A stretch of DNA of 64,000 nucleotides from an uncultured bacterium. GTDB taxonomy: Bacteria > Zixibacteria > MSB-5A5 > CAIYYT01. A program made the position numbers and the translations under genes. Below the pieces are notes generated by a model. It made no database searches, was not told the origin of the DNA, and worked only from the letters and a program-made list of their open reading frames with translations. The DNA is taken from the NCBI GenBank assembly GCA_963726455.1, contig CAVSCK010000005.1, positions 32,001 through 96,000 of the forward strand. The letters run 5' to 3'. Below, one piece after another: positions 1 to 64,000 of this stretch (positions are counted from its first letter, which is position 1; every line of letters begins with the position of its first letter).

Positions 1-2107
1 CGGACCATTTACGTATGCGCCGTCCGAGCGCGTCGTAGGCGTATCGCACCGAGCCCTTCGATGTTACCACTTCGATCAATTGGTTACGGCAATTGTAGCG
101 AAAGCGGGCTGGACCGGAAGGGCAAAAACCCTCGATCTGATTCCCGCGATTGTCATAGCGATATTGCTCCCGGCCGCGCCGCAACAATTGGTTGAACCCG
201 TTATAGTCGCATTCTTGGTCGCGATCCATGACTCGGTTACCGTTTGGATCGAGCTGATAGTACTCGAAATGTCTTCTTCCCGAGACGGATACATCCAGCA
301 ATCTTCCTTCGCGATCGTAGAAATATTCCAGCGTGCGATCTCTACTCGAGTCCTGAGTCAACCGATCGCATTCATCATACTTCCAAATGTGAGACACGAA
401 TGGCGCTTGATCAGCGTCCGCCGACAAGACATCAACCGCTTCAATCAATCCAAGTCGCTTGCTAGCCAGCTCCGTGCTGGTGCCGTTCGGATAGCGAATT
501 CTGGAAGGAGCTCCATTACCTTGATAGTCGATCTCGTACGTATCTCCATCCCAATCAACGATTCTTCGCACGCGGTGGTCACGATCTCTCTTGAAATTCA
601 AAGTCGATCCGTCAGGAGCAACCAATGCCAACAGCGCACCTACTGGATTTCGATCGTAGGTGACGACCTGACCGGCGAACTCTTCTCTCACAAGGTGGCC
701 GGCCTGGTTATACTGAAGACTTACCGTTCCCCACTCGTTTGAGGCCAGTTGCAGCTTCTTCCCGGCAAAGACGAGCCGCGTGAAGGTACCGTCTTCATTT
801 TCGAAAGTGATAGTATCTCCATCATCGCTGATTTCAAGCCGTCCAACTTCTTCGCCATTCACCAGGAACTTCTGCAAGTGCCCCCGATCGTCGAATTCAA
901 AGGACCAGATATCCCCGTTCGGCAACACGATGCGGGACGGAGTTTGCCACCGATCATACTCAAACAAAGTGCGGTTGTTGAGCGAGTCGGATATTTCCGC
1001 CAATAGGTTATCGGAGTCGTACCGCAATCTTGTGTTCGCGCCATTGCGATCCGTAATCCGAGAAAGCCGTCCATCTTGGTGCTCGAAACGCGTAGTTGCC
1101 CCATTCGGGTAGCGCAGAGTCACAAGATTGGAATCTTCGTTGTACTCGAACTCGTAAGGCGGCTGCAGTCCGTATCGAGTGCGAATCAATCTGTCGCGGT
1201 CGTCATGCTCAAACTGGACCTTGTTGCCGCCGGGATCGGTCAAGGTCGTGGGCCGCCCACGGGCATCGACGTTGCTCTGCCAAGTCAGTCCCTCTGCGGT
1301 CGTGAGCATAGCGCCTCCCGCGAGCGCGGAAACACGCATTGGGCTTCCAGCGGCATCCTCCAACCGCACGTCGCCGCTTGCAGAGTCGATGCTGCTCTGA
1401 CAGCCATGTTTATGGAATTCCTGTAACTCTGCCAGTTGTTGACGTTTCGCCGGCTCTCGTGAAAGGGATTCTACCTGTGATCGGCGAATGATCAGGCGAC
1501 CGAGTGAGTCGGTCGTTCGCGCGGTTGTCGGTACCAGCCCGGTGGAGTGCTGTCCCAAATCGTAATCAAGAATTGCCCCTTCTTCAGATTCAACCAGGAA
1601 TGAGCCTACAGGTCCAAAGATGCGCGAGAGTTCACCCAAATTGCAGGTGGGCAGGTAGACTCGCAGCACACGCGGGTCATAGAAGCGAAACAGCAGCATC
1701 TCGCCCGCTTCCGTAACCACGGTTAGCAGGCGTCGGCAATGTATTAGCAGCGTGTCCAGGGGGAAGGCGCTGGTCAGAAAGATCGCGTAATTCTGACCCC
1801 AGGCCTCAGAAGTGAGCCAGCGGGTGATCTCGCTATCGGTAGCACAGTCGATAAGGATGGGAGATACGCTAAAGTGCTTCTCAGCATCTTTCCCCTGGTA
1901 TAGTGACTGGTAGGTGTCTCTCGAGGCTGCGAGCTTCTCCAGAACAATCTCGCCGCGCGAGGCGTCAACTACTGCAAACAGGCCCGTAGATGTCTCCGAG
2001 GCCTTGCCGGAGAGCAAGTCGGATATCGATTGGTCGGGTGCGTCATTTGCGACTGACGGAGCACTATACTTCGCCAGCCGTGGACTCCAGCCTGATACAA
2101 TGCGCAC
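1..2107 (-). CDS. DUF4123 (T6SS adaptor-like) domain fused to Rhs/YD-repeat protein; 3' end lies outside window
   Basis: Not in ORF track (no stop before the edge). Hand translation from GTG 2107 (GAGGAG 6 nt upstream) gives ...FAVVDASRG...YQSLYQGKDAEKHFSVSPILI...WGQNYAIFLTSAFPLDTLLIHCRRLLTV...LLFRFYDPRVLRVYLPTC...FGPV (DUF4123-like). It continues in frame into YD repeats (TDPGGNKVQFEHDDRDRL, YPNGATTRFEH, FYDREGRL, YRYDNRGNQ, RYAYDALGRRIRK). Confidence 0.85.
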   Translation of the reverse strand, partial: MRIVSGWSPRLAKYSAPSVANDAPDQSISDLLSGKASETSTGLFAVVDASRGEIVLEKLAASRDTYQSLYQGKDAEKHFSVSPILIDCATDSEITRWLTSEAWGQNYAIFLTSAFPLDTLLIHCRRLLTVVTEAGEMLLFRFYDPRVLRVYLPTCNLGELSRIFGPVGSFLVESEEGAILDYDLGQHSTGLVPTTARTTDSLGRLIIRRSQVESLSREPAKRQQLAELQEFHKHGCQSSIDSASGDVRLEDAAGSPMRVSALAGGAMLTTAEGLTWQSNVDARGRPTTLTDPGGNKVQFEHDDRDRLIRTRYGLQPPYEFEYNEDSNLVTLRYPNGATTRFEHQDGRLSRITDRNGANTRLRYDSDNLLAEISDSLNNRTLFEYDRWQTPSRIVLPNGDIWSFEFDDRGHLQKFLVNGEEVGRLEISDDGDTITFENEDGTFTRLVFAGKKLQLASNEWGTVSLQYNQAGHLVREEFAGQVVTYDRNPVGALLALVAPDGSTLNFKRDRDHRVRRIVDWDGDTYEIDYQGNGAPSRIRYPNGTSTELASKRLGLIEAVDVLSADADQAPFVSHIWKYDECDRLTQDSSRDRTLEYFYDREGRLLDVSVSGRRHFEYYQLDPNGNRVMDRDQECDYNGFNQLLRRGREQYRYDNRGNQIEGFCPSGPARFRYNCRNQLIEVVTSKGSVRYAYDALGRRIRKWS

Positions 2108-2173
2108 CAATTGCTCCTCGTTACCTTGGCGTAATTCGCTGACCTTCTGCCCAGACCGGGCAGTGGTCTATTG

Positions 2174-2545
2174 TCACGGTTCGCAAAACGGCTTGCCGAA
2201 TTTGCTGGCGTTTTGCAGAGCGGATCCTTGGGAGGAACCTCCCGCGGAATCACCGATCAGAACGGTCGGCAGTCCCGCCACAACCGCGCCGCCGTGCACA
2301 GTCTGGTCCCCCATACGGGCCGCCGGACTGCCTCCGATCAAGACCGTCAGTGATCCAGTGGCAATGCTGTCCGGTGGTCCTGCGCATGTGGCCATGTCGC
2401 CCAATCGCGCAGCCGGCTGCCCCCCGATCAGCACAGTCGGATATCCCGCCGACACCGGACCACCCACATGTGGTGGAGGTGGAGTGCCTGGGTTTAACAT
2501 CGGGCAGGAATGCATGTCGCCTAAACGTGCTGCCGGCTTTCCCAT
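2174..2545 (-). CDS. PAAR domain spike-tip protein with C-terminal extension
   Basis: Three PAAR motifs (KPAARLGD, QPAARLGD, SPAARMGD), His/Cys metal ligands, tail QGSALQNASKFGKPFCEP. Confidence 0.95.
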   Translation of the reverse strand: MGKPAARLGDMHSCPMLNPGTPPPPHVGGPVSAGYPTVLIGGQPAARLGDMATCAGPPDSIATGSLTVLIGGSPAARMGDQTVHGGAVVAGLPTVLIGDSAGGSSQGSALQNASKFGKPFCEP

Positions 2546-2567
2546 GTGCTACCTACAGTCATGATTC

Positions 2568-2660
2568 TTACAGGGCCGTTATCTCCGCCTCGGTTGACCA
2601 GCTCCCCTCTTTCCGCTGCCGCCCTTCCTTCTCATCTATCTTGTCGCTGAACTCGCTCAA
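2568..2660 (-). CDS. possible 30-aa small ORF (MSEFSDKIDEKEGRQRKEGSWSTEAEITAL)
   Basis: TTG start preceded by GGAG; fills the gap upstream of PAAR; no recognisable motif. Confidence 0.2.
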   Translation of the reverse strand: MSEFSDKIDEKEGRQRKEGSWSTEAEITAL

Positions 2661-2715
2661 TGGTTCTCCGTGAAGTTACGTGCCTTCCGTTTTTCCGAGG
2701 AACTTCCACTCGATT

Positions 2716-3117
2716 TCAGACATTGCTCCGGCTCGCTGACAGCCATTGCCGTTCCAGGCGGAGGAATTGGGCCCACAAAGCGTTAACGGCCGCCTCTTCG
2801 AGTAGCTGCGGCAACGGCAGCAGCAAGGTCAAGATATCCACGAAGGTCTTCCGCTGCAAACCGTACATAGCTTTGGAATATCCGCCAAGTTGTCCGCGAA
2901 TCTTGCGCGCTTGCTTCAGGGAGGTATCCCCGCTGCCGTGGCCGCGCAGATATTCCTGGTAGCGGTGGCAAGCCGGAATGTATTTATCATGCGAGTACTT
3001 GATAAATTGGGCATCGTCGGCCAGTGTCACAAACACGTCCATGATGCGCTCGAAAGCGTCCTGATCGGACATTGCCTGCCGAAACAGCAAATTCAGATCG
3101 ATTATCGTCAATCCCAT
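2716..3117 (-). CDS. hypothetical helical protein (133 aa)
   Basis: ATG 3117 with GAAGGAG RBS, 14 nt after the stop of the upstream giant gene. Confidence 0.7.
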   Translation of the reverse strand: MGLTIIDLNLLFRQAMSDQDAFERIMDVFVTLADDAQFIKYSHDKYIPACHRYQEYLRGHGSGDTSLKQARKIRGQLGGYSKAMYGLQRKTFVDILTLLLPLPQLLEEAAVNALWAQFLRLERQWLSASRSNV

Positions 3118-3131
3118 CCTACTCTCCTTCG

Positions 3132-6100
3132 TTATTTGAGAAAGACCATCTTCTTGGATTGCACGTAGTCGCCCGCCTGAAAGCGACAGAAGTAAACGCC
3201 ACTGGCCATGATGACACCTGCTGCGTCTTTCCCATCCCACTCAATCGAATGAGATCCGGCCGCAACTCTTGGAATATTGTATTCTCGGACGACCTGGCCC
3301 AAAGCGTTCAAGATAGTCAGTCGCACGGAGGCTGGACTGGTTAAGTCGAAGGGAATCCTGAGAGATGAGTTGAAAGGATTGGGATAGGCGTCGTGAAGCT
3401 GCGTCCAACCCGGCACGCCGGACTGATATGTACCTCCACTTTCGCCTGGTCGCAGCAAGCGACAGTCGAAAACCCGTTCCTCCGCATCAGGCTCAAAGCT
3501 ATACTGAAGACTGTCGGCGAAGACCGCAGTACGGAACGTAGCTAAATCCGTCAGTTCAAACTGCAGGTTGCAGTTGTCGGGCATGGCCGCCCGCAGATAC
3601 AAGGTCACCGGCTTTGACAGATCGGTCTGTACGCGAAAGCGCCAGCGCAGGCTGCTGTCTGCCTCGGATCTAAAATCGGTTGCATAGTTGTTGCCGAAAA
3701 CGACCCTAACGTATGGAGAAAATGCGGGAGCAGCCGGCAGATCGAACCTGTCTAGCCCGTCGGCAGCTCCGCGTTTGACACCCAATCGCGCGCAATCGTC
3801 ATGATAGCCGAAGCATTCAGCCCGAATTGCAAGATTGCATTCGGTTTCGTCAGAACCCGCATTCGCCCGTTTCAGGTCGCGGGCGGACATGTATTCCTTG
3901 GTCGTATACCAGAGTGCGCAATCACTACAGGTCGAGTCCACGTTGATGAAGTAACCGTCCCCAACTGCCATCGGGGCGGGCGCGTCGGTAATGAGACCGT
4001 CCCAACCTGTACCATCATAATGATACAAAGCCGCACGCACAGGAGACTCAGTGCTTCCCACCGGTACGAGTCCTCCGAATTGTCTGACTTGCGAATCATA
4101 GAACTCAATCTCGTAAGAAAACGGATTACCAATCTGATTCCAGCCGGGAAGCAGTTTGAGCGAACGATAGTCCTGATAGCCATCTGTTTTGTCGGCAATT
4201 GTCGCCGTGCCAGTGATGCTCAATACTTGGCCATTCTTGACAATCACCCAGAACGCACTTCCGGGCGACAGAGAGTCCAGAGCATCCACGTAGGTCTCAC
4301 TAACCGGATTCCAGCGCCACATTCGCCAATCATATTCGTTGCGGCCATTCAATTGGTTGCGGATTGTCCCCGCAAGGTGTGAATCCGGATCAAGCGGCAG
4401 CGTGACCATTCGGTACTTCTGTGACCCCAAGTTCGCGACCGGATAATCCGTGGCATGGACTGCAAAGACCGCTGTCGAGCATGCCACCAGACCGCCAGTG
4501 TCGGTGACGCAGAATACGATTCGGTCGGATCTCGGAGTGCCGTCATTGGGTTGGCTGACAGTGGCCTTTCCCCCTTCAATATCGACTTGGAAGTTGTTCG
4601 CGCCTTTCGCTGTCCAATGCAGACTGCTAAGATCGTTGTCAACGTCGCTTACAAGGCCGTCGAGTTCGATGCGAGCAAAGCTGTCTCCGAGCTCCACTAT
4701 CTGACCGGGAATCGATGCAATGAAAGCAGGCGGATCGTTCACCGGAGCAATCGATATATTGACCTTGCATTTCTGAGATGTCGTGTTGTTGCCGTCGTCA
4801 AGGGCCCTGAAACCAAAGGAATCCAAACCGTAATAGTCTTGATCCGGGCGGTAAGTAAACCTCGGTGTGTCATACTCGGAGCTGTCAAGTCTCCCATGCG
4901 TCGGCGGCTCGGTGATGACATACTTGATAGGGTCGCAATCCGGACTATACGCAAGCATGTTCGCCACGAGATTGTTGTCCTCCGAGAGCGTGTAGCTGGT
5001 GTCGGACGCCCTGGGAGCATCAGGTGTGTTGGTTATTTCATAGGTTATTGTATCAGAGGAAGACAAATGTCCTGTATCCTCCGCAGTGAATATCACTTTG
5101 ATTGACCCAAAGACATCAAGATCCGTAGCTTCAACATACGCGATCCGATCACTGATTGCCACCTGCAACGCTCCCCGGCAGGGAGGATTCGGAAAGGTGT
5201 CAATAATGCTGTAGGTCCAGTTCAGCAGGCTGTCGGGACCGTCCACATCCGTCGCATACTCGTCTAGCCTTGTCGGTCCGAAGCCCGAGCCTTCGGTAAC
5301 CTTCTGGCTGGGAATACCCGTGACAACCGGCGCATCATTGACAGGCAGTATCGTGAAGAATACGCGAGCAATATTGGACAAGTGTAGCCGGTCACTTGTT
5401 TCAAACGTCAGCAGGTCTGATCCGTTGTAGTCCTGGTAGGGGTGGTAGACTAAGGTCCCACGGAGAGAATCGAAGTCGACAATTTTACCGTGCGCGGGCG
5501 CACTAACGAGGGCATAGACGAGCGAATCATTTTCAGGATCGTCGGCGATCAGACTCACTGGTGTGTCCACGTCCTCATTCAGCGTCAAAGTGTCGTTTTG
5601 GGCCTCCGGGGGCATGTTCGGGGAGATCACGAGCTTCACGATTGCTTTCTGCGGTGAGTTACTTGCCGCGGCCGCCGTCACATTGACAGTGTCAATGTAA
5701 GTTCCAGAAACCAGAGTACCAACGGTTATCGAAAGGACAATCGAGTCGTCTGGCACTCCCGAACTATCAGACAGTGTCAACCATGAGGAGTGACGTGCTG
5801 CGTTCCAGGCAAAAGTTTGTCCGCCCATGTTCCGGATATGCATGGTCTGCGGGGAGGGATTCGATCCTCGTTCCCCGGCACTAAAGGAATAGGCGGTCGT
5901 GTCGAGCCTGATGGTTGGTGGCGGCACTCCGATCGAGAATACAGCTTCACCGCAACCGCTGAGATGACCGGGATCCTCGGCGCAGAACGCGATATTCTCA
6001 AAGCCCGTCCAGGTCGGCGATGGTTTTGTGATCGTGGCCACATGGGTAGTCGGATTGATGCTGACAATTAGTGCGGAGTCGCCTACATGAGTCCAGGTCA

Positions 6101-9041
6101 TTTGCGAGGGCGTGTTGTCCGGGTCACTTACGTAGGAGTCAAGCGATATAGAAGCAAATGTCGCGCCATAGGCAAGCACCTGGTTGAGAATGCCACTAAC
6201 CACGGGCGCGTCGTTCACGCAGTTTATGGTGAATGTGACATCGTCGTATCCGGTTCCTCCGCCTTTGTCCGTTGCCGTGAATCTGATCGTGGCCGATCCA
6301 CACCAGTCTTTGTTAGGAGTGGTAATGGTAGCCACTCTTCCCGGACTAATGGAGCAGATGAGCGGTGCTCCCCCACTGTGACTCCATGTGATCTGATCGA
6401 ACCGATCGTCGGGATCGGTGACAAAGCCGTCGAGATAGATCGGAGCGAATGTCTCGCCTTCCTGAATCGGCGCCGGATTGGTAATGTTGACCGTCGGAGG
6501 CACGTCGGTAACGGGGCAGTTGAAGATGGTGTCACGAATTCCGATGTCGCTATAAGAACCGCCTCCCACGAGAGGAAGAACATTAGGATCTCCAGCATCG
6601 ACGCAGGGAGAACACGGACCAAGGGAGGCGTTGGCACATGTCTGAACCACGAACAAGGGGTCCAGACTGATACTGTGCAAACCCTTCGAAATCTGGCCGC
6701 CGTAGTTGTATCCGCTCACATTTCCATAAACATCGTTGTAATCGTCGGCGCCGATTTCCGCAACATTCGACGTGTCGAACACCCCGTAGAGCGGCTTGGT
6801 ACCGGACAGGCGCGTGTTGTTGTATACAATCGTATTTCGCAGATTGAGGTGTACCTTGTTGACTCCGATGCCCGCACCGCCCTCGGTGCTCTTGTTGCCG
6901 CTAAACACGCAGTTGGCGATCGTAAGACTATCAGCCGGGGAGTATGCCGTCCCGATCACAAATACACCACCACCATTCGTGTCCGCGTTGTTCGCAAAGA
7001 ACATGGTTCGGCTGAGCTTACCTCCCGCTGCATTGACTCCAACCAACCCCCCTCCCGACCAGTGGGAGGTGTTGCTGCAAATCCGTGAATTTGTGATCTC
7101 GAAATATGACCGGTCACGGAAAGAAAGCCCACCACCCGAATCACCACTTTGATTTCCCGAAATTGTGCAACTGTCGATCTTAACCGAAGCGGCTCGGGCC
7201 AGAAGGCCACCACCCTGCTTATCGACTCCGGAGCCCACCAGACTTCCTCCGGTCAGTGTGAAACCGACGAGACTGACAATGCCAGACGAGACGGTGTCTA
7301 CCAGAACGCAGCGGCTCCCTGAAACTCCCTGAACGAATGTCGAATCCCGGCCCTTGGTTCCGCGAATCGTGAGATTCTTGTGTTTCACGGCTAGCGGGGG
7401 ATAAGTGCCCGAAGCAACCAGAATCACATGACCCGCCTTGGCAGAATCCACTGCGGGTTGAATAGTTTTGAATGGGTAGTCGCTGCTGCCATCCCCCGTT
7501 ACGTCGCTGCCTTTGGAGGCATTAACGTACCAGTTGGGACCGCCGTAAGGGATCCTCTCGGAGAGCTTCGCGACATATAGATGAGACTGGGTGTTATCGA
7601 CAACATCCGCAGGACCGGCGAAGATGATATTCCCCTGTGGGTCGATTTTGACTGCGTCCAGGTTGTCAACATTGGAACTCAGCTTTAGTTTCGTATAGGC
7701 CCAGGCTACACCGGCGGGGGAAGCCGTATTGAACTTCACGACAAAGGGTGCGGAAACGCCTTCGCCTGTCCCGGCATAGAGCCGAAATCCCGCCACAACC
7801 GCCGAGTCATTACCCTTGAGTTGCATATCCGTGGTGACTTCCTCGGCATCAGTAGCTCCGGGAAATGAGTAGGTGACTGGTGACCAAAGTTGGTTGCCAT
7901 TCAAGTCGAAGCCATAAAGAATGATCCCCACATAGAGATTCTGGGCACACATATAGACTCGCCCACTAGTACGATTAACGCGCACGACAACGCCGCCATC
8001 GAACCGCTCATCGGTCTTCGTCATGTTGGTCCAGGGACTGGGCCGGGTCCAGATGAGGCTGCCTGTTGAGCCGCTGAACTTCGAAAGCGCGACCCTGCCA
8101 TGTTCATTGGGGCCCCAACCAGTACCCCAGGTCGATGCATAGACGTTGCCCGAAGCATCGAAATCGATATTGCGGGTACGGTACCATTCGGAGATATACT
8201 GGTCGCCATTGACGTCTGTAATGCCGTAATAACTGCTCCAGATGAAGCCGTTCAACTGCGGGCTCAATTTGAGCAAGCAAGCCAAATACTCGGATGGCCT
8301 GGGACTGCCAGTGGCGACATTGATCGAATCGGCTCGCCCTGCGATGTACAGATAACCATGGTCAAATGCGACCGTGTAGGGCTTATAGCGGGAATAAGCC
8401 GCATCTGGTAATCCGGCATAGGCAGCTAGAGAGTCGCCGTTCCAGGAGTACTTGATTATCAGCAAGTTGCCGTCAGCATCTGAGGCAGGCGACGTGTTAT
8501 CCCCCCATCCGACGACGTAGACATTATCGTCCTGGTCGAGAGCAGCACCGAGGGCGCGCTGTCGATTAAACTGCTGGAAGATGTTCGGCTGGCTCCAGAT
8601 CTCTAAGCCGCTTTGGCTATTGCGCTTACTGACACAAATGCGGTTTCGGACGGAGCTGTTTTGAGCGAAGGTACCAATAACAACGACGTTTCCATCCGAC
8701 CCAACCAAAACGTCGCGACCATAGTCATTGGATCCTGATGAACTCTCAATGCTCTTTGACCATATTAGAGCGCCATTTGAGGCGTACTTGACCAGCAGAA
8801 TATCATCATTCGCGTTCAAATTGCGGCTCTGGCCAACAGCGTAAATATTGCCCGAGGCATCAACAGTCATCGCCCGATTACCGTCGGCGGTCAAGTCAAA
8901 CGTGCCGGAAGTTTCCTGCACCCAGAGGGTGTCAACCGCGGCTTGCGCGATATTAGAAGTCATCCCGAATACGAGAAGCAGGAGCGACGTCGCGGCCGCG
9001 GTTCCCGCAAACCTCCCGGCTGCGATAACTGACTTCCTCAT
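3132..9041 (-). CDS. 1969-aa secreted multidomain protein: beta-propeller, DUF1565/right-handed beta-helix, Ig/cadherin-like repeats, BACON-like domain, T9SS type A/FlgD-like C-terminal domain
   Basis: Signal peptide; VDASGNIYAVG repeats; WYVNASKGSDVTGDGSSDYPFKTIQPAV; VNDAPVV and TLNEDVDT repeats; C-terminal DAYPNPFNSS...WDGKDAAG...ASGVYFCRF...KKMVFLK. Confidence 0.9.
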   Translation of the reverse strand: MRKSVIAAGRFAGTAAATSLLLLVFGMTSNIAQAAVDTLWVQETSGTFDLTADGNRAMTVDASGNIYAVGQSRNLNANDDILLVKYASNGALIWSKSIESSSGSNDYGRDVLVGSDGNVVVIGTFAQNSSVRNRICVSKRNSQSGLEIWSQPNIFQQFNRQRALGAALDQDDNVYVVGWGDNTSPASDADGNLLIIKYSWNGDSLAAYAGLPDAAYSRYKPYTVAFDHGYLYIAGRADSINVATGSPRPSEYLACLLKLSPQLNGFIWSSYYGITDVNGDQYISEWYRTRNIDFDASGNVYASTWGTGWGPNEHGRVALSKFSGSTGSLIWTRPSPWTNMTKTDERFDGGVVVRVNRTSGRVYMCAQNLYVGIILYGFDLNGNQLWSPVTYSFPGATDAEEVTTDMQLKGNDSAVVAGFRLYAGTGEGVSAPFVVKFNTASPAGVAWAYTKLKLSSNVDNLDAVKIDPQGNIIFAGPADVVDNTQSHLYVAKLSERIPYGGPNWYVNASKGSDVTGDGSSDYPFKTIQPAVDSAKAGHVILVASGTYPPLAVKHKNLTIRGTKGRDSTFVQGVSGSRCVLVDTVSSGIVSLVGFTLTGGSLVGSGVDKQGGGLLARAASVKIDSCTISGNQSGDSGGGLSFRDRSYFEITNSRICSNTSHWSGGGLVGVNAAGGKLSRTMFFANNADTNGGGVFVIGTAYSPADSLTIANCVFSGNKSTEGGAGIGVNKVHLNLRNTIVYNNTRLSGTKPLYGVFDTSNVAEIGADDYNDVYGNVSGYNYGGQISKGLHSISLDPLFVVQTCANASLGPCSPCVDAGDPNVLPLVGGGSYSDIGIRDTIFNCPVTDVPPTVNITNPAPIQEGETFAPIYLDGFVTDPDDRFDQITWSHSGGAPLICSISPGRVATITTPNKDWCGSATIRFTATDKGGGTGYDDVTFTINCVNDAPVVSGILNQVLAYGATFASISLDSYVSDPDNTPSQMTWTHVGDSALIVSINPTTHVATITKPSPTWTGFENIAFCAEDPGHLSGCGEAVFSIGVPPPTIRLDTTAYSFSAGERGSNPSPQTMHIRNMGGQTFAWNAARHSSWLTLSDSSGVPDDSIVLSITVGTLVSGTYIDTVNVTAAAASNSPQKAIVKLVISPNMPPEAQNDTLTLNEDVDTPVSLIADDPENDSLVYALVSAPAHGKIVDFDSLRGTLVYHPYQDYNGSDLLTFETSDRLHLSNIARVFFTILPVNDAPVVTGIPSQKVTEGSGFGPTRLDEYATDVDGPDSLLNWTYSIIDTFPNPPCRGALQVAISDRIAYVEATDLDVFGSIKVIFTAEDTGHLSSSDTITYEITNTPDAPRASDTSYTLSEDNNLVANMLAYSPDCDPIKYVITEPPTHGRLDSSEYDTPRFTYRPDQDYYGLDSFGFRALDDGNNTTSQKCKVNISIAPVNDPPAFIASIPGQIVELGDSFARIELDGLVSDVDNDLSSLHWTAKGANNFQVDIEGGKATVSQPNDGTPRSDRIVFCVTDTGGLVACSTAVFAVHATDYPVANLGSQKYRMVTLPLDPDSHLAGTIRNQLNGRNEYDWRMWRWNPVSETYVDALDSLSPGSAFWVIVKNGQVLSITGTATIADKTDGYQDYRSLKLLPGWNQIGNPFSYEIEFYDSQVRQFGGLVPVGSTESPVRAALYHYDGTGWDGLITDAPAPMAVGDGYFINVDSTCSDCALWYTTKEYMSARDLKRANAGSDETECNLAIRAECFGYHDDCARLGVKRGAADGLDRFDLPAAPAFSPYVRVVFGNNYATDFRSEADSSLRWRFRVQTDLSKPVTLYLRAAMPDNCNLQFELTDLATFRTAVFADSLQYSFEPDAEERVFDCRLLRPGESGGTYQSGVPGWTQLHDAYPNPFNSSLRIPFDLTSPASVRLTILNALGQVVREYNIPRVAAGSHSIEWDGKDAAGVIMASGVYFCRFQAGDYVQSKKMVFLK

Positions 9042-9934
9042 TTTGTTACCCCCCTTTCGATCGATTTGAACTCCCCAGACTTTCCCGGTGGTGGCGGTGG
9101 GTAAGGCAGCTTGGAATCATCACCACCGCCACCGCCACCGCCGATGAGAATGATGACGGCACAAACCAGGCCGCCGCCTACAATTGATCCGCCGATTCGC
9201 TTAGTCCACCACCAAGTGGAGCGGCCACACTTGACTGCAAAAGCAATCTCCATGGTCTTCGTCGTGTCTTTCGTCCAGCCGAAGATCTTGACCTTTCTGA
9301 CCGAATCGGCGTCGGAAGGCAGGGGCGTATAACTCAGGATGGCGGAGATTGAATCCATTTGTGTGAAGGTGAGGTTCTCCGCGGGTGATTCCAATCGGAG
9401 TCTAACCGGCACATCCGACTGTCTGGTGGCAATCCGTACTTGTGCTTCTTTTCCAACACGTACTTCGACTGGCTGCTGAACGGCAGCAAATTCGAAGGAG
9501 CCAGGAGAAAGCGGCGGCAGCTGCTCCTGCATGCTTTCGCAAATCTGTTTGAGTTCGGGACTGATTTTCAGGGAGTCAAAGGGGAAATCACGCCGCCAAC
9601 TTAAGAGTTTTCTTATTGCATCTTCCGCGTCCGCCTTCTTCTCTTGTGCCCAATACGATTCGACCAGCAACAGACCGGCTCTGATCTTGACGTCAGTCGC
9701 CAACGAGTCGAAGCCGGAATCTGCGATAATCTCTCTTGTCACTCTGATTGCTTGATCATACCTGAAAAGCTTGTACAGTCTTTCCGCCTCAGTCAGCTTT
9801 TGCGCTAAACGCGTTTCAGTGACTCGAGCACTTTGTGTCGCACTATGCGCAGATGCCGCAGCGAGTAGGGCCACAGCCAGTACCAGCAGAAGCCGGCTGC
9901 CATAACGAATGCACCCTCTTGAACACGAGTTCAT
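9038..9934 (-). CDS. secreted/membrane protein with TPR-like helices, Ig-like domain and C-terminal TM + Gly/Pro-rich tail
   Basis: ATG 9934 with GGAGG RBS; hydrophobic N-terminus; WWWTKR-TM-GGGGGGG-LPYPPPPPG; 4-bp overlap with the next gene. Confidence 0.8.
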   Translation of the reverse strand: MNSCSRGCIRYGSRLLLVLAVALLAAASAHSATQSARVTETRLAQKLTEAERLYKLFRYDQAIRVTREIIADSGFDSLATDVKIRAGLLLVESYWAQEKKADAEDAIRKLLSWRRDFPFDSLKISPELKQICESMQEQLPPLSPGSFEFAAVQQPVEVRVGKEAQVRIATRQSDVPVRLRLESPAENLTFTQMDSISAILSYTPLPSDADSVRKVKIFGWTKDTTKTMEIAFAVKCGRSTWWWTKRIGGSIVGGGLVCAVIILIGGGGGGGDDSKLPYPPPPPGKSGEFKSIERGVTK

Positions 9935-9950
9935 GTTTCCTCCACTCTTA

Positions 9951-11984
9951 CTAATTTCCCCCGGATTGTCCCGAGACGAAGAAGTATACACGCACCATCT
10001 GACTCGACTTGAGCGTGACTTCCGGCTCTTGTGCATCATTGCGCAAGTCATCGACCTGAACGCTGTCGACATGGAGATTTTGACTTCGATCAAAAGAGAT
10101 CTGGTATTTGCCGGGGATAAGCATCATCGTTCCTTGCGTAGAAACGTAATCGGTTTGTGAACTGTTCAGGCGGATCTTCCGATCTATCGGCTCTCCATTA
10201 GTGTCGATAATGGCTACCCCGAGTCTAGCGTTGCTTGGGGCGATATACATATTGCTCAGATCTACCGTCGTGTCCATGTCACGGGAGGTCACAGAAACAG
10301 TCACTTCGGTGATCGGATACTTCGGATGAAGGACCTTGTAGTGGTAGACTCCCTCGGGAACTGATGCATTCATCCGTCCTAAGTACTGATTGCCGGTCGT
10401 GTCATAGATGATTCCTGTCTGCGGAAGCACCCGCAACCTCATTGCGTACTTCGTAACAGGCGGCAAGCTGGCTTCCGGCTGGGGTGCCAATTCGAACCGG
10501 GCCAGGACTGAGGCCGAAACACCATCGGAATTGCTAGCGGTGAGTGTAACGCCACCCGGACCGCGCCAGGTTGGACTTGATGTCACGGTGGCGATTCGTC
10601 CGTTGAGCTTGACTCTAAGTCCTTCCGAAACCTTCGTCGTCCAGGTGATCGTGCTATCGCCGATAGATGGTTCCTCGATGAGTGAAGCGAGATGAATGAC
10701 TTGCTCTGCGCCCGCTCTAAACTGGTAGGTAGGTAAAGGAGAGAGCCTCAGCTCGCGGGGCTTGCATGCAAAGGTCGCCGAAGCCGAATCGCGTGTACCG
10801 TCCTGCTGCTCCGCCACCAACCAAATAGACACCCTGCCAGTCCATGAGGAGGACGGCTTTCTGAACGTCGCCGTCCCGTTTCCTGCAATCTCAACGCTCA
10901 ATTCGTGGCTGCCAGAAGAGCTCCAGTGCTTCACGAAAATCGCTTGATTGGGAGGCAGTAAAGCCCCAAGTTCAATCGGGACGAACGGCTGTCCTTTGTT
11001 GACCTCTTGCGACGGTACTGAGAATGCAAGGTGTCGATGGGGTCTTGGCCAGAGGACCAACGCCGAAACAAGAGCCGACACCAACAGTACGGCAGCTCCA
11101 ATTCGCAGCCAGCGATTCGTCGTGTGGCGTTTTCTGAACCGCTCGGTCTCTCCGGCACCGAGACTCATGGAATCGATTCGTTCGATAGCATCGCGCATTT
11201 CTTGCGCGCTTCGAAAACGACTGCCCGGCTTCTTGGCAATGGCCTTGAGAATCACCTCCTCCAGCTCCGGCGAGACATTGGAGTTCATACTCGTCGGGCG
11301 GGGGGGCTTGCGGCCGCAATGCATCTCCTTCAGAATGTAAGGATTGGTCGACTGAAAGGGGGGCTCACCACAGCAAACTTCGAAGAGCGAGATGCCCAGC
11401 GCGTAGATGTCGCAAAGCCAAAGGTCGCTGACTTCCGTTTCGACGAATTGTTCGGGTGACATGTAGAGTGGGGTACCTACGGCCTGCCCGGTCGCCGTGA
11501 GCTTGACGTCGTGCGTCTGACGGGAGATTCCAAAGTCAATGATCTTGACCTGGCCAAGCTCGTCAACCATGATATTGTCGGGCTTAAGATCGAGGTGGTA
11601 GACGTATTTGGAATGCGCATAGCCGATGCCGTCAAGTACCTGGAGAAACACCTTCTTGACAAGATTCAGATCCAACGAGCCGTCAGCAGCCAGTTTTTCG
11701 GCGAGAGTCTTGCCCTCGACGAACTGCATGGCAATCACCAAGTCATCATCATGCACGAAAAATGTTCTGATCTGACAGATGTTTCTGTGATCGAGTTTGG
11801 AATAGATTTCGGCCTCGCGCAGGAACCTCGCCTTTTGCGCTGGATCCATCAAAACCTTGAGGACGACAACCATGGCCGGTACGTGCACGTTCTTTGCGAG
11901 GAAGACCCTCCCCATGCCCCCGTGGCCGATCTCTCTGATTACTTCGTAGTCACCCAAACGACTTGCGGTCATTGAAGCGATCAC
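9951..11984 (-). CDS. Hanks-type Ser/Thr protein kinase with TM helix and extracytoplasmic Ig-like domains
   Basis: IGHGGMGRVF, VLK, HLDLKPDNIM, DFGIS, GTPLYMSPEQ, DIYALG; TM LRIGAAVLLVSALVSALVLW. Confidence 0.95.
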   Translation of the reverse strand: MIASMTASRLGDYEVIREIGHGGMGRVFLAKNVHVPAMVVVLKVLMDPAQKARFLREAEIYSKLDHRNICQIRTFFVHDDDLVIAMQFVEGKTLAEKLAADGSLDLNLVKKVFLQVLDGIGYAHSKYVYHLDLKPDNIMVDELGQVKIIDFGISRQTHDVKLTATGQAVGTPLYMSPEQFVETEVSDLWLCDIYALGISLFEVCCGEPPFQSTNPYILKEMHCGRKPPRPTSMNSNVSPELEEVILKAIAKKPGSRFRSAQEMRDAIERIDSMSLGAGETERFRKRHTTNRWLRIGAAVLLVSALVSALVLWPRPHRHLAFSVPSQEVNKGQPFVPIELGALLPPNQAIFVKHWSSSGSHELSVEIAGNGTATFRKPSSSWTGRVSIWLVAEQQDGTRDSASATFACKPRELRLSPLPTYQFRAGAEQVIHLASLIEEPSIGDSTITWTTKVSEGLRVKLNGRIATVTSSPTWRGPGGVTLTASNSDGVSASVLARFELAPQPEASLPPVTKYAMRLRVLPQTGIIYDTTGNQYLGRMNASVPEGVYHYKVLHPKYPITEVTVSVTSRDMDTTVDLSNMYIAPSNARLGVAIIDTNGEPIDRKIRLNSSQTDYVSTQGTMMLIPGKYQISFDRSQNLHVDSVQVDDLRNDAQEPEVTLKSSQMVRVYFFVSGQSGGN

Positions 11985-12781
11985 ACTCCGCGAAAATCGG
12001 GCGGACTAATGAGATTGCCCGCACCATATCTTGAGTTACTGGCTGCTGATTGCCGCTGAAATATGGCAAGAGCAATCAAGTTGTCAAGCGGATTCTACCG
12101 GAGTCGGGCTATGGTGTAATATCCCAATTCGTGTGTAGAAGCAACAGTGAATCGCTCTCACACCTTCAAAGGGAGCCAACAATCGGGGATAAATTAGTTA
12201 GCTACGGCGCAGCATTCAGCAGGAACAATCTGCTATTCCCGGTCTTGAAACACAGCCTCCTCTAACATCTATCCAGCAAGACGGGCTGAAATAGAAGAGA
12301 ATGTTGAACAAATTGAGATAAGGGAGACTCGTCGGTATCATCCCTCAGCAACTATCATGTCTTAGAGTTAAGATGTTAAGAGAACCCTTGCTCTGGAGGC
12401 CAGAACAAATGCCGGACGTGGCAACCGGGCGGCATCGATGAGAGATTCAATCAGAGGCCTAAGCTGGCGACTCGCTACCAGAGACATGTCAATTCGAAAC
12501 TTCAAAAGGACCGTCTTCCCGCAAAGCTGACTCAGAGATTCCCGTCGAAGCAAGAGATCGAGAATGAGTAGATCACAATCGGGGGAGATTAGGATTCCCG
12601 GAGTGTAATTCCATCCGATGTTTCCGGTAGTTCAGGATGCGTGACGCTTCCTTACTTCGGAGATGGTATGGGTATTCAACCTATTGAGTCAGCCTGTGCT
12701 GACATATGTTCTGGTGAGACTACGTTGGTATGTTCTTGGTTCAAATGTAAAGGGCGAACTCTAGGCGCGGAAATTCGGCTG

Positions 12782-12945
12782 GTTGTCCCTGATTGTACCA
12801 AATTGTCCTCATATTGTCCCTGAAGTACAATTTAGGTTGCAAGACACTCTAGGTATCTAACTGAACCAGAGTCGCTGACTTACGGCGGATGTATGGCCGC
12901 GTTTCAGAGCTAGACCGCCTCTTACTGCACTCTTCGGAGTGTTTG
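12782..12945. repeat. non-coding element copy A (phased TTGTCC arm + TAACT-N15-ACTTA core)
   Basis: Aligns without gaps to the copy starting at 21529; 37/49 identities in the first block by hand count; shared TCTAACTG, ACTTACGGCG, TTTC.GAGCTA. Confidence 0.75.
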
Positions 12946-13079
12946 CCGGTCTGCTTCGATAAAGCAGGACACACTCATTATAGGGTGGCGTGCGGCGACG
13001 CCGGCCATCTTTCGGAATATTACACAAAGACCGGGAGACGCTCCTGCGACTCCTGGCGTAACTCTCGATTCAAATGAGG

Positions 13080-13286
13080 TTACTTACACAAAGCACACGG
13101 CTGCGGTCCACCACCGAAGTTGTACTGAATCAGATATACGGCATCAGAAATATCCACCGCCTGATCGCAGTCTGCATCCCCGGCAGTAACTGGTTGCGGA
13201 GCGGGTCCCCCTGAGAAGATGTACTGGATCAGGTAGATAGCATCAGAGATGTCGACACTGCCGCTCTTGCTAACTCGCCTGCAGAC
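13080..13286 (-). pseudogene. orphan dockerin-like domain remnant
   Basis: Reads [68 protein letters not shown]; begins 2 nt after the stop of the upstream gene, out of frame, with no start codon. Confidence 0.8.
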
Positions 13287-13288
13287 GG

Positions 13289-16200
13289 TTAGTCTTTGAC
13301 ACAGCGGACCGAGAAACCATAGAACTTTCTGCTATCGTAATGACCAACTTCCGGAAAATCGAAACTTATGCTCTGGTACCAAGCGTAGTTGCTGTTGATT
13401 ATTGTGGAAGACCAGAAGCAAGCATAGTTACCCAAATCGCCGAAGACCGCGTAATTGCTGCCGCGATAGCCGCCCGGCAAGGCGGTAAATCCGCTTTCAT
13501 TAGTGCCCGAGTTGGGGGGAAGCCAATGTGCGGTTCCGGTCTCTTTCATCTTCCAACCGGCAACTGCATCTCCTCCGAGATAGTCGACCAATGTCTGAAA
13601 TTCAGCGTCACTTGCCACATGCCAGCCAGCCGGCGCCAGATTGCGGCTATCTGCTACTGCATACCAGTTATATAATCTGCCGTATGTAACACCGTTACTT
13701 GCATCATTGTTATATTCGCAATAGGCTCCGGTCGTAAGACCAGCCCATGTGACGCCATCGGTTACATTGGGAATCGCATCGCCGTTGCGGTAGTGGGTCA
13801 CTTTCAGGTTTTCGGCCATCCACACCTGGGAACCAATGGTCACGGTCTGGTAGACATTGCCGTCAATGTCGGTCACTGACAAGCAATCTGGTTTAGGTCC
13901 ACCAGCAAAGATGTAGGAGATCAGGTATACGGCATCAGAGATGTCGATATTACCGCTGCAATCGGCGTCGCCGGAAAGCTCCGGATTCGGCGCCGGACCG
14001 CCCGCGAAGATGTAAGCAATCAAATGGACGACGTCGGAGATGTCGACGCTGCTATCACCATTGGCATCGCCACAGATATAGTCACAGGCATCGCCTATGC
14101 CGTCACCGTCCGTATCACTCTGGATCGGATTGTGAACGGTTGGGCAATTGTCACAGGCGTCACCGATGCCGTCGCTGTCTGAATCAAGCTGGTCGGGATT
14201 GGCGATCGTTGGGCAGTTGTCCGATTCATCCAGGATGCCGTCACCATCACGGTCCGCAAGAAATTTGGTCACAAAGACGTCCTTGCCGCCATTTTTCGTC
14301 ACCTGATAGGCGTTCTGGACAGGGAAGTTGGTCGAGTTGGTCCAGCCGGCTACATAGGCGTTTCTGCTGCCGTCGATTGCTATGCCAGCTCCTTCGTCAG
14401 CGCTGCTTCCCCCGAGATAGGTACTATACAGAAGGACATCTGCCGGAACCGGTGAGCTTGGTCAGGAATATATCACTGGCACCACCACCGAAGGTCGCCT
14501 GATAGGCGTCGTGTATCGGGAAGTTCGCAGAACTGGTGAAGCCGGACACATAGGCGGATCCGGTAAAATCGACCAGGATATCGCAGCCTTGCTCACTGCC
14601 GGTTCCCCCCAAATAAGTACTATACTCAAGATCGGTGCCAGAGCTGCCGAGTTTCGCCACGAATGCGTCAGTCGTGCCTCCACCATAGATGACCTGATAG
14701 GCATTCCGGGTAGGGAAGTTGGCTGAATTGGTCTTGCCGCACACGTATGCCCTGCCGCCGCTGTCCACGTCAATGCGCCATCCGGAATCATCAAGATTTC
14801 CGCCGAGGTAGGTGCTGTATACGAGAGCGTTTCCGGAGCTGGTGAGTCTCGGTCACGAAAACATCATTTGCACCACCGCCATAGAGTAGCTTGATAGGCG
14901 TTCTGTGTGGGGAAATTGGCGGAATTAGTATAGCCGGTTACATACGCGTTACCGTCAGAAGCGACAGAGATCCCCCGGCCCCATTCCAGTCCGCTTCCCC
15001 CTAGATAGGTGCTGTAGAGAAGAGCACTGCCGGCGTTGTCGAATTTGGCTACGAAGGCGTCGAACGCGCCACCACCATAGGTAGCCTGAGAGGCGTTATG
15101 AACGGGGAAGTTGACAGAAGATGTGCTGCCGGTTATGTAGACGTTTCCGGTGTCGTCAATCGCGATGTCCGAGCTATAATCTTCGAGCACTTCCCCCCAG
15201 GTAGGTGCTGTACAGAATGGTGTCGCCGGAGTTGCTGAGCTTGGTCACGTAAGCGTCGCATTCACCACCTCCGAAAAGCGACTGATATCCGCCTTGAATC
15301 GGGAAATCGGCGGAGAAGGTCTCACCGGTTACATACGCGCAACCGTCATTATCGACTGCGATGCCCCAGCCGAAGTCCTCCATGCTTCCACCAAGATATG
15401 TGCTGTACACCAGGCCATTCCCGGAGCTGTTGAGCTTGGTCACGTAAGCATCAAAGTAACCGCCACCGTATGAAGGCTGATAGGCGTTATAGGTGGGGAA
15501 ATCGGCGGACATGGTGGTGCCGGCAATGTATGCGTTGCCATTGTTGTCGACGGTAATCCATCCGCCATAATCGTCACCACTTCCCCCAAGATAGGTGCTA
15601 TAACTCAACACGGGATCTATCACCACCGCATATTGCGGTAAGTACTCTTCATCCAGCCTAAACCCGAACACGTTCCCCTCGCGAAGAAGATATTCTGCCC
15701 CAACTTCCTTGCGTTCGCCGTCGACGTACTGATACACCCTTGGAACCTGTTCGGTAACTCTTCCCCATTCTGTTTCGACCACCAACTGCCCGGCATCATC
15801 CACACACACATTCTCAGCACCGTCATAGCGAATCGCAATCTGCGACAGGTCAGCGCCGGCTTCGATCATGAAATCATATTCCAGCCTGCCATCGCCGCTG
15901 CTATAGTACTTGAGGTCGATGCTCGGATAGATATCTTCATACACGACAGCATTGAAATTGGGGACATCGGTGCGCCAATTGGTTGGGTCAATGCCGATAA
16001 AGTAATTGCATCTGTAGTCGATCAATCCAGCGCCGATAATCTGTGATTTGGGATTCGCACCGACCAACGTGGCGGAAATGGCCATCGTGATTACCGAATC
16101 GTCGCCTCGCGGGAGCAGTCCCGTTTGGTTCGCCATACCCCAGTCGTACCGGCGGTCAGGCGAAGTCGTCCCGGCGGGTATTCGCCGCCCGAACTGATAG

Positions 16201-16412
16201 TAGATCCCATTTTCAGTGAACCACGCCGTAAACCCACCAGCACGCACGCGAAACGATATCGATTCATCCCATTGTCCTTGATTCTGAGTGAATGATAAGG
16301 GTATCTGAGTCATTCTGGGCACGACCTTCGTGCTGCCTGTCGCCATGCACACTTGCAGGCAAACACACAATATCAGAAACCCTGCCACTAACAATCGTCT
16401 TTTCATTGTCAT
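13289..16412 (-). pseudogene. SBBP beta-propeller + TSP3 repeats + dockerin-like + FISUMP domain protein, split by ~4 frameshifts (possibly sequencing errors)
   Basis: Fragments 15174-16412, 14864-15190, 14424-14768 and 13289-14302 join into YSTYLGGS repeats when single bases are removed near 15190, 14885, 14851 and 14441; [11 protein letters not shown] repeats; C-terminal [22 protein letters not shown]...YGRLYNW...GFSVRCVKD. Confidence 0.85.
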
Positions 16413-16654
16413 CTCCCTCGGGTACGAGCGTTTTCTTCGCGCAAGCGGTTTGTCTTATTCAAACATGGACGCGACCATCGCCAATTTGTTCGATGCTTTT
16501 TGCCGGGGGCCGGCCACCTCGCATCTGGCCCACACCCATCCCGTCCGCATCCACTGCAGCGACACGAACTTCGACAGACTGCGACCCAACTTTCATTCTG
16601 TTCATGAAAGCAATATGCGTCCAAAGTCATCCTCTATGCTCTGTCGCCATTCGG

Positions 16655-18304
16655 TCACCTGCAACTCGCGCACGGAGCCGGTCCGCCGGCAAAAATGTAC
16701 TGTATCAGATATACGACGTCGGATATATCGACTGAGCCGTCGCAGTTGGCGTCACCCGCTGACAATGGCGTGGGCGAAGGTCCGCCACTGAAAATATATC
16801 CAATCAACGCAACTGCATCCGAAATGTCGATCGCGTCATCCCCATTGGCATCGCCGCACAAAGGACTCACTGGATCGGTAATCGTCACCGACACTCCCAG
16901 CGTGTCGGTTCTGGGGATCACATAGCCGTCACGAACGGCGACAGTAAAATAGTAAGTTGCTTTCCAAGTCGGAGTGCCCGAGACCGTGCCTTCACTGCCG
17001 CCCGTGAAAACGCATCCATAAGGAAGATCGCCGCCAACGAGGGACCACGTATAGGGAGCAGTCCCGCCTGCGACCTTGAACTTGTACGAATAGGGTCTGT
17101 GGAGGTAGCCTTCGGGCAATGTCTGGTCATGAATGTGCACGAACCCGTCACACCAATCGCCGACTCCATTTTCGTCTTCGTCCCATTGGTCGGGGTTATA
17201 GACCGAGGGGCAGTTATCACATACGTCCCCTACGCTGTCGGCGTCGCCGTCCTCCTGAGACGGATTAGACACCATTGGGCAGTTGTCAACTTCATTCTGG
17301 AGACCATCGCCATCGATGTCCGGGTCACAGAGATCACCCAGGCCGTCCAGATCGATGTCCGATTGATCGGGATTGAATGTAACCAAGCAGTTGTCACAGA
17401 CATCTCCGATGGAATCGCCATCGATATCTTCCTGCAGCGGGTTACTCACCGAAGGACAGTTGTCCAAGTAGTCGACGAGACCGTCCTCATCGGTGTCAGC
17501 GTGATAGATGTCGCATACGAAAGTAACGCTGTCGATATCATACATCGGCACGGCCAATTCCAGGCGATCACGATTGTAGAAAATACCCGAGGGTCCACGA
17601 TGACCACTCGAGAATTCCAGCGGCGGATTGGTGAAAGTACTGTCATATCGATAGACTTTGCCTTGTGTTGAGCAACTTATGTAGGTGTTACCGAACTGAT
17701 CGGCCGTGATGCCGTCGGCCATTCCCATAGGCGTGACAACTACTGTCGAGACCGCACCATCAGGCAAAGAAACCGCCAATATCGGCGCCTGGCCCGCATA
17801 CGAAACGACTAACAGCCTGTTGTTCTTCGCGTCGAAGATCAACGTCTGAGGGTAAAGCGGCAAACCGGCGGACACAAAAAGAGAACATGACAGATCACTT
17901 AATTGGATTCGGAAAACTCCCCTGAGCACTGCGTCTACTGTGTAGAGGAATCCCGACGTATCGGTGGTGACACCATCGCACTGTCTTGCCCCGGGGATGC
18001 TCGCCTCCCAGAGAAATTCAGCATTAGCGAGATTGTACGCATTGATGCTCCTCATGCGAGACACATAGAAGACTGTATCCCTGATATGGTTGCCCCACGC
18101 ACTACCGAGCCCGCCCAGATATATCGACTGGTTGCCGAGCGTGTCCATGGCTATGACCCTGCCATTGTTGAGACTGGAGACCAGGTACCGGCATCGCGCC
18201 GAGTCCCAGCTAACTGCTTCGGGACCGTCAAAATAGTTAACTGCCGGCAACGCTGATGAGAGCAGCAGTATGATGGCCGCTACTAATCCTAAGCATTTGA
18301 ACAT
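16655..18304 (-). CDS. SMP-30/gluconolactonase-like beta-propeller + TSP3 repeats + putative Ig domain + dockerin-like domain
   Basis: Signal peptide; DGPEAVSWD, DGVTTD, ADGITAD; DNCPxxxNPxQxD repeats; GGTAPYTWSLVGGDLP; C-terminal CGDANGDDAIDISDAV...[29 protein letters not shown]. Confidence 0.9.
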   Translation of the reverse strand: MFKCLGLVAAIILLLSSALPAVNYFDGPEAVSWDSARCRYLVSSLNNGRVIAMDTLGNQSIYLGGLGSAWGNHIRDTVFYVSRMRSINAYNLANAEFLWEASIPGARQCDGVTTDTSGFLYTVDAVLRGVFRIQLSDLSCSLFVSAGLPLYPQTLIFDAKNNRLLVVSYAGQAPILAVSLPDGAVSTVVVTPMGMADGITADQFGNTYISCSTQGKVYRYDSTFTNPPLEFSSGHRGPSGIFYNRDRLELAVPMYDIDSVTFVCDIYHADTDEDGLVDYLDNCPSVSNPLQEDIDGDSIGDVCDNCLVTFNPDQSDIDLDGLGDLCDPDIDGDGLQNEVDNCPMVSNPSQEDGDADSVGDVCDNCPSVYNPDQWDEDENGVGDWCDGFVHIHDQTLPEGYLHRPYSYKFKVAGGTAPYTWSLVGGDLPYGCVFTGGSEGTVSGTPTWKATYYFTVAVRDGYVIPRTDTLGVSVTITDPVSPLCGDANGDDAIDISDAVALIGYIFSGGPSPTPLSAGDANCDGSVDISDVVYLIQYIFAGGPAPCASCR

Positions 18305-18564
18305 GATTCCACCTTCCGCGTCATTGAAGTGTTGAGTTGCGTGGCCGTACAGTAAACCTCTCGGCGACCAACGGCGATCTCAAGATCAATGTTGATCCAG
18401 AGAGCCAATTCTTACATACCTGCAGAAGGACCCTGGGGACGTCGGGAAGATCAGGATGCGCAGATCGCATCGGCAAGAGACCGGTTGAGTATTCGAGTTG
18501 TTTTTCGGTCTGATAACCCTATCTTAATCGCTGACTTGGAGGGGATCGGCAAACTCAGCTAAAT

Positions 18565-19110
18565 ATGTCAGATGATATCAGCACCATCTACCGTGAGATA
18601 CTTGCGGGCGAACCTGCGGCAGAAGCACGACTTTTTCGTTTCCTGGACGTAAGCTTTCGGATGTTCGTTCGTCATAGAATTGTGAACGCCCAGGATCGTG
18701 AGGAAGTTGTGCAAGATGCCTTGGCGACAATCGCGGCGAAATACATGTCCGTTCAGATCGAAACCAGTTTTGCCGGCTGGGCTCATAAGGTGCTCAGCAA
18801 TAAGATCCTCGATTATTACAAATCCAAGCGGGTCCGGGCAGAAAGACAGGTCGCAATCGAAGTGGCGGAGACATTTCCCGGCAGTCCGGCTGTCCGTCCG
18901 GAATTGAAGAAACGTCTGCTGGCGTGTCTTCGAAAGCTACATGGGGTCAACTGCCTTCACGCACGAGTGCTCAACCTGCACTATCAGGGTTACACAACCG
19001 AGGAGATTTGCAGCAAGCTTTCGATCAGTTCCGGCAACTTGTATGTCATGCTTTCACGAGCGCGAACTCTGCTGCAACTCTGCCTTGAAAAAGGAGATGT
19101 CGAACAGTGA
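18565..19110 (+). CDS. ECF RNA polymerase sigma factor
   Basis: DREEVVQDAL, SFAGWAHKVLSNKILDYY, GYTTEEICSKLSISSGNLYVMLSRAR. Confidence 0.92.
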   Translation: MSDDISTIYREILAGEPAAEARLFRFLDVSFRMFVRHRIVNAQDREEVVQDALATIAAKYMSVQIETSFAGWAHKVLSNKILDYYKSKRVRAERQVAIEVAETFPGSPAVRPELKKRLLACLRKLHGVNCLHARVLNLHYQGYTTEEICSKLSISSGNLYVMLSRARTLLQLCLEKGDVEQ

Positions 19111-21413
19111 GCAGATGTACAAATACAATACTGGGCGACAAGCTGTACGCTTACGAAGTCGGAATGCTCACTGATGATGACCGTCGGGAAATTGAAATAC
19201 ACCTGCTGGAGTGTCCATATTGCCATGAGAGGGTGCTACAGTTCCAGGAAGCAGCTACTCTGCTTAGGTACGATCCTGATGTTCGCGAGACCATCGGCGA
19301 ACTCGCGGAAGGATATTCGGGTGCAGAGTCGCAGGCAATCGCAGTAACAGTAACGAGGAAGCGCCGGATTACGTTGATTCCAGCCAGTGTAGCGGCGGCG
19401 GCGTTGCTCTTGTTTCTTATACTCAAACCTTGGCAAATCGAATTCAAGTCATCAAAGGAGGCTGTCGCCGCGGAAAATCGCTTAGCGATTGTGAGCTTCA
19501 ACAACCTCGTTGAACCTACCGATAGCCAGAAAATCGGAGAAATAACAGCCAATCTCCTGACAGCCAGTCTATCGGAGTCGCATTCGCTGCAGGTCGTCTC
19601 CAGCCAAAGGATTCATGATATTCTGAAACTGCTGGGCAAGGAAGAAACAGGGATCGTTAATCGGCAACTGGCTTCGGAGGTGGCAGCTGCGGCACGGGCT
19701 CGGTGGATAGTAACGGGGAGCATTGTTCAGATGAGGCCGCGCCTTATTGTCTCAGCGCAGGTGGCAGATGTATCAACCGGCACCATCGTCGGTTCGCAGA
19801 GCGTAACAGCCGACAGTACGGAAACCATTTTCGCGATCGCCGACAAATTAGCCATTGGCATAAAGCGTGACCTCAGACTCCCGGGACATTTGCCACAGGA
19901 AGGTCCGTCCGTGGCAGATGTCACTACCCATTCTGCCGAAGCTTATTATCACTATATCCGAGGGGTCGACTACTATTACAAACAGTACGAAAGTGAAGCG
20001 GTGGAGTGTTTCGAGAAGGCGCTGCACTGCGATTCCTCCTTCGCTATGGCTTACTATTACCTGGCGGCGCTTGATTTCACTTCACGGCGGGATTCGTTGA
20101 TGTCCAGGGCAGTTGCCTTTGCCGACAAGGCGACTTGGAAGGAGCAGCATTATATTCGCAGCGGTGCAGCCCTCATGTCAGGGGATTTCAGTGGAGCAGC
20201 GACGGAGTTGCGTCAGTTGCTCGCGCGGTACCCCGACGAAAAAAGTGGATGGTACCGATTAGGTGCGTGTCAGTACTATCAGCAACATTTCCAAGAAGCG
20301 ATTACATCCTTCGATTCCGCACTGGCACTAGATTCGTTGTACAAGGAGCCGTACAATTTCCTCGCTTATGCCTACGATCGGATAGGTAATGCCGAAATGT
20401 CTATCCTGGCGATCAACAAGTACATCGCGCTGGCGCCGGAGCAAGCCAGCCCATACAACTCGCGCGGTGACCTCTGTGCCCTCAATGGTCGCTTGGATGA
20501 CGCCATTCGGTCTTATCAGAGAGCGCTGGAAATCAAGCCTGACTTCTGGCAATCACTGGATGCACTTGGGATCATGTCTGTCTTCAAGGGTGACTATCCC
20601 CAAGCAGAGAGTTGTTTCCAGGCATTGAGTCGGGTCGGTGACAAAGTCTTCCGCGCCGCAGCCCGAAATGATCAGGCTTACGTTCTGATCCATCAGGGTA
20701 GATTCCAGCAAACTCTCAACTTCCTGCGAGGCGCCATTTCGCAGGACTTGAGTGAAGGCCTAGCGGAGTGTGCCAATTACAAGCGCCTCATGATGGCTCT
20801 CGCCTATGCCGAACAGGGGAGACTGGACAAAGGTATCAGCGAGCTCGGTGACTATGTTGCCTCAACGACCTCTCCGAGCGAGCTGCAGTATTATCCTCTA
20901 GACGTCAGGCTGTTGACCGATTCAGGCGATACAGCAGCGGCGGCCGTGGTCGTGGAAAAATTGCTCTCGGAACTGAAGAATGCCAACGCCGACTCTTCTC
21001 TCTTTTGGTGTGCTACAGGATTCATGGAAGAGGCGCGCGGCCGAACAGGCTCGGCGCTGTCGTTTCTGGAAAAGTCAACTCGGGAATCTAGAGGCTTCCT
21101 TGCCAACTACAATCTAGCTTTGGCCTACCTGAACACCAAGAGGTTGGGGGACGCCGTTGCCGGATTTGAGAAATTGACCTCGGTCTACACTCCCCAACGT
21201 CTCCTTTATGGAACGTACAACGTCAAAGTACACTACTACCTGGGCATCGCTTACGAAGAATCAAATTGGAACGAGAAAGCAATTGAGCAATACCAAATGT
21301 TCCTCAATATCTGGAAGAACGCTGACCCGGGTATTGGAGCCGTCACGGATGCCAAAGCGCGCCTAGCCAGACTCATATCCCCGTCTCGTACTTCGCCGCA
21401 CTCTTCCCTCTAG
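19107..21413 (+). CDS. zinc-finger anti-sigma factor with TM, TolB-N/CsgG-like domain and TPR repeats
   Basis: HLLECPYC (HxxxCxxC); TM; RLAIVSFNNL...WIVTGSI; VTTHSAEAYYHY; multiple TPRs; 4-bp overlap with the sigma gene. Confidence 0.88.
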   Translation: MSRCTNTILGDKLYAYEVGMLTDDDRREIEIHLLECPYCHERVLQFQEAATLLRYDPDVRETIGELAEGYSGAESQAIAVTVTRKRRITLIPASVAAAALLLFLILKPWQIEFKSSKEAVAAENRLAIVSFNNLVEPTDSQKIGEITANLLTASLSESHSLQVVSSQRIHDILKLLGKEETGIVNRQLASEVAAAARARWIVTGSIVQMRPRLIVSAQVADVSTGTIVGSQSVTADSTETIFAIADKLAIGIKRDLRLPGHLPQEGPSVADVTTHSAEAYYHYIRGVDYYYKQYESEAVECFEKALHCDSSFAMAYYYLAALDFTSRRDSLMSRAVAFADKATWKEQHYIRSGAALMSGDFSGAATELRQLLARYPDEKSGWYRLGACQYYQQHFQEAITSFDSALALDSLYKEPYNFLAYAYDRIGNAEMSILAINKYIALAPEQASPYNSRGDLCALNGRLDDAIRSYQRALEIKPDFWQSLDALGIMSVFKGDYPQAESCFQALSRVGDKVFRAAARNDQAYVLIHQGRFQQTLNFLRGAISQDLSEGLAECANYKRLMMALAYAEQGRLDKGISELGDYVASTTSPSELQYYPLDVRLLTDSGDTAAAAVVVEKLLSELKNANADSSLFWCATGFMEEARGRTGSALSFLEKSTRESRGFLANYNLALAYLNTKRLGDAVAGFEKLTSVYTPQRLLYGTYNVKVHYYLGIAYEESNWNEKAIEQYQMFLNIWKNADPGIGAVTDAKARLARLISPSRTSPHSSL

Positions 21414-21528
21414 AGAAATGAGTGGAGCGCTGAAAGAGGCAAACTGACCCACTACTCGCGTAAGACGATCTGGACGATCCGTATCGCTAAGGGAGCACTT
21501 GCGTGACGAGAAGGTTGAACTTTCCGCC

Positions 21529-21727
21529 GTTGTCCCTCGTTGTCCCTTTTTGACCTCGAAATGTCCCTGGAGGACAACTCTAACCAGAAAACGCTGCGTG
21601 CGTCTAACTGTGCCATTATCGCCTACTTACGGCGAATACAATGCCTCATTTCGGAGCTAAATTACCTCTAACTAGCCCTTTTCAGAGTTTTTCAATTTTG
21701 GTACAATTGGGGACAACTGGGGACAAT
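21529..21727. repeat. non-coding element copy B with inverted phased TTGTCCC / GGGACAA arms
   Basis: Left arm: TTGTCCC-like x4 at 10-11 bp spacing; right arm: GGTACAA, GGGACAA, GGGACAA at 10 bp spacing; homologous to 12782-12945. Confidence 0.75.
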
Positions 21728-21850
21728 GTGGTCAAACGGAGCGAAGTAGCAGCTATGCTTCGGATACGGAGCTTTCTTTCTTGGATTGGAACTTATCGCA
21801 TGCAGAATATAGATTTGTCGGTTGGGTGGGCTTCAGACTGAGGAGTAAAC

Positions 21851-22432
21851 GTGCGGAATCCAAAGCTCGAAGAATCGTCACAACCTCCCGAGAATACGAT
21901 GCAGTTCCGGCCTTTCGAATTTGTCTTCTTCAGGAACATGCGTGCTGAGACAATAGTTCATTCAGAGAGAAGCAGACTGCTCTATACTCAGAAATCGATG
22001 CTAGGGATCGTCATGATTGGGTGGGGAGTGTTGATAGGTTCTATGTTCATTAAGCATCCGTCGATAGAGGCGTTCGCGTTTGGTATTGTGCCGCTGCTAC
22101 TTGGCCTGGGCGTGTTCTGGCAGAGCTTGTTCACCTCAATTTATCTATGTGACACTTATGTGATGGATGGTATTCTCTTGTGGAAGGGAGTGTGTGCATT
22201 CTCCACCGCTATTCCCTATGAGAAGATAGTCAAAGTGACCGTAGTGCAGAAGGGCTACCTGTTTTGCCGAATGTCTATCTCAACTAAAGGAGAAGACGCC
22301 ACAAAGATAGTTGTCCACAAAGATAGCTTATCCGACTTTACGGAAATTCTTTGGACGCTTCGCGATAAAATCGACAAGTCAGCATTTAGCAGCGAAGCGC
22401 TGGCGATAGGGAGTATTGATCGGGTAACATGA
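21851..22432 (+). CDS. hypothetical membrane protein (2 TM + possible PH-like domain)
   Basis: GAGGAG RBS before GTG; two hydrophobic helices; AIPYEKIVKVTV. Confidence 0.7.
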   Translation: MRNPKLEESSQPPENTMQFRPFEFVFFRNMRAETIVHSERSRLLYTQKSMLGIVMIGWGVLIGSMFIKHPSIEAFAFGIVPLLLGLGVFWQSLFTSIYLCDTYVMDGILLWKGVCAFSTAIPYEKIVKVTVVQKGYLFCRMSISTKGEDATKIVVHKDSLSDFTEILWTLRDKIDKSAFSSEALAIGSIDRVT

Positions 22433-22585
22433 AGTTCGATTGAAACTCTCGGTGGTCTCCTTGTGATACAGAGGAAGTTCACCTCCAATGACAGAGAACA
22501 ACATGCCTGTGATAAGTAATGGACCCCTTCCTGTTCCGGCAGGTCCTGCGCCGCACCTGTCTTCGTCTTACACCCGCTTACTCTT

Positions 22586-22655
22586 GTCATTCCCGCGTAG
22601 GTGGGAATGACATGGCCGAGCAGGGTTTTCGTCAGGAAAGGGTTCCTGACGGCGC
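22586..22655. repeat. REP-like palindromes (GTCATTCCC-N8-GGGAATGAC; GTCAGGAA..TTCCTGACGGCGC)
   Basis: Palindromes recurring at 23718, 23844, 23913, 26178, 27926. Confidence 0.8.
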
Positions 22656-22715
22656 AGAGAACGCGGGCACGTAACAAGATATTTCCACGGGCGGTCGAAA
22701 TCGAAACAAGATCCG

Positions 22716-23504
22716 TCAAGCAAAGATGATTGCGCGCATCGATAAGGAAGATAGGTCGAAGCCGGTGATTGGGAAGGTGACGCGATCGGATTTGTCGGAA
22801 GCGCCGAAGGCATAGAGCAGCGGCATATAATGATCGGGAGTGGGATGCGAGATGTGGCCGGATTTGGTGTCGAGTGCGCCAACCAGGAAATCGGCGTCGT
22901 ACTGCTCGACAGCACGCGCGATGTCGGTATCGAACGAATTCGCCCAGTCGGGAGTTGACAGGTCGTGCCGCTCGAAGCTTAACATGGCATGCCAGAGATT
23001 GTGAACGATGTTGCCACTGCCCATGATCAACACGCCCTCATCACGCAGCGGCGACAATGCGCGGCCGATGGCAAGATGATCGGCGGGTCCCCCGCGAGTG
23101 TTGATGCTCAATTGGACGACGGGATGATCGGCCTCGGGGTAAAGATGATGCAAGACCGACCAAGTACCATGGTCGATGCCCCAATCGTAACTGAGGGATG
23201 CCTGCTTCGTGCCGATGAGTTTGACGACGCGGCCGGCAAGATCAACATCACCGGCAGCCGGATACTTCATCTCGTAAAGCGTCTGCGGGAAGCCGCCAAA
23301 GTCATGAATGGTCTCAGGGTGTTGGTTGCCGGTCAGGTAAGTGCCGGGGACAAACCAGTGCGCGGAAATCGACAGGATCGCGCGCGGTGTGGGCAACAGT
23401 GTCGCGAGTGATTTGAAGGCGCGGCTCCATTGGTTGTCCTCGATGGCGTTCATCGGCGAGCCATGGCCGACAAATAAGACGGGCATGCGAGAGGAATCTG
23501 GCAT
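22716..23504 (-). CDS. ygiD: 4,5-DOPA extradiol dioxygenase (YgiD/LigB family)
   Basis: MPVLFVGHGSPMNAIE, ISAHW, TIHDFGGFP, WGIDHGTW, GSGNIVHNL, SHPTPDHYMPL; GGAGG RBS. Confidence 0.93.
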   Translation of the reverse strand: MPDSSRMPVLFVGHGSPMNAIEDNQWSRAFKSLATLLPTPRAILSISAHWFVPGTYLTGNQHPETIHDFGGFPQTLYEMKYPAAGDVDLAGRVVKLIGTKQASLSYDWGIDHGTWSVLHHLYPEADHPVVQLSINTRGGPADHLAIGRALSPLRDEGVLIMGSGNIVHNLWHAMLSFERHDLSTPDWANSFDTDIARAVEQYDADFLVGALDTKSGHISHPTPDHYMPLLYAFGASDKSDRVTFPITGFDLSSLSMRAIIFA

Positions 23505-23717
23505 CGTGAACCTCCTCAAGGGATACGCTCAATGAAGACAAAGTATGGGCGAGCGGAATCGAAGTTGTTCGTATGAGCACGCGAGGATGCAGGTTTCTCG
23601 TCCCGTGGTGTACCGGAGGCGTGTCGAAAGGTAAGGGCGGAAGTGGCATTGAGGCATGGGACTCGAAACGCCGACCTAAAACCATTGACATGAAGGACGG
23701 TATCTACGAATTCAGCC

Positions 23718-23980
23718 GTCAGGAAGGGATTCCAGACGGCGCGGTTCTTGACCTCGCACGAAACCCACCGCAAGCGGATGAAGCACTCGGCGACAAGCTC
23801 CCTTCGACAAACGGCAGGCACGTCTGGCGAGATAATGACACCATCAGGAAAGGGTTCCTGACGGCGCGGAGTCATTGCGCCGCACGGGGACTTACGCCGC
23901 GCACAGTTCAGGCCTGGATTCTCGCCTTCGCGGCAATGACAACGCAACGAAGGTCAAAATCGAAGCGGTCTTGGCCTACG
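23718..23980. repeat. REP/dRS3-like mosaic
   Basis: Two GTCAGGAA..TTCC.GACGGCGC palindromes plus CTGGATTC...AATGACAACGCAACGAA.GTCAA...GCGGT.TTG.CCT, near-repeated at 26178-26243. Confidence 0.8.
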
Positions 23981-24020
23981 CAATGTGACGGACGGCGACA
24001 CAAATCGCGGAGTATCAGAA

Positions 24021-25922
24021 TTACTTCCGATCCACCTTGACGGTCTTTGGTTCAGGACGCTCGGGGATACGCTGCGAGGCAGACTTCGCCGTATTGTCCC
24101 GCAACGCCTGTTGTTTGGCGCGGTCCTGTGGTGTCCGGTCCGGGTCATAGGTGACGCTCTGTTCCTCACCGAAGCCGTAAAGGGATGGATGCAGATAACG
24201 TCCCTTCTCGTTCGCACGCTTCTCTGGCTCAACTTGCAGCGGATGCGCCTGAGCGAATTTGTCCTGACGCACGCCGGTAACCTGCCAACTTACTTTGAGA
24301 CCGGGCGTGCCTCCGGCGACTTCAAACTGATTGTTATTGATTTCCGAAGCAACATAGACGGGCGCATAACCGCCGACACAGGTCAACTGATAGCGGAAGT
24401 CGCCATTCAATGATTGAAACCAATCGGGCAGTTGGATGGTTGCTTTGCCGCCGGCATTGAGCACGACCACGCCATCATAGATATTCTTCATCTCCGACGA
24501 CTCGACCGAGCTGTGCTCCAGGTAGCGATTGGCCGGGTCAAGTGGGTGGTCGATCTTAAAACCGCCGGCAGATTTGACCACAGTTCCGGTGACATTGACG
24601 TCGCCTTGAAAATACCCTGCCCAATTGGTTGTGCCCCACGCGGCAGATGCGAAGACTCCAATGTTCATTCCGGCTCCGTTGGCCTCAGAGTAGAGACCGT
24701 AATTGAGGCCACTGCCACCGCTCACTTTGCTGCCCACACCAAAGTAAGTAAGGCCTCCGGTTGGATTTACGGAGGCAGCAACTCCTTCATATCCGCCCTC
24801 GAAGGCCCCTCCGATGCCGAAGTAGTCCGCAGGTTTTGAGTAGCCATTGACGGCGATGTGATCGGCGAGAAACGAACCGGCGTATTTGGCGTCGATGACT
24901 GTCGACAATCCGATCGTCCAGTTATGGATTCGAATTTCGCCGTGTTAGGTCCGTTCCCCATGCATTCCAGGACAGTTTCACCGGCAACGATGCGGCAGTC
25001 CCGTTAGCGGCATATGCCGTCATCGCGAGCCCTGAGTCCGCGTGTTGATTGCGAGAAGATGGCCCCGTAGTCTTTACTGACTGTGCAAACCAGCCAGCAA
25101 TCGATGGCTCTTCGGTGGAGGACGCGTACAGGGCGCAAAGAGGCCATGCGGGGCACCATTGAAGTTTGCCGTTGTGGAAAGTGCAGGTGTTTGACCGGAG
25201 TTTGACACTTCCAGAGTGGGGCGATCAGGAGAGTCACTCGTGCTCGTAAATCTGCCTCCCTTTGTTCACCGGTAGTGACCACCTCAAGTTTGGCGTTGGG
25301 ATTCGGAGTGCCGATGCCAACGCTATCAGCGTTAGTGGTGTGTGTAAACGATCGAGCCGGAATCCGTCCAGCCGGAACTAGCGCCAGTCAAATCTGTCGC
25401 CGCGGTCCATGCACCTCTCTGCCACTTGATCACATCTCCGTCTGCCGCTCCATTAGCGCCGAGATCCTCAAACAGAATCGAGCCGTTTACGATCTTGGCG
25501 CTGTTGACCGTGTTGTCGGCGATGGAACTGGCCAGGTCGGCGGTTTTCGCAGTAAAGGCGTAACCGGAAGTCGTAAAGCGATGGCGCGGGGTCAATTCGG
25601 GATCGGGAGGAAGCGTAATTCCCAGGCATAGGGTTGTATCGTTTTGCCAATACTCAGTCGGCAATGGCGGTTGAGGGGATTGTCCCAACTCGACGGAGAA
25701 CAGGCCTTCAGTCAGCACAACACTAATTGTGCCGGAAGACCAAAGTGGAGCGCCGCCTCCGTTATAGATGGTGAAGATCATATTCTTGGGGCCGTTAGAA
25801 GGTGCTCCTCCGGAAGTCAGTTTGCCCTGATAGGACATGATACGCGGCACTTCCGCCAGGACGAATGGAGACGTCAGAATGATTATCATCCAAATTGCTG
25901 CCAGTTTCCCAGTGAATCTCAT
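24021..25922 (-). pseudogene. secreted fibre-like protein with peptidase-S74-like chaperone C-terminus, multiply frameshifted in 24900-25340
   Basis: N-terminus EVPRIMSYQGKLT...GLFSVELG; VGIGTPNPNAKLEV; WAGYFQGDVNVTG; FKIDHPLDPANRYLEHSSVESSEMKNIYDG...LPDWF...YQLTCVG...VSWQVTGVRQD. Confidence 0.8.
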
Positions 25923-26177
25923 GGTTCCTGCTCCTCTATAAGGTATCTGTGAAAGTTTGATTCCGTACAAATGCGGTGCCAGTGTCGATCACGATGGCAA
26001 ATAGAAACGCGCAGACGGCTTAGTAGCCACGCACCGCTTTAATAGATGTAGTATCGACTACTTTCGAATCTTTCGTAAGATAACTTCTTTGGTATTATTG
26101 TCAATGATTAACTAGGACACCGTCGGAGCACGCGCCTAACTTCGTCGTGCGCAAGGCCTGACACAACCGGAATAATT

Positions 26178-26243
26178 CTGGATTCCCATCTGCGTGGGAA
26201 TGACAACGCAACGAATGTCAAGACCAAGGCGGTATTGACCTGC
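26178..26243. repeat. REP/dRS3-like mosaic
   Basis: ATTCCC-N8-GGGAATGACAACGCAACGAA, homologous to 23914-23980. Confidence 0.8.
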
Positions 26244-26424
26244 ATGTAAACTGGAGTATATCTGTCCGCGATACGAAGTCATTCCGCAAACATGGACTTA
26301 GGCGAAGGCGTAGAATTTCAGGAACACTATTCAACAATTCACAGCTTCGAAATGAACATCGTAACGAAGTCTTAGAAGTTTACTGGTGATACTTTTCACA
26401 AACATTAGAAAAAGGAGCTAGACG

Positions 26425-27774
26425 ATGTGGAAGACAGTTGTTATTGTCTCAGCGCTCATCCTTCTGCTTGCAGCCGCACTGCCCGCCCAGAATCGTATCA
26501 TGATTGCCTGGAATGATCTGGGGATGCATTGCGCCAATAAGGATTTTACCACGTTCGTGGTGCTGCCGCCATTCAACAACGTACATGCACAGGTAATCAA
26601 GGTTGGTGACGCCGTCAACTTGCCGGTCGTCGAGACCGCAAATTTGCACATCACGTATGAGATTCCCGGCAATACGTATTCGGTCGGCAAGACGAATTTC
26701 TGGGACTATGCGTTCCACCTGTTCGGTGTACATCTTGGACCAGATACCGGTCTCGCCGGAAATTCATTGACCGGACAGTTGACAGCCACTGACAATTACT
26801 GGACGGTCACCGGCATACCCCTAACACCTTACACTGATGCCGATCTCGTTAATGAGCATCCCTTTCAACTGGGCCTTCTGAAAGTATATGACCAGTCGAA
26901 TCAGCTTCTGGCGACAACGCAGCCGGTGATTCCGGTGTCGAACGAAATCAATTGCGTCGGTTCCGGCTGTCACGCCAGCGCTCAGGCGATACTCAACCAA
27001 CATGATGCCGAGGGCGGATTCAATCCGGCCAATGCCCCGATTCTGTGCGCGTCGTGTCATTCCTCTAACGCGCTGGGTACGCCCGGTCAACCCGGACTTC
27101 CATCGCTGTCACAGGTTGTGCACGAACACCACGGCGGCATCACCAACGATTGCTATAAATGCCATCCCGGACCGAATACGCAGTGCCTGCGCGACATCAT
27201 GTCGACGAAGCACGGGATGGTGTGTCAGGATTGTCACGGCAGTGTGACCAACGTCGGGCAAAGCATCGCCAACGGCCGCATTCCCTGGTTGCAGGAACCG
27301 TCCTGCGGAGCGACGACCTGCCATGGCGCGAATTTTGCCGAGGAACCGGGCAAGCTTTTTCGCCAGTCACGCGGGCACGGCGGACTGTTCTGCAGCGCCT
27401 GCCACGGCGAGCCGCATGCCATTGTCACCAGCCGCGTCGCGAACGACAATGTTCAGCAGATCGCATTGCAGGGTCATTCGGGCACGTTGAGCAAGTGCGA
27501 AGTTTGCCATGGTGTGGTGCCGACCGGCGCGGGGCCTCACGGTATCCTTGCCTCGAGCTGTCAATGCGGGGACGCCAACGGCGATCTGGCAATTGACATT
27601 TCGGATGCGGTGTTCCTGATCCAGTACATCTTTGCGTCAGGAGTGGCGCCCGGTTTTTGCGTCTATCACAACGGATTGGGTGATGCCAATGGAGATGGGT
27701 CGATTGACATATCCGATGCGGTGTACCTGATACAATACATTTTCGCGGGTGGAGCGGCGCCACATTGCATGTAG
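26425..27774 (+). CDS. secreted multiheme cytochrome c with C-terminal dockerin-like domain
   Basis: Signal peptide; AWNDLGMHC; five CxxCH (CASCH, CYKCH, CQDCH, CSACH, CEVCH) plus two CX4CH (CVGSGCH, CGATTCH); [23 protein letters not shown]...[28 protein letters not shown]. Confidence 0.93.
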   Translation: MWKTVVIVSALILLLAAALPAQNRIMIAWNDLGMHCANKDFTTFVVLPPFNNVHAQVIKVGDAVNLPVVETANLHITYEIPGNTYSVGKTNFWDYAFHLFGVHLGPDTGLAGNSLTGQLTATDNYWTVTGIPLTPYTDADLVNEHPFQLGLLKVYDQSNQLLATTQPVIPVSNEINCVGSGCHASAQAILNQHDAEGGFNPANAPILCASCHSSNALGTPGQPGLPSLSQVVHEHHGGITNDCYKCHPGPNTQCLRDIMSTKHGMVCQDCHGSVTNVGQSIANGRIPWLQEPSCGATTCHGANFAEEPGKLFRQSRGHGGLFCSACHGEPHAIVTSRVANDNVQQIALQGHSGTLSKCEVCHGVVPTGAGPHGILASSCQCGDANGDLAIDISDAVFLIQYIFASGVAPGFCVYHNGLGDANGDGSIDISDAVYLIQYIFAGGAAPHCM

Positions 27775-27786
27775 GATAGTGAGAAT

Positions 27787-28117
27787 GTCGAAACCCCGGC
27801 GGCGAAATAGCACGGCGAACGAATTCCACAAGGGGTTTCAACCTACGAAACTGGCGGCAGGCGAGGACGACTGCCGAGCATAAGCCGTCAAAATCGAAGC
27901 GGTTTTGAGCTACGTGTCGAATCGGCCTGGATTCCCGCCTTCGCGGGAATGACATGGTGGGCGCGGGAATGACATAGTAGGCGCGGGAATGACATGTGGA
28001 GGGCGTACCCGGACTGGCGGCAGGCGAAGACGACTGCCGGGCACGGGGGTTAGGGAGTGCGGGGTGACACGGGCGCTACTTGTCGAAACAGAACACACCC
28101 CTTAGTCCCCTCTCAAG
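27787..28117. repeat. complex REP mosaic with 20-bp tandem units and a 31-bp direct repeat
   Basis: GTCGAAACCCC...GGGGTTTCAAC; ACTGGCGGCAGGCGA.GACGACTGCCG.GCA at 27850 and 28013; ATTCCC-GCCTTCGC-GGGAAT; CGCGGGAATGACAT x3 at 20-bp period (27942-27995). Confidence 0.85.
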
Positions 28118-28252
28118 GGGAATCATATACAAAACAAACCCGAACGTTCCGTAAGTCACTCATTTTGAGCGGTTTATGTCAACCGTTGGAAATAACACCC
28201 AACAGGGAGCGGTGAACTCCCCGTTAGGGATAACGGCACGGAGATTTGTGAT

Positions 28253-28495
28253 ATGATAATAGATATTCACACAGTAGGAACCGCATTAACCAAGATCAGA
28301 AAACGAATAGAGGATACGTCACCGTGGGTTAAGGCGTCAGGATGTCAAAATGAGCAAGGGCACACAATTACCGGAACCCCAGAGCGTACTTATTGGCATT
28401 ATGGATACTTGGTTGCCCTGATGGACGTTGAGTGTTTACTAACGAATCAAAAACCGCGTGTTACCGCAGATGGCATACCGGGCACTCCCAATTAG
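28253..28495 (+). CDS. small hypothetical IS passenger protein
   Basis: GGAG RBS upstream; GTPERTYWHYGYLVALMDV segment; inside IS. Confidence 0.6.
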   Translation: MIIDIHTVGTALTKIRKRIEDTSPWVKASGCQNEQGHTITGTPERTYWHYGYLVALMDVECLLTNQKPRVTADGIPGTPN

Positions 28496-28674
28496 AACCG
28501 TCAGAAGAAGAATCCTATTCTTCTTCAAAGTTGCCCTCTTTTTTCTCCCGGTTTCCCTTCCTATGGCATCATCACCACCGAAGCGGATAGCAACCGGGAA
28601 CTACCCGCCATCAGCAATATGGTGGCGGGAGCTATTACCGTCAACCAAACAGAGTACTTGAAAGTGAGAACGAT

Positions 28675-29517
28675 ATGTTGTACGATAGAAGTGAAGAGAA
28701 GAAGTTTAACATGGAGGATTGGCAATTTACGGGAATTGTCAATTTATGGACTATGCTGGACATATATGCTGCTAAATTCATAATGCTGCTAAAATTATTA
28801 GAGGTATTGTCCGATGAAGTATGGCTCAATCCTAATATACCAGAGGACGCCCGCCAAAAGAGGATTCGGGAAATACAAGACCAAATGGTTGAGACTATAC
28901 AGGTATTGGAAATTTTTGAAATGCCAGTATCAGTATTGCAGTGCAAGAAGATTACGAGGATATTAGACCTGGCCTGGCCGAGACCTGAGGAACCAGTCAT
29001 CCTCGATCTTCTATCTGATTTCCCGCGCGTTTCCGCTATGTTAAGGGAGATTATAATTGACGAACTGAGTAGCAAACAGTTTTACTTTGTAAGGTCTGAT
29101 CTTGCCAAATTCTACTTTGAAAATCAATTTTCAAAATCATCAATTCAGAAGTTTCCTTGTGCTATTTACGACATGGAAGAAGCTGGGAAATGCTTTGCCT
29201 TGGGACGTCACACGGCTTGTGCGAGTCATTTAATGAGAGTGATGGAGGTGGGGTTAAAAGAAATTGTTTCCACCTACAATCTTGTTCCTAATAAGCAAGA
29301 CTGGGGTGAGTATATAAGGGTAATCAAGGCATATTGTGAAATGAACAGGGAAGTCAAAACGGAATTGTTTGCCGTAGCAGATAGAATGGACTCGGTGAGA
29401 ATTGTCTGGCGAAATTCAACCATGCATGTGGAACGTCAGTATTCAGAGGAAGAAGCACTGGAAGTTTTTAACGCAGCGAAGAATCTAATGACAGTGATCT
29501 GTGAAACATTGGATTAG
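28675..29517 (+). CDS. HEPN-like (DUF4145/Abi-type) IS passenger protein
   Basis: DMEEAGKCFALGRHTACASHLMRVMEVGL and RxxxxH motif WRNSTMH followed by YSEEEALEVF; AT-rich. Confidence 0.75.
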   Translation: MLYDRSEEKKFNMEDWQFTGIVNLWTMLDIYAAKFIMLLKLLEVLSDEVWLNPNIPEDARQKRIREIQDQMVETIQVLEIFEMPVSVLQCKKITRILDLAWPRPEEPVILDLLSDFPRVSAMLREIIIDELSSKQFYFVRSDLAKFYFENQFSKSSIQKFPCAIYDMEEAGKCFALGRHTACASHLMRVMEVGLKEIVSTYNLVPNKQDWGEYIRVIKAYCEMNREVKTELFAVADRMDSVRIVWRNSTMHVERQYSEEEALEVFNAAKNLMTVICETLD

Positions 29518-29531
29518 GTCATCCACTCTTT

Positions 29532-29648
29532 TTACTTGTGTTTCGTTTTCGATGACTTCGTGATCCTTTTGTGTTTTGGTGGCACTTTAAGCAATGCCTC
29601 CACCAATGCTTCAAACTCAACTTTCTTCGGTTCCTTCTCCTTTGCCAT
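29532..29648 (-). CDS. small basic ORF overlapping transposase 3' end (MAKEKEPKKVEFEALVEALLKVPPKHKRITKSSKTKHK)
   Basis: GGGAG RBS, ATG 29648, 38 aa, amphipathic helix followed by a basic tail. Confidence 0.5.
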   Translation of the reverse strand: MAKEKEPKKVEFEALVEALLKVPPKHKRITKSSKTKHK

Positions 29649-30555
29649 TTACACTCTCCCTGTATAACAGTCGTTTTCCAGTGACGCCTCGCAACGCCAT
29701 GATGGTACGTTCGGCGTCGGTCAATTTCCGATGGTTGTATCGGAAGTCAAACTCTCCCACGTAGCGAAACAAGTGTCTAGCGTCTACGTGGTGAAAGGTT
29801 CCAACCAAACCACGCTTCAAGATACTAAAGAAGCCCTCAATAGTGTTAGTATGAATTTCGCCCCGGACATATTCGTCCCGACTATGGCGCACTACTTGAT
29901 GATCTGCAAAGTGTAACTCAATGTCTTTGTAGGCACCAAATTCATCAGTATAGATTCGTGTTGCCTTGTCAACCTGCTCCATTAAGATCGGCTTGAGTGT
30001 GGCTCCGCTAACGTGATTAACGTGGAACGATCTGACATTGCCGTCACGCTCAACCAGTGAGAATATCTTCTCTTTGTGCATGTAGCCCTGTCTGGGTTTC
30101 TTGATCTTCTTGCTGCGAGAATTACCCCAAAAGGTTTCGTCGGCTTCTACAATCACGCCATCACCACCAAGCTTGTTGGTAAAGGCAGTATCGCGCATGG
30201 CTTCGCGGATTCGATGCGTCATAAACCATGCGCTCTTGTAGGTGATGCCCAACGTCCGATGTAGCTGATGGCTGCTCATTCCCTTTTTCGATGAACACAT
30301 AAGATAGACCGCAAGCAGCCACTTGTGGAGCGGTATCTTACTGCCCTCGAAGATTGTGCCGACAGTGACAGTGAATTGCTCTCGGCACCCGGCGCATTTC
30401 CATAAGCCCTTGCGTGTGGACTTGCCCTTTAGTTTGTAGTGCTTGCCGATAGCCCCACAGTGCGGACAGATAACACCGTTATACCATCGGACTGCCTCAA
30501 GAAACTTTCTGGCTTTGTCCTCGTTCTGGAATTGTGGTTGTATGATTGCTGACAT
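29617..30555 (-). CDS. IS1595 family transposase
   Basis: Zn ribbon CPHC...CAGC, TVGTIFEGSKIPLHKW, VEADETFWG, IYTDE, HTNTIEGFFSILKR, EFDFRYN. Confidence 0.97.
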   Translation of the reverse strand: MSAIIQPQFQNEDKARKFLEAVRWYNGVICPHCGAIGKHYKLKGKSTRKGLWKCAGCREQFTVTVGTIFEGSKIPLHKWLLAVYLMCSSKKGMSSHQLHRTLGITYKSAWFMTHRIREAMRDTAFTNKLGGDGVIVEADETFWGNSRSKKIKKPRQGYMHKEKIFSLVERDGNVRSFHVNHVSGATLKPILMEQVDKATRIYTDEFGAYKDIELHFADHQVVRHSRDEYVRGEIHTNTIEGFFSILKRGLVGTFHHVDARHLFRYVGEFDFRYNHRKLTDAERTIMALRGVTGKRLLYRESVNGKGEGTEES

Positions 30556-30641
30556 TGGTTGCTCCTTTCTGCCAGCAATATAATACAGGGGTTTGGGTTT
30601 GTCAAGTATATAATTTCCCTCTCAAGAGGGGAATAACCCGT

Positions 30642-30672
30642 GTAGGAGGGCGAGCCGACGGCTCGTCCCTAC
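30642..30672. repeat. GTAG-type REP-like palindrome overlapping rng stop
   Basis: GTAGGAGGGCGAGCC-GAC-GGCTCGTCCCTAC. Confidence 0.6.
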
Positions 30673-32219
30673 TTGGCGGTTTGATACAAGGCCGTGACGT
30701 CAACGTCCTGTTCGGCGTTGATGATCTTGTATTCGTCGGGCGACAGTGATTCATCCGCGATCACGTCGATTTTGAAACGGTGTGCTTTCTCGATTTCGCG
30801 GATGCGGTCGACCTCGGAGTTGCGCATGAATTTCGCCATTTCCGGATCGAAATGGATTGCATACTTGCGGCCGGCCTTGGCCACGTGCGCGCGCATAAAC
30901 CAGCGCTCCAACTTCATCGCGACGGTTTCTTTGGACTGGATACGTCCAAAGCCGTGACAGGTCGGACAGGAATCGGACAGTGTATACATGATCGACGGTT
31001 TGGTGCGTTCGCGCGTCATTTCGATCAGCCCGAATTCACTGACCGGCAGAATCGAATTCTTGGCGCGGTCGTTGTTGAAACAGCGGCGGAACTCGTCATA
31101 GAGAATCCGGCGATTTTGATGGCTGTACATATCGATAAAGTCAATGATCAACAAGCCGCCGATGTCGCGCAGACGAATCTGGCGCGCCGCTTCGCGCGCG
31201 GATTCGAGATTGGTCTGCAAGATCATATTCTCCGGATCGTTCTTGCCGACGAAGCGCCCTGAGTTGACGTCGATAGTCACCAACGCCTCGGTCTGATCGA
31301 TCACTATGTAAGCGCCCTTCTTGACCCAGACCTTGCGGTCCAGCATCTTGTCGATTTCCGGCTCGATTCCGAAAGTATCGAAGACAGGAATGTGGCTGTC
31401 GTAAAGCTCGACGCGGTTGCGCAATTCGGGATCGATCGAACGGACGTACTTGAGAATCTCCTTGTAAGTGCCCTTATCGTCGACGACAAACCGGTTCACA
31501 TCGGTCGTAAACACGTCGCGGATCACCGAGGAAGTCATTGATTCTTCTTTGTGCAATAGTGTTCCGGGGCGGGAGTTGTCGGCTTTGCGTTTGATTTTCG
31601 CCCAGATTTTGCAGAGACGGCGGATGTCGTTCTTGAATTCCTTTTCCGTGCGTCCCTCGCCCTCGGTGCGCACGATGATGCCGACGCCTTCGGGTTTGAC
31701 ATCATATACCAAACGACGCAAGCGGCGGCGCTCGGCGAAATTCGTAATCTTCTTGGAGACGCGAATATAGTTCGAGCCGGGGGCCAATACCGAAAAACGG
31801 CCGGGCAGCGAGAGGTCGGTGGTTACGCGCGGCCCTTTGGTACCGATCGGTTCTTTGATGATCTGTACCGCGATTTCCTGATCGACCGACAGGATGGCGT
31901 CGATGTTCTCGAAACGGTGCTTGCGCACGATTTCGGCGTTGACATCATCCTCATCGGCATCGATATCGTAACGGGCGCTGCCCGATTCGGAGGAAAGCCC
32001 GATATCGGAAACGTGCAGGAAGGCGGCTTTTTCCATGCCGATTTCGATAAAGGCCGCCTGCATTCCGGGGACAATGGCGGTGACTTTACCTTTGTACATG
32101 TCGCCGACCATGCGTTCGTCTTCCGGCCGTTCCACATGGAGTTCGACCAGTTTTTCGTCCTCGAGCACGGCTATTCGAATTTCGTGCTCGCCGACATTGA
32201 CGACGATTTCTTTTTTCAC
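30669..32219 (-). CDS. rng: ribonuclease E/G family
   Basis: GMQAAFIEIG, QIIKEPIGTKGPRVT, IDVNSGRF, RQIRLRDIGGLLIIDFIDM, CPTCHG. Confidence 0.96.
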   Translation of the reverse strand: MKKEIVVNVGEHEIRIAVLEDEKLVELHVERPEDERMVGDMYKGKVTAIVPGMQAAFIEIGMEKAAFLHVSDIGLSSESGSARYDIDADEDDVNAEIVRKHRFENIDAILSVDQEIAVQIIKEPIGTKGPRVTTDLSLPGRFSVLAPGSNYIRVSKKITNFAERRRLRRLVYDVKPEGVGIIVRTEGEGRTEKEFKNDIRRLCKIWAKIKRKADNSRPGTLLHKEESMTSSVIRDVFTTDVNRFVVDDKGTYKEILKYVRSIDPELRNRVELYDSHIPVFDTFGIEPEIDKMLDRKVWVKKGAYIVIDQTEALVTIDVNSGRFVGKNDPENMILQTNLESAREAARQIRLRDIGGLLIIDFIDMYSHQNRRILYDEFRRCFNNDRAKNSILPVSEFGLIEMTRERTKPSIMYTLSDSCPTCHGFGRIQSKETVAMKLERWFMRAHVAKAGRKYAIHFDPEMAKFMRNSEVDRIREIEKAHRFKIDVIADESLSPDEYKIINAEQDVDVTALYQTAK

Positions 32220-32240
32220 AATGTTGCTCCTGATGTTAAA

Positions 32241-33179
32241 TCAGGATGCGGTAAGCTTCGTTCCGGTGGGAATCCGTAAACCGTTCAGAAAGGCCTGTGC
32301 GTCCATTCGCTTTTTCCCCTCGAGGCAGACCTCCAATAGTCTGACCGCGCCCGATCCTGCGGCGACGATAAGTCCAGTGGACTTGTCCGCTGCAACAATC
32401 TTGCCCGGAGGCGCGACGCCATCCGCAAGATCAGTTAATGACGCCCGCAGAATTTTCAGCCGCCTGCCATCGAGATAGGTGAAGGCATCGGCTGAACCGG
32501 CCAAACCGCGAATCTGATTTACGATTTGCGCGGCCGGTCTGTTCCAGTCGATCGGGCTGTCATCGGGCGTGATTTTGGGCGCTGCCGAGGCAAGAGAATC
32601 ATCCTGCCGGGCAGGGGAAATGGAGCCATTTTCCAAACGGTCGAGAGTTTCCACCAGGAGTTCGGCGCCAATGTTCGCCAGTCGTGGGTAGAGATCCTCG
32701 TAAGTTTCGTGAGGATCGATCACCACCTCGCGCGATAACAACAGGTTGCCGGTGTCGACTGATTTGGCAATTTGGAAAGTCGTCACACCGGTTGAAGTGG
32801 CGCCCGCCATAAGCGCCCGCTCGATGGGAGCGGCGCCGCGGAAACGAGGCAAGAGGGAGGCGTGCAGGTTTATCGCGCCGAAGCGCGGCAAGGCAAAAAG
32901 CTTTTCCGGCAGGATTCTAAAGGCGACCACGCAGAACAAGTCTGCACCAATGTCGCCGACACGTTTCAAGAACCCCGCGTCTTTCAAGTTTTCCGGCTGC
33001 ATGACCTCCAAATTTCGCTTGAGGGCGTATTCCTTGACCTCGGACATCGCCACTTGTCTTCCTCTCCCTTTGGGTTTGTCCGGTGTCGTAACCACCGCTT
33101 CAACCTTATGCCGGGAGTTCAGAAGGCGTTCGAGCGCGATCTGTGCGAATTTTGGTGTACCGAAGAAGATCAACCGCAT
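32241..33179 (-). CDS. fmt: methionyl-tRNA formyltransferase
   Basis: FFGTPKFA, PDKPKGRG, INLHASLLPRFRGAAPI. Confidence 0.98.
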   Translation of the reverse strand: MRLIFFGTPKFAQIALERLLNSRHKVEAVVTTPDKPKGRGRQVAMSEVKEYALKRNLEVMQPENLKDAGFLKRVGDIGADLFCVVAFRILPEKLFALPRFGAINLHASLLPRFRGAAPIERALMAGATSTGVTTFQIAKSVDTGNLLLSREVVIDPHETYEDLYPRLANIGAELLVETLDRLENGSISPARQDDSLASAAPKITPDDSPIDWNRPAAQIVNQIRGLAGSADAFTYLDGRRLKILRASLTDLADGVAPPGKIVAADKSTGLIVAAGSGAVRLLEVCLEGKKRMDAQAFLNGLRIPTGTKLTAS

Positions 33180-33195
33180 CCAATGGTTAATATAT

Positions 33196-33699
33196 TTATG
33201 AAACCTTTATTTTTTTCAACTTGCCGGCGATCATTTCCCGATCGGCGGCGTTAATGTAATCGATAAACAACTTACCGTCCAAATGGTCGGTCTCGTGCGA
33301 GATCGCGCGAGCAATCAAACCCTCGGCCGTCACCGACCGTCTCTTACCATCGAGATCGGTGTAACGGCAGGTCACTTTGTTGGGGCGCGCGATGTCCAGG
33401 TAGAGACCCGGAAACGACAGACAGCCCTCTTCGCCGGTTTGCTCGCCCGAGGTCGAGACGATCTCGGGATTGATCAGCACCAAGCTATCAAAGTCGAGCG
33501 AAGACGAGGAAAGGTCAAGAATAAAGAATCTTTCATTTCGACCGACCTGCGGCGCAGATAGTCCGAGTCCCTTTGCGCGCCGGAGGGTTTTGAACATCTC
33601 CTCGATAAAAGCGCGCAGTTCGGAAGTGATCTCACCGACCGGCGTTGACACTTTTCTCAGTATCGGATCGCCGTAAAGAACTATCTGCTGTTTGGGCAC
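33196..33699 (-). CDS. def: peptide deformylase
   Basis: GLGLSAPQVG, EGCLS, HETDHLDG. Confidence 0.98.
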   Translation of the reverse strand: MPKQQIVLYGDPILRKVSTPVGEITSELRAFIEEMFKTLRRAKGLGLSAPQVGRNERFFILDLSSSSLDFDSLVLINPEIVSTSGEQTGEEGCLSFPGLYLDIARPNKVTCRYTDLDGKRRSVTAEGLIARAISHETDHLDGKLFIDYINAADREMIAGKLKKIKVS

Positions 33700-33700
33700 A

Positions 33701-34015
33701 CTAACTTACTTTCTGTGCAATCGCGGACTTAAGGAACTCCATTTTGACTTCATCGGAAATCTTCAGGATTACTTTATTTTCATCATCGCTGAAGCCAAAG
33801 ACGGTGGCGTACATTCCGCCGGTGGTTAAGACCTTGTCGCCTTTCTTCAGATCGCCGAGCATTCTTTGATGTTCCTTCTGCCGTTTCTGCTGAGGCCGGA
33901 TCATGAAAAAGTAAACGACCAGAATAATCAGAACGAACGGGAGAAACATGCCTATCAGGCCGCTCCCGCCACCACTCTGCGCCCCCTGCGGCGCCGCCAT
34001 CAACAAGAAACCCAT
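33701..34015 (-). CDS. yajC: preprotein translocase subunit YajC
   Basis: YFFMIRPQQKRQKEH...LKKGDKVLTTGG. Confidence 0.97.
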   Translation of the reverse strand: MGFLLMAAPQGAQSGGGSGLIGMFLPFVLIILVVYFFMIRPQQKRQKEHQRMLGDLKKGDKVLTTGGMYATVFGFSDDENKVILKISDEVKMEFLKSAIAQKVS

Positions 34016-35170
<1,155 letters not shown>

Positions 35171-35354
35171 TCAATATAGTCTTATCTTCTCAACAATCAA
35201 GGAGCATCGATTTCGACAGGCGCCTTCCTCAGAGACTATTAGTAAAGTGAAGGATTGCACAACGTTTGATCTATTAGTAAGTTTCGGCACAACGACAGCG
35301 AGAACTGTCGGCGCTTGAAACTTGTGCATGCGGGGACAAAAAGAAGGGAGCAAC

Positions 35355-36002
35355 ATGAAGAGGATATTCGAGCAATTGGTGCTTGCGGGTCTTATGGCGG
35401 TGGTCATCATGGCGGGTATTACCCAGACCGCGGCTGCAGGAAAGATTCGCGCCGGCGCTAAAGCCGGGGCCGGGTTCGCAACCTTGACCAGCGGCGAATT
35501 GCAGGCATTCGACTGGCGGCTGGGATTGTCCGGCGGTGCATTTGTAAATATTCCGCTGACCCATGGCTTGTCAATTCAACCGGAGTTGACCTATGCCCAG
35601 AAGGGGGCGAAGCAAACGACCTTTTGTAACGGCACCTGGACGGAATTTACTGCCAAGCTCGATTATGTCGAGGCACCGGTTCTACTGGTGATGGCTTTGA
35701 CTGACCAGGGAAACATTACGCCGCGGGTGTTCGCGGGTCCGGCGCTGGCGTTCAAGGTGTCGTTCAAGGAAGAAGCTAGCAACCAATTCGGTTCGTCGAC
35801 CGTTGAATTCAAGGGGTTGCACAGCAGCGAATTCTGCCTGATCATTGGGATGGGAATGGATTTTCGGGTTGGTTTCGGAATTCTGTCTCTGGAAGGAAGG
35901 CTAACGCCGAGTTTGAGGACAATTCGGCAGGCAATCCCCGATCTCGATCAGAAAAATGTTAATGTATCTTTGCTCATAGGTTTTTCTCCCAGCAGCCGAT
36001 AA
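35355..36002 (+). CDS. outer-membrane beta-barrel protein (PorT-like/porin family)
   Basis: Signal peptide; AGAKAG, SIQPELTYAQKG, LDYVEAPVL, FAGP. Confidence 0.85.
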   Translation: MKRIFEQLVLAGLMAVVIMAGITQTAAAGKIRAGAKAGAGFATLTSGELQAFDWRLGLSGGAFVNIPLTHGLSIQPELTYAQKGAKQTTFCNGTWTEFTAKLDYVEAPVLLVMALTDQGNITPRVFAGPALAFKVSFKEEASNQFGSSTVEFKGLHSSEFCLIIGMGMDFRVGFGILSLEGRLTPSLRTIRQAIPDLDQKNVNVSLLIGFSPSSR

Positions 36003-36239
36003 TTAAGAGTGTGGTGGCAACGGCCACCTCAGATCAGTGTTCCGGCTTCGGCTGACACAATGCTCGTCGGTTTGGACGCCGGACCCCTATCGGTCTCGTC
36101 GTCGGCGGCTTGAAATGCTCCCGATACAGAGGAAAGAGGGCTATACAAAGTACCTTGCTTTTTGGTGTGTTTTTTGTATGTTTTTGGTAACGCAAACATA
36201 TCTTTTTGCTGTCGTTAGTTTAACACCGGGGAGGTTTTG

Positions 36240-38423
36240 ATGAAGCTTAATCGCTATTGGAATTTTGTACTGGCGGTGGTGGCAATGTCGTGTCTATCAC
36301 CGGCTGCTAATTGCCTGACGTTCACTGATGGCTTTAGCAATCTCGATAACTGGACTTTGTACGGCACGCCGACGCCGCAACGGCTGGCGTCGATTCATGG
36401 CAAAACTGGAGTTTTCGACAACAACGGTGATGGCACCGATAAGAGCGGCGCTATCTCTGTCAAGACATTCGGTTTGACGGGTGGCTTTACGATTACGTCG
36501 CAGGTGTATCTCGATTTCACCGACACTACTTTGTGCAACGGTGCTGCTTCGATCGGTATCGCCAATCCGACGCTACAGGCATGGGGCGGTTACGATCCTT
36601 ATGTATACTTCAGCATCGGAGGCATGGGTGTGGCCTGCACTTCGATTGCCGAGTCACTGCGCGGTCACGCCTACTTCTTCGGCGAGTTCCAGTCGACCAC
36701 CGGCAAAGAGACTTTCGAACCGAACGAAGGCGATCCCAGTATGTTCCTGGCGGACACCTACAAGAACACCTGGGTCACTCTGAAAATTGAAGTCTCAGCG
36801 GCGTCAGTGATCAAGTTTTACGTGGACACGGTTCTTGTCTATACCGGAGCGCATAATCTTTCCAATACGATCGCTACCGGAGCCTATCCGCTGTGGATCG
36901 GTTCATCGTCTGACGGCGCCGGCGACAAGGCCTATCACGATAGTCTGACTCTGGTGGCAAGCTGCGATCCACCGGTGGCACCGACTCTGAGTAGCCCTGC
37001 CAATGCTGCGGTGGTCTGCAACACCCTGGTTCAGTTTGTGTGGGGCGATGTAACCGGCGCGACTTACTATCAGTTGCAGGTGGACAACAACTCGAATTTT
37101 GGCAGTCCGGAATCGGATCTGCAGTTCACTCCGCCTACGCATTCGGTGTCAATCGTCAAGTCCGATGACTGCCTGCCGCAATATTGGCGGGTGCGCGCCA
37201 AAAACGGCTGTAATTGGGGCGACTGGAGTTCCACGCGAACCGTAACCGTCTGCAGCAGTCCGGCAGTGCCGACTCTGGCAACTCCGGACAGTGGTGTGAC
37301 CAATGTGACGCAGCCGATCGTTCTTGACTGGAGCGACGTTGACGGCATCACCTATTATGACCTGGAGCTGGACACTTCGGCCAGTTTCGCAACACCTGTA
37401 CATTATCAACCGACCGTGTCGATCGATACAATTTCGCAGCTCGCCGGCAGCACCGACTATTACTGGCGTGTGCGTGCCCACAACGGTTGCGCCAACAGTT
37501 TGTTTAGTGAAGTGCACGGATTTACGACCGAGGTCTGCAATTTGCCGGTGGTGGCAACATTGTTCGCACCGGGCGACGCCGACTCCGCCGTAATTCAGCC
37601 GGTCGATCTCTACTGGTCCACTACGGCAGAGGCGACCTGGTATCAGGTCCAGGTCGACACCGCCGCCAACTTTGCGACCATCATTGACAGCACTTCCCTC
37701 GCCGACACGACTCTGCAACTGTCAGGATTGGCGGGTCGCTCCGTCTACTACTGGCGGGTGCGTGGGGCCAACGGTTGCGGGTTCGGTGATTGGAGCGATA
37801 CCATTTGGTTCAAGACGTGTTATATGTCGGCGGTAGCCAACTTGACCGCGCCGGTGGACGGCGATACGATTGATCCCAAACCGATTGCATTTGATTGGGA
37901 CAATGTCGCGGGAGCCAGCAAGTATCGTTTCCAGGTGGATGACACGATCAGCTTTGCGCATCCGATAATCAGTGAACAGTTGGTGGCCTCTCAATTCGGC
38001 ACCTACGATCTCGACTACGAGACCAAGTACTATTGGCGGGTTCAGGCCTATGATACCTGCGGTTGGGGTGATTGGACTCCGGTGCGATCTTGTTCAACGA
38101 TTACGTCCCTGCTCGTCGGCGTACACGATGAAACCAATTTGCCGACGGAATTCGCGTTGTCACAGAATTATCCGAATCCGTTTAATCCGACAACGGTGAT
38201 CGAGTTCGCGCTGCCCAAGACCTGCCAGGTCAGTTTGGATGTTTTCGACATCATCGGCCGCAAGGTGCGGACGCTGGTCGCCGGCACTTTGACGGCAGGC
38301 CGACGGCAGGTGATCTGGGACGGCAGCAACACTGATGGTTCGGCGATGGCGTCAGGAGTCTACTTCTACCGGATAAAGGCGGGCGACTACAACGAGACCC
38401 GCAAAATGCTGCTGTTGAAATAG
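36240..38423 (+). CDS. secreted protein: lectin-like N-domain + four FN3-like repeats + T9SS type A/FlgD-like C-terminal domain
   Basis: Repeated YQLQVD...YYWRVRAxNGC; LSQNYPNPFNPTT...WDG...ASGVYFYRI...RKMLLLK. Confidence 0.9.
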   Translation: MKLNRYWNFVLAVVAMSCLSPAANCLTFTDGFSNLDNWTLYGTPTPQRLASIHGKTGVFDNNGDGTDKSGAISVKTFGLTGGFTITSQVYLDFTDTTLCNGAASIGIANPTLQAWGGYDPYVYFSIGGMGVACTSIAESLRGHAYFFGEFQSTTGKETFEPNEGDPSMFLADTYKNTWVTLKIEVSAASVIKFYVDTVLVYTGAHNLSNTIATGAYPLWIGSSSDGAGDKAYHDSLTLVASCDPPVAPTLSSPANAAVVCNTLVQFVWGDVTGATYYQLQVDNNSNFGSPESDLQFTPPTHSVSIVKSDDCLPQYWRVRAKNGCNWGDWSSTRTVTVCSSPAVPTLATPDSGVTNVTQPIVLDWSDVDGITYYDLELDTSASFATPVHYQPTVSIDTISQLAGSTDYYWRVRAHNGCANSLFSEVHGFTTEVCNLPVVATLFAPGDADSAVIQPVDLYWSTTAEATWYQVQVDTAANFATIIDSTSLADTTLQLSGLAGRSVYYWRVRGANGCGFGDWSDTIWFKTCYMSAVANLTAPVDGDTIDPKPIAFDWDNVAGASKYRFQVDDTISFAHPIISEQLVASQFGTYDLDYETKYYWRVQAYDTCGWGDWTPVRSCSTITSLLVGVHDETNLPTEFALSQNYPNPFNPTTVIEFALPKTCQVSLDVFDIIGRKVRTLVAGTLTAGRRQVIWDGSNTDGSAMASGVYFYRIKAGDYNETRKMLLLK

Positions 38424-38480
38424 CAGGATTGCGGCGCGTGAGCATCAGAGTCACGTGGCTTGATTCCTAGATTAAGGTAC

Positions 38481-38518
38481 AAAAGCCCCTGCCGCGTCCG
38501 CGGCAGGGGCTTATTTTT
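38481..38518 (+). terminator. intrinsic terminator
   Basis: AAGCCCCTGCCGCG-TC-CGCGGCAGGGGCTT followed by ATTTTT. Confidence 0.85.
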
Positions 38519-38822
38519 GTCACCGGCAGACGCATTGACGAGGGCACCAATAAACCCCACTAAATCGCACCGAATGGCGTGGTTTTGCTCGGCCCCAGCC
38601 GGAATCCTGAGTGAGGAGGCCACGCGGTTTGCTACTAAAGGCACAAGCGTTTAAACTTATGAACTCAAACTCGGAGTCGGTAGGTGTGAGCAGAGGCGCT
38701 CGCGACCTCTCTGCCATGCCAAGTGTAAGACCATGACATACAATCTATTACGTGAATTGTTGGATTAGAATTCCGGTCTGCAAGATGGTCTGAATGTCGA
38801 TAAAAAAATTCGCAAAAAAATG

Positions 38823-38850
38823 TTGACAAGCGTATAGTGTCCGATATATT
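38823..38850 (+). promoter_or_regulatory. sigma70-like promoter
   Basis: TTGACA-16 nt-TATATT with upstream A-tracts (UP-like). Confidence 0.6.
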
Positions 38851-38856
38851 AGTCGG

Positions 38857-39039
38857 CTTCAAGAAGGGATTATGCGGAGGTTGCGGCCACATACAGTTCG
38901 GTACGTGACCAAAAAGGTAAGCGAAAGGAAAGCACGGATTCAGAGAGAGTCCGTTATTGGTAAGAAAACTAAACAGAAACACGAATTGACCTGTGCGGGA
39001 TGGGTGTAAGCTTCGAAGCTTTCGCGTGTCCTTTTTTTT
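38857..39039 (+). ncRNA. candidate structured leader RNA / sRNA with terminator and alternative pairing
   Basis: Hand-folded nested helices; hairpin + U8 at 38998-39039 whose 3' arm also pairs with 38861-38880. Confidence 0.5.
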
Positions 39040-39076
39040 CACCCCTCACAAGCAGGCCCAGAAAGGATGTCACAGT

Positions 39077-39676
39077 ATGAAGAAAGCATTGTTGTTAGCC
39101 GTCATCGCCTTTGGTTTATTGGCGATTGCGGGTTGCAGCAAACCGCCGGAGGCCGAAATGGCGTCGGCGAAAACCGCGGTGGACAATGCCAGAGCGGCCG
39201 AAGCCGAGCAGTATGTTCCGCAGGAATTCCGCGGCCTCTCAGACAGCTTGAATGCGGCTAACGCCCTGAAGACCGAACAGGACGGCAAGTTTGCCCTGTT
39301 CCGTAGCTATGGCAAGTCGAAAGAAGCGTTCATTCGCGTCGAAGCCCAGGGTAACAAGGTAACTGAGGATGCGAAGGCCGAAAAGGAACGCGTTCGTCAG
39401 CAAGTTATGACCATGATGGCCTCCGTGAAGGGCATGATTGATTCGGCCAACGTCGCGTGGGAGAAGGCTCCCAAGGGCAAGGACAACAAGGCAGATCTTG
39501 AACTGATCAAGAACGACCTGATGGGCCTTTCGTCCGCATATGCTGAAGCTGAAGCTGATTTCAACGCCGGCAAGTTTTTGTCTGCCAAGGCGAAGTTTGA
39601 GTCGGTACAATCCAGAACTCAGAACATCATGAATGAGATCGCTGCTGCCGTCGCCAAGAAAAAAGGCGGCAAGTAG
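39077..39676 (+). CDS. helical lipoprotein (DUF4398-like) ending in KKKGGK
   Basis: Lipobox IAGC; PPEAEMASAKTAVDNARAAEAEQY; Ala/Lys/Glu-rich helices. Confidence 0.88.
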   Translation: MKKALLLAVIAFGLLAIAGCSKPPEAEMASAKTAVDNARAAEAEQYVPQEFRGLSDSLNAANALKTEQDGKFALFRSYGKSKEAFIRVEAQGNKVTEDAKAEKERVRQQVMTMMASVKGMIDSANVAWEKAPKGKDNKADLELIKNDLMGLSSAYAEAEADFNAGKFLSAKAKFESVQSRTQNIMNEIAAAVAKKKGGK

Positions 39677-39712
39677 TAGGATAACATCTCCGTAGAATTT
39701 ACGGATTACCTA

Positions 39713-39753
39713 GGGGGACGTTAGTTCTAGAACCGGCGTCCCCCAGTTATTTT
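39713..39753 (+). terminator. strong hairpin (possible partial terminator) after the lipoprotein gene
   Basis: GGGGGACG...CGTCCCCC followed by AGTTATTTT. Confidence 0.55.
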
Positions 39754-39782
39754 GAGATACTACTTCAGGACCAGTAGTTGAT

Positions 39783-40880
39783 TTGCGGGAATCAACGTTG
39801 ACATTTACACCAAAGACAATTTGCGCAGTGTTCGTGATGTTCACGGGCTTAGCTTTGTCCGGCGCCGGCTGTGAGGATGCGCCGGTGGCGCGGTTGCAGA
39901 ACGCCAAGGACGCATTGGCACATGCCGCCGATGCCGGAGCATTACGCTACGCAGAGCCGACATATCGAAATGCGGAGCAATGTTTGCAGACTGGCTGGAT
40001 GGAGCTGGCACGCCAGAACGGTCATCTGGCGCCGCTACGCGACTATCAACTTGCCGATTCATTGCTGAAAATGGCAACATCGCTGGCATTACAGGCGGAA
40101 GACAAGACACGCGACAGCATTTCCACCATGCAGAGTATGTCGGGCAACGAATTAAAGGAAATGAAGACCGAACTGGCTGAATGGCTGGACGCCTTGAACG
40201 GCTCGCTGGCCGGCTTTAATGTAAAGGATTATTGGCTCCGGGCAGATATGAACATACAGATCGCCGAGGGGCTGATCAGCAAGGGCGAGTACGAGGAATC
40301 GCGCGTAAATATGGCGAAAGCGCGTACCTTCCTGACTCAGCTCGGAAAGGTCCTTGAGGCCCATGCCGATGATGAAGCAAAGAAACTGGGAGTATGGCGC
40401 CGTTGGGTGCAGCAGACTCTTGACCAGTCGCGATCGGCCAACGGGTACGCAGTTATTGTAGATAAAGCGGCGCACCGGACTTATCTGGTCAAAGGCGGAA
40501 GATTATTACATACATACGGTTGTGAACTGGGGTATAACTCCTCACGCCAGAAGCTGTTTGCCGGCGATGCGGCAACGCCGGAAGGGATGTACGAAGTGAC
40601 CTCGGCCCGGCATCGTGGCAGCAAGTATTACAAAGCGCTCCTCTTAAACTTCCCGAACGCGGCAGACAGAAAACGGTTTGCGGAGAACAAATCCAAAGGT
40701 ATAATATCACGGAGAGCGCGTATCGGCGATTGGATTGAAATACACGGCGAGGGCGGAAAGAGCAAAGACTGGACTCAGGGGTGCGTCGCCCTTACGAATA
40801 AAGATATGGATCACATCATGCAATATGTAACCGTCGGAACGCCGGTTACCATCGTTAGAAAGTCGGATCAGTGGCCATGA
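39783..40880 (+). CDS. L,D-transpeptidase family lipoprotein with N-terminal helical (DUF4398-like) region
   Basis: GAGC lipobox-like; VIVDKAAH, GDAATPEGMY, LNFPN, IEIHGEGG...WTQGCVAL. Confidence 0.9.
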   Translation: MRESTLTFTPKTICAVFVMFTGLALSGAGCEDAPVARLQNAKDALAHAADAGALRYAEPTYRNAEQCLQTGWMELARQNGHLAPLRDYQLADSLLKMATSLALQAEDKTRDSISTMQSMSGNELKEMKTELAEWLDALNGSLAGFNVKDYWLRADMNIQIAEGLISKGEYEESRVNMAKARTFLTQLGKVLEAHADDEAKKLGVWRRWVQQTLDQSRSANGYAVIVDKAAHRTYLVKGGRLLHTYGCELGYNSSRQKLFAGDAATPEGMYEVTSARHRGSKYYKALLLNFPNAADRKRFAENKSKGIISRRARIGDWIEIHGEGGKSKDWTQGCVALTNKDMDHIMQYVTVGTPVTIVRKSDQWP

Positions 40881-41524
40881 AAAAGGTCATCATTTTCACA
40901 GTTGCACCGATTGTATTTCTGGTCGGCGTCCTGGTTGTCTTCATGACGCTCACCAAAGAGAAACCGCCCGAGGGGATCAAGCTGGCAATTGCGGACACAC
41001 TGGCTACCAACTTGCCCAAAGACGAGAAGGCAGCTCGTACGCAACTGCAGAATGCCGAGAAGGCGCTGGCCAAGTTGAAACCAGCGAAGCCCTACATCGT
41101 GATCGATACTCATGCCAATCGCATTTACTATCGCACGGAAGACTCTATTTATCTGGACGCGGTTTGTTCCACGGGTTCCGGCAGCGAGTTGATTGATTCC
41201 GTTACCGGCCGCAAATGGATTTTCAATACGCCGCGCGGCGTGTTCAAGATACAGAACAAGATCAAGGATCCCTGGTGGCGCAAGCCGGACTGGGAATTTA
41301 TCGAGACCGGTGAACCGATACCTAAGAGCGAATCCGACCGCATGGACGGCAATGTCATGGGCGACTTCGCGATGGGTTTTGGTGACGGATTTTTCATTCA
41401 CGGTACCATTTACGAAAGATTGCTGGGAATCAACGTGACGCACGGCTGCGTACGTCTCGGAACCGACGATCTCAAGAAGCTGGTGGACATGACGCCCATC
41501 GGCACATCGGTGTACATATTTTGA
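40877..41524 (+). CDS. L,D-transpeptidase (YkuD family)
   Basis: IVIDTHANRIY, CSTG, FNTPRGVFKI, FIHGT...VTHGCVRL. Confidence 0.93.
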   Translation: MKKVIIFTVAPIVFLVGVLVVFMTLTKEKPPEGIKLAIADTLATNLPKDEKAARTQLQNAEKALAKLKPAKPYIVIDTHANRIYYRTEDSIYLDAVCSTGSGSELIDSVTGRKWIFNTPRGVFKIQNKIKDPWWRKPDWEFIETGEPIPKSESDRMDGNVMGDFAMGFGDGFFIHGTIYERLLGINVTHGCVRLGTDDLKKLVDMTPIGTSVYIF

Positions 41525-42219
41525 TGATGCGGCAAGTTCTGATGACTCTGAGAGGACAAGCGATTTCCGTTATTGGGCTACTGGCATGCTCAGTGATGCT
41601 GTCATGTTCGGGCGGAACAGATGGAACCGGCACTCCGAAACAAGAGAAGTGGAGCCCTGACCAGGCGAAGCTCAATTACCAGGTGATGCAGGCCGAGTTG
41701 AAACTGGCGCAAACCAACAAGCCCTATCTGGTGCTGGACCTGAAACATGCCCGACTTGAAATCAAGCTGCAGGGAACCACCGTCTGGAATTATAAGATGA
41801 CGCTGGAAAATACTGACGGTTCGGAACTGGAGAAATTCAGCGACCGGTTCATGGGCTCGGACGAGAAAGTAGTCCGGCCGGTATTGTACAAGTATTTGTT
41901 CGCGTCATCCAGCCGCACGCCCGACTCGATTCTGGCGATTGTCAGCGAAGCGACAACTTTCCCGCCGGAACTGTTGCAGCGCACAATCCCCGAGCGCTTT
42001 CAATTGAGGTGGAGTGATGATGCCGTGCTCGACATTCGCACTGACGTTGTCGGCAAGCCTGAATCGAAATGGAAAAATACGATAGTCGATATTCGCCAGG
42101 CAATTTCGCGTCCGCTTGGCGAGGCCTTCGTGGTCGTCAGGATGCCGAAGGATAATGCCATCACGCTTTATCGCGCCGCGACAATCGGCCTGCCAACGCT
42201 GATCTATCCCGCGTCCTGA
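41524..42219 (+). CDS. lipoprotein with degenerate L,D-transpeptidase-like fold (no catalytic His/Cys)
   Basis: MLSC lipobox; KPYLVLDLKHARLEIK parallels KPYIVIDTHANRIY; C-terminal VRMPKDNAITLYRAATIGLPTLIY parallels VRLGTDDLKKLVDMTPIGTSVYIF; no HG/GC motif. Confidence 0.7.
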   Translation: MMRQVLMTLRGQAISVIGLLACSVMLSCSGGTDGTGTPKQEKWSPDQAKLNYQVMQAELKLAQTNKPYLVLDLKHARLEIKLQGTTVWNYKMTLENTDGSELEKFSDRFMGSDEKVVRPVLYKYLFASSSRTPDSILAIVSEATTFPPELLQRTIPERFQLRWSDDAVLDIRTDVVGKPESKWKNTIVDIRQAISRPLGEAFVVVRMPKDNAITLYRAATIGLPTLIYPAS

Positions 42220-42335
42220 CGAACTGTTCAGAGCTTCCTCACGTAACAGCAAACCAAGCCAAGTGGATAGTAAAGCTATCGATGCAGGTCTCATATCTTG
42301 GATTTCGCAGGCAACGTCTGAGGCGCGTGCTGTGG

Positions 42336-42770
42336 CTAGACGCGATAGGTGTCGGCGCGCCAGTTCTTGATAGATTTCTTGATCGCATCCTCGGACAACT
42401 TATCATCAACAGCTCTCTTACAGAGATCGAGATACTCCGCGTCGGACGCGAAGCGCAGGCCGATGACTTGTCGAATCGTCAACCGCGAATCGAGCAGTTT
42501 GCCGGTCATCGCGAAATGCCGCAGGTTTTCCTCGGCACGAATGGCTCGGTCTTGCGCCCTGAGAGCAAAATTGCGGGCGTAGATAAACAACGAGCTCAAG
42601 ACGAGAAACGTCACGACCAGCAGTGATGCCGAATAGAGTCCCGTGTGCGAGCCGAGCGATTTGATCAAGTTGACAACGGAACCGATCAGTGACAACACGA
42701 TCAACAGAAACGTGACAATGTGATACATCGGCACATACCGCCGATGATTAGCGTAGTTCTGTTCAGTCAT
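42336..42770 (-). CDS. DUF6526-like membrane protein
   Basis: QNYANHRRYVPMYH, AQDRAIRAEENLRH, IGLRFASDAE, IKKSIKNWRADTYRV. Confidence 0.85.
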   Translation of the reverse strand: MTEQNYANHRRYVPMYHIVTFLLIVLSLIGSVVNLIKSLGSHTGLYSASLLVVTFLVLSSLFIYARNFALRAQDRAIRAEENLRHFAMTGKLLDSRLTIRQVIGLRFASDAEYLDLCKRAVDDKLSEDAIKKSIKNWRADTYRV

Positions 42771-42860
42771 TCTTTACCTTCCCTCCGGTTAAGATTTTTC
42801 CGCGAGAGAAGTATATGAGCTTTCACGCAGGCGGCAAATGAGTTCTTGCCTGTGCCTACC

Positions 42861-42893
42861 AAAAGAAGAGAGGCGGACATTGGTGTCCGCCTC
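42861..42893 (-). terminator. intrinsic terminator of the M6 protease gene
   Basis: GAGGCGGACA-N4-TGTCCGCCTC, followed on the minus strand by TCTTCTTTT. Confidence 0.75.
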
Positions 42894-42922
42894 TTACATA
42901 AGTCGAAATCAATCACCGGCTA

Positions 42923-45844
42923 TCAGGGTTTACAAGGCGCCGGTCCACCGCTGAAGATGTAGGAAATCAGATAGACGGCATCTGAGATATCAACCGAATG
43001 ATCACAGTTGGCGTCACCGGCATCCAGCGGATTCGGCGCCGCGCCACCGGAGAAGATATAGCCGATAAGAAAGACCGCATCGGAGATGTCGATCCCGCCG
43101 CTACCGTCAGCATCACCGGGCACGAACAGCGGTCCTGCCGTGTACAAGTGGGCTGCCGCCCAACGTTTGGCCTTGACCATGTTACCCTTCAAATCTGCGA
43201 GTGTGCCGTCACGCACGGTTGACAGGGCGCTGTAAATGACGATTGTATCCTGTGGCCCGATGTTCCGATTGTTGATGAAGGTCATGGTGGCAAACTGGTC
43301 GGTGGGATTTGTCTCGGGCAAATAACCCGGATTCTGCATCAAGCCGTAAATCTGCACGGCAACGAAGCCGTTGGTGCCATAGATGTACTGAGAGGAACTG
43401 GCCGTAAAGGCACCATAAGGCACTTTGCTAGTGTCAATCACGCCGTCGGCATCGCTAATGCCAAGCAGTGCCTGTCCCGCAAACCGGCGCGAGCCATCGA
43501 TACAGTCGAAGCCGCCGCCCTGCTGATATATCATCTTCGTACCGGCATCGAAGCCCCCGACATTTTCCTGAGGATTGCCGCCGCAGTCCCAGTCGATGGC
43601 ATCACCGATGCCGATTCCCGTGTGCACGAGGGTATCGAACGAGGTGATTTCGACTCGCTGGATGACGAAGTTGCAGCTATCGGGATGCTTGGGCGCATAC
43701 CACGATTTCTTGATTGCAAGGAATTGATCGAGGGTGACGAAAGTGCCGCTCCGGAAGACCTCGTAAGCGCCTGAATCCGCAGTCGGCGCCATCGGTTCAC
43801 CGTGGCGAGGCGTGCGGTAGCTATTGCCGTAATACATGTTCCAGTTCGCGGCATACCATGGGCCATTTATGTAAGTGACCAGCAGCGTGCCGTCCCAAAG
43901 ATAGTTGTTGACGCAATCGCCCTGACCAAGGTAATCAAGGGCAGCTCCGTACGTGCCTGCCTTGCCGAAATTGCCCAGATTATTTACGATCAATTTGGTG
44001 CAGGATGTGGCGACGGTATCATAGACTTGCACGTTGAAGAGTGCACAGGCGTCGCCAAAGCCATCCCCGTCGGAATCGGTTTGATCGGGATTGTATACAT
44101 CGGGACAGTTGTCTATCTGGCACGTTGCTGAAGGATAACCGGGATTACCGAAGCCGTCGGCGTCGGGATCAACGCAGTTGTCGCAGGCATCGCCGATGTT
44201 GTCATGGTCTATGTCGGCCTGATCAGGATTAGCGTAACCCGGGCAGTTGTCGCAAGCATCACCGGCACCATCTGCGTCACCGTCGGCCTGGTCGGGATTG
44301 GCAACCGCGGGGCAGTTGTCGGTGGCATCGGAAAAGCCATCGCCGTCTTTGTCGAAATCGACGTAGGCGTACAGGCGGTCGCCACGGATTGAATCAACTC
44401 TGACTGTGATGCCGGTGGGACCATAATAGCCGGCGCTGCTGGGAAATGTAGTCGGACTGAAGGTCGACTGACCGGGAACGTTATCGGAGAAGAGCGCGCC
44501 TTTGCGGGATTCGTAGGGGTACCACCACTGGGCCGTATCGCTTACGTGTCCACCGGGATTGTTATGATAGTCATACGCTGGGTTGTAGCCGGCATCCTCG
44601 ACCGCGACCGTGTAATGAGGATATGTTGGCGTTCCGTCGTTGATGCGGAAATAATCGGCTTTGAGCGAGTCATGGACATGCGTTATTAGCAGCCCGCGAT
44701 CGAGCGGATCGCAGCCAAGCGACAGGTCGGGATAGAAGTAACAACTGAAATCCGAATCAAACTTGTCGAACTGTGCCGTCGACTGAGGATTGCGATACTC
44801 CAGCATGAAGTATTCCCCCTGCGCCATGTTGATCGGCAGAATGTAATAGGAGCTGTCCTTCGTCGTCTCGCAGTTGCGAATCATGAGTGATGGATATTCT
44901 CGCTGCTCCAACACAGTCGGTGTAATCCAACCGGCCTCTTTCTTGGTCCAGCCGCAGTGATGCGACGGGATGATGGACTTGATCGAGAGAATCCCGTAAC
45001 CGCCATAACCCATTGTGCACCAGTCATAGACCGGATGATCGTTGTCGTCGTTCGGAGTAAAGAAAGTGGAGACGGTGAGCTTCTCATCGTAATCGTACAA
45101 GTCGGGAACTCCCACGTTGTGTGAGAGCTCATGGCAGAACACTCTGATATAGTTCAAGGTATCAACGCCGGTAAAGTCGTAGGGGCTGTATGGGTCATGC
45201 AAAGGGCAGGTTTCCGGGCAGGTATTCACGCGCGGAAAGCGTTTGCCGTCAAACGGTCCATAGCCGGTACCGGGTGAGCCGACCTGGGCATATGACCAGA
45301 TGTCCATCGGATTGTGCGAGTCCTCCTGGCCTCTGCCGGCGTGAATAAATGTGACGGCATCGACATCGCCGTCGTTGTTGCCGTCAAATTGCGAATAGTC
45401 AATTACGGGATTAAGTTCCGCCAAGAGTGAACCAAAGTTGACATAGCCATTGTAGCTGCCTTCGGTGTGCCACTCAATCACCTGACCCGTTACAGTCAAT
45501 TGACCGTATGACGCCTCATGAAAGTAGTCCGCTACGGAACCCATCGGCAACACATTGCGCGAAAAATAGAGCGTATCGAAGGCGCCGCGAGTCCAGGTGT
45601 GGGGGCGGTTGGTCCAGTCGATCAGAATTACGAGTACCTTGAGCGTGTCGCCCGTGAAACGAAATTCGTCCATCGACCTTATTTCATCCGGAGTCAGCGT
45701 GGACGGGGGCATTTTACCGAATTGCCTCTCCATCACTTCATTGGGTACGTCGAGGATTCGCACCTTCGACATGTCGAAGGCGAAGGATGTAGTAGCGACC
45801 AATAGACAAGCCAAGGCCACCAGCCCATTAACCATAGATCTCAT
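42923..45844 (-). CDS. M6 (immune inhibitor A-like) metalloprotease + TSP3 repeats + dockerin-like domain
   Basis: [55 protein letters not shown]; C-terminal [25 protein letters not shown]...[29 protein letters not shown]. Confidence 0.93.
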
Positions 45845-45989
45845 AGGTACCTCTAATTTCAGTGTCGGCAAGAAGAATGCTGACAGATGTCGATTCTACA
45901 AACGGCTGTATAAAGCGCGATTCGGTTAGCTTAGTATACGCAATTTTGGCGAATTTGGTACAAAAAAAGGCGGAAAAGTGTCTTGGCAG

Positions 45990-46024
45990 GTGTCCTGCGC
46001 GTCGTTGGCAGACGCGCAGGACAC
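45990..46024. terminator. 14-bp perfect inverted repeat (terminator or REP-like)
   Basis: GTGTCCTGCGCGTC-N7-GACGCGCAGGACAC downstream of the dehydrogenase gene. Confidence 0.6.
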
Positions 46025-46045
46025 TAAATTGAGCTCAGGTAACAG

Positions 46046-47275
46046 CTATTCCTGCACCTCGAGGATGTTGATATTGCGCTTCTTCAGTTCGTCGATAAAG
46101 CGATCGTAGACTTTGCCCTTGATGGCGTCCTCGGGGGGGACAATCCCCTTCTCGGTGATCAGGCCTTCCATCATGAGCACGGCGGTAATTGCGCAGGGGA
46201 AGCCGGTGACGCGCATCATGGCGGAAATGCCGTTGGCCTTGTCGGCTTCGTCCCACATGAAATGTTCGATCTTGACCTTTTTGCCGTTCTTGACGCCCGA
46301 GGTGGTGTTGTACATGACGCAGACGTCGCCTTCGCCGTCGCGGGCGCGCAGGCGCGGGGTGATCATCGACAGCAGCAGTTCACGCGGCACGATTTTCTGG
46401 CCGTTGAAATCGTGCGGGGTGATATCAAGCAAGCCGCATTCCTTCAGCGTGTCGACACCTTCCCAGTGTCCCGGCCAGCGCACAGTCTTTTCGGCGAATT
46501 CTTTAAGTTGTGGGCGCGAGAAAATGAAGCTCGGCATACCGGGGGTGACGGCGCACACCATTTCGTGATTCTTTCCGAACTTGTTGAAGAGGAATTTTTC
46601 GCGGTCGCCGATGGCGTCGACTTCCACGATCTTGCCGTTCTTCACGACGTTCAACTTGATCATGTATTCGCGCAGCACGTGCTCGAATTGCCAGGTGATC
46701 ATATAGCGCAACGGGTGGTTCCTGGCATATTCGGGAGCGGGAACGCCACCGACGCGCGCGATGGCCGTATCCGCGTTATCCATCTTGCGAATCGCTTCGC
46801 CGACAGTGACGTTGCTCAGTCCGGGGGCGAAACCCATGCCGTCGACGAAGGTTACGCCGTTGGCAATCGCCGTGTTGTGAATCCAGTCGCCGTACTCGTT
46901 AAGCGCCATCCCTTGCGGGAGCTTGAGCCCTTCGGTTTCGTAAGCATCGGGACGGCGATGGTACTCTTCGAGCATGTCGATTATGTTAAGTCCGGCTTCG
47001 ACGGCGTAGTGAATGATGGTGTAGCTGGTGCGCCGATCGGGCATGGCAATGATGCCGACATCGTATTGCTTCATCAGTTTGGTGGCGGTGTCGCGGTCGG
47101 TCACGTCGAGAACGTGCGGAACGATACAGTCACTGCCGACCCATTTCTTGACTTTTTCGAGAGCATCCAAACGTCTACCGGTAATCCCGATCGCATCAAT
47201 CCGTTTGTCCTTTGCCAGATCCCATGCCACTGCGGAACCGATCTTGCCGGACCCGCCAAAAATCAGCGCTTTCAT
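46046..47275 (-). CDS. saccharopine dehydrogenase / lysine 6-dehydrogenase family oxidoreductase
   Basis: IFGGSGKIG, GMGFAPGLSN, RVGGVP, KTVRWPGH, SAMMRVTGFP, KGIVPPE; GGAGG RBS 9 nt before ATG 47275. Confidence 0.92.
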   Translation of the reverse strand: MKALIFGGSGKIGSAVAWDLAKDKRIDAIGITGRRLDALEKVKKWVGSDCIVPHVLDVTDRDTATKLMKQYDVGIIAMPDRRTSYTIIHYAVEAGLNIIDMLEEYHRRPDAYETEGLKLPQGMALNEYGDWIHNTAIANGVTFVDGMGFAPGLSNVTVGEAIRKMDNADTAIARVGGVPAPEYARNHPLRYMITWQFEHVLREYMIKLNVVKNGKIVEVDAIGDREKFLFNKFGKNHEMVCAVTPGMPSFIFSRPQLKEFAEKTVRWPGHWEGVDTLKECGLLDITPHDFNGQKIVPRELLLSMITPRLRARDGEGDVCVMYNTTSGVKNGKKVKIEHFMWDEADKANGISAMMRVTGFPCAITAVLMMEGLITEKGIVPPEDAIKGKVYDRFIDELKKRNINILEVQE

Positions 47276-47488
47276 CTTAGTCATCCTCCGTAAGATTAAC
47301 TCGTTATCAGGGTAAATCGAAGATAACCCGTATGGCAACAGAGTCAAAGGCAATTCGGAATGCAGACCAATATGGATCGGCTCTGTACAGATATGGCAGT
47401 TGAGATTGGCGCGTCGTGATCGCGACTCCACGCTCACCCATCCCACAGGCACTCGTAATGACGATTCAGGGCCGACGCGAATGGATTC

Positions 47489-50050
<2,562 letters not shown>

Positions 50051-50190
50051 AATCACTCACCCTCGTTTGATATCAATGGCCGCTGTGGCTAACCTCTACC
50101 ATTATTACAACGGAACATTCTCTGTCGTCAATGGAAAAATACTATTCACCAGCCGACGTCAACAGTCAGGAAGTCGAGGGGAGCCAGCCG

Positions 50191-52194
50191 CTATCTCAGC
50201 GAATTCACGAAGTCACGCACGCGAGCGTCGGACGGCACTAGGGCGAGATACTTGTTCAAATACACGAGCGCGTTGTCGCGGTCGTTCAGATTCTGGGCGT
50301 AAATCAAGCCGATATTGAGGAGCAGCTTGCTGTTGGTCGAGTCGTAATTGAGTGCTTCGATATAGTTGTCGACAGCCAGAGTGAAGTTGCCGGTTTGATG
50401 CGCCGCGTTGCCGCGATCTTTGTAAACGTTTGATATGTTGAACAACAACTCCCTTCTATGCTTCTCACGCAATAGCGGTTTGTTCAATCCAAGGTTGTAG
50501 GCCTCCAGCGCCAAATCTCCGAAACCGAAACGACGCAACTGCGCGCCGATCATGTTCAGGCATTCGCCGCGTGGTTCATTCTTCATCCGCGCAATCGCTA
50601 ACCGACAATCTGCCAGCGCACCAGTCGAGTCCGGAGGAGCAAGCTGCAACCTTTCTTCGGCACTCGCCAGATCGAGATTCGCCAACAGCAGCCGCGACAG
50701 AAAATCGCCCGGATCAAAGTCCGCAGGAAATGACGGCAGCGACGCTTTGGTTTCCGGCGGGCGCAGCAACGAGTAGAGTATGCCGTCGGAATACAGCGAA
50801 TCCCGCCCAGGAAGCCAATTGGGTTCATTCCAAACAAGATTCTTCACCAGATAGTTCGGCTGCTTGTCGTTTGCGAAAATGGCGGCACGCGCTTGATAGT
50901 AGCTGCGTCCCGCACCGGGCTGATACGATTCCGCCTGCTGCAGCATTGCGTAACCGCGTATTGACAGGCGATCGTATGCGGTGACGTCCGGCCGATAATT
51001 CTCGGCGTAACGCAGATAGAGTGGTCCGAAGCCGTCGACATCGCAGGAGGCGAACAGCACGCCGCTGTCAGCGGTATCGAGTATCAGGCGGGAGTATTGT
51101 TCGTACAGAGTGTATTTCGATTTGTCGCAGGAGCCATAGTGGGCTATCAACATGACAGCGGCTGCAACTACGCCAACGACGGCGGGAATCAACTTACCAA
51201 ATTTCTTCATCCAGACAAAATTGCTGGAGATGAACAGCAGACATGCCAGCATCGCCGGCAGAAAATAAGGGTCATAGTCGGCGGCACTCTGTGCGGCAGC
51301 AAGTGCAAACGACGTGACGGTAAACAGCAAGAGAATTATCGCCTGTGAGACATTCTGGCGAAAGGCGATCACGGCACCCGAAATAGCCGCGACTATTCCA
51401 ATCCACCACCAGGAGGAAAATGCCAGAGTCCAAAGCAGTTTGGCCGAGTCTACAACACCGCCGGAGGCGCTGAGAACGACGTTGCGATATTGGCGCAGGG
51501 TCATGTGCTTGAGTGATGCCGCAACACCGACAGGATGCCCCCAATCCGAAATCGGGTCTTGCGCTGATCGCGCCCAGAGATAGAAATAGGTAGTGCCGGC
51601 CAGAACAAATAGCGCGACATAGACTGGCAACCGCCGCCAGTTACGATACTCCCGCTCCTTGATAAACACGAAGATAATCGCGGGCGCCAGGGATAGTGAT
51701 GTCGGATGCCCGTCAAGACAAAGGCCGTAAAGGAAGAAGACCAGTAGCCACTTGTATCGTGCATCACTCATAAGCGCCAGCAATGTCAGCAAGATCAAGA
51801 GCAGGTTGAGACTGAAGACATCGACACTGACGGCCTGCACCCAAAATGCGGGCGTAAATGCCCAGACCAGACTTACGGCAACGGCGGAAACGTCGTCAAC
51901 ATATTTGCGGCAGATCATGAAAAGTACCGAGACACCAGCCGCCGCACACAGAGCTGCAAACAGGTTGGCGGCAACTACCGGCCTTAGTGCGAAAAAGAGT
52001 TGCACGAACACGCTGCCGGTAAATGTGAACAACGGATAGCCGGGAGGATGAGCGATGCCGAGCGTCTTGAGCGCCAGAGCGAATTCGGCGCCATCGCCGA
52101 TGTTGATCGACCGGCACAGCGTCAGCAGATAGACAATCAGCGCAATGCCGCCCGGTATAACGGGGAGATATCGTGAATAGCGCGAAGTCGTCAC
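50191..52194 (-). CDS. DUF2723 / TMEM260-like membrane glycosyltransferase with C-terminal TPR
   Basis: GDGAEFA...LGIAHPPGYPLF; multiple TM helices; TPR tail. Confidence 0.88.
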   Translation of the reverse strand: MTTSRYSRYLPVIPGGIALIVYLLTLCRSINIGDGAEFALALKTLGIAHPPGYPLFTFTGSVFVQLFFALRPVVAANLFAALCAAAGVSVLFMICRKYVDDVSAVAVSLVWAFTPAFWVQAVSVDVFSLNLLLILLTLLALMSDARYKWLLVFFLYGLCLDGHPTSLSLAPAIIFVFIKEREYRNWRRLPVYVALFVLAGTTYFYLWARSAQDPISDWGHPVGVAASLKHMTLRQYRNVVLSASGGVVDSAKLLWTLAFSSWWWIGIVAAISGAVIAFRQNVSQAIILLLFTVTSFALAAAQSAADYDPYFLPAMLACLLFISSNFVWMKKFGKLIPAVVGVVAAAVMLIAHYGSCDKSKYTLYEQYSRLILDTADSGVLFASCDVDGFGPLYLRYAENYRPDVTAYDRLSIRGYAMLQQAESYQPGAGRSYYQARAAIFANDKQPNYLVKNLVWNEPNWLPGRDSLYSDGILYSLLRPPETKASLPSFPADFDPGDFLSRLLLANLDLASAEERLQLAPPDSTGALADCRLAIARMKNEPRGECLNMIGAQLRRFGFGDLALEAYNLGLNKPLLREKHRRELLFNISNVYKDRGNAAHQTGNFTLAVDNYIEALNYDSTNSKLLLNIGLIYAQNLNDRDNALVYLNKYLALVPSDARVRDFVNSLR

Positions 52195-52320
52195 TGCCCG
52201 TAGTCCCGATGGCTTCCAAGTAGTCTCATGTTAGCCAAGTTTACAGCAGGTCTGCATCTGAAGCAAGCGCTAATAGAATCCTATCACACATATGCTTTCC
52301 GGCGTGTATATTGGCTGAGT

Positions 52321-53037
52321 ATGAAGATTCTGCGCTGTGTCGTTGTGATCGCACTGTTCGCATTAGGTGCGGAGTTGAGCGCCGCCCAGGATACTCCCCA
52401 GCAGAAGCAGCCCATGAATACGACTGTGAATGAATTGCACGGCACCTTGATAATCAGGGCGGACTCCGTGGCTGCGCCCGGATCGGTGATTGTCGTGGGC
52501 GTGGCATTTGCAGATACAACAATTTCGTTTGCGGGCTTTAGTCTCAATATCGAGTACGACCGCGGCGCGCTGGTCTTCGATTCTGCGACTCTCGGATCGT
52601 TGACAACCGGCGAGTGGGAGTATTTTATGACGAACTCTGGCCTATTAGACAAAGCAGATTCAGTCGGCAGTCCGGGATTCGTTCGCCTGGTCGGCCTGGC
52701 AGATCAACAGGATGAAGCCAAGAGGACTCCCAAACCACGTTCACTGGTTGGACCGGGGGAAATCGCCAAACTCTACTTCTATGTCGGGGACAGGGCGGAA
52801 TATCAGGGTAAGTCGACATGGCTGAGATTTGCCTGGGGTAAGTGCGACGACAACTCCTTCTCTGACCCGAAGGGACTGCGATTGTTCCTGTGTCGCAAAG
52901 CATACGATGTCGAAGGGAAATTGATCTCATCAGGAACAGCCAGATATAGCGGCCCGTCCAACAACTGCTTTCGGTCCAAGCGCAACCCTCCGGAACGTTG
53001 GTTTGACTTCCGCAATGCCCGGATACTGATCAAGTAG
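52321..53037 (+). CDS. secreted cohesin-like domain protein
   Basis: Signal peptide; AAPGSVIVVGV, FAGFSLNIEYDRGALVF, GFVRLVGLAD, GEIAKLYFYV beta-sandwich pattern. Confidence 0.7.
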   Translation: MKILRCVVVIALFALGAELSAAQDTPQQKQPMNTTVNELHGTLIIRADSVAAPGSVIVVGVAFADTTISFAGFSLNIEYDRGALVFDSATLGSLTTGEWEYFMTNSGLLDKADSVGSPGFVRLVGLADQQDEAKRTPKPRSLVGPGEIAKLYFYVGDRAEYQGKSTWLRFAWGKCDDNSFSDPKGLRLFLCRKAYDVEGKLISSGTARYSGPSNNCFRSKRNPPERWFDFRNARILIK

Positions 53038-53068
53038 CCGTCAGAAGATCACGTATGTTTCACCGGAC

Positions 53069-53100
53069 AAAATAAAACGGGCGAGTTTGTGACTCGCCCG
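53069..53100 (-). terminator. intrinsic terminator of rplY
   Basis: CGGGCGAGT-N5-ACTCGCCCG followed on the minus strand by TTTTATTTT. Confidence 0.8.
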
Positions 53101-53149
53101 CGAGAATCCACGATCAGGACCGGGATTTGAATTCAGCGAAAGACTGGGG

Positions 53150-53842
53150 CTATTTCTTCTTCCCCTTCTCCGGCTCTTCCTCTTCCTTTTCCTTCTTCTT
53201 TTCCGTGATCACTTCCGGTTCGGTCGCTTCAGCACCCTCAACAACAGCGCCTTCAACCGCCTCAGCAGCAGGAGCAACTTCTTTAATGACCGTCGGCGGC
53301 TGCACGGTGACAACCGTGTGCGACTTGTCGGTCAGAATTTCGATATTGCCGACCTGGAGATCAGCCACGTGAATGGCTTCGTTGATCTTAAGTGCGGTCA
53401 CGTCAATAGTGATGTGACTGGGGATATCCATCGGCAGGCAGCTAACTTCAAGTTCGCGGCTGACGATTTCCAACACGCCACCACCCCTGACACCTTCGGC
53501 AGTGCCGACGACATGCACCGGAACCATGACTTCGACCTTCTTGGTCAGGTCGATGCGCAGGAAATCAACGTGCACGATGCGCTCGGTGACCGGATTGTGC
53601 TGAACTTCTTTCAACAGCACCTTCTCGGCTTTGGTCTTGCCGACCACCAGATCCACCAACACGTTTTCGCCGCTGCCTTCATGGAGCAGACGCGTCAACG
53701 AGCGACTGTTGATATTCAGCATGATCGGCTTCTTGTCCATGCCGTACAGAACGGCAGGCAATTGGCCGTCCGCTCGCAACTTGCGCGTGAAACTTTTTCC
53801 GGAACCGGTTCTAACTTCCGCTTCCAGCACTAGCTCTTTCAT
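53150..53842 (-). CDS. rplY: 50S ribosomal protein L25 / Ctc
   Basis: RKLRADGQLPAVLYG, HVDFLRI, CLPMDIPSHI, EPEVITEKK. Confidence 0.97.
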   Translation of the reverse strand: MKELVLEAEVRTGSGKSFTRKLRADGQLPAVLYGMDKKPIMLNINSRSLTRLLHEGSGENVLVDLVVGKTKAEKVLLKEVQHNPVTERIVHVDFLRIDLTKKVEVMVPVHVVGTAEGVRGGGVLEIVSRELEVSCLPMDIPSHITIDVTALKINEAIHVADLQVGNIEILTDKSHTVVTVQPPTVIKEVAPAAEAVEGAVVEGAEATEPEVITEKKKEKEEEEPEKGKKK

Positions 53843-53862
53843 CACTTCTCCTTTATAACAAA

Positions 53863-54798
53863 CTAATCAAATAACTTCGAAACTGATTCCTCATGCCAGA
53901 TCCGCCGAATTGCCTCTCCGAAAATATCCGCCGTTGACAATACGACGAATTTGGACGGCAAGTTGAGACAGGCGCGATCAATGGTATCGGAAATAATCAT
54001 CTCGGTGATTTGCGAATTCTGGATGCGTTCGACTGCCGGGCCCGACAAGACACCGTGGGTGACGCAAACATAGATCTCGCGCGCTCCCTGTTTCTTGAGA
54101 GCATCGGCACCCAGCACGATGGTGCCGGCAGTGTCGACGATGTCGTCGCGAATGATGACGTTCTTGCCGGAGACGTCACCGATAATATTCATGACTTCCG
54201 CTTCGTTGGCGGCTTCGCGGCGCTTGTCGATAATCGCCAACGGGCACTTCAGCTCTTTCGCAAACGCCCGTGCGATCTTAATTGAACCGACGTCAGCAGA
54301 GACCGTGACCAGGTTCGTCAAGCTTTTGGAGCGGAAATATTCGTAGAAGATCTTGCTTGCATACAAGTGGTCATGCGGAATATCGAAATAGCCCTGCAAC
54401 TGAGAGGCATGCAAATCCATGGTGATAATGCGATCGGCGCCGGCGACGGTAATCAGGTTGGCGACGAGTTTCGCGGTGATCGGAACGCGCGGTTGATCTT
54501 TGCGATCCTGGCGGGCATAGCCATAGTAGGGGATGACCGCGGTGATACGCTTGGCCGAAGCGCGGCGGGCGGCATCGATCATAATCAGCAACTCAAAGAG
54601 ATTCTCAGCCGGTGGATTGGTCGGCTGAATGATGAACAAATCCGAACCACGTATATTCTGATTGATCTGGACTTTGACTTCCCCGTCCGCAAAGCGCTTC
54701 ACCTCGCAGTCGGTCAAAGGCACGCCGCAATACTGGGAAATCCTTTGTGCCAGCGGCAAATTGCTGGTGCCTGAGATGATCTTTAACGCATTCTGCAT
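53863..54798 (-). CDS. prs: ribose-phosphate pyrophosphokinase
   Basis: RFADGE, PYYGYARQDRK, DLHASQ, DDIVDTAGT, THGVLSG. Confidence 0.98.
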   Translation of the reverse strand: MQNALKIISGTSNLPLAQRISQYCGVPLTDCEVKRFADGEVKVQINQNIRGSDLFIIQPTNPPAENLFELLIMIDAARRASAKRITAVIPYYGYARQDRKDQPRVPITAKLVANLITVAGADRIITMDLHASQLQGYFDIPHDHLYASKIFYEYFRSKSLTNLVTVSADVGSIKIARAFAKELKCPLAIIDKRREAANEAEVMNIIGDVSGKNVIIRDDIVDTAGTIVLGADALKKQGAREIYVCVTHGVLSGPAVERIQNSQITEMIISDTIDRACLNLPSKFVVLSTADIFGEAIRRIWHEESVSKLFD

Positions 54799-55049
54799 CA
54801 TAACTCCCTGTAATTCCCTCGAACAGAAACCTTCTATAATAGTGATTCCGGCTCAGAAATCAAGGTGAAAATGGGCGAACTCACGCTGCACACGCCAAGG
54901 CGATCGCACACTGAACCTACCTAACCTCTTAATTGCCAAATAGTTACCTGACCGGGTCAGGTGACACAGTCGACGACGTCTTCCACCGTGTATGAGCTGC
55001 AGCGCATAGATTCGGGAACTGCTCGCTACAGGCGTCCGCGAGATCATTC

Positions 55050-56048
55050 CTAAAGAATGATTGAGAGCAACATGTAGGATGCGACGCCGAAGATTGCCGC
55101 ACCGGGAATAGTGAAGAACCAAGCCAATACGATATTGCCGATTATCTTCCAGCGGAGATTGCCGAGTCGTCCGGCGATGGCGGTACCGGCGATAGAGCCG
55201 GTGGCGACTTGAGTCGTCGACTTGGGGATGCCGAGCAGGGCTGTTACCAAAATCACTGTCCCCGCCGATGCTTCGGCAGCGCAGCCGTCCAGAGGTTCGT
55301 GCAGCCTGGTCATCTTGTGTCCCATGGTCTTGATAATTCGCCAACCGCCTACCGAAGTCCCAAGTCCAATTGTGAATGCTGAAGCGATACGAACCCACAG
55401 GGGAACATGAAAGGTACTGATCGCTCCCGCAGACAAAAGCGCAATCGTCATTATACCCATGGCATTCTGCGCGTCGTTCATGCCATGAGCAAGCGACACA
55501 TAGGCCGCGGAGAGGACCTGAAAGTGCTTGAAGACTTTAGCTGTCGCACGATACGGCAACTTCCAAGCCGCCCAGGAAAAGATGACTTTCAAGAGCAGGC
55601 CGCCGAGCAAGCCGATGAATGGCGCTACAATCATAGCGATACCGATTTTGAGAATTCCGGACATTACAAGTATTTGGAAGTCGAAGTGATTTATGAACAG
55701 CCCCACTCCGATCAACCCGCCGACAAGGGCGTGAGTCGAGGAAGACGGCAAACCGAAATACCAGGTGAAGTACCCCCAAAGCACCGCCCCCGTGACCGCC
55801 GCCAAAAGCAAAGGCAGCGTGACGACATTGCTTTCAATCACTCCCTTACCTATCGTGTAAGCCACGGCGGTATTGAGCAGGCCACCGACGAAATTCAGGG
55901 TGCGTGCCATAATAATCGCCTTGCGGGGCGACATGGCGCGAGTTGCGATTGTCGTGGCGATGGCATTGGCGGCGTCATGGAAACCGTTGACGAAATCATA
56001 CATCAATGAAGCCGCTATGATTAGAATCAGGAGAAGCTGATCAGACAT
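55050..56048 (-). CDS. PiT family inorganic phosphate transporter
   Basis: NGFHDAANAIAT, GLPSSSTHALVGG, AHGMNDAQNAMG, GGWRIIKTMG. Confidence 0.95.
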   Translation of the reverse strand: MSDQLLLILIIAASLMYDFVNGFHDAANAIATTIATRAMSPRKAIIMARTLNFVGGLLNTAVAYTIGKGVIESNVVTLPLLLAAVTGAVLWGYFTWYFGLPSSSTHALVGGLIGVGLFINHFDFQILVMSGILKIGIAMIVAPFIGLLGGLLLKVIFSWAAWKLPYRATAKVFKHFQVLSAAYVSLAHGMNDAQNAMGIMTIALLSAGAISTFHVPLWVRIASAFTIGLGTSVGGWRIIKTMGHKMTRLHEPLDGCAAEASAGTVILVTALLGIPKSTTQVATGSIAGTAIAGRLGNLRWKIIGNIVLAWFFTIPGAAIFGVASYMLLSIIL

Positions 56049-56800
56049 TCTCGGCTACCAACCGTCTGAGAGTGCCGGTCAGTTCGGTGCAGGCGTCAAT
56101 CGAGCGTTCGAGTTCCTCGTAGACCTGCCGCAGAATAAAGAATACGGCTGTGTGTCGCGTGTACTCAACATTGGCTTTGATAATTGGCAACATCTCTCCG
56201 GCGCTTTCGGAAGACTCGAATTGCTTGATACGGTTTTCCAGATTCTGCCGGTCGGCCCGGATCTCCTGAAAGCGACGACGCAGTCCCTCGTGATATATTT
56301 CATCCGCCTGTGTCTCGAGGTGGTCGACGGCGCGGAAATAGGGTTCGATCTTACGATCATGCGGCAAGCGACTTGACCGCTTTGGCAATTTCCTCGCAGG
56401 CGCGCAGAATTAACGGCGCCAATTCACGCATTTCCTTGTCGCTGGTCGGGAAAGTCGTAGATGACATAGCGGTTGGCCGCATGGTTGACATGCTTCATAA
56501 TGCGAAAGGCGTCGTCGTTAAACTGGCTGATCTCGGAGCGGTCGAACGGCGGTTGCTGCGAGCGATTAAGCAGGTCTTCGATCGATTCATTGATGCGATT
56601 ACAGGTAGTCAGGCAGGTTTCGATCTTCTTGCCGATGACTTGTCGATCGCTCACCGGTGCGGCACAAAAGATTCAACCAGCATGGACTTGCGTCGATCAG
56701 GTTGTCCATGGTCTCGTCGAAGAAGCTGATAGAATTCTTTGTCCCGAGGAGGAAGCAACCGGATATTCTTTATACTCTTTAGAACATCTAACACACTCAT
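56041..56800 (-). pseudogene. DUF47 phosphate transport regulator, frameshifted
   Basis: LLPPRDKEFY..., PFDRSEI, LETQADEIYHEGL, VYEELERSIDAC; split across three track ORFs; overlaps PiT start. Confidence 0.8.
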
Positions 56801-56923
56801 AATTTCGCCTTCATATTTGATGACCAATTGCTCTGTGGGAATGTTACATCCTGACGATCCGATTTCCCTCGATATCAATCACTGTGGTCACCCGTGTCGA
56901 GCGAAGAACACCGACCGGTGCGA

Positions 56924-57689
56924 TCAATTCAGCGCCCGAAGATAGCAAAATTGTTGGACGCCAGTCGAACTCGATTTTGGATGCCAATCCGACAAGACAA
57001 TCGACGGCGATTGGCAGGCGGTCAGCATAGGACGATTTGCCCCATGGCGGACAATTTCACCGTCGACCATGTAGATCACGTCTTCGGCAATGTTGGTGGT
57101 GTGGTCGGCGATGCGCTCGAGATTGCGGGAAACAGCGAGCATCTGAATGAGCGAGTCCATCCTTTCGGGAGTCTTGCGAATCTGTCCCTGCACGCACTCG
57201 TACATGCTGCGGTTGATCTCATCGACTTCGTCGTCGGCAGCCAGCACCGAATGCGCCAGCTGCCGAATCGAGACTTACCAGCGAGTCGAGTGCAGTGTGC
57301 AACATGGACTCGACTTTTTCGGACATCTTGGGAAAGTCATACGGATGGACGACCGGCTCCTGCAGCGCCAGTGACACGGCGCGCTCGGCGATATTGGCGG
57401 AGAGATCACCGATCCGCTCCAGATCGTTGTTGATCTTCAGCACGGCGATAATAAACCGCAGATCGATCGCGACCGGCTGATGCAACGCCAGAATCTTGAG
57501 GCAGTCCTCTTCCACTTCGACTTCCATGTTATCAATCAAGACGTCGTCGTCGACCACGCGGCGCGCCAGTTTTTCGTCACGGCTGACAATTGATTTCACG
57601 GCGCGGTGCAAAGAATCTTCGACCATGGCTCCGAGCGAAAGAATCTTGCGCTTAAGCCGATCAATTTCTCGTTGTAAATGCTGTGCCAT
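56924..57689 (-). pseudogene. phoU: phosphate signalling protein PhoU, one frameshift near 57264
   Basis: ALHQPVAIDLR, DLERIGD, then DDEVD...RNLERIADHTTNIAEDVIYMVDGEIVRH in another frame. Confidence 0.92.
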
Positions 57690-57738
57690 CTTTCCTTCCC
57701 GTAGTTCCTGACGTCGATTGAATGACCTCAGACGATGA

Positions 57739-58563
57739 TCATCCGAACCGGCCGGTGACGTAGTCTTCGGTCTGCTTCTTGTCCGGCTTGGTGAATATCT
57801 TCGGCGTTTCGCCGAATTCCACCATGTGGCCTTCATAGAAGAAGGCCGTATAGTCCGAAATACGCGCCGCCTGCTGCATATTGTGCGTCACGATCACAAT
57901 CGTGTATTGCTTTTTCAACTCGGCGATCAGGTCTTCGATCTTGGCGGTCGATATCGGATCGAGCGCCGATGCCGGTTCGTCCATCAGCAGCACTTCCGGC
58001 CGGACAGCCAACGCCCGCGCGATGCAGAGCCGCTGCTGCTGGCCGCCGGAGAGCATGTAGGCGCTGTTCTTGAGCTTGTCCTTAACCTCTTCCCACAGAA
58101 ATGCCCTCTTGAGCGTGTCCTCCACCGCTTCACTGATCATCTGCTTGTCGTTGATGCCGTTAACTCGCAGACCGTAGGCGACATTGTCGAAGATCGATTT
58201 CGGAAATGGGTTCGACTTCTGAAAGACCATGCCGACGCGCGTGCGCACAGTGGAAACATCCCTGATGTCCTGGTAAATATCGACGCCGTCGAGCTTGACG
58301 ATGCCTTTCATCCGCGTTCCGGGAATGGTTTCGTTCATCCGATTGAGCGTGCGCAGAAATGTCGACTTGCCGCAGCCCGATGGGCCGATGAACGCCGTGA
58401 CGCCGTTTTCCTCGATATCGAGAGACACGTTGTGCAATGCCTGGACGTTGCTGTAGAAGAAGTCCAGCTTGCGTATTTCGAATTTCACTCTGCCCGGTTG
58501 ACGCGGCGGATGGCCGCGTGACACCACCGGACGTTCGCTCATTTCCAGTTCTGATTCAACCAC
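57739..58563 (-). CDS. pstB: phosphate ABC transporter ATP-binding protein
   Basis: [44 protein letters not shown]. Confidence 0.98.
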
Positions 58564-59507
58564 TGATTCGCCTCGACCTAATTTTCGATCTGATCAGTAT
58601 CGCTACAAAGTTCAGCAGAAATGTCAGCACCAGCAATACCAGCACCGTGCCATAGAGAATCGGTTTGGTCTTTTCGACATCTGGTGACTGGGTTGACATG
58701 ACGTAGACATGATACCCCAGTTCCATGAACTGATCGTTGAGCGCCCGGGGTAGATACGGAAGATAGTAGGCGGCGCCCGTAAACATGATCGGCGCGACTT
58801 CGCCCGCGCCACGGCTGATTGCCAAGATCGCGCCGGTGAAGATGCCGGGGAGCGCCTGCGGAATTATCACTCGAATAATCGTCTGCAGTTTGGTCGCGCC
58901 CAGCGCATAGCTGGCGTCCTTGAGTTCGCGGGGAATTGCTCGCAGCGCTTCTTCTGTCGACACAATCACGACCGGCAGACGTCAGCAGCGCGAGTGTCAG
59001 GGCCGCCCAGATTATCGCCGGTTGTCCCCAAACCGGTTTCTCCGCTCCCAGTAGTCCAGTGTCGATTCCATGTCCGATAAATCCGATGAAGAACCCCAGA
59101 CCGAACAATCCGAACACGATTGACGGCACGCCGGCGAGATTGTTGATCGCGGTGCGAATCAGCCGCGTCGTGCGCGAGGTCGGGCTGGTGTATTCCGATA
59201 GGTAGATCGCCGTCAGTACGCCGACCGGAACACCGGTTATGACCATGAGCAGAACCAGGAACACGGTGCCAAAGATCGCCGGAAAGATACCGCCCGCTTC
59301 CATGCCGTCTTTCGGCGGCTGCGTGAGGAATTCCCAACTAATGATGCCGGTTCCGTGCAGCAATACATTGAAGAGTATAATGCCCAGCATCGCGACAATG
59401 ATCAGCACCGCCGCCAGTGTCAGGCCTTGCGGAATCAGTCCGCGAGTTTTGGGACGAAATTGCAGTGGAGCCAGAGTCGGGGCGGTAGCAGTTGAAGGGT
59501 TGCTCAT
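58556..59507 (-). pseudogene. pstA: phosphate ABC transporter permease PstA, one frameshift near 58980
   Basis: GGIFPAIFGT, NLAGVPSIVFGLFG; removing one T restores LLTLPVVIVSTEEALRAIP...SRGAGEVAPI. Confidence 0.93.
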
Positions 59508-60463
59508 GACGTCCTCCCCTGCAATCTGGTTTTGAGCCGTCCCAGGATGACTTCGCCGCCCAGATTAGTCACGAACGTGAACAAGAACAGTACCGTGCCG
59601 ATGAAGAAGAGCACAGAATAATGTGTGCTGCCGAAAACAACTTCCGCGAGTTCGGCAGCGATCGTCGCCGAAAGAGTGCGCGCCGAATCAAGGAAGCTCG
59701 CGGACACAATCGCGGCATTGCCGGATGCCATCAATACGATCATCGTCTCACCAATCGCTCGGCCAAAACCGAGCACGATTCCGGCGGCAATACCGGGAAG
59801 GGCCGCAGGCAACACCATCGTAAACGAAACCTGCCAGGGATTCGCTCCCAACGCTCGCGCGGCATCACGCAACGATTGCGGCACCGAGGTCATCGCATCT
59901 TCGGCGACAGTGAAGACGATCGGAATGATCGCCAGACCGAGAGCAATGCCGGCATTTAGCACGTTCAGGCGATAGGTCAAACCCAGTGTCTTCTGCAAGA
60001 CGGTCGCCAAGACAATCAGCGCGAAGAAGCCCAATACCACCGAGGGAATGCCGGCGAGGAGTTCGATCACCGGTTTGATGATTTCCCGCATTCGTTTGGA
60101 GGCAAATTCCGCGGAGTAGATTGCAGCGCCGACAGCAAGCGGCGTCGCGAATAACATGGCGATGATTGCGGCCTTGATCGTGCCCAGCATCAGAGGCCAG
60201 AGCGAATACTTGGGCACTTCCGAATTCGGCTGCCAGCTCCATTTCGCGGGCTTGTCCTTCTGAAACTGCTGTTTGAACGTCATCTTGTCGAGACTGGCTT
60301 CCTGCTGAGCATCGGCTGACGTGAAAATCGGAGCGGCTTCCTTGAAGATGAAAATGAAGATTAGCAGTATCGCTATCAGCGCCACGAATGCGTTTACCGC
60401 AATGAACTTCTCACCGAGAAATTCCCGCCAACGCGATTTGGGCTTGAACTGATAAGGCGTCAT
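59504..60463 (-). CDS. pstC: phosphate ABC transporter permease PstC
   Basis: KPVIELLAGIPSVVLG, GRAIGETMIVLMASGN. Confidence 0.97.
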   Translation of the reverse strand: MTPYQFKPKSRWREFLGEKFIAVNAFVALIAILLIFIFIFKEAAPIFTSADAQQEASLDKMTFKQQFQKDKPAKWSWQPNSEVPKYSLWPLMLGTIKAAIIAMLFATPLAVGAAIYSAEFASKRMREIIKPVIELLAGIPSVVLGFFALIVLATVLQKTLGLTYRLNVLNAGIALGLAIIPIVFTVAEDAMTSVPQSLRDAARALGANPWQVSFTMVLPAALPGIAAGIVLGFGRAIGETMIVLMASGNAAIVSASFLDSARTLSATIAAELAEVVFGSTHYSVLFFIGTVLFLFTFVTNLGGEVILGRLKTRLQGRTS

Positions 60464-60473
60464 ATTGCGATCC

Positions 60474-61298
60474 TCATTTCACCGGCAGCGGCACAAAGCC
60501 GGCCTTCTGTGCGAGGGCCTGGCCTTCAGACGACAAAACCCAATTCACGAAATCCCTAACTTCACCAGACGGGTCGCCATTGAGAAGAAAACAGAGGTCG
60601 CGAGCAATCGGATAGACACCGAGTGTTACATTTTCAACAGTCGGCGTCACGGGCTGCGCAGTGTCATTTTCGCTTATCGCTGCATACTTGATACCACTGG
60701 CCCAGGCAATGCCGCCATACCCGATACCGTTGGGATCGTGAGCGACTGCATGAACTACTGACGCCGTACCCGGCAACGGCTCACAGCGTTCGGCGAAATC
60801 CTCGCCGCCCAGGATGCGATCCCGAAAGAAAGTAAATGTGCCCGAATTGTTTTCGCGGCCGTAGAGGATGATCGGATTGTCCTTGCCGCCAAGTTGGTTC
60901 CAGTTGTTGATGCTGTCGGTATAGATTTCGCGAAGCTGCTCGATTGTCAGATCACGAATCGGATTTTCTTTGTTGAGATAGACAGCAACGCCATCACGAG
61001 CAACCGCAAACCGCCGGAGATCGATTCCTTTCGCCGACATCATCTGTGTTTCCTGAGCAGACAGTTCGCGCGAGGTCATACAAATCTTGGTCGAACCGTT
61101 GACCAGCGCCGCGATTCCCGATGACGATCCGCCGCCGGAGACCTGAATCACTGTTTCTTTGTGATTCTTCATGTAGTCCTCGGCCCAGCGCTGGCAGAGG
61201 CGAACCATGGTGTCCGAACCCTTAATAGTGATTTGCCCCGCGGATGCCATCTGAGACACGAGTAGAACACACACAGCGACAACAAGCACCCTCTTCAT
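60474..61298 (-). CDS. pstS: phosphate ABC transporter substrate-binding protein
   Basis: ITIKGSDT, GGGSSSGI, GRENNSGT, YPIAR. Confidence 0.95.
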   Translation of the reverse strand: MKRVLVVAVCVLLVSQMASAGQITIKGSDTMVRLCQRWAEDYMKNHKETVIQVSGGGSSSGIAALVNGSTKICMTSRELSAQETQMMSAKGIDLRRFAVARDGVAVYLNKENPIRDLTIEQLREIYTDSINNWNQLGGKDNPIILYGRENNSGTFTFFRDRILGGEDFAERCEPLPGTASVVHAVAHDPNGIGYGGIAWASGIKYAAISENDTAQPVTPTVENVTLGVYPIARDLCFLLNGDPSGEVRDFVNWVLSSEGQALAQKAGFVPLPVK

Positions 61299-61335
61299 CA
61301 GTGATTCCCTTGCATAAAGGAAGTAACGACTCGGA

Positions 61336-61366
61336 ATGTTAGGATTTTGTTAGGAATCAGTAAGAT
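61336..61366 (-). promoter_or_regulatory. Pho-box-like 11-bp direct repeats upstream of pstS
   Basis: GTTAG at 61338 and 61349, GTAAG at 61360 (CTAAC on the coding strand). Confidence 0.75.
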
Positions 61367-61395
61367 GTCGACAAAGCGCGAATTTGGGGCAAGGA

Positions 61396-62772
61396 TTACT
61401 TCGATGGCAGATGGATTGTGAACGTGCTTCCCTGCCCCACTTTACTGTCTACGCTCAGCGTTCCGTTGTGTGCGATCACAATATGCTTTGATATCGCCAA
61501 TCCGAGCCCGGTGCCGCCTTCGGCACGGCTGCGAGATTTGTCGACGCGGTAAAATCTTTCAAACAATCGCGTCAGATGTTCCGGTGCAATGCCACAACCC
61601 TGATCGCGGACGGCGATAGTTACGGAACTCTCGCCGCGTGCAGCGGCGACATCTATCCTTTTCCCCGGCTCACTGTATTTCACCGCGTTATCAATCAGAT
61701 TAATGACCGCCTGTTCAAGCAGCGGTTGATTTGCGCGCACGCGGAGATCTTCGGGACAGGACAAGGTAACGGAAATGTGCTTAGCGCTCGTGAGTGAATC
61801 ACAGGCGGTAATGGCTGCCGCCAGAATGCTCCTTAGCCCGACCGGCTGCAGTACGATCTGGCCCCGTTCGGCATCCTGTTCGATTCGTGACAGCCTGAGT
61901 AAGTCTTCGATTATGTTCTGCAACCGTGCCGCCTGCTTGCCGATGATTTCAAGAAACCGGCGCGACTCCACAGGGTTCTCCAGCGAACTGTCAAGCAAGG
62001 TCTCAATGTAGCCCTTGATCGAAGTGATCGGGGTTTTCAATTCGTGAGACACATTAGCGACAAATTCACGCCGCAGGTTTTCGAGTTTGCGTATGCGAGT
62101 GACATCATTGAGTACGATCAGTGCGCCGAGCCGTGCGCCAGAATTACTTCGCATGGCTGTGCCCGTCACCTGCAAGTATCGCTCGTCTCTGCCTGCCAGA
62201 ATTATGTCTCCTTCTGCTGCCACATCCAGCGTCAGTGCCCGGCCTACCAATTTCTGTAGTTCGGCATGACGCACCGTATCCTGAAGAGTGCGTCCGACGG
62301 TTGCCTTGAGATCGACATCGAACATCCGCGCAGCCGACTGATTGATGCTGACGATCTTTTCATCCGCGTCGACAACCAGAACGCCTTCGATCATGTTCGC
62401 GGTGATCGTGTGGTATTCCTGGCTCTGCTGCGACAACACTCCGGAACGCGCGGCGAGCTGCTCAGCGATGCTACTTAGCGAGTCCGCTACTTCATCCAGT
62501 TCCGAAATGCCCGAGTGCAAAGAGTAGGTGTCGTATTCGCCGTTGGCGATGTGTTTTGTCTTCTGCTTTAGCTGCGTTAACGAGCGCGATAGCCGGCGTG
62601 ACACGATGATGCCGGTTACAATCGCGGTTGCCAGAACCAGGCAGAGAATGGTGACGAGCACGCTCAGTGAGACGGGCGCGGATACTGCGACAATTACCGT
62701 TGCCGCTATCACGACCAGTGCGATCAGCAGAAACGGCCGCATAAATCGCCAGAACGTTCGATCGTGGAGCAT
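61396..62772 (-). CDS. phoR: phosphate regulon sensor histidine kinase (HAMP, PAS, HisKA, HATPase)
   Basis: EFVANVSHELKTP, NLIDNAVKYS, FERFYRVDKSRSR..GGTGLGL. Confidence 0.93.
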   Translation of the reverse strand: MLHDRTFWRFMRPFLLIALVVIAATVIVAVSAPVSLSVLVTILCLVLATAIVTGIIVSRRLSRSLTQLKQKTKHIANGEYDTYSLHSGISELDEVADSLSSIAEQLAARSGVLSQQSQEYHTITANMIEGVLVVDADEKIVSINQSAARMFDVDLKATVGRTLQDTVRHAELQKLVGRALTLDVAAEGDIILAGRDERYLQVTGTAMRSNSGARLGALIVLNDVTRIRKLENLRREFVANVSHELKTPITSIKGYIETLLDSSLENPVESRRFLEIIGKQAARLQNIIEDLLRLSRIEQDAERGQIVLQPVGLRSILAAAITACDSLTSAKHISVTLSCPEDLRVRANQPLLEQAVINLIDNAVKYSEPGKRIDVAAARGESSVTIAVRDQGCGIAPEHLTRLFERFYRVDKSRSRAEGGTGLGLAISKHIVIAHNGTLSVDSKVGQGSTFTIHLPSK

Positions 62773-62774
62773 GG

Positions 62775-63461
62775 CTATTCCTTGAGCTTGTAGCCGACAC
62801 CGCGGACGGTCTCGATAACCGCGCCCTGGATTCCCAGTTTGCGGCGCAAACCCACAATCTGCACGTCGACCGCGCGGTCGGTTACGATGGTCTCTTCACC
62901 ATGGATTTCGTTGACGATTTGATAGCGGCTGAATACCCAGCCGGGATGGCGAGCGAGCAAATGCAGTATCTCAAATTCGGTCAGCGTCAACTCGACCGGT
63001 CTGCCCGCCAGCGTAACCTGATGACGTCCCGGATCAATCACTATGTCGTGGACTCTCAGCGTGGCGCCGTCCTTAACGTCCTTGCCTCCCTTGCGACGCA
63101 GGGCCGCGCGCACGCGCGCAATCAGGACTTTCGGGCTGAACGGCTTGGTGATGTAATCGTCCGCGCCAACTTCCAGGCCGGTGATGACATCGCTTTCTTC
63201 GCTCTTGGCGGTCAGCATGATTATCGGTATACGCTGAGTCTTCGAATCATTCTTGAGAATCTTGCAGACATCGAGGCCGTCGATTCCCGGCAGCATCAAA
63301 TCGAGAATGATGAGATCAGGCAGATTATTGCGCGCTGCCTTCAAGGCCGCCTCACCGGTCGCGGCGCCGGCCACACGATATCCCTCCTTGCCGAGGTTGA
63401 ATTTGATAAGTTCGAGAATGTCTTCTTCATCCTCGACTACCAGAATCATTTCCTTAGCCAT
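62775..63461 (-). CDS. phoB: phosphate regulon response regulator (OmpR family)
   Basis: VVEDE, LDLMLPG, GADDYITKPFSP, RAVDVQI, ETVRGVGY; adjacent to phoR and pst genes. Confidence 0.92.
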   Translation of the reverse strand: MAKEMILVVEDEEDILELIKFNLGKEGYRVAGAATGEAALKAARNNLPDLIILDLMLPGIDGLDVCKILKNDSKTQRIPIIMLTAKSEESDVITGLEVGADDYITKPFSPKVLIARVRAALRRKGGKDVKDGATLRVHDIVIDPGRHQVTLAGRPVELTLTEFEILHLLARHPGWVFSRYQIVNEIHGEETIVTDRAVDVQIVGLRRKLGIQGAVIETVRGVGYKLKE

Positions 63462-63547
63462 ACCGATCCCTTTACGACCTCCGAACGATGCTCAATTGAC
63501 AATATAGTACTGCGACGGCAACGTTCAACATTAACTCTACCTCCCTG

Positions 63548-63590
63548 AAGTTAGTTTTCTACCAGCAATTTGTTAGAGAATCGTTAGAAT
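63548..63590 (-). promoter_or_regulatory. Pho-box-like repeats upstream of phoB
   Basis: GTTAG at 63550, 63572 and 63583 (22- and 11-bp spacing), same motif as at pstS. Confidence 0.65.
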
Positions 63591-63631
63591 GGTTGGTCGG
63601 TCGCGACTAGACTGGCTCCTACGAATTTTGC

Positions 63632-64000
63632 TTAGCAAATGCGCGGCAATTGCTCGCCGGAAAGCATATCAACGATGCGGGTGGAACCGATCGCATTGGT
63701 CATCGTAACAAGGCCGGATTGATCCGCAGTCGTACTTCCGATGATGGCTGCGGCCGCGCTGACAGACTGAGAACGCAGGGCCGACAGAGCGCGTTCAGCA
63801 TCGCGCTCCGGCACAAACGCAACAAAGCGTCCTTCGTTGGCAACGTAGAGTGGATCGAGCCCGAGCAGCTCGCAAGCACTTCGTACCGGTTCACTGATCG
63901 TAATTGACTGCTCCTGAATGTGCACTCCGAGCTTGGCCGATTGCGCGATTTCATTCAGGGAGCTCGCCAGGCCGCCGCGGGTGAGATCGCGCAGACAGTG
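63632..64000 (-). CDS. hypE: hydrogenase maturation protein HypE (5' part outside window)
   Basis: [25 protein letters not shown]-terminal GEQLPRIC. Confidence 0.97.

Follow-up and report, generated by a model that had tools for sequence, protein, structure and literature searches.

A probable T6SS Rhs effector with a fused DUF4123 adaptor N-lobe, encoded directly behind a tailed PAAR protein in an uncultured Zixibacteria genome

Background

Tap/Tec adaptors with a DUF4123 domain are made as separate proteins, and are described as non-secreted in the available text of PMC11925235 and PMC10673891. In an uncultured bacterium of the Zixibacteria (GenBank assembly GCA_963726455.1, contig CAVSCK010000005.1), unlike in these systems, a DUF4123 domain lies in one frame with an Rhs effector directly behind a PAAR gene. 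Since adaptors are reported as non-secreted, a fused adaptor must be either co-secreted or cut off, and the protein bears on whether an adaptor domain can be fired with its cargo or has to be removed first. The sequence analyzed, referred to as the window, is a stretch of 64,000 nucleotides (contig positions 32,001 to 96,000, forward strand). A preliminary description of the window had taken as background that T6SS Rhs toxins typically carry their own PAAR and use Eag chaperones. This was corrected, since Rhs effectors that lack a PAAR and rely on a separate DUF4123 adaptor have already been characterized, as given in the available sections of PMC7170923 (TseI/TecI) and PMC11582642 (RhsP2/Tap14).

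Results and discussion

Extent of the fused gene

The first 703 aa of the effector were located on the minus strand of the window (positions 2..2110) from the open-frame list and Pfam analysis. The frame has a TTG codon at 2110 and a GTG codon at 2107 and runs off the left window edge; a start at 2110/2107 is supported by the N-terminal sequence MVRIVSGW, which is shared with P0004, a relative from another metagenome, and with stand-alone adaptors. The whole gene extends past the window edge to G000:C5:30490 (= L001:8493-12110, P0001) and encodes 1206 aa, and a database copy of the protein (P0003) has 1205 aa. The single open minus-strand frame from 2107 to the window edge that had been described was thus recovered. 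Extension to the left, as had been suggested, yielded a DPxG motif at aa 851, a C-terminus without family assignment and a 133-aa candidate ORF, and the parts follow one another in the order DUF4123, Rhs/YD cage of ~590 aa, DPxG, hydrophobic module, putative toxin tip and candidate immunity gene. By ORF coordinates, a spacer of 63 nt (2111..2173, minus strand) separates the PAAR stop from the Rhs start. A 174-aa ORF upstream of the PAAR gene (window 2716-3240) was considered as a part of the module and is treated as unrelated, having no family and not being conserved at the corresponding locus of a same-family genome (G017).

Identity of the N-terminal domain

The DUF4123 match spans aa 44-162 (1625..1981, minus strand, Pfam) and contains the invariant FRFYDPRV (aa 141-148), which lies within LLFRFYDPRVLRVYLPTC (aa 139-156). 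Searched with the window frame, PF13503 was matched over positions 1-118 of its 119 at E 5.6e-26 (91.5 bits; cut-off 25.8), so that the DUF4123-like N-terminus first noted from the sequence alone was confirmed over nearly the full profile. In a genome-wide profile search the same region (G000:C5:33625-33981, 95.4 bits) was the sole DUF4123 of the genome. When a structure model of the domain (pLDDT 84, pTM 0.80) was compared with the PDB in Foldseek, one match was significant, the adaptor Tap3 (9r8g_B; E 6.2e-08, probability 1.00, TM 0.51 over 198 columns); the PDB copy searched contains one DUF4123 chain, which is part of an adaptor-effector complex. A profile match to Tap3 by sequence was also obtained (E 6.5e-07).

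With a stand-alone adaptor of 334 aa encoded in G017, the fused protein shares 40% identity in an alignment limited to aa 1-239, and the final ~90 aa of that adaptor have no counterpart in it. Homology of the fused protein to whole adaptors stops at about aa 239, and Rhs repeats take the place of the ~90-aa helical C-lobe. What is present of a Tap/Tec adaptor is the N-lobe, which binds the spike, and the C-lobe, which binds the effector, is missing. From alignments and the model, a junction segment was delimited at aa 204-262 (GRLIIRRSQVESL...LEDAAGS; 1325..1501, minus strand). It shares homology with the start of the C-lobe in whole adaptors as well as with the prefix found at the N-terminus of short Rhs proteins that are unfused, and in the model it forms a strand and two helices packed against the N-lobe. 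The C-lobes of whole adaptors, stand-alone C-lobe genes and unfused short Rhs effectors all begin with the motif [KR]-I-I-R-x-x-Q and the helix that follows it.

Origin, reality and rarity of the fusion

The same module was found unfused in other genomes. A Pyrinomonadaceae MAG (OY970389.1, locus L093) encodes a VgrG, a 122-aa PAAR, a 199-aa N-lobe gene and a 976-aa Rhs gene, in which the Rhs protein (P0180) begins MKIRREQIEVL..., homologous to aa 205-260 of the fused protein, and has 43% identity over 98% of aa 200-860; Sorangium cellulosum (NZ_CP012670.1, locus L099) has the same gene order, again with the adaptor unfused. On these grounds the fused gene is an adaptor joined to an effector, and it probably arose when an adaptor gene and the Rhs gene that followed it were joined.

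The N-lobe and Rhs genes of L093 share 4 nt and are read in different frames, and a single indel would therefore fuse such genes, and 1-bp insertions do occur elsewhere in the assembly analyzed here. It is nevertheless scarcely credible that a 1-bp assembly error created the fusion by joining an N-lobe gene to an overlapping Rhs gene. P0004 was aligned to the fused protein in one BLASTP segment (1142 residues, 44% identity) and is equally continuous, with no gap at aa 181-300, which argues that the frame is real. The linker ...DSLGRLIIR... is moreover held in frame by the fused protein, by P0004 and by whole stand-alone adaptors such as P0018, and a frame error would not preserve it. Two further proteins, P0190 and P0008 (Sphingomonas), are also fused. 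The sole public run found for this DNA (X1, share of words 0.06) yielded two unitigs of 151 nt, both identical to the window, which cover positions 2116-2266 and 2310-2460, to the right of the junction; no RNA run with this DNA was listed in the public read search.

The fusion is rare and arose at least twice. Among the 120 closest Rhs proteins listed, DUF4123 is present in three (the window's own, P0004 and P0190); the fusion occurs in one of the best 150 representatives, and four clusters with it were seen. A DUF4123-Rhs fusion was not described in the literature searched, in which Figure S2 of PMC7714669, a list of adaptor-fused domains lying beyond the available text, may name RHS.

The PAAR tail as a docking site

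The adjoining gene (2174..2545 with its stop codon, minus strand) encodes a PAAR spike-tip protein of 123 aa, matched by PF05488 in Pfam at E 5.4e-27 (94.3 bits; cut-off 27). Its last residues are ...ALQNASKFGKPFCEP, as given for the C-terminal tail in the preliminary description. The tail (aa 104-123, SSQGSALQNASKFGKPFCEP; 2177..2236, minus strand) holds the motif GxPFCE and is proposed, from alignment, a motif survey and a model, as the docking site of the Rhs N-lobe. The survey took in 75 loci with a close ORF upstream of related N-lobe genes, and GxPFC was sought in the last 30 aa; it was present in 34 of the 75 directly upstream ORFs versus 3 of 1107 other same-strand ORFs. The close upstream ORF encodes a PAAR in 21 of the 75 loci and a VgrG in 25, and a looser tail pattern is carried by 19 of those 21 PAARs and 23 of those 25 VgrGs. 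The preliminary description had called the loading route unusual. This does not hold for loading by way of a PAAR tail and a DUF4123 adaptor, which is common in environmental phyla by the same count of upstream PAAR genes; it does hold for the covalent fusion. Of the four fused proteins, the one whose gene neighborhood is covered is that of the present genome, so that an adjacent tailed PAAR is seen for a single fused case. P0008 was absent from 401 genomes sampled from the class of genome G285, and a scan of metagenomes with degenerate junction patterns gave 597 matched stretches, of which one came from a relative, the contig L106 (1994 bp), on which the Rhs start is unfused and an adaptor is lacking.

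A complex of the PAAR tail and the N-domain was modeled in three runs, giving ipSAE values (the model's own confidence, with input alignments supplied by the analyst) of 0.67, 0.67 and 0.66, against 0.00 for the best of three controls. Of 80 solved complexes 58 attain this mark, as do 2 of 110 mismatched pairs. The three runs share at least 55% of contacts, with partner pLDDT of at least 76. As modeled, PAAR residues Q106-P123 contact F141, R142, D145 and R147 (four of the seven invariant N-lobe columns) as well as aa 213-227, so that the complex modeling suggested earlier placed the tail on the invariant FRFYDPRV face. Binding of the PAAR tail by the N-lobe is thus predicted by the model together with the motif association.

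In all characterized Tap/Tec systems docking is on VgrG, and the frequency of VgrG as the upstream ORF in the survey would suit the same arrangement here, with the PAAR merely sharpening the spike. This is very improbable for the present protein: the single VgrG of the genome ends in ...GKGPVTVKGSPISLN and lacks a GxPFC tail, the only GxPFC-type tail in the genome is on the PAAR adjoining the fused gene, and the controlled complex model favors the PAAR tail. The earlier proposal that the adaptor serves as the effector's built-in loading domain on the PAAR tail is accordingly supported, with binding as a prediction, by the N-lobe-only architecture, the unfused modules, the tail motif, its confinement to this PAAR and the complex model.

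A more tentative and rather doubtful idea is that the [KR]-I-I-R-x-x-Q segment and its helix form a portable tag that completes the tail groove of the N-lobe, the tail being gripped only by an N-lobe that holds cargo (cargo-gated docking), with the fused protein as the hard-wired form. If true, this would mean that the adaptor domain can travel with the effector, and would account for the dominance of N-lobe-only genes in the clade and for the tolerated fusion to an effector.

Rhs cage, cleavage motif and C-terminal region

The Rhs/YD-repeat cage occupies aa 263-703 within the window (2..1324, minus strand, Pfam and structure model) and extends outside it to the DPTG motif at aa 851-854. The YD repeats noted behind DUF4123 were borne out by RHS_repeat (PF05593), matched on the window frame in five stretches at E 1.4e-29; with the whole 1206-aa protein, RHS_repeat was matched at E 1.9e-26 and the RHS core PF03527 at 32.3 bits (cut-off 27.9). 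As had been described, the Rhs protein has no PAAR domain of its own: no PAAR family was found by Pfam in the window frame or in the whole 1206 aa, PAAR being a separate gene. In an AlphaFold2 model of the cage, 10-residue block means of pLDDT are mostly above 90 over aa 240-830, and the best Foldseek matches are T6SS Rhs effectors, namely Tse15 (8uxt, E 7.8e-41) and RhsP, Tse5 and RhsA (E 1e-34 to 1e-36).

The sequence ...DPLNRVDPTGAF at aa 851 is the DPxG autoproteolysis motif, at which cleavage is predicted. The region behind it (aa 855-1206) consists of a Gly/Ala-rich hydrophobic module and a tip that diverges from that of P0004. For the putative toxin tip no family was found in Pfam (E up to 1) or NCBIfam (E up to 0.1), and the ESM Atlas (best score 0.86) gave polymorphic-toxin clusters as weak leads only. 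The 133-aa ORF downstream of the Rhs gene overlaps the Rhs stop by 4 nt and is a candidate immunity gene, with no family in Pfam. At ~590 aa the cage is much shorter than the matched solved T6SS Rhs chains (964 to 1414 residues), and a long stretch of ~350 aa, modeled with low confidence, follows the cleavage site. The short cage and long C-terminal part count against the explanation proposed below, and encapsulation may be incomplete.

N-terminal self-cleavage is documented for TseI and its homologs in the available text of PMC7170923, and adaptors are reported as non-secreted in that of PMC11925235. The N-lobe might likewise act as a classical non-secreted adaptor, cut off near aa 240-270 by TseI-like Rhs N-terminal autoproteolysis, loading the cage and then being left behind or traveling non-covalently. 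We consider this unlikely; the cleaved parts of TseI remain together (PMC7170923, available text), and cleavage of that kind would therefore leave the docking logic unchanged.

The T6SS of the host genome

One T6SS cluster is present in the genome, and in this assembly its tssC and hcp-like genes are frameshifted, by five 1-bp insertions and one, respectively, relative to the same-genus genomes G002 and G003. As assembled, the T6SS may therefore not work. A ClpV split over two frames was considered as a further frameshift and dismissed, because G003 has the same two frames (483 and 363 aa). An eCIS was also ruled out as the delivery machine, no Phage_sheath_1 being present in the genome.

The locus could on this basis be a stranded relic, its sheath and tube genes inactivated and the PAAR-Rhs-immunity set left undelivered, kept by immunity addiction or because the loss is recent. 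The tssC frame is open in all 20 family relatives (470-526 aa), and a profile search found no alternative sheath in the genome (no PF05943, no PF04984). Against this, the 1206-aa Rhs gene and those for PAAR, VgrG and TssE/F/G/K are all open, and the six 1-bp insertions are clustered within about 1.4 kb of otherwise well conserved sequence (the parts that stay in frame have 95% aa identity), which could reflect a locally bad consensus. A relic is, in our estimate, distinctly unlikely.

Proposed loading and comparison with known systems

The explanation that we consider probable is that the protein is a T6SS Rhs cargo effector whose N-terminus is a DUF4123 N-lobe, acquired by adaptor-effector gene fusion and docking on the PAAR tail. 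The VgrG trimer would be capped by the 123-aa PAAR, whose flexible tail would be held in a groove of the Rhs N-domain formed by the FRFYDPRV face and the helix at aa 213-227. The Rhs cage and C-terminal toxin would then hang on the spike tip with no need of a separate adaptor, and the effector-binding C-lobe, being superfluous, would have been lost. After firing, the toxin part (aa 855-1206) would be freed by Rhs aspartyl autoproteolysis at DPxG, and immunity of the producer would come from the 133-aa gene that overlaps the downstream end of the Rhs gene.

With its N-lobe covalently fused to the effector, the protein represents an uncommon natural version of a loading system that is already known. 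A natural protein in which the N-lobe is kept and the C-lobe is replaced by the effector fits the two-lobe adaptor model, and the fused form would serve as a compact one-piece handle for loading cargo on PAAR. A GxPFC(E) tail at the end of a VgrG or PAAR, taken together with the IIRxxQ cargo prefix, could help to match spikes with their adaptors and effectors in phyla that have been little studied.

The known systems are compared here as far as the available text of the cited papers describes them. In RhsP2/Tap14/VgrG14 of Pseudomonas aeruginosa (Colautti et al. 2024, PMC11582642), the Rhs is likewise PAAR-less and a DUF4123 N-lobe binds a spike C-terminal tail. There the adaptor is separate and bilobed, its C-lobe binding the Rhs cage electrostatically, and the partner is VgrG, whereas here the N-lobe is covalently on the Rhs, the C-lobe is missing and the tail is on PAAR. 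TseI/TecI/VgrG1 of Aeromonas dhakensis (Pei et al. 2020, PMC7170923) likewise combines DUF4123 involvement with an Rhs that has its own N-terminal, spike-interacting "intramolecular chaperone"; the N-terminal VIRN of TseI is presented in that paper as distinct from TecI, a separate DUF4123 chaperone that is still needed and is bound to the Rhs core, whereas in the fused protein this N-terminal position is taken by the DUF4123 N-lobe itself. TseT/TecT/co-TecT/PAAR4 of P. aeruginosa (PMC11925235) likewise has a DUF4123 chaperone for a PAAR-bound effector, but with a separate chaperone and co-chaperone and an effector that is not Rhs; according to the same review, it is likely that the N-termini of adaptors evolved together with the C-terminal tails of VgrG and PAAR proteins. 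Loading modules that stand alone or are fused are also exemplified by MIX and FIX, which have unrelated folds, and by DUF4123 at the C-terminus of an "evolved" VgrG (PMC10673891, bioRxiv 10.1101/2021.10.07.463556); the DUF4123 fusion reported there is on the spike side, in contrast to the effector side here. Closest are the unfused PAAR - N-lobe - short Rhs operons of L093 and L099, with the same parts in the same order. The L093 Rhs belongs to the same short clade as that of the fused protein and also has a hydrophobic module after DPxG; in these operons the adaptor and effector are two genes rather than one, and the Rhs start, M-K-I-R-x-E-Q, is internal in the fused protein.

Gene and domain organization

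The DUF4123-Rhs protein P0001 is encoded on the minus strand by an open frame that runs from window position 2110 (TTG; a GTG lies at 2107) to the left edge of the window, 703 aa in the ORF listing and uninterrupted, as previously described. On the contig, where the window occupies C5:32001–96000, the frame extends to C5:30490 for a total of 1206 aa, and the database copy of the protein (P0003) has 1205 aa; P0001 is a real gene. Pfam placed DUF4123 at aa 44–162 (E 5.6e-26; 91.5 bits, with the cut-off at 25.8 bits; profile positions 1–118 of 119) and RHS_repeat in five stretches of the 703-aa frame (E 1.4e-29), and found no PAAR family in that frame, which bears out the preliminary description of a DUF4123-like N-terminus followed by YD repeats and lacking its own PAAR. 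The YD repeats were also called by NCBIfam, where the frame has a sub-threshold match to Tla1, the Tle1 chaperone and likewise a DUF4123 protein. The directly upstream ORF (window 2174..2545, minus strand, 123 aa) is a PAAR, as had been proposed (Pfam E 5.4e-27). Further upstream, the minus-strand product of window 3132–9041 (1969 aa) has Big_9, cadherin-like and FlgD_ig domains together with a T9SS-type Por_Secre_tail match just below threshold (26.2 vs 27 bits).

Along P0001, the motif GRLIIRR at aa 204 and LEDAAGS at aa 250 are followed by YD repeats from aa ~280, the RHS core (PF03527) at aa 762–786 and the Rhs end motif ...DPLNRVDPTGAF at aa 851. The full-length model (74-row alignment, overall pLDDT 70.7) had high confidence in the cage, where the means of 10-residue blocks were mostly >90 (aa 240–830), and low confidence over aa 856–1200. 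Its first Foldseek matches were solved T6SS Rhs effectors: Tse15, the S. bongori Rhs core, RhsP, Tse5, RhsA and a Photorhabdus Rhs. After the predicted DPxG cleavage site and before the variable putative toxin tip lies a Gly/Ala-rich hydrophobic module (within aa ~850–984) with several membrane-helix-like stretches and no Pfam family match; it is also present in two other fused proteins, P0004 and P0008, and in the Rhs proteins of two genome loci with unfused genes (L093 and L099). One possibility is that this module helps the tip to cross the inner membrane of the target. The hydrophilic tip continues to aa 1206 and has no family match.

The P0001 stop codon overlaps by 4 nt a downstream ORF of 133 aa, which is a candidate cytoplasmic immunity protein because family and hydrophobicity scans gave neither a family match nor a hydrophobic segment. 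Leftward extension, suggested in the preliminary description, thereby supplied the end motif, the tip and a candidate immunity gene; beyond lie housekeeping genes, FtsE/FtsX-like and others. The genome (G000) has a single DUF4123 domain, RHS repeats confined to the P0001 gene, and two PAAR genes. The second PAAR (C3:481073–482149), outside the window, has 358 aa, and its long C-terminal extension lacks a GxPFC tail. Together with the ORFs of 1128, 424, 141 and 343 aa downstream of it, this PAAR may constitute a second effector module.

T6SS cluster

The genome, rated 100% complete, carries one divergent T6SS cluster (C3:703.4–718.5 kb) with two ClpV-like genes, TssB, TssC (PF17541 type), an Hcp-like gene, a 619-aa VgrG, a gp25-like gene, TssF, TssG, TssK and others. 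A tssC homologue is present in 21/21 genomes of the family and is open (470–526 aa) in the 20 relatives. Compared with two same-genus genomes, tssC of G000, alone in the family, carries five insertions of 1 bp, and the hcp-like gene carries one; these lie at C3:713400–715600, outside the window, none in an obvious homopolymer, and the remaining cluster genes are open. The two genes may truly have decayed, or the consensus may be locally wrong. The ClpV-like ATPase is encoded by two adjacent genes (480 + 360 aa, C3:715987–718517); a frameshift was ruled out as the source of this split, which is native, given that the same-genus genome G003 is split alike (483 + 363 aa).

Origin of the fusion

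A HMMER search with aa 1–270 against 1.84 billion representatives returned 2934 proteins at E ≤ 0.001. The query and the 51 of the best 150 matches whose match begins near their own N-terminus were aligned (the N-lobe alignment, the N-lobe being the spike-binding half of a DUF4123 adaptor and the C-lobe its effector-binding helical half). Among the 80 closest genome loci, Rhs lies downstream of the N-lobe gene in two. L093, from a Pyrinomonadaceae MAG, has the order VgrG (746 aa), PAAR (122 aa), N-lobe gene (199 aa) and Rhs (976 aa), the last two overlapping by 4 nt, and the start of its Rhs, MKIRREQIEVLRQ...ILEDAAGG, aligns with aa 205–256 of P0001. L099, from Sorangium cellulosum, has VgrG, PAAR (111 aa), N-lobe gene and Rhs (920 aa).

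When the Rhs part (aa 200–860) was used as query, the closest ~60 of the best 120 proteins were short Rhs proteins, mostly ~900–1060 aa, aligned over 71–100% of the query (98–99% in most). The start pattern [ILVMF][RKH][ILVM][RKST..]xxQ was found in 30 of the 59 ids P0171–P0229 by strict matching and in several more by eye. PF13503 occurred in three of the 120, namely P0001 itself, P0004 (1130 aa) and P0190 (2086 aa), and PAAR in another three. A fourth fused protein, P0008 from Sphingomonas sp. NBWT7 (1175 aa), is named only 'DUF4123 domain-containing protein'. P0190, a JGI protein, comprises DUF4123, a short Rhs, DPxG, a hydrophobic stretch, and DUF6531 with a second complete Rhs; here one Rhs takes the place of the 'toxin' of another.

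A quick IQ-TREE tree of the Rhs core contained 45 rows, four fused (P0190 included) and 41 unfused; nine of the 59 ids were omitted by name (five of ~2000 aa, four short or truncated) and a further eight failed the motif and length filter. P0001 and P0004 are sisters (SH-aLRT 99), and P0190 and P0008 lie on long branches in other parts of the tree; three changes of the 'fused' label are needed, at least two of them forced by well-supported branches. These comparisons indicate that gene fusion gave rise to DUF4123-Rhs genes at least twice. The fusion is unlikely to be an assembly artefact, because P0004 aligns to P0001 in one segment of 1142 residues without a gap across aa 181–300 and the in-frame linker DSLGRLIIR is kept in whole adaptors of the N-lobe alignment.

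Rarity of the architecture

The preliminary description had allowed that the architecture might be common; it proved rare. Only one of the best 150 of the 2934 matches exceeds 451 aa, all others being 166–451 aa, and none of the 80 loci has N-lobe and Rhs in one ORF (longest host ORF, 681 aa). A profile search restricted to 640–2000 aa, not exhaustive in that scoring was limited to the 7998 candidates with most words in common, gave at least 18 proteins, two of them with RHS. The other 16 (P0005–P0007 and P0158–P0170; 674–771 aa, Bryobacteraceae-like) have an N-terminal PF13503 as sole family and a C-terminal region of ~500–600 aa without known family; they make up another kind of adaptor fusion, more common than that with Rhs. 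In the phylum of the window, DUF4123 occurs in 4/285 genomes and is fused in G000 alone. Matches were found in 7/401 sampled genomes of the class of genome G285, all in frames of 165–403 aa. The phylum to which a Bryobacterales MAG belongs gave, over 401 genomes, 15 matches above cut-off in frames of 173–343 aa, a count that leaves out one sub-threshold match.

According to the accessible portions of published accounts, FHA is the most frequent partner among the 2.7% of DUF4123 proteins that have more than one domain (PMC7714669); adaptors are 'encoded as single proteins', in contrast to N-terminal MIX-like domains (PMC10673891); and DUF4123 occurs at the C-termini of evolved VgrGs (bioRxiv 10.1101/2021.10.07.463556). 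In the accessible literature on DUF4123 with Rhs or adaptor fusions, supplements excepted, no description of a DUF4123-Rhs protein was found.

PAAR tail and proposed docking

In 75/80 loci an upstream ORF ends within 400 nt of the N-lobe gene; phmmer with custom queries classed these as 21 PAARs, 25 VgrGs and 29 others. GxPFC occurs in the last 30 aa of 34/75 upstream ORFs vs 3/1107 other same-strand ORFs, and the looser G.[PA][FLYM][CVISA] in 50/75 vs 25/1107, including 19/21 PAARs and 23/25 VgrGs. Fourteen PAARs align as ...Q-x-x-x-[LM]-x-x-A-A-x-x-G-x-P-F-C-E (the PAAR-tail alignment). A conserved C-terminal tail A-x-x-A-A-x-x-G-x-P-F-C-E, borne by either a VgrG or a PAAR whose gene immediately precedes an N-lobe gene, was observed among the 80 loci, three further loci (L017, L018 and L019) and window 2177–2236, from at least six phyla per record titles. 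Within the window's phylum, G017 has a tailed PAAR followed by a 334-aa adaptor and an effector of 205 aa; in G018 a 305-aa adaptor lies between a PAAR and a 651-aa effector; and in G026 the tailed protein is a VgrG, and the two lobes are encoded by different genes (N-lobe 175 aa, C-lobe 125 aa) ahead of a 504-aa effector. Of the 16,381 frames in G000 that reach 80 aa, only the window PAAR has a credible GxPFC-type tail; the VgrG has none.

The complex of N-domain and PAAR, modelled as the preliminary description had envisaged from the N-lobe and PAAR-tail alignments with PAAR as partner, gave ipSAE of 0.67, 0.67 and 0.66 against 0.00 for the best of three controls. The ipSAE mark, reached by 58/80 solved complexes and 2/110 mismatched pairs, is only a rough guide here because the alignments were self-built. 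At least 55% of contacts agreed between runs, with partner pLDDT at least 76, and the confident contacts joined PAAR Q106–P123 to D49, S51, F141, R142, D145, R147, V148 and V213–A227 of the N-domain. The prediction supports PAAR-tail binding by the Rhs N-domain, and comparative genomics and modelling together lend support to the proposed docking mechanism. The earlier suggestion that the loading route is unusual does not stand, since a review (PMC11925235, in its accessible part) already has DUF4123 chaperones serving VgrG- and PAAR-bound effectors, their N-termini having probably evolved with VgrG/PAAR tails. Within the known loading system 'spike tail – DUF4123 – effector', P0001 is a rare form with the adaptor part fused to the effector.

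Comparison with known adaptors

Split adaptors are the rule in the clade of the 80 loci: the N-lobe ORF is ≤235 aa in 46, a separate C-lobe-like ORF is among the next three in 35 (the very next in 28), and both lobes share one ORF in only four. These split pairs may be akin to the TecT/co-TecT chaperone/co-chaperone pair. In the N-lobe alignment, P0001 and whole adaptors (~300–335 aa) have in common an N-terminal MxxIxSGW, an α/β N-lobe with invariant F141, R142, D145, P146 and R147, and the linker with GRLIIRxxQ; the ~100-aa helical lobe that follows in whole adaptors is missing from P0001. The stand-alone adaptor of G017, from the same family, has 40% identity to aa 1–239 and no alignment beyond. 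AlphaFold2 modelled the N-domain from this alignment with pLDDT 84.3 and pTM 0.80, aa 206–241 forming a strand and two helices on it. Its sole significant PDB match, by fold (E 6.2e-08, TM 0.51) and by sequence, was Tap3 in the Tap3-Tke5 complex (9r8g_B). According to the accessible part of Colautti et al. (PMC11582642), the adaptor N-lobe binds the spike tail and the C-lobe binds the Rhs effector; compared with that adaptor, P0001 would retain the first function and has a peptide bond in place of the second.
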